Shown here: one piece after another, positions 1 to 16,737 of the stretch
How the letters are laid out: each line of letters opens with the position of its first letter
How positions within the stretch are numbered: the first letter of the stretch is position 1
Origin: a virus
Lineage: Duplodnaviria; Heunggongvirae; Uroviricota; Caudoviricetes; Crassvirales
Reading direction: 5' to 3' (one strand)
DNA: 16,737 nucleotides
IMG/VR virus record: IMGVR_UViG_3300046331_000154
Notes under the pieces: generated by a model
Told to the model about the DNA's origin: nothing
Databases searched by the model: none
Seen by the model: the letters and a program-made list of their open reading frames with translations, nothing else
Made by a program: the position numbers and the translations under genes

Positions 1-1
1 A

Positions 2-169
2 GAAATAAAAGATTTTGAACCTAAAGGAAATAAAATGTTAGAATTAATTCCTTCTAAAAATGGTTATCATATAATTACAAATCCTTTTAATTTAGAATTT
101 TTTAATCATATTTGTAATGATGAAATAGAAGTTCATAAAGATAATCCAACTAATTTATATATACCTTAA
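2..169 (+). CDS. Partial CDS (3' end), hypothetical phage protein
   Basis: Open frame from the window edge: EIKDFEPKGNKMLELIPSKNGYHIITNPFNLEFFNHICNDEIEVHKDNPTNLYIP*. Its TAA (167-169) abuts the primase ATG at 170. Not in the ORF track. Confidence 0.75.
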   Translation, partial: EIKDFEPKGNKMLELIPSKNGYHIITNPFNLEFFNHICNDEIEVHKDNPTNLYIP

Positions 170-1204
170 ATGTATAATTTCAAAATAAAAACATTTATAT
201 CTGAAGAAAATTTATTACAATTTATATCAGATTATGATGTTTACAAGTATTACATTGGTGATTTTAAAATAGGTCAAGCATTTAATTCACCGTTTCGTAA
301 AGATAATCACGCATCATTTAATATAGGTTATAATCCAGTTACAAATAGATTATATTATAATGATTATATATTAGGAGGTGGTAGATTTATTATGTTTGTA
401 ATGTATAGATTTAATCTTACATATCGTGAAGCTTGTAATAAAATTGTAATTGATTTAAATTTAGAAGATAAATTTCATTTATTTTCAATTGATAAAATAT
501 TAACAAAAGAATCTAAACAATTTGTAAAATGTAATGATGGAGATATTAAAAAATTTAAATCTGAAACAATACTTACTGCAAAAATTAGAGAGTGGCAAGA
601 TTATGATTTTGAATTTTGGAATCAGTATGGTATATCTAAAGTTACATTAAATAAATATAATGTTCAACCTGTAAAATATTCTATGATAGGAGATAAAATA
701 TTTAAATTAGATCGTTATGCTTATGTTTTTATTGAACATAAAGATAATGAAAAAACATTAACAATATATCAACCATATAGTGATAAACAAAAATGGACTA
801 AAAATCATAATGCTTCAGTATGGTATGGTTGGACACAACTTCCAGAAAAAAGTGATATATTAATTATTACTAAATCTAGAAAAGACATAATGTCTATAAC
901 AGAACAAACAGGAATACCTGCAACAGGATTACAAAATGAAAAAATAATTCCTAAAGAAAATGTATTACAAGAATTAAAAAATAGATTTAAAACAATATAT
1001 ATTCTTTATGATAATGATTTTGACAAACCTGTAAATTGGGGTAGACAATTTGGACAAAAATTTTCAGAAGAATGTGATTTAAGACAAATTGAAATTCCAG
1101 ATGAATATCAATCAAAAGATTTTAGTGATTTAGTAGAAAACCACGGTATAGAAATTGCTAGAAAAGTATTATTTACTTTAATAGATGATTCATTACCATT
1201 TTAA
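170..1204 (+). CDS. Phage DNA primase (DnaG-type, TOPRIM domain)
   Basis: N-terminal SPFRKDNHASF primase-like segment; TOPRIM-like motifs LIITKSRKDIM and ILYDND; C-terminal SKDFSDLV (KDxxD). Confidence 0.85.
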   Translation: MYNFKIKTFISEENLLQFISDYDVYKYYIGDFKIGQAFNSPFRKDNHASFNIGYNPVTNRLYYNDYILGGGRFIMFVMYRFNLTYREACNKIVIDLNLEDKFHLFSIDKILTKESKQFVKCNDGDIKKFKSETILTAKIREWQDYDFEFWNQYGISKVTLNKYNVQPVKYSMIGDKIFKLDRYAYVFIEHKDNEKTLTIYQPYSDKQKWTKNHNASVWYGWTQLPEKSDILIITKSRKDIMSITEQTGIPATGLQNEKIIPKENVLQELKNRFKTIYILYDNDFDKPVNWGRQFGQKFSEECDLRQIEIPDEYQSKDFSDLVENHGIEIARKVLFTLIDDSLPF

Positions 1205-1216
1205 AACAAAATAATT

Positions 1217-1318
1217 ATGACGTTATTTCAAATACAAATAATATTGGCAATTAGTTTAATTGTAAATATTATTACAATAAATTGGATACTTGCTTTAAAA
1301 ATTAAAAAATATTTATAA
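1217..1318 (+). CDS. Small hydrophobic protein (33 aa)
   Basis: MTLFQIQIILAISLIVNIITINWILALKIKKYL*: one hydrophobic stretch plus a basic tail. The ataattATG start context is identical to that at 6568, and the ORF fills the intergenic gap. Confidence 0.55.
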   Translation: MTLFQIQIILAISLIVNIITINWILALKIKKYL

Positions 1319-1320
1319 AA

Positions 1321-1452
1321 ATGATAAAAACTAATAAAAAAAGAAACAAAAGTGAATTTAGAGAAGTTATAGAATCTGTAAAATATATGACTAAAAATTT
1401 AAACGATATAGAAAACCCACTACCAAAAATTAAAATAAATAAAAATGAATAA
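1321..1452 (+). CDS. Small basic hypothetical protein (43 aa)
   Basis: MIKTNKKRNKSEFREVIESVKYMTKNLNDIENPLPKIKINKNE*. Starts 2 nt after the previous stop and overlaps the next ATG by 8 nt, consistent with translational coupling. Confidence 0.5.
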   Translation: MIKTNKKRNKSEFREVIESVKYMTKNLNDIENPLPKIKINKNE

Positions 1453-1831
1453 AGAAGAATTAGAATATTATTTTGTATATGGTACTTTAAAACGTGGATA
1501 TGGTAATAATAGAATATTACAACAATCATCTACCGCACAATTTATTGAAAAAGGTATTACTTCTCCAGAATTTAATTTATATCACTTAGGTGGATTTCCT
1601 GGAGTTACAGAGAATGGTGACACCGCAGTGCATGGAGAAATATGGTCTGTGCAAGATGTTGAAACAAAACGTCGTTTAGATATGTTAGAGGGATATTACA
1701 AAGAAGCACCTACAGAAGGACTTTATAATAAAAAAATAATTGAAATAAATAATAAACAAGTAAATATTTATTTAATAAATAGATATAATAACGAAAAAAA
1801 CAAAATAAAATCAGGTAAATGGGAACGTTAA
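1445..1831 (+). CDS. Gamma-glutamylcyclotransferase family protein (AIG2/YtfP-like)
   Basis: Signature YFVYGTLKRG, plus LYHLGGFPG, VHGEIW, LDMLEGY and LY motifs of the GGCT-like fold. Confidence 0.92.
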   Translation: MNKEELEYYFVYGTLKRGYGNNRILQQSSTAQFIEKGITSPEFNLYHLGGFPGVTENGDTAVHGEIWSVQDVETKRRLDMLEGYYKEAPTEGLYNKKIIEINNKQVNIYLINRYNNEKNKIKSGKWER

Positions 1832-2808
1832 AATTAAGAGAATTATCATTGATACATAATACAAAAACAAGTTTATCTGGAAGTGCGGGTATTACAGTAT
1901 ACACATATTGTAATTTTAGAGAATTTGAATTTAAAGGACTTGTAAGTAAAACAAATTATGGAAACTATGGTTGTTGTACTTCAACAGCACCAATAAATAA
2001 TACAAACTCACAACAATATGAAAATATGTTTGTAGGTTTAGAAACTAGATTTTTCCCAAGTTCATATAGAAACATGAAATTAGTTACAGAATGGGTTGAT
2101 TTTATGAATAATTTGTTTCCATTTTTTGATATTAAAATTATAACAGATTTTGAACAAAATATTATTGATAAAAACTATTGGGTAGAACAAGGTTTACGAT
2201 TTACTTTTAATAAAGATAAAATTTATTTTGTAATTAAAAAAGATATTACAAGAAATCAATATTTTAATTTATTTCAGTTATCATTATTAAGATACTTTGT
2301 GTCAAATGAATATTATTTTATGATATATGATTGTTTAAGATTAAGAAAATTAAAATCTTTATCTAAATTATCAAATTGGCAAATAATGGATATTGCAAGA
2401 TTTGGTGTGCAAACAAATACTACACAATTTATAAACGTGGGTAATTCATCATATGAATATGCTTTTTTGAGAGATTATAGAAGTCCTATTTTTAACAGAT
2501 TTTATGCAACTAATTTATCTACGGAAACAGAAGTTGTTAAAAAATTAAACGATGGTAATTCACAAAACAATGCCTGTTCAAATCATCATTTGGCTTTAAA
2601 TGTTATTTATTTAATGAAATTATTTCAATTAGGTCATTATATTAAACTATATAAATTAATCAATAATCCAAAATATTTTATTATTGAAAATAAAGAAAAA
2701 CCTAAACAGTTATTGTTTTTTATACAACAAACTTACGGGGGTAATCAACAATTTGATAGAATAAATAACTTACCATTTAATCAAAAAGAATATGAAAAAA
2801 CACTTTAA
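1819..2808 (+). CDS. Hypothetical protein (329 aa) within the amide-ligation cluster
   Basis: Long ORF overlapping both neighbours (13 nt and 17 nt). No family motif recognised. Confidence 0.8.
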   Translation: MGTLKLRELSLIHNTKTSLSGSAGITVYTYCNFREFEFKGLVSKTNYGNYGCCTSTAPINNTNSQQYENMFVGLETRFFPSSYRNMKLVTEWVDFMNNLFPFFDIKIITDFEQNIIDKNYWVEQGLRFTFNKDKIYFVIKKDITRNQYFNLFQLSLLRYFVSNEYYFMIYDCLRLRKLKSLSKLSNWQIMDIARFGVQTNTTQFINVGNSSYEYAFLRDYRSPIFNRFYATNLSTETEVVKKLNDGNSQNNACSNHHLALNVIYLMKLFQLGHYIKLYKLINNPKYFIIENKEKPKQLLFFIQQTYGGNQQFDRINNLPFNQKEYEKTL

Positions 2809-3235
2809 ACTTGAAGAAATAACAATAGGTTCAGATCTTGAAATGTTTATTACTGATCACGATGACAATTTACAATCTGCAATAGGTGTATTTGGTGGTA
2901 CTAAAAAAGAACCAAAATATATTGGAGAACTATGCCATATTCAAGAAGATAATATTCTTGTGGAAGCAAATATTCCACCAGTAGATAATTTTGAAGATTT
3001 TTATAAATATATAAGTTATATTAAATCCTACATTAATGAAAATCATTCAGAATATAAATTAAAATATTCTAGCAGTGAAATAGCACCAATGAATTTATTA
3101 TTTAATGAAAAAGCTAGAGAATTTGGTTGTGAACCTGTATTAATTGTAGATTACGATAACAATAATGATATAATACCAGATAATGATTTTGAAGAAAGTA
3201 TTGAAATTAAACGTCAAAGTAATAAAAGAACGGGT
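2792..3235 (+). CDS. phiEco32-like COOH-NH2 ligase type 2, exon 1 (join 2792..3235,4430..4765; 259 aa)
   Basis: Motifs ITIGSDLEMF, SAIGVFGGTK, IQEDNILVEANIPP and AREFGCEP. Homology ends at KRTG, where the intron P1 helix begins. Confidence 0.85.
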
Positions 3236-3338
3236 GAAGTGCTTGCCCGATAATATATGAAAATATATTATGAGAATTGAACAAAATCGGTGAATGAGAA
3301 GTATAATATAAATAAATTATAAAATAAATTAAATTTTA

Positions 3339-3370
3339 CTTGACTTTTGTATTTTTATTTCGTATCTTTG
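3339..3370 (+). promoter_or_regulatory. Putative intron-internal promoter for the endonuclease
   Basis: TTG (3340-42), 20 nt, then TATCTTTG (3363-70) fits the Bacteroidota -33/-7 consensus (TTG/TAnnTTTG) and lies 21 nt upstream of ATG 3392. The motif can arise by chance in AT-rich DNA, so position is the main support. Confidence 0.6.
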
Positions 3371-3391
3371 GTGTATAAAAACACTTTAAAT

Positions 3392-4225
3392 ATGACAAAT
3401 TTACAAAAAGAAGTAATAAAATTACTTAAACAAGGTTTAATACCTTCAGATGTTGCTAAAAAATTAAATAAAAATAAATCAACTGTACACTCTGTAATTA
3501 AAAGATATCCAGATATTATTGGTAATTATAACAAAACCATGAATACTTGTGATCATAATTATTTTGACAATATAAATACAGAAGAAAAAGCATATTTATT
3601 GGGATTTTTCATTGCTGACGGATATATTTCAACAAATAGTACAAGAATGGGTGTTTTAATTCAATCTAATGATGATGTTGTATTAAAATGTATACAATCT
3701 AGTTTTGCACCTAATAATAAAATTTATACTAAAAATCTTAGTACTAATAAAATTATTAGAAAAACTCAATCTAAAATTAGATGGTGTAGTGTACATATGA
3801 AAAATATTTTAATTAATAAATATAAAATATTACCAAATAAAACATATGATTCTACATTTAATTTCCCCTTTGAAACAATACCTAATAATTTAAAACGACA
3901 TTTTATAAGAGGTTTTATTGATGGTGATGGAAGTTTTGAATCACATAATGGTATTTTTACAATGACATTAGTTGGAACATCTCAAATATTTATGCAACAA
4001 TTTGGTGAACAAATATTATTATTAGATAATGATATGAAATTAAATATTAAAGAAGTACAAGGTAAAACAATTAATTGGTTTACGTTAAGATTTAATATGT
4101 TTGGACGAAATAAACCTGAAAAAGTAATGAAAATTTATAATTATTTATATCAAGATTCAACAATTTTTTTACAAAGAAAAAAAGATAAAATTGAATCTTA
4201 TCTTAAATACCGAGGTAAATTATAA
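3392..4225 (+). CDS. Intron-encoded LAGLIDADG homing endonuclease with N-terminal HTH (277 aa)
   Basis: Two LAGLIDADG-like helices (AYLLGFFIADG, HFIRGFIDGDG) and an N-terminal HTH-like segment (PSDVAKKLNKNKSTVHSVIKR). ATG 3392 is preferred over the track's TTG at 3347, which lies inside the promoter. Confidence 0.9.
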   Translation: MTNLQKEVIKLLKQGLIPSDVAKKLNKNKSTVHSVIKRYPDIIGNYNKTMNTCDHNYFDNINTEEKAYLLGFFIADGYISTNSTRMGVLIQSNDDVVLKCIQSSFAPNNKIYTKNLSTNKIIRKTQSKIRWCSVHMKNILINKYKILPNKTYDSTFNFPFETIPNNLKRHFIRGFIDGDGSFESHNGIFTMTLVGTSQIFMQQFGEQILLLDNDMKLNIKEVQGKTINWFTLRFNMFGRNKPEKVMKIYNYLYQDSTIFLQRKKDKIESYLKYRGKL

Positions 4226-4429
4226 TTTTAAAAGATTATAATCACCGTAACGCATAGGTACTGAAACCAAAACTAAAAGACTTTATAGTCTCTTTTTTTA
4301 TGGAATAAAATGTACCCACGAGTGTTCAACACCTAAACGTAAAGTCGTAGGTGAAAATATATGCTGAACTATAAGAATAACTAGACTTATAGAACTAAAA
4401 GATAAAAAGCTTTTAGGATAACAAAATTG

Positions 4430-4765
4430 GGGTTCCACATTCATATAGGTTATAAAAATCCCACACAAAAAATATCTAGAGAAATTGTAAAATTATTTGA
4501 AAAAAATGTTACTTTACAATTATTAAAAATAGATATTGATGAAAATAATCGTAGAGAATTTTATGGTAAATGTGGAGAATATCGTATAAAACCATATGGT
4601 TTAGAGTGCCGATCTTTAGGTAGTGCTTTATTAAAAGATGAAAACACATTAAAATTAGTTTGGGATGGTGTACAAAAAACTATTACGGAATTTAATAATG
4701 GAGAAAGAGTTTCTACTGAAGAATTTGAGATAATTAAAGATTTAATTAATAATTATAAAAATTAA
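4430..4765 (+). CDS. phiEco32-like COOH-NH2 ligase type 2, exon 2
   Basis: GFHIHIGY and RREFYGKCGEYRIKPYGLECRSL are the C-terminal motifs of the family. The only apparent start, TTG 4427, is the intron 3' end. Confidence 0.85.
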   Translation, partial: GFHIHIGYKNPTQKISREIVKLFEKNVTLQLLKIDIDENNRREFYGKCGEYRIKPYGLECRSLGSALLKDENTLKLVWDGVQKTITEFNNGERVSTEEFEIIKDLINNYKN

Positions 4766-4807
4766 AATAAAAAAAAACAGTTAAAAATAGAAATAAAAGA
4801 AAAATAA

Positions 4808-6565
4808 ATGATACAAATAATAATAATTTTTGCAATTATGCAAATCGGGTTTAACTTATTGTTTAAACCAAAATATAATCAGTTGTGCTGTGGATTATTT
4901 GGAGCAGCAGCGGATGATGTTAGTAAAATAAATATTAACAAATTAAAAATTTTAGGTATTTATAATGATATTAGAGGTGGACATTCTTGTGGAATATCTA
5001 TTGATGGTGACATTATTGTAGGAACTTATAAAAATAAACTATTTAAAGACTTTATTTCAGAATTTGATATTAGTGGACCAGATACATTACCTGTTGTTTT
5101 AGGACATACAAGAATGGCAACTGGTGGTGCACACACTGAAGATAATGCCCATCCTTTTGGATTTGGTACAAATGGAGACTTTTATGATTTTATTGGTACA
5201 CATAACGGTACACTTCATAATGAAGACGATTTAGCTGAAGAATATAATGTAAATACTAAAATTTCTGTATTTAAAAATAATATTATGACAAATCGATTTA
5301 AAATTGATTCTGAAATATTATTAGAAATAATATATGAAAATGGATTTAAAGTATTAGAAAAATATGATGGTGCCGCAGCATTAGCAATGTATAATACTAA
5401 AAAACCACAAATTTTATATTTGTATCACGGTGCTTCACAAAAAACATTACACAGTACGGTGTTAATTGAAGAAAGACCTTTGTTTTATTATCAAGAATCT
5501 GAAAATGTAATTTATTATTCTTCATTAAAAAATTCACTAGAAGCAATTAATGATACAAATGGTGAAATTGGAGAACTTGAACACAATGTTGTTTATGAGA
5601 TTAGAAAAGGTAATTTAAAAACAGCTAAAAAACACATTATTGATAGAGGTAAAGCAAAACAAATTAATTCGAGTTGTTCATATCAGAAACATACACCAAT
5701 AGATTATGATAAAAAAGAATGGTGTTCTAATCTTAGAAAATGGGTAGATAAAGTAATACCTCAAGATAATAAAGTAAAAGAATATGATAATACAAAATTA
5801 TTATCTAATTCTAATAATATTTTAAAGAATCATTTTAATATTACTAAAAAACAAATTAACACTACAAATAAAAATGATGTTTATTATGAAAATTTAAGAT
5901 TTTTTATGGACGATAAATTACTTCACGGTATATATGTAGTAAATAAAGAAAATAAATTAATAAGAGTTTGTGAATTTGAAAGTTTATTTAATACTCTTTA
6001 CGAATTGTTAGATGAAACTACTGATAAATTATATAAAAATCCAGTAAAAGTGTATTTTGTAAATGGTATACAAATGATTTCTATTAATGATTACACACAA
6101 CTACATTCAAATTATACAAAATTTACCACAGAGCAAATTAGCTATTGTTCTGTTTATCCTATAAATACATTAGAAGTTGAAAACTCTCTTTGTTATTTTA
6201 AAGGTAATTTAGCAACTATTACTTTTACACCATTTTTTGGAAAAGATGTTATTAAACTTGTTAATGGTATATGTAGAGAAATTTATAAAAAACCTCAAAA
6301 TTTTAATATTAATAATTTATTTGTAGAAGAAGATATTAAATTAACAAAAAAAATAGAAGATTTAAATTCTTTAACGATGTCTTATGACGAAACTAAAAAT
6401 GATGATAACGTAATGTTGGAATTATATAAAGAAAATATATTAGCAACTGTAGAATATTGTTACGAAGATTTAGATGTTAGTGTTAACGATAATTATGTAC
6501 AAAGTCAATTAAAAAACAAATTTGAAAAAATAAAAGAATTTGTAACAAACCTATTAACAATATAA
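4808..6565 (+). CDS. Class II (Ntn) glutamine amidotransferase-domain protein with N-terminal leader and long C-terminal extension
   Basis: Motifs CGLFG, RGGHSCG, GHTRMAT, AHPF, HNGTL and DSE in the expected order. The start could be 4808 or 4838. Confidence 0.88.
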   Translation: MIQIIIIFAIMQIGFNLLFKPKYNQLCCGLFGAAADDVSKININKLKILGIYNDIRGGHSCGISIDGDIIVGTYKNKLFKDFISEFDISGPDTLPVVLGHTRMATGGAHTEDNAHPFGFGTNGDFYDFIGTHNGTLHNEDDLAEEYNVNTKISVFKNNIMTNRFKIDSEILLEIIYENGFKVLEKYDGAAALAMYNTKKPQILYLYHGASQKTLHSTVLIEERPLFYYQESENVIYYSSLKNSLEAINDTNGEIGELEHNVVYEIRKGNLKTAKKHIIDRGKAKQINSSCSYQKHTPIDYDKKEWCSNLRKWVDKVIPQDNKVKEYDNTKLLSNSNNILKNHFNITKKQINTTNKNDVYYENLRFFMDDKLLHGIYVVNKENKLIRVCEFESLFNTLYELLDETTDKLYKNPVKVYFVNGIQMISINDYTQLHSNYTKFTTEQISYCSVYPINTLEVENSLCYFKGNLATITFTPFFGKDVIKLVNGICREIYKKPQNFNINNLFVEEDIKLTKKIEDLNSLTMSYDETKNDDNVMLELYKENILATVEYCYEDLDVSVNDNYVQSQLKNKFEKIKEFVTNLLTI

Positions 6566-6567
6566 TT

Positions 6568-8139
6568 ATGGAAGTAAAAACAGTAGGCAATATAACAATT
6601 GATAAAAAACTTACTAGAAAAATTAAAAATTCAGAAAATGAATATGGTTACTATAAAATAGGAGATATTTATCAAAAAAATTCTGGAGATTGTTATTCAA
6701 TAAATAATATATTTTATACAATTCAAAAAGGAAGAATTGTTTGGGATGAACAATTAAATCAATATGTACTCAAAACTTCTACGTTTGAAGGTATTATAAA
6801 TGTTAATTTAGAGAGGGGTTTTTTTAATAAAGAACTATCTAAAACTGTAATTGTTTATTTAAACAAAGAACCAATTTCTGATTTATGTATATCTGCACAA
6901 GTTGCAGAAAATTTAAATTTAATTGAAGGAGAAAATAATACATATTATAATCCTCAATATTATTCATATGAGCAGATTTTACCTAGAAGAATGATTGATA
7001 AAAATTATAAAAATTCTTTACCTTATAATTTTAAATATTGGATGAAAGAATGTTCCGATTCTTTTTTAAAATTTAAAATTGTTGAAAATAAAAATACAGA
7101 ACACATTTATTATCAACTTTCATCAATGTTATCTAAATACACTTTTGGTGTAGAACTAGAAACCACAAAAGGTATGATTCCAACACATTTATATGAAAAT
7201 TTAGGTGTTAGACCTGTAAGAGATGGTTCAATAAATGGTTTGGAATATGTTACAATTCCATTAACTGGTAAAAAAGGATTGTATGTATTTATTGAAATTA
7301 TTAAATTAATTAATAAATACACTTCTTCTGATTATAGTTGTTCAATGCATATTCATGTTGGTAATATTCCTAGAACAATGGAATTTATTATATCAATGTT
7401 TAAAACAATATATCACTTACAAGATGAAATATACAGAATGTTTCCACTGTATAAAAGATATAATGATGGTATAAAAAGACAATGTTATACCGCACCTTTT
7501 TGTTCTTATTTAATGTCTTCTTTAAATAATAAATATAACACAGTTGGAGATGTTGAAACAGACTATCAAAAAATTGTATATGATTTATCTGGAAAACATG
7601 ATGATTATTATAACTTTAAAAGTTTAGAAAGTATTGAAAATCATCCTTACGATGCTTCAGATAATTCTAAATGGAATGTTAAATCTAGATATAAAATTGT
7701 AAATTTAATACCACTTATTTTTACAAATAAACAAACTGTAGAATATCGAATTTTTACTGTACCCGATACTGTCGATAAGGCTATAAATTTTTTAACAATG
7801 GTTTTATCTATTACGGATTATGTTTGTAGATATCAAGACACTATTTTACAAAAAAATAGTACTTCACCAGTTACAAATCTTCGTAAAATATTTAAAAACA
7901 CTTTAAATTCTAGTAATAAACAATTAGATTTGTTAGAAGAACGAAAATATTTAGTAACTAATCATATTAGTCAAAAAGGTGGATTTTTTGAAGAAAAAGA
8001 TATTAAATTAATAAATAATGAAAGAAATGATAAATACCGTTTTGAAAACATGGTACCACCCATTGTTGATATCTCAGAACTTAATGATATCTACCAAAGA
8101 TTGCACGTCGGATCTGGCATTATCTCTCAAATACAATAA
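6568..8139 (+). CDS. Putative amidoligase enzyme (COOH-NH2 ligase, Amidoligase_2-like)
   Basis: Motifs TFGVELET, RDGSINGLEYVT, CSMHIHVG, SRYKIVNL and TVEYRIF, preceded by about 190 aa of unassigned N-terminal sequence. Confidence 0.85.
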   Translation: MEVKTVGNITIDKKLTRKIKNSENEYGYYKIGDIYQKNSGDCYSINNIFYTIQKGRIVWDEQLNQYVLKTSTFEGIINVNLERGFFNKELSKTVIVYLNKEPISDLCISAQVAENLNLIEGENNTYYNPQYYSYEQILPRRMIDKNYKNSLPYNFKYWMKECSDSFLKFKIVENKNTEHIYYQLSSMLSKYTFGVELETTKGMIPTHLYENLGVRPVRDGSINGLEYVTIPLTGKKGLYVFIEIIKLINKYTSSDYSCSMHIHVGNIPRTMEFIISMFKTIYHLQDEIYRMFPLYKRYNDGIKRQCYTAPFCSYLMSSLNNKYNTVGDVETDYQKIVYDLSGKHDDYYNFKSLESIENHPYDASDNSKWNVKSRYKIVNLIPLIFTNKQTVEYRIFTVPDTVDKAINFLTMVLSITDYVCRYQDTILQKNSTSPVTNLRKIFKNTLNSSNKQLDLLEERKYLVTNHISQKGGFFEEKDIKLINNERNDKYRFENMVPPIVDISELNDIYQRLHVGSGIISQIQ

Positions 8140-8755
8140 AAATAATTTTGAAAATATTATTAAATATTTAAATGCACAATACGAACTTTCTAAGTTTGTG
8201 TTTAATGGTATAAAAATATATCCTGAAAAAAACAAAGTATTTAATTGTTTTAATTGTGATTTTACTAAATTAAAAGTTGTATTTATAGGTAAAAAACCCT
8301 TTGATGAATATTCAGAGGGTTTGGCTTTTGATAGTAGTGATAAAAAAATAAGATTACACCCTGTTTCAGAATTATTTAGAACATATATTGAACATACTTT
8401 TCATGACGGTTTTAATTTAAATCATGATGGAGAATTTAAATATCTTGTAGAACAAGGTGTATTATTATTAAATGAAAGTTTAACAAGTTGTACAAAAAAA
8501 GATCACTCAGAATTATGGGAACCATTTTTCATACATGTGATAAATACAATACAAAAACATCATACAGGTATAATATTTTGTATGAATGAAGAAAGTAAAC
8601 ATTTAAATTTAATTGATACAAAATTAAATTATTTATTAACATTTAAAGACCCTGAAAAACATGTTAACAATATGGGACAGTGGGGATTTGATTTTAAACA
8701 AATAAATGATATATTAATTAAAAATAATGGAGAAGAATATAAAATTAATTTTTAA
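8018..8755 (+). CDS. Uracil-DNA glycosylase (family 1)-like protein with degenerate active site
   Basis: Scaffold motifs IYPEKNKVF, LKVVFIG, GLAF, QGVLLLN and LWEPF are present. GQDPY is replaced by GKKPF and there is no HPSP motif. The start (8018, 8027 or 8084) lies inside the upstream gene. Confidence 0.75.
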   Translation: MKEMINTVLKTWYHPLLISQNLMISTKDCTSDLALSLKYNKNNFENIIKYLNAQYELSKFVFNGIKIYPEKNKVFNCFNCDFTKLKVVFIGKKPFDEYSEGLAFDSSDKKIRLHPVSELFRTYIEHTFHDGFNLNHDGEFKYLVEQGVLLLNESLTSCTKKDHSELWEPFFIHVINTIQKHHTGIIFCMNEESKHLNLIDTKLNYLLTFKDPEKHVNNMGQWGFDFKQINDILIKNNGEEYKINF

Positions 8756-8767
8756 AACTATTATGAT

Positions 8768-8857
8768 ATGAAATTATTTTTTGCTTTTATATTAAGTATA
8801 ATATTTTTATGTATAATTTATAAAATTATAATTATAATTGAAAAATGGTTAAAATAA
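8768..8857 (+). CDS. Small hydrophobic protein (29 aa)
   Basis: MKLFFAFILSIIFLCIIYKIIIIIEKWLK*. Fills the gap and overlaps the next ATG by 13 nt. Confidence 0.45.
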   Translation: MKLFFAFILSIIFLCIIYKIIIIIEKWLK

Positions 8858-9264
8858 AAAAAGAAAAAATTATTATTCCTAAACCACGTAATAATGGTAC
8901 AATGACAGAAAGTGCTTTCTGGAGTTTTATAAGATCTTCAATAAGAAAAGCGAGTATGTATTGGAAACCACTACAACAGTGTAAAATTGATGCTAGAAGA
9001 CCTTATAAAGGTACTAATAATCGTCAAAAGTGGGAATATAATTGTGCAGAATGTAAAAGTTGGTTTATGGAAAAAGAAATTCAAATAGACCATATTATTG
9101 ATGCTGGAAGTTTAAAATCAGGTGATGATTTAAAAGGATTTGTAGAACGATGTTTTGTAGAAGCTGGTGGTTATCAAGTGTTGTGTAAACCTTGTCATCA
9201 AATTAAAACAAATTTAGTTAGAGAAAATAATAAATTACTAAAAGAAAATGAAATTAACAACTAG
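8845..9264 (+). CDS. Phage HNH endonuclease (Zn-binding)
   Basis: CAEC and CKPC Cys pairs flank IQIDHI; C-terminal CHQIKT; N-terminal FIRSSIRK. Confidence 0.85.
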   Translation: MVKIKKEKIIIPKPRNNGTMTESAFWSFIRSSIRKASMYWKPLQQCKIDARRPYKGTNNRQKWEYNCAECKSWFMEKEIQIDHIIDAGSLKSGDDLKGFVERCFVEAGGYQVLCKPCHQIKTNLVRENNKLLKENEINN

Positions 9265-10549
9265 AGAAGATTCTAAAAATTATGCGTGTAGTATAGTTGA
9301 AATTAAAAAAATATTTCCAATTGAAAATGCAGATAACATTGTTAGAACGGTAATTAATGGTAATAATGTTGTAATATCTAAAGATGTTATTGTAGGTTCT
9401 AAAATGTTATATTTTTGTTCTGGAACTAAATTATCAGAAATGTTCTGTTATCATAATAATTTATATGATAAACAAGAAAATAATTTAGATGATACAAAAA
9501 AAGGATTTATTAGTTTTAAACAACGTCGTGTAAAAGCTCTTAAATTAAGAGGGATTATTTCTGATGGTATGTTATTATCTATTCCAAGTTTAAGTTATTT
9601 AAATATACCTTGCACTTTAAAATTAGGAGATGAATTTACAGATATTAATGATGTTAATATTTGTGAAAAGTATATTGTTTATATACCAGTATCTAAAAAT
9701 AACAACAAACAACAAAAATCTGTAAAATTAAGTAGACTTATTGACAATCAATTTTATCTACATGATGATACAGATAATTTACGTAAAAATATACATAAAT
9801 TAAATCCTGACGATATTGTAGGCATTCATTATAAAAAACATGGTACATCTATTGTAATTGGAAACGTTCAAACTAAAAGACAATTATCTTGGATTGAAAA
9901 AATAGCTAAAAAATTAAAAATTAAAATAGATGAAATAAAATATGATATTGTTTATTCATCTAGAAAAGTTATTAAAAATGGTTATTTAAATCCTACACAA
10001 AATGAAGGATATTATGGTGAAGATATTTGGGGAATAGTAGCTAAAGAAGTTGGTCATTTAATTCCTAAAAATTGGACATTATATGGTGAAGTCTTGGGTT
10101 ACACACCTTCAGGAAATGCTATTCAAGGTAAATATGATTATGGTTGTAAAACAGATGAACATAAATTTTATGTTTATAAAATATCGGTTGTAAATACTGA
10201 TGGAAATGTAATTTATCTCACAGATAAACAAATTGGAGAATATTGTGAAAAAACAGGGTTATTATATAACGACACATTTATTCACTATGGTGTTGCTAAA
10301 TGTGTTTATCCAGATTTAAATATTGACAATCACTGGCACGAAAATTTTATTGAAAAATTAGAAAAAGATTTTAATGAAAAAAATTGCTGTATGTGTGTCA
10401 ATAAAGTTCCTGAAGAAGGAATTATTTTAAGAATAGAAAAACTTGAACAATATGAAGCTTATAAACTTAAATCTAAAAGATTTTTATTAATGGAATCTGA
10501 TGAACAAGAAAAAGAAATTAGTAATATAGAAGATAATCAAGATGAGTAA
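9248..10549 (+). CDS. ATP-dependent RNA ligase (Rnl2/DRB0094-like with N-terminal OB-like domain)
   Basis: N-terminal IFPIENADNI and KLRGIISDGML; nucleotidyltransferase motifs KKHGTS, LYGEV, FYVYKI, EEGIILR and YKLKS. Confidence 0.85.
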   Translation: MKLTTREDSKNYACSIVEIKKIFPIENADNIVRTVINGNNVVISKDVIVGSKMLYFCSGTKLSEMFCYHNNLYDKQENNLDDTKKGFISFKQRRVKALKLRGIISDGMLLSIPSLSYLNIPCTLKLGDEFTDINDVNICEKYIVYIPVSKNNNKQQKSVKLSRLIDNQFYLHDDTDNLRKNIHKLNPDDIVGIHYKKHGTSIVIGNVQTKRQLSWIEKIAKKLKIKIDEIKYDIVYSSRKVIKNGYLNPTQNEGYYGEDIWGIVAKEVGHLIPKNWTLYGEVLGYTPSGNAIQGKYDYGCKTDEHKFYVYKISVVNTDGNVIYLTDKQIGEYCEKTGLLYNDTFIHYGVAKCVYPDLNIDNHWHENFIEKLEKDFNEKNCCMCVNKVPEEGIILRIEKLEQYEAYKLKSKRFLLMESDEQEKEISNIEDNQDE

Positions 10550-11462
10550 AAAGTTAATAATTACTGTAGGATGTTCAGGCAGTGGTAAATCTACTTGGAC
10601 ACATCGAGAATGGTTAAAAAATCCAAACAATATTGTTATTGTAAATAGAGATAAAATACGAGAATTATTATTTGGATATACAGAAACTAATGTTAATGAG
10701 TATTATCAAAGAAAAGATTTAAATAAACTTGAAAAACAAGTTACTAAATATGAAGATACTTTAATAAATGAAGGTTTGTGTGAAAATAAAACGGTTATTG
10801 TTGATGCTACACATTTACAAGAAAAATATATTAAACGTTTTGAATATTGGAATGTATTAACAGAAATTATATGGTTTCATATAGAATTAGAACATGTGTT
10901 AATTTTAAATAAACAACGTGTTCGACAAGTTGATGAACAAATAATTAAAAAACAACATTTTCAATTTTTACAAATATATGAAAAATTAAAAAATTATAAA
11001 TTTAGTAAAACACAAATATTTAATGATTTTACAAAACCTAATTGTTGGATATTTGATATTGATGGTACTTTAGCACATGCTAATGGTAGAAATCCTTATA
11101 ATGAAACTAATGTTTTTAATGATTTAGTAGATTATTCTTTAGTAGAAATATTTAGATCATTATCAAGTATAAACATACAAAATATTGAAGAACCTTTATT
11201 TTTTTGCTCAGGACGTTCTGAAAAATGTAGAAAAGATACTGAAAAATGGTTAAATTATCATATTCAAGATATTGTTCCTTACAAATTATTTATGCGTAAA
11301 GAAAATGATAATAGACCAGATTATGTTGTTAAAAAAGAAATGTATGGAGAAATAACTAAAACAAATTATATTGCTGGTATTTTTGATGATAGATTACAAG
11401 TTGTTAGATATGCAAGATCTTTAGGATTAAAAGTATTAAATGTAGAATATAATAATTTTTAA
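10542..11462 (+). CDS. pseT: Polynucleotide 5'-kinase/3'-phosphatase (T4 PseT-like)
   Basis: P-loop GCSGSGKST, NRD and VDAT in the kinase domain; HAD phosphatase motifs DIDGTL, SGR and FDDR. Confidence 0.92.
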   Translation: MSKKLIITVGCSGSGKSTWTHREWLKNPNNIVIVNRDKIRELLFGYTETNVNEYYQRKDLNKLEKQVTKYEDTLINEGLCENKTVIVDATHLQEKYIKRFEYWNVLTEIIWFHIELEHVLILNKQRVRQVDEQIIKKQHFQFLQIYEKLKNYKFSKTQIFNDFTKPNCWIFDIDGTLAHANGRNPYNETNVFNDLVDYSLVEIFRSLSSINIQNIEEPLFFCSGRSEKCRKDTEKWLNYHIQDIVPYKLFMRKENDNRPDYVVKKEMYGEITKTNYIAGIFDDRLQVVRYARSLGLKVLNVEYNNF

Positions 11463-11735
11463 ATGAATATAGTAAAATTAAGTGACACTGCAAAAAGTGT
11501 ACTAAATACTACAAATTATGAAATATTAATGGCACATATTAATAATCGTAATTTAAACAATGCTCGAATATTTATAGAAGATAAAATTGATGAAATTATA
11601 TTTTCAACAAGATTGGATTCTTTAGGATATAGACATGAAAAAATACTTAAACTTAAAGAAGTTGATAGTATTATAACACAAGAAATAATTAACAAAATAG
11701 ATGTAAATGGAGCAGCAACAATTAGTATCCAATAA
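11463..11735 (+). CDS. Hypothetical protein (90 aa)
   Basis: ATG directly abuts the pseT stop; the ORF overlaps the next gene by 29 nt. Confidence 0.7.
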   Translation: MNIVKLSDTAKSVLNTTNYEILMAHINNRNLNNARIFIEDKIDEIIFSTRLDSLGYRHEKILKLKEVDSIITQEIINKIDVNGAATISIQ

Positions 11736-12741
11736 TATATCATATTCATTATTAAAATCATTTGATGAACATGGTCCAAAAGCTTTAGTTGAACGACAAA
11801 CTGTTTACAATAAAGGTATAGATTTTGGTAGTAAGCTAGATGATTTTATCAGTTTACCTAAAGAAGCATTTAATGAAAAATATTTAATAGTTCAAAATAC
11901 ATTAGATGGTGATTTGTTTAAATTAGCTGAAATTATTGTAAATATTGAAAATGTAAATATTGATGTATTTATAGAACCTTTTATTGAAGGAGTAACACTC
12001 ACAAATAAAATTGTAGTTATTAATCAACTTGCAATGGAAGCGGAGTTATTTAAACGTATTAAATTAGATACTTCTAGAATCAAAAAGTTTGATACACCAG
12101 AATTTTATGAATTTATTGAATTTATGTATAATAATAAAAATAAAGAATTTATAACACCTGATGAACATAGTAAATTATTAGTTTGTCAAAGTAGTTTGTT
12201 TAATCATAAATCTACTAAAAAGTATTTTAATTGCGGTGGTAATGTTGAAGAAATTTATCAATTAGAATTAAATTTTGAATATAAAAATAAAAATATAAAA
12301 TGTATTTTAGATAAAGTAATTATAAATCATAATAATAAAACTATTCAACCAATTGATTTAAAATCTGGTAGTGTAAGTTCTAAAGAGTTTATGTCTAATT
12401 TTTTTAAATTTAAATATTATTTACAAGGTACCTTATATAATGCGGGAGTGTTTAATGAATATAAAAAGTTAATAAATGCAAATTATGAATTATTACCATT
12501 TAAATATATTTATTTACCAACTTTTGATTATAACAATCCTAAAACATTTATTTTAACTGAAAAATGGGAACATGCTGCATGGCAAGGATTTACAACTAAT
12601 TCTGGATATAAATATAGAGGTATTACCGAATTAGTTGATGAAATTAATTGGCATATTAAACATCAAATTTTTAATGAAACAAGAGAGTTTTATGAAAATT
12701 TAGAAATAGAACTGGACGATAGTTTTATAAATTTAATTTAA
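11707..12741 (+). CDS. PD-(D/E)XK nuclease (DUF3799/RecE/Cas4-like exonuclease)
   Basis: N-terminal ISYSLLKSF and GSKLD; catalytic-type KCILDK, IDLKS and YYLQGTLY. Confidence 0.8.
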   Translation: MEQQQLVSNNISYSLLKSFDEHGPKALVERQTVYNKGIDFGSKLDDFISLPKEAFNEKYLIVQNTLDGDLFKLAEIIVNIENVNIDVFIEPFIEGVTLTNKIVVINQLAMEAELFKRIKLDTSRIKKFDTPEFYEFIEFMYNNKNKEFITPDEHSKLLVCQSSLFNHKSTKKYFNCGGNVEEIYQLELNFEYKNKNIKCILDKVIINHNNKTIQPIDLKSGSVSSKEFMSNFFKFKYYLQGTLYNAGVFNEYKKLINANYELLPFKYIYLPTFDYNNPKTFILTEKWEHAAWQGFTTNSGYKYRGITELVDEINWHIKHQIFNETREFYENLEIELDDSFINLI

Positions 12742-12759
12742 ATAATTACGGAGACGAGA

Positions 12760-13317
12760 ATGAATGACATAATGAAAATGGCTCCAAATAGATCTAAAAC
12801 TTATTTATTACCTTTAATATTAGAATTTTTTAATTTACCTGAAAGTATTTCACACAATTTTGTGAATTGTTTTATTTCAGATAAAGATAATATACATCAA
12901 AATTGTATATATTTATTATACAATTACGATATAAAAAATCCTAGTTTTACACATTTTGAATATCAATTAAGTAAAACTAACGATTATATAACACATTATG
13001 ATTTAAAAAATAATTTAATATTATTTGTTTTAAAATTTCCAATTGATTATATTGATGAATATTATTGTTATAAAAACAGTGAATATTCTAAATATGGTGA
13101 CGACGCTAAAAAAATAATTCTTAATTATTATAAAAAACGCAATATACCACAAAAAGTATATTTGAAAATAAAAAACGTTTTATATCGTGATCCAATATTA
13201 AAATTAGAAATTGAACAAATGTTGGGAGTAAAGTTATCAAATGACTCAGAATTAGGAGAGATAGTAGATGATATATCTGAAACAATAGATATACACAATA
13301 ATATAAATAATATATGA
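12760..13317 (+). CDS. Hypothetical phage protein (185 aa)
   Basis: Intact ORF with an ATGA overlap into the next gene. No catalytic motif recognised. Confidence 0.75.
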   Translation: MNDIMKMAPNRSKTYLLPLILEFFNLPESISHNFVNCFISDKDNIHQNCIYLLYNYDIKNPSFTHFEYQLSKTNDYITHYDLKNNLILFVLKFPIDYIDEYYCYKNSEYSKYGDDAKKIILNYYKKRNIPQKVYLKIKNVLYRDPILKLEIEQMLGVKLSNDSELGEIVDDISETIDIHNNINNI

Positions 13318-13730
13318 ATTTAAAATATAAAAAATTAAATGATTCTGTAATAACTCCATCTTATACAAAAGATGGAGATGCGGGATTAAATTTAATAGCA
13401 ACATCTATTGTAAAAAATACTTTTTTTGAAGTGTGGTACAATACGGATATTGCAATAGAAATACCCAAAGGACATTTTGGTATGTTAGTTTCTAAAAATT
13501 CTATTACAAATGATGCGTCGTTAGTAATGAGTAATAGTTTAGGGATAATTGATCCAGGATTTAGAGGGGGTATTCAAATACGTTTTAATAAAACATTAAA
13601 AGGTATTTTTAATAAAAAAAAATATAAAATTGGTGATAAAATTGCACAATTAATAATTGTACCATTTGAAACAGCAACTCTAAATAAAGCATTGTATTTA
13701 TCTAAAACACAACGTGGAACAATAAATTAA
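13314..13730 (+). CDS. dut: Trimeric dUTPase-like protein, degenerate and lacking most of motif V
   Basis: GDAGLNL (motif I), SKNS (II), GIIDPGFRG (III), GDKIAQL (IV) and TQRGTIN* (truncated V). Confidence 0.85.
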   Translation: MNLKYKKLNDSVITPSYTKDGDAGLNLIATSIVKNTFFEVWYNTDIAIEIPKGHFGMLVSKNSITNDASLVMSNSLGIIDPGFRGGIQIRFNKTLKGIFNKKKYKIGDKIAQLIIVPFETATLNKALYLSKTQRGTIN

Positions 13731-13734
13731 AAAT

Positions 13735-14916
13735 ATGACAAATGATATAGGTAAAATATGTAGAAATTTAATGCAAAGACAGACTTTTTATGGTCTTTTT
13801 TTATTAAATTTAAATAAAGAATTTTCAACTAGTTTACCAACTGCTGGTGTAGGATTAAATGGTATAAATCAAATGTTATATATTAATCCTGAATTTTGGG
13901 ATAAATTATCTGATAAACATAAAGAAGGATTGTTAATTCACGAATTATTACATATTTGTTTTTTTCATTTAACAATGAGAAATAGTTTTGTAGATAAAAA
14001 ATTATTTAATATTGCCGCTGATTTAGAAATTAATCAATATATTGACAATGATTATTTACCCGATGGCGCTATTGTAATGACTAGTTTTCCAACATTAACA
14101 TTAGAATTAAAAGCTGGAACTAATTATTATTATCAAAAATTATTAGAAAATAATAATTCTAAAGATCCTGATCCAGGATTACAATCTTTAATGGGTGGTC
14201 AAAGTGGTCCACCTACAGATGGTGATGGTGATTTACATCCTACTTGGAAAGAATTTGAAAATCTCACAGATACTGAAAAAAAATTAATTCAAAATCAAGT
14301 AGAACACATTCTTAAAGAATCTGCAACACAAATTACTAAATCTAGAGGAACTATTCCTGGAGAATTAAAATCTTTAATTGATGAATTATTTAAAATTACA
14401 GAAGAAGTTTTTAATTGGAAAGCTTATTTTAGAAGAAAAATGGGTTGTTCATCAGAAGTATATACAAAAAAATCTCGTAGAAAAATGTCTAAGAGATTTG
14501 AAGATAATGCTGGAATTAAAATTAAACAAAAACATCATATTTTAGTTGCTGTTGACACATCAGGTTCTGTTAGTAATGCAGAACTATTAGAATTTTTTAG
14601 TGAAATACATCATATTTATAAAGCAGGTGCATCAGTTACAATTATAGAATGTGATACTAAAATTAATGATATTTATGAATACAAAGGTAAATTTAAAGGA
14701 AGTGTTGTAGGACGTGGGGGTACAGATTTTACACCACCTGTTGAATATTATAATAAACATAAAAATAAATTTACAACACTTGTGTTTTTCACCGATGGTT
14801 ATGCACCAGTTGAGTGTAAACCACACAAACAAATGATGTGGGTTATATCATCCGCAGGAACAGAAGATCTTGGATTATTTCCAGGTTATAAAATTAAAAT
14901 ACCTAAAATAAATTAA
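13735..14916 (+). CDS. DUF2201-like protein: HExxH metallopeptidase-like N-domain plus vWA domain
   Basis: HELLH followed by NIAADLEINQ; vWA MIDAS-type motifs VDTSGS, GRGGTDF and FTDGY. Confidence 0.88.
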   Translation: MTNDIGKICRNLMQRQTFYGLFLLNLNKEFSTSLPTAGVGLNGINQMLYINPEFWDKLSDKHKEGLLIHELLHICFFHLTMRNSFVDKKLFNIAADLEINQYIDNDYLPDGAIVMTSFPTLTLELKAGTNYYYQKLLENNNSKDPDPGLQSLMGGQSGPPTDGDGDLHPTWKEFENLTDTEKKLIQNQVEHILKESATQITKSRGTIPGELKSLIDELFKITEEVFNWKAYFRRKMGCSSEVYTKKSRRKMSKRFEDNAGIKIKQKHHILVAVDTSGSVSNAELLEFFSEIHHIYKAGASVTIIECDTKINDIYEYKGKFKGSVVGRGGTDFTPPVEYYNKHKNKFTTLVFFTDGYAPVECKPHKQMMWVISSAGTEDLGLFPGYKIKIPKIN

Positions 14917-16140
14917 ATGAACAATTTAAATATTAAAGAATTAAAAAATATTGTTAGTTATATAATTGACAACAATAACACTTTACGTGAACAAAATAAA
15001 AAAACAACTGCTGTAGAAGTAATTGGTGAATCAGGTATTGGTAAAACTTCAGCAATTATACAAATTGCACAAGAACGTAAAATGGATTTTGTAAAATTAA
15101 ATCTTGGACAACTTGAAGAATTAGGAGATTTAATTGGATTTTGCATTAAAGAATATTATATTTGTTCACCAGACGGAAAGTGTATATGGGTTGCAGAAAG
15201 TTTGTTACAAAATTATATTAAATTAGGTTATAATATTGTTGAAAACGCAAAAGTTAGAATGTCTTACGCACCACCTGAATGGGTTCCTAAAAATACTAAT
15301 CCTAATGGTGTTATATTGTGTCTTGATGATTGGACAAGAGCAGATGGTAGAATGATTACCGCCCTAATGGAAATGATTGATAGAGGTGAATATATATCTT
15401 GGTCATTACCAGATAATTGTACAATTATATTAAGTGCTAATCCAGATAATGGAGATTATAATGTATCATCGTTAGATAATGCTCAAAAAACTAGATATAT
15501 TAGTTTTGAATTAGATTTTGATAAAGATGCTTGGGCTGAATGGGCTGAGGGAGAAAAGATTAATGGTGTATGTATAAATTTTGCATTACAATATCCTGAA
15601 ATTTTTAAAAAAGAAGGAAGTGTTCAAACTGTAAATCCTAGAAGTTTAGTTACATTTTTTAATACTATTTCTGGATTAAAAGATTTTGATTCTACAGATA
15701 GTCTATATAAAATAATGTTAATTGCCAAAGGATGTTTTACATCTAAAGAAAATATTGTTGGTAATTTATTTACAATGTTTATTAACAATCGTTTACATCA
15801 ATTAATTCAACCAGAAGATATGTTATTTGACAAATGGGACACTGTTTCTAGAAAGTTAGACAAATGTATATATTCAGGTGAAAACAGTTCTTATAGAGCT
15901 GATATTGGTGCAACATTAACAACAAGATTTATTAATTATATTCAAAATTATTTTGATACAGATAAAGATGCAGATACAGCAACTGTTTGTAATAGAATAT
16001 TGGAAATTATTAATTACGATAAAATATTACTTGCGGAAGATTTAGTGTTCAATTTAATTAGAAATTTAGTTGGTAAATATCCCACTAGAACTAATAAACT
16101 ATTAATGAATCCAAAAGTAATGCAGAAAATAATAGGATAA
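14917..16140 (+). CDS. MoxR-like AAA+ ATPase
   Basis: Walker A GESGIGKT, Walker B-like LCLDDWTR, sensor-like SANP, DNAQKTR and NPRS. Abuts the vWA gene (TAAATG). Confidence 0.85.
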   Translation: MNNLNIKELKNIVSYIIDNNNTLREQNKKTTAVEVIGESGIGKTSAIIQIAQERKMDFVKLNLGQLEELGDLIGFCIKEYYICSPDGKCIWVAESLLQNYIKLGYNIVENAKVRMSYAPPEWVPKNTNPNGVILCLDDWTRADGRMITALMEMIDRGEYISWSLPDNCTIILSANPDNGDYNVSSLDNAQKTRYISFELDFDKDAWAEWAEGEKINGVCINFALQYPEIFKKEGSVQTVNPRSLVTFFNTISGLKDFDSTDSLYKIMLIAKGCFTSKENIVGNLFTMFINNRLHQLIQPEDMLFDKWDTVSRKLDKCIYSGENSSYRADIGATLTTRFINYIQNYFDTDKDADTATVCNRILEIINYDKILLAEDLVFNLIRNLVGKYPTRTNKLLMNPKVMQKIIG

Positions 16141-16143
16141 GAT

Positions 16144-16737
16144 ATGTTAAAAATATGGAAGAGAGGGAACAGTTTTTCATTAAATTGTTCATGGCAAGGA
16201 GGAAAAAGTAAAGATGATTTTACATTAACAAATATTCATCAACGGTATGGTGAACCAATTGAAAATACACCAGAAATTATAGATTTTAAAGATAAATACA
16301 ACCTTTTTAAAACTAAAAAAGTAGACATTAAAGAAGAAGATGTTATATATTTTTTTAAAGAAAGTAAATATCCAAGATTTAAATTTACATCAAATTGTAA
16401 AAATTTAAAAACAATTCAAATACCAAAAGCAACCTGGTTGGTTACACCTATGATTGAATTTTTCAGTCGTAATGCAACGGTTAATATTGGTGTAGAATGT
16501 TTATTGACAAATAGAATTTATTTTTATAATTATAACGGGAGTGTTCAAAATTCACAAAAATTAACAACATTATATAATAAATCCACAATAATTGAATCTT
16601 TTATATGTTTATTACAAGATAAATTTTTAATTCAGGGTAATAATTATAGAGAAGTTGAATGTTTACAACTTGCAAATTATAATAAATATAATGTTGATGT
16701 AATTAATGATATTTATGATAATATTGATAAATGTATT
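16144..16737 (+). CDS. Partial CDS (5' part), hypothetical protein
   Basis: ATG 3 nt after the ATPase stop; frame open to the window end (198 codons): MLKIWKRGNSFSLNCSWQGG...VIYFFKESKYPRFKF...KATWLVTP... Not in the ORF track. Confidence 0.8.
   Translation, partial: MLKIWKRGNSFSLNCSWQGGKSKDDFTLTNIHQRYGEPIENTPEIIDFKDKYNLFKTKKVDIKEEDVIYFFKESKYPRFKFTSNCKNLKTIQIPKATWLVTPMIEFFSRNATVNIGVECLLTNRIYFYNYNGSVQNSQKLTTLYNKSTIIESFICLLQDKFLIQGNNYREVECLQLANYNKYNVDVINDIYDNIDKCI

Follow-up and report, generated by a model that had tools for sequence, protein, structure and literature searches.

Organization of the interrupted ligase locus

The window analysed here is a stretch of 16,737 nucleotides from a crAss-like phage (Crassvirales; IMG/VR record IMGVR_UViG_3300046331_000154), and the locus of interest lies on its plus strand. 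Two short open reading frames, coding for 153 (2792-3253) and 112 amino acids (4427-4765), flank a longer one (3392-4225) for a homing endonuclease of 277 amino acids. As an earlier note on this DNA had claimed, the two short reading frames are the halves of one COOH-NH2 ligase gene of the PF14395 family, and the DNA that separates them (3236-4429) is, with high probability, a mobile IA-like group I intron with a P7.1 extension inserted into this gene.

Exon 1 (2792-3235) consists of 148 codons ending in K R T G, and tblastn connects it to annotated COOH.NH2 ligases; exon 2 (4430-4765) comprises 111 codons and a stop codon, begins with GFHIHIGY, and is recognized by both tblastn and the PF14395 profile. 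At the nucleotide level, exon 1 ends with ...AGAACGGGT at position 3235, the last bases of the insert are ...AAAATTG (up to 4429), and GGGTTCCACATTCAT opens exon 2, so that the predicted spliced junction reads AGAACGGGT^GGGTTCCAC. Joining 2792-3235 to 4430-4765 yields a protein of 259 amino acids with the junction RTG|GFHIH; the product previously put forward for the precise removal of 3236-4429 proved correct in all its coordinates and sequences. The same mRNA would result from a deletion of 3237-4430, and 3236-4429 was chosen because exons end in U, and introns in G, under the group I rule. In the unspliced RNA the reading frame ends at TAA 3251-3253, a codon that lies inside the 5' strand (3250-3258) of the intron helix P2.

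A colinearity check of the joined protein, as the earlier note had suggested, was carried out with about 99 intronless homologues, with which the protein is colinear and gapless at the joint; in the homologue alignment (A2) the two exons abut with neither gap nor overlap. The match to g039 of phage phi14:2 (5e-58) runs gapless through RTG|GFHIH, and that to the homologue P0011 extends over the full length (1-258 to 1-258) at 86% identity. The closest homologue (86% amino acid identity) resides on a syntenic 99.5-kb contig (L060) that possesses a clean empty site, from which the window differs by a single indel of 1194 nt: window positions 1427-3234 align with 1636-3443 of this contig, and 4429-4775 with 3444-3790, so that window position 3234 corresponds to 3443, and 4429 to 3444. 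Four further relatives from IMG/VR (L002, L003, L004, L007) are uninterrupted at exactly the same point. A megablast search of a phage collection with the whole window gave zero matches.

The ligase and the position of the insertion

Exon 2 alone matches positions 95-166 of the PF14395 profile (4e-7; 30 bits at a cut-off of 25), a score that lies within the range of the intronless relatives (27-42 bits). Eight residues (D14, E16, D53, E58, H151, H153, E207, R209) are invariant in an alignment of 55 homologues. The two histidine residues form an HxH motif, which is invariant in this alignment and found by pattern count in 93 of 99 homologues; the insertion lies between the codons of G148 and G149, two codons ahead of the motif, which belongs to the glutamine-synthetase-like active site. 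A structure model of the L002 protein (59-79% identical to the window ligase; pLDDT 93.5) matches the folds of YbdK (1R8G; TM 0.61), glutamate-cysteine ligase and glutamine synthetase. The HxH motif is thereby placed, as judged from the model, in a glutamine-synthetase/YbdK-like fold, and the break falls in the middle of the β-strand bearing it. A sequence search of the PDB with the ligase profile gave chance hits only. The ligase gene is part of a conserved module of GGACT, ATP-grasp-position, ligase, amidotransferase and amidoligase. It had been described in the earlier note as an unusual host gene; our literature search agrees with this assessment, as it found no paper naming a COOH-NH2 ligase as an intron host.

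The homing endonuclease

The reading frame at 3392-4225 lies in the loop of P5, and its last six codons overlap the 3' strand of P4 and P6. Its product carries an N-terminal helix-turn-helix domain (HTH_23; 2e-5) and two stretches matching LAGLIDADG_3 (3e-10) with the motifs ...FFIADGY... and ...FIDGDGS..., each with an acidic residue at its end. With two motifs in one chain, the translated protein is a predicted LAGLIDADG endonuclease of the monomeric type. In tblastn searches it is related to proteins annotated as "intron-encoded endonuclease" or "mobile intron protein" from Staphylococcus, Bacillus and crAss-like phages, while a search of IMG/VR for relatives of the endonuclease locus found none.

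Predicted splice sites and RNA structure of the intron

The intron possesses the helix order P3-P4-P6-P7-P7.1-P3'-P8-P7'-P9-P9.1, including the pseudoknot between P3 and P7. At its 5' end, helix P1 (3231-3249) is formed by seven base pairs between CGGGU(GA) at 3231-3237 and (UU)GCCCG at 3243-3249, the guide sequence being GCCCG (3245-3249). The U3235·G3245 pair with the 5' splice site directly behind it, as read by the first analysis, stands: P1 is the minimum-free-energy (MFE) fold computed by ViennaRNA (z = -4.2), and the splice site was set independently of P1 by protein colinearity. In the homologous introns, too, the bases immediately 5' of P2 pair with the element's own exon end, as read from the sequences. 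P2 (3250-3271) is a 9-bp hairpin with a GAAA tetraloop that holds the in-frame TAA; a GNRA-capped P2 with a varying stem sequence is present in 17 of 18 parsed homologues. For one intron (L035) the scan chose a trivial hit, and inspection of the sequence by eye revealed a GAAA hairpin of 7 bp.

The core begins with the 5' strand of P3 (UUGAAC; 3277-3282), which pairs across 1 kb with GUUCAA at 4324-4329. J3/4 (AAAA; 3283-3286) leads into P4, in which UCGGUG (3287-3292) pairs with UACCGA (4208-4213). P6 (4214-4216 with 4244-4246) and P6a (4219-4228 with 4233-4242) occupy 4214-4246, and the 5' strand of P7 (GCAUA; 4252-4256) pairs with UAUGC at 4360-4364, thereby crossing P3. P7, the helix in which group I introns have their guanosine-binding site, opens with a G-C and a C-G pair beside J6/7 and is almost invariant among the homologues. 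It is followed by P7.1 (4257-4316; 4257-4261 with 4312-4316), whose distal hairpin is variable, and by a conserved CACGAGU (4317-4323) directly after P7.1. The P8 hairpin (4330-4353; 4330-4335 with 4348-4353) and J8/7 (AAAAUA; 4354-4359) precede the 3' strand of P7, and P9 (4369-4375 with 4386-4392) and P9.1 (4395-4401 with 4410-4416) fill 4369-4416. The 3' tail (4417-4429) reads GAUAACAAAAUUG. Its terminal G (the omega G) at 4429 directly precedes the 3' exon, in agreement with the intron end given before; a GRUAACAA...G tail is kept in all aligned homologues and adjoins the 3' exon of each. Folded by itself, the window sequence gives an MFE structure with P6, P6a, P7 together with P7.1, P8, P9 and P9.1.

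A candidate for P10 pairs GGGU (4430-4433) with GCUU (3241-3244), a helix of only four base pairs of which three are G·U. Pairs at the corresponding position were read by eye, without statistics, in the homologues from phiCD211 (GAAA/UUUU), L010 (AAAC/GUUU) and phiJH1301-1 (AGAAG/CUUUU). Three other pairings were considered and rejected. P7 as CACCUA/UAGGUG would leave no room for P3' and P8, the pairing in question being P8 itself; for P4, CGGUGA/UCACCG is disfavoured by U-A/A-U covariation, which supports UCGGUG/UACCGA, and GGUAC/GUACC corresponds to P7.1.

Covariation and an independent covariance model

The group I anatomy claimed in the earlier note finds support both in the covariation among homologous introns and in a covariance model obtained independently. 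In total, 349 of 357 cells are canonical, with double changes in P3, P4, P6, P7, P7.1, P8, P9 and P9.1; in-register pairing amounts to 94-100%, as opposed to about 25-60% when the partner strand is slid. P3 is canonical in 60/60 cells with 10 distinct variants and double changes in five of its six pairs, and sliding the partner leaves only 23-35 of the 60 cells canonical. Likewise, P7.1 is canonical in 35/35 cells (seven variants; double changes in four of five pairs), P8 in 46/48 (eight variants), P9 in 70/70 and P9.1 in 77/82, the latter two with many double changes. P4 displays the compensatory changes U-A/A-U and G-C/A-U, P6 changes from GGU/ACC to GAU/AUC in Bacillus phage PJN02, and P7 is invariant but for a single compensatory change, seen in crAss phage cr6_1 (GCGUA/UACGC), all three helices having been located by patterns that partly constrain the sequence, with P6 and P7 later recovered unconstrained. 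Since P7 is nearly invariant, its covariation support consists of this single compensatory change.

RNAalifold, applied to 16 homologues with the window excluded, returned the same nested helices, P6, P6a and P7 among them, and 27 of 40 pairs carry compensatory changes. A covariance model (R1) was built without the window; it matches window positions 4208-4428 over the full model length with 166.7 bits (E 5.9e-37), and its alignment flags no non-canonical pair. The same model gave no hit on the intronless L060 and L002.

Silence of the Rfam group I model

The Infernal/Rfam search proposed in the earlier note was negative. The group I model RF00028 gave no match in the whole window at the gathering threshold, nor at E<=10 on 3150-4500 and on the isolated core (4200-4450). 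At E<=10, the Rfam matches were to sRNA and snoRNA families only, and are chance matches. RF00028 equally misses the homologous introns of phiCD211, 6ec, PT1-1, phiJH1301-1, PJN02 and cr6_1, while in phiCD211 and PT1-1 it does detect neighbouring introns that are unrelated to them. The proposed check is therefore unusable: the model is blind to this whole intron family, so that the negative scan stems from the restricted reach of the model rather than from the absence of an intron, and we have dropped the silence of Rfam as an argument against the intron. The COOH-NH2 ligase as a host gene and the failure of Rfam on this intron family are reported here for the first time.

Related introns and their spread

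Over roughly 200 nt, the core is 70-77% identical at the nucleotide level (blastn) to introns of other phages. These relatives occur in phages of Clostridioides, Staphylococcus, Streptococcus and Bacillus and in crAss-like phages, and include ORF-less and HNH-bearing elements. An insert without an ORF is found in the tape-measure gene of phiCD211 (74% identity; E 1e-22), and the tape-measure insert of Staphylococcus phage 6ec carries an HNH ORF in the same loop; further homologous inserts lie in the tape-measure gene of phiJH1301-1, the helicase gene of PJN02 and the ATPase gene of cr6_1. Two tandem introns are present in the tape-measure gene of phiCD211, of which only the second is annotated. 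One ribozyme scaffold thus houses LAGLIDADG, HNH or no endonuclease in the same loop in phages of different bacterial phyla.

Two more ligase-borne copies of the intron were found, one of them without an endonuclease. The latter (L016) is 78% identical to the window intron and interrupts, at this very motif, a ligase of only 36% identity; of its endonuclease the final 34 codons are left, and the persistence of the insert beyond the loss of the ORF is what one expects of a spliced intron. The ligase-borne introns are 78-83% similar in nucleotide sequence, whereas their host ligases share about 36% of their amino acids. Because the introns are far more alike than the ligases, these data point to recent lateral spread and not to long residence, and the long-term homing at this site envisaged in the earlier note is thus not borne out.

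In the protein alignment, the insertion points of the window and L016 introns differ by one codon, yet both are at GGU|GGG. An uncatalogued IA-like lineage of Firmicutes and Bacteroidota phages that also moves by reverse splicing, via its guide sequence, at ...GGU| glycine codons would explain this one-codon offset, a proposal that we make tentatively and consider rather unlikely. The catalytic-motif sites proposed for such events are G|K[ST] in Walker A and G|G(x)HxH in the ligase.

Alternative readings of the locus

Loss of splicing is the first point to be weighed, since the element could be of group I origin and the ligase a pseudogene in the window phage. P10 is weak in the window, and the endonuclease-less relative L016 shows HxA at the position of the near-invariant HxH, so that at least that ligase could be decaying; HxA, however, also occurs in one intronless ligase (P0076). 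In the window itself all helices are intact, with no non-canonical pair flagged in the R1 alignment, and each exon is open; once joined, the exons encode a protein that aligns without a gap, keeps HxH and is 86% identical to an intronless homologue. The endonuclease ORF is of full length with both LAGLIDADG motifs. We therefore regard a dead intron as improbable here.

It is more improbable still that the endonuclease ORF is a cassette without a ribozyme, inserted between two ligase halves that are separately translated and assemble into an active enzyme. The 3' half could indeed start at the TTG at 4427, which is preceded by an AGGA nine bases upstream, and the 5' half reaches a stop codon eighteen bases past the break. 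Against such an arrangement stand the roughly 360 nt of non-ORF sequence flanking the endonuclease, which form a conserved and covarying group I fold, the homologous ORF-less inserts that split tape-measure genes, a break placed in mid-strand beside the invariant HxH, and boundaries that exactly follow the U·G and terminal-G rules. LAGLIDADG domains occur in inteins as well, but the in-frame stops from 3251 onward and the absence of a Hint domain (Pfam) speak against an intein; a group II intron is contradicted by the missing reverse transcriptase and by the fact that no Rfam family, group II included, reached its gathering score in the window. On sequence grounds, both can be considered as already refuted.

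Proposed splicing pathway and its implications

For the group I intron favoured here, the ligase gene would be transcribed through the intron, the guide sequence GCCCG would pair with the exon end CGGGU, and an external guanosine would attack after U3235. The freed exon 1 would then attack after G4429, positioned by P10, and the joined mRNA would encode the 259-amino-acid ligase, while translation of unspliced RNA would stop at UAA 3251. The endonuclease presumably cuts intronless ligase alleles of co-infecting phages, whose repair would copy the intron in; catalysis, endonuclease activity and homing are all inferred. The earlier note further proposed that splicing gates the amide-ligation pathway, a statement that holds for any intron and that the ligase locus does not specifically support.

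Homing endonucleases owe their persistence to targets that are unable to drift. Seen in this light, the occurrence of introns exactly at the HxH strand of three or more divergent ligase genes is indirect evidence that this amidoligase, the COOH-NH2 ligase, is strongly constrained in crAss-like phages. With regard to annotation, two "hypothetical" ORFs and an endonuclease should become one spliced ligase gene with an intron, and the same re-annotation applies to the phage intron family missed by Rfam-based pipelines. The known workings of group I introns are left unchanged by the ligase intron.

Comparison with known systems

The introns of T4 td and Staphylococcus phage Twort orf142 belong to the IA2 class and possess two hairpins, P7.1 and P7.2; that of td carries its ORF in P6a. 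Compared by description, they resemble the window intron in being phage-borne, in having P7 and P3' separated by a peripheral element, in their insertion at a conserved catalytic motif and, often, in a homing endonuclease. They differ from it in that the window intron has one compound hairpin and a single-stranded CACGAGU, and harbours its ORF in P5. In the nrdA gene of Aeromonas phage Aeh1, which is split by mobE, an endonuclease gene lies between the two halves of an enzyme gene, as it does in the window; there is no ribozyme, and two polypeptides are made. The window ORF, in contrast, is flanked by a conserved ribozyme-like structure whose boundaries obey the group I rules.

Group I introns with LAGLIDADG genes have already been reported from crAss-like phages (Yutin et al. 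2021, PMC7886860); these were recognized by protein domains and reside in genes for MCP, PolB, primase, ATP_43b and TerL, and the word "ligase" is absent from the text of that paper. They share the virus order, the kind of element and the endonuclease family with the window intron. With 155.5 bits in a scan by model R1, the intron core in the cr6_1 ATPase gene falls into the RNA family of the window intron, and the endonucleases of the two introns share 29% identity. What sets the window intron apart from the introns of that study is its host, a COOH-NH2 ligase, and the fact that the RNA structure itself is resolved.

Phages and prophages of Firmicutes are also known to carry introns of the IA1/IA2 classes in their tape-measure genes (Tourasse and Kolsto 2008, PMC2504315, a study that includes introns of B. 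cereus). The tape-measure homologues compared here are the first intron of phiCD211 and those of 6ec/PT1-1 and phiJH1301-1. Their helices P2 to P9.1 are as in the window, any ORF is located in the P5 loop, and J6/7-P7 (GUAAC-GCAUA), CACGAGU, J8/7-P7' and the GAUAACAA tail are common to all. They differ in their host gene, in the bacterial phylum of their hosts, and in their ORF, which is of the HNH type in 6ec and missing from phiCD211, PT1-1 and phiJH1301-1, whereas the window intron carries a LAGLIDADG gene.

The Interrupted Ligase Gene

The window originates from a crAss-like phage and is very AT-rich (GC content 23.6%). Its best annotated relative is the Cellulophaga phage phi14:2 (Crassvirales), in which the genes for a gamma-glutamyl cyclotransferase, an ATP-grasp protein, a COOH.NH2 ligase, an amidotransferase and an amidoligase follow each other in the same order as in the window; the corresponding Pfam matches in the window are GGACT, GATase_6 and Amidoligase_2. 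Three ORFs are located between a 329-aa ORF and the amidotransferase: one for the 5' part of the ligase (2792-3253; 153 aa), one for an endonuclease (3347-4225 with 292 aa or, from the alternative start, 3392-4225 with 277 aa), and one for the 3' part of the ligase (4427-4765; 112 aa). Downstream of the amidoligase module, an RNA ligase (PHA02142 OB fold and RNA_ligase) adjoins a polynucleotide kinase-phosphatase (9248-11462), and the two form an RNA repair pair.

The two outer ORFs had been read in the earlier note as halves of one COOH-NH2 ligase that would align colinearly with intronless homologues once joined, and both expectations are borne out. Annotated COOH.NH2 ligases match the 5' ORF with their N-terminal and the 3' ORF with their C-terminal part, colinearly and within the same records; the 3' ORF alone passes the PF14395 threshold of Pfam, with a match that begins at profile position 95. 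Joining 2792-3235 to 4430-4765 yields a protein of 259 aa, in which RTG|GFHIH stands gap-free opposite RTS-GFHIH of the phi14:2 protein g039 (5e-58). A database search provided 99 full-length ligase homologues without an intron, of which P0011 comes closest, sharing 86% identity with the joined protein in an alignment that spans residues 1-258 of either sequence. In four uninterrupted IMG/VR relatives, the match to the N-half runs up to base 4000 and that to the C-half continues from base 4001; the site reads AGAACAGGT-GGTTTTCAT across the junction, and the two ligase halves of the window adjoin in the protein alignment with neither overlap nor gap. P0011 is encoded on a 99.5-kb contig syntenic with the window (L060), whose positions 1636-3443 and 3444-3790 correspond to window positions 1427-3234 and 4429-4775, respectively, a clean empty site for 1194 nt. 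Since the joined protein is gap-free, the relatives are uninterrupted and L060 possesses an empty site, these sequence comparisons confirm a split ligase gene, exact to the base. Removal of either 3236-4429 or 3237-4430 gives an identical product, a one-base ambiguity that the group I rule resolves in favor of 3236-4429. L060 has an additional 86-aa ORF (3777-4037) between ligase and amidotransferase that is missing from the window (4766-4807).

The intron is positioned two codons upstream of the first HxH histidine, in agreement with the previously proposed insertion just before this motif. Both histidines (H151 and H153 in the numbering of the intronless relative L002) are invariant in 55 aligned homologues, as are D14, E16, D53, E58, E207 and R209; by pattern count, HxH occurs in 93 of the 99 homologues and HxA in one, with five falling outside the pattern as written. 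In an AlphaFold model of the L002 protein, used as an intronless stand-in, GFHIHFG lies in a beta strand (pLDDT 93.5), and Foldseek relates this model to YbdK (1R8G, TM 0.61), glutamate-cysteine ligases and glutamine synthetases. In glutamine synthetase, an equivalent H-x-H (H269/H271 of the Salmonella enzyme) provides a metal ligand and a nucleotide contact; because of this analogy, it appears reasonable to regard HxH as an active-site motif.

Architecture of the Intron RNA

All core pairings P1-P9, the U3235·G3245 pair and the terminal G4429 described in the earlier note could be located, and both covariation and a covariance model support the group I anatomy of the insert. P1 (3231-3237/3243-3249) contains U3235·G3245 and is followed by P2 (3250-3258/3263-3271), closed by a GAAA loop, the long-range helix P3 (3277-3282/4324-4329), J3/4 (3283-3286, AAAA), and P4 (3287-3292/4208-4213), between whose strands the P5 loop accommodates the ORF. 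P6 (4214-4216/4244-4246) and P6a (4219-4228/4233-4242) lead via J6/7 (4247-4251, GUAAC) to P7 (4252-4256/4360-4364), P7.1 (4257-4261/4312-4316), a conserved stretch (4317-4323, CACGAGU), P8 (4330-4335/4348-4353) and J8/7 (4354-4359, AAAAUA); P9 (4369-4375/4386-4392), P9.1 (4395-4401/4410-4416) and a tail (4417-4429) ending in G4429 complete the structure. P3 crosses P7, which is the group I pseudoknot. Judged by topology, namely the order P7, extra hairpin, P3', P8, P7', which is characteristic of subgroup IA, and by the td and Twort architectures, the intron would be IA-like.

Eighteen family members with and without ORFs, parsed after their ORF loops had been cut out, share one common architecture. 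When L016, a further ligase-borne copy, and the 3' half of the cr6_1 intron are added for pair counts, canonical pairs are found in 349 of 357 cells of distinct helix variants. Compensatory double changes occur at least once in each helix; P3 has them in five of its six pairs, and P7 has one (GCAUA/UAUGC to GCGUA/UACGC, in cr6_1). In helices unconstrained by the search patterns, in-register pairing amounts to 60/60, 35/35, 46/48, 70/70 and 77/82; shifting the partner strand by 1-3 bases lowers it to roughly 25-60%. RNAalifold, applied to 16 homologues (MAFFT) with the window and the hand model left out, recovers the same P6, P6a, P7 plus P7.1, P8, P9 and P9.1, with compensatory changes in 27 of 40 pairs. 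The covariance model built from this alignment (R1) matches window 4208-4428 over its full length (166.7 bits, E 5.9e-37; no non-canonical pair flagged) and nothing else in the window, nor anything in the intronless L060 and L002; ViennaRNA, given the window alone, reproduces these helices 5' as well as 3' of the ORF. As read from the sequences by eye, the bases just 5' of P2 pair in the homologues with their own exon end (GUGGU/GCCGU in L029, at a Walker A G|KS site; GCGAU/GUCGC in phiJH1301-1; AUGCU/GGCGU in phiCD211), and the bases 5' of these pair with the first bases of the 3' exon.

Homologous Introns in Other Phages

The Infernal search advocated in the earlier note gave no RF00028 match in the whole window at the gathering threshold, in 3150-4500 at E<=10, or in the isolated 3' core. 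The 204 nt located 3' of the ORF (4226-4429) match 54 phage records by blastn, at 70-77% identity and nearly full length, and all six matches examined fall inside interrupted genes. Four of these are tape-measure genes: those of Clostridium phage phiCD211 (an insert without ORF, then a second, unrelated intron with 41.7 bits in Rfam), Staphylococcus phage 6ec (the match lies 3' of an HNH endonuclease ORF), and Staphylococcus phage PT1-1 and Streptococcus phage phiJH1301-1 (both without ORF). The others are the helicase gene of Bacillus phage PJN02, adjoining a 'mobile intron protein', and the ATPase gene of crAss phage cr6_1, 3' of an 'intron-encoded endonuclease'. Rfam detected none of the six homologous introns, although within these loci it recognized other introns at a distance of a few hundred bases; the Rfam negative for the insert of the window is therefore uninformative.

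An exact 19-mer from the core identifies further loci, 23 of them in IMG/VR and another 23 in metagenomes. Many family members reside in P-loop NTPase genes, where they precisely separate the glycine from the lysine of Walker A (GxG|K[ST]; loci L029/L050/L054, L033, L034, L038 and L040/L053), and GGU ends most of their 5' exons, matching a GCC-containing guide sequence. In the tape-measure gene of phiCD211 (2425-2985 of the locus), a mini-exon of ~25-30 nt separates two tandem group I introns: the first, which lacks an ORF, is homologous to the intron of the window, and the second (2721-2985) alone is annotated as Intron_gpI and visible to Rfam. The PT1-1 locus carries two more Rfam-detectable group I introns (3788-4397; 41.5 and 51.4 bits) downstream of its family member (~2400-2680), so this tape-measure region contains at least three introns.

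The Endonuclease and Alternative Explanations of the Insert

Read from ATG 3392, the endonuclease ORF specifies a 277-aa protein in which Pfam recognizes HTH_23 at the N-terminus and two stretches of LAGLIDADG_3. Alignments covering 92-99% of this protein relate it, at 27-31% identity, to endonucleases from Bacillus, Lysinibacillus, Staphylococcus and crAss-like phages that are annotated as intron-encoded. The last six codons of the ORF (Y-R-G-K-L-stop) double as P4', P6 and the start of P6a. The P5 loop is occupied by an HNH gene in phage 6ec and is empty in phiCD211; ribozyme scaffold and endonuclease passengers are therefore separable modules. The AT-rich leader of 99 nt (3293-3391) contains, 22 nt ahead of the ATG, the sequence TATCTTTG (3363-3370). 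It conforms to TAnnTTTG, the Bacteroidota consensus for the -7 promoter element, and may serve the endonuclease as a promoter of its own inside the intron.

An endonuclease gene might have inserted without any ribozyme, the ligase then being made as two polypeptides, but this explanation is contradicted by the conserved and covarying RNA structure, by homologous inserts that lack an ORF, and by a break that falls within the beta strand of HxH. A dead intron appears improbable, as every helix is intact, and so are the two exons and the endonuclease ORF; the sequence rules out both an intein and a group II intron. The insert at 3236-4429 is a group I intron, and we infer that it would splice, encode an active endonuclease and home.

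Other Ligase-Borne Copies

The window has a syntenic counterpart (64-68% nt identity) in L016, a contig of 55 kb from IMG/VR. In its ligase region (reverse strand, oriented ~4871-6100), an intron at ~5294-5731 is 78% identical at the nucleotide level to that of the window, and the last 34 codons, all that is left of its endonuclease, are 91% identical; the ligases share 36-38% identity. The L016 exons read ...RCAG|GHVAIGY, which places the insertion one codon downstream of RTG|GFHIH in the fixed-length R-x-x-G-x-H-x-H motif; GGU|GGG is the DNA at both sites. Alanine replaces the second histidine (HxA) in L016, a change also present in one intronless homologue (P0076). On its minus strand, at 14447-14698, L016 also carries two tRNA genes (41.3 and 38.6 bits) whose variable regions are long. 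A third ligase-borne copy resides on L043, a 1-kb metagenome contig (772-993, reverse strand; 83% nt identity, R1 152.8 bits); the exon directly 3' of it reads GHIHIGF, and the contig is too short to reach exon 1. A weak second covariance model match (16.8 bits) is present at 408-598.

The three introns are far more alike than their ligase genes, and nearly all homologues are without an intron; this does not support the long-term homing at the ligase site envisaged in the earlier note and points to recent lateral spread rather than ancient residence.

Comparison with Known Introns

In crAss-like phages, Yutin et al. 2021 (PMC7886860) described group I introns that carry LAGLIDADG genes, found by protein domains and hosted by the genes for MCP, PolB, primase, ATP_43b and TerL. 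Tourasse and Kolsto 2008 (PMC2504315) reported IA1/IA2 introns in tape-measure genes of Firmicutes phages. LAGLIDADG-bearing group I introns in crAss-like phages are thus already known, and the element studied here is of the same kind as those of Yutin et al.; it differs in its host gene, a COOH-NH2 ligase. The literature searched makes no mention of any intron in a COOH-NH2 ligase, which upholds the view of this gene as an unusual host. What is new is therefore the ligase as a host gene, together with an intron family that Rfam-based annotation has missed.
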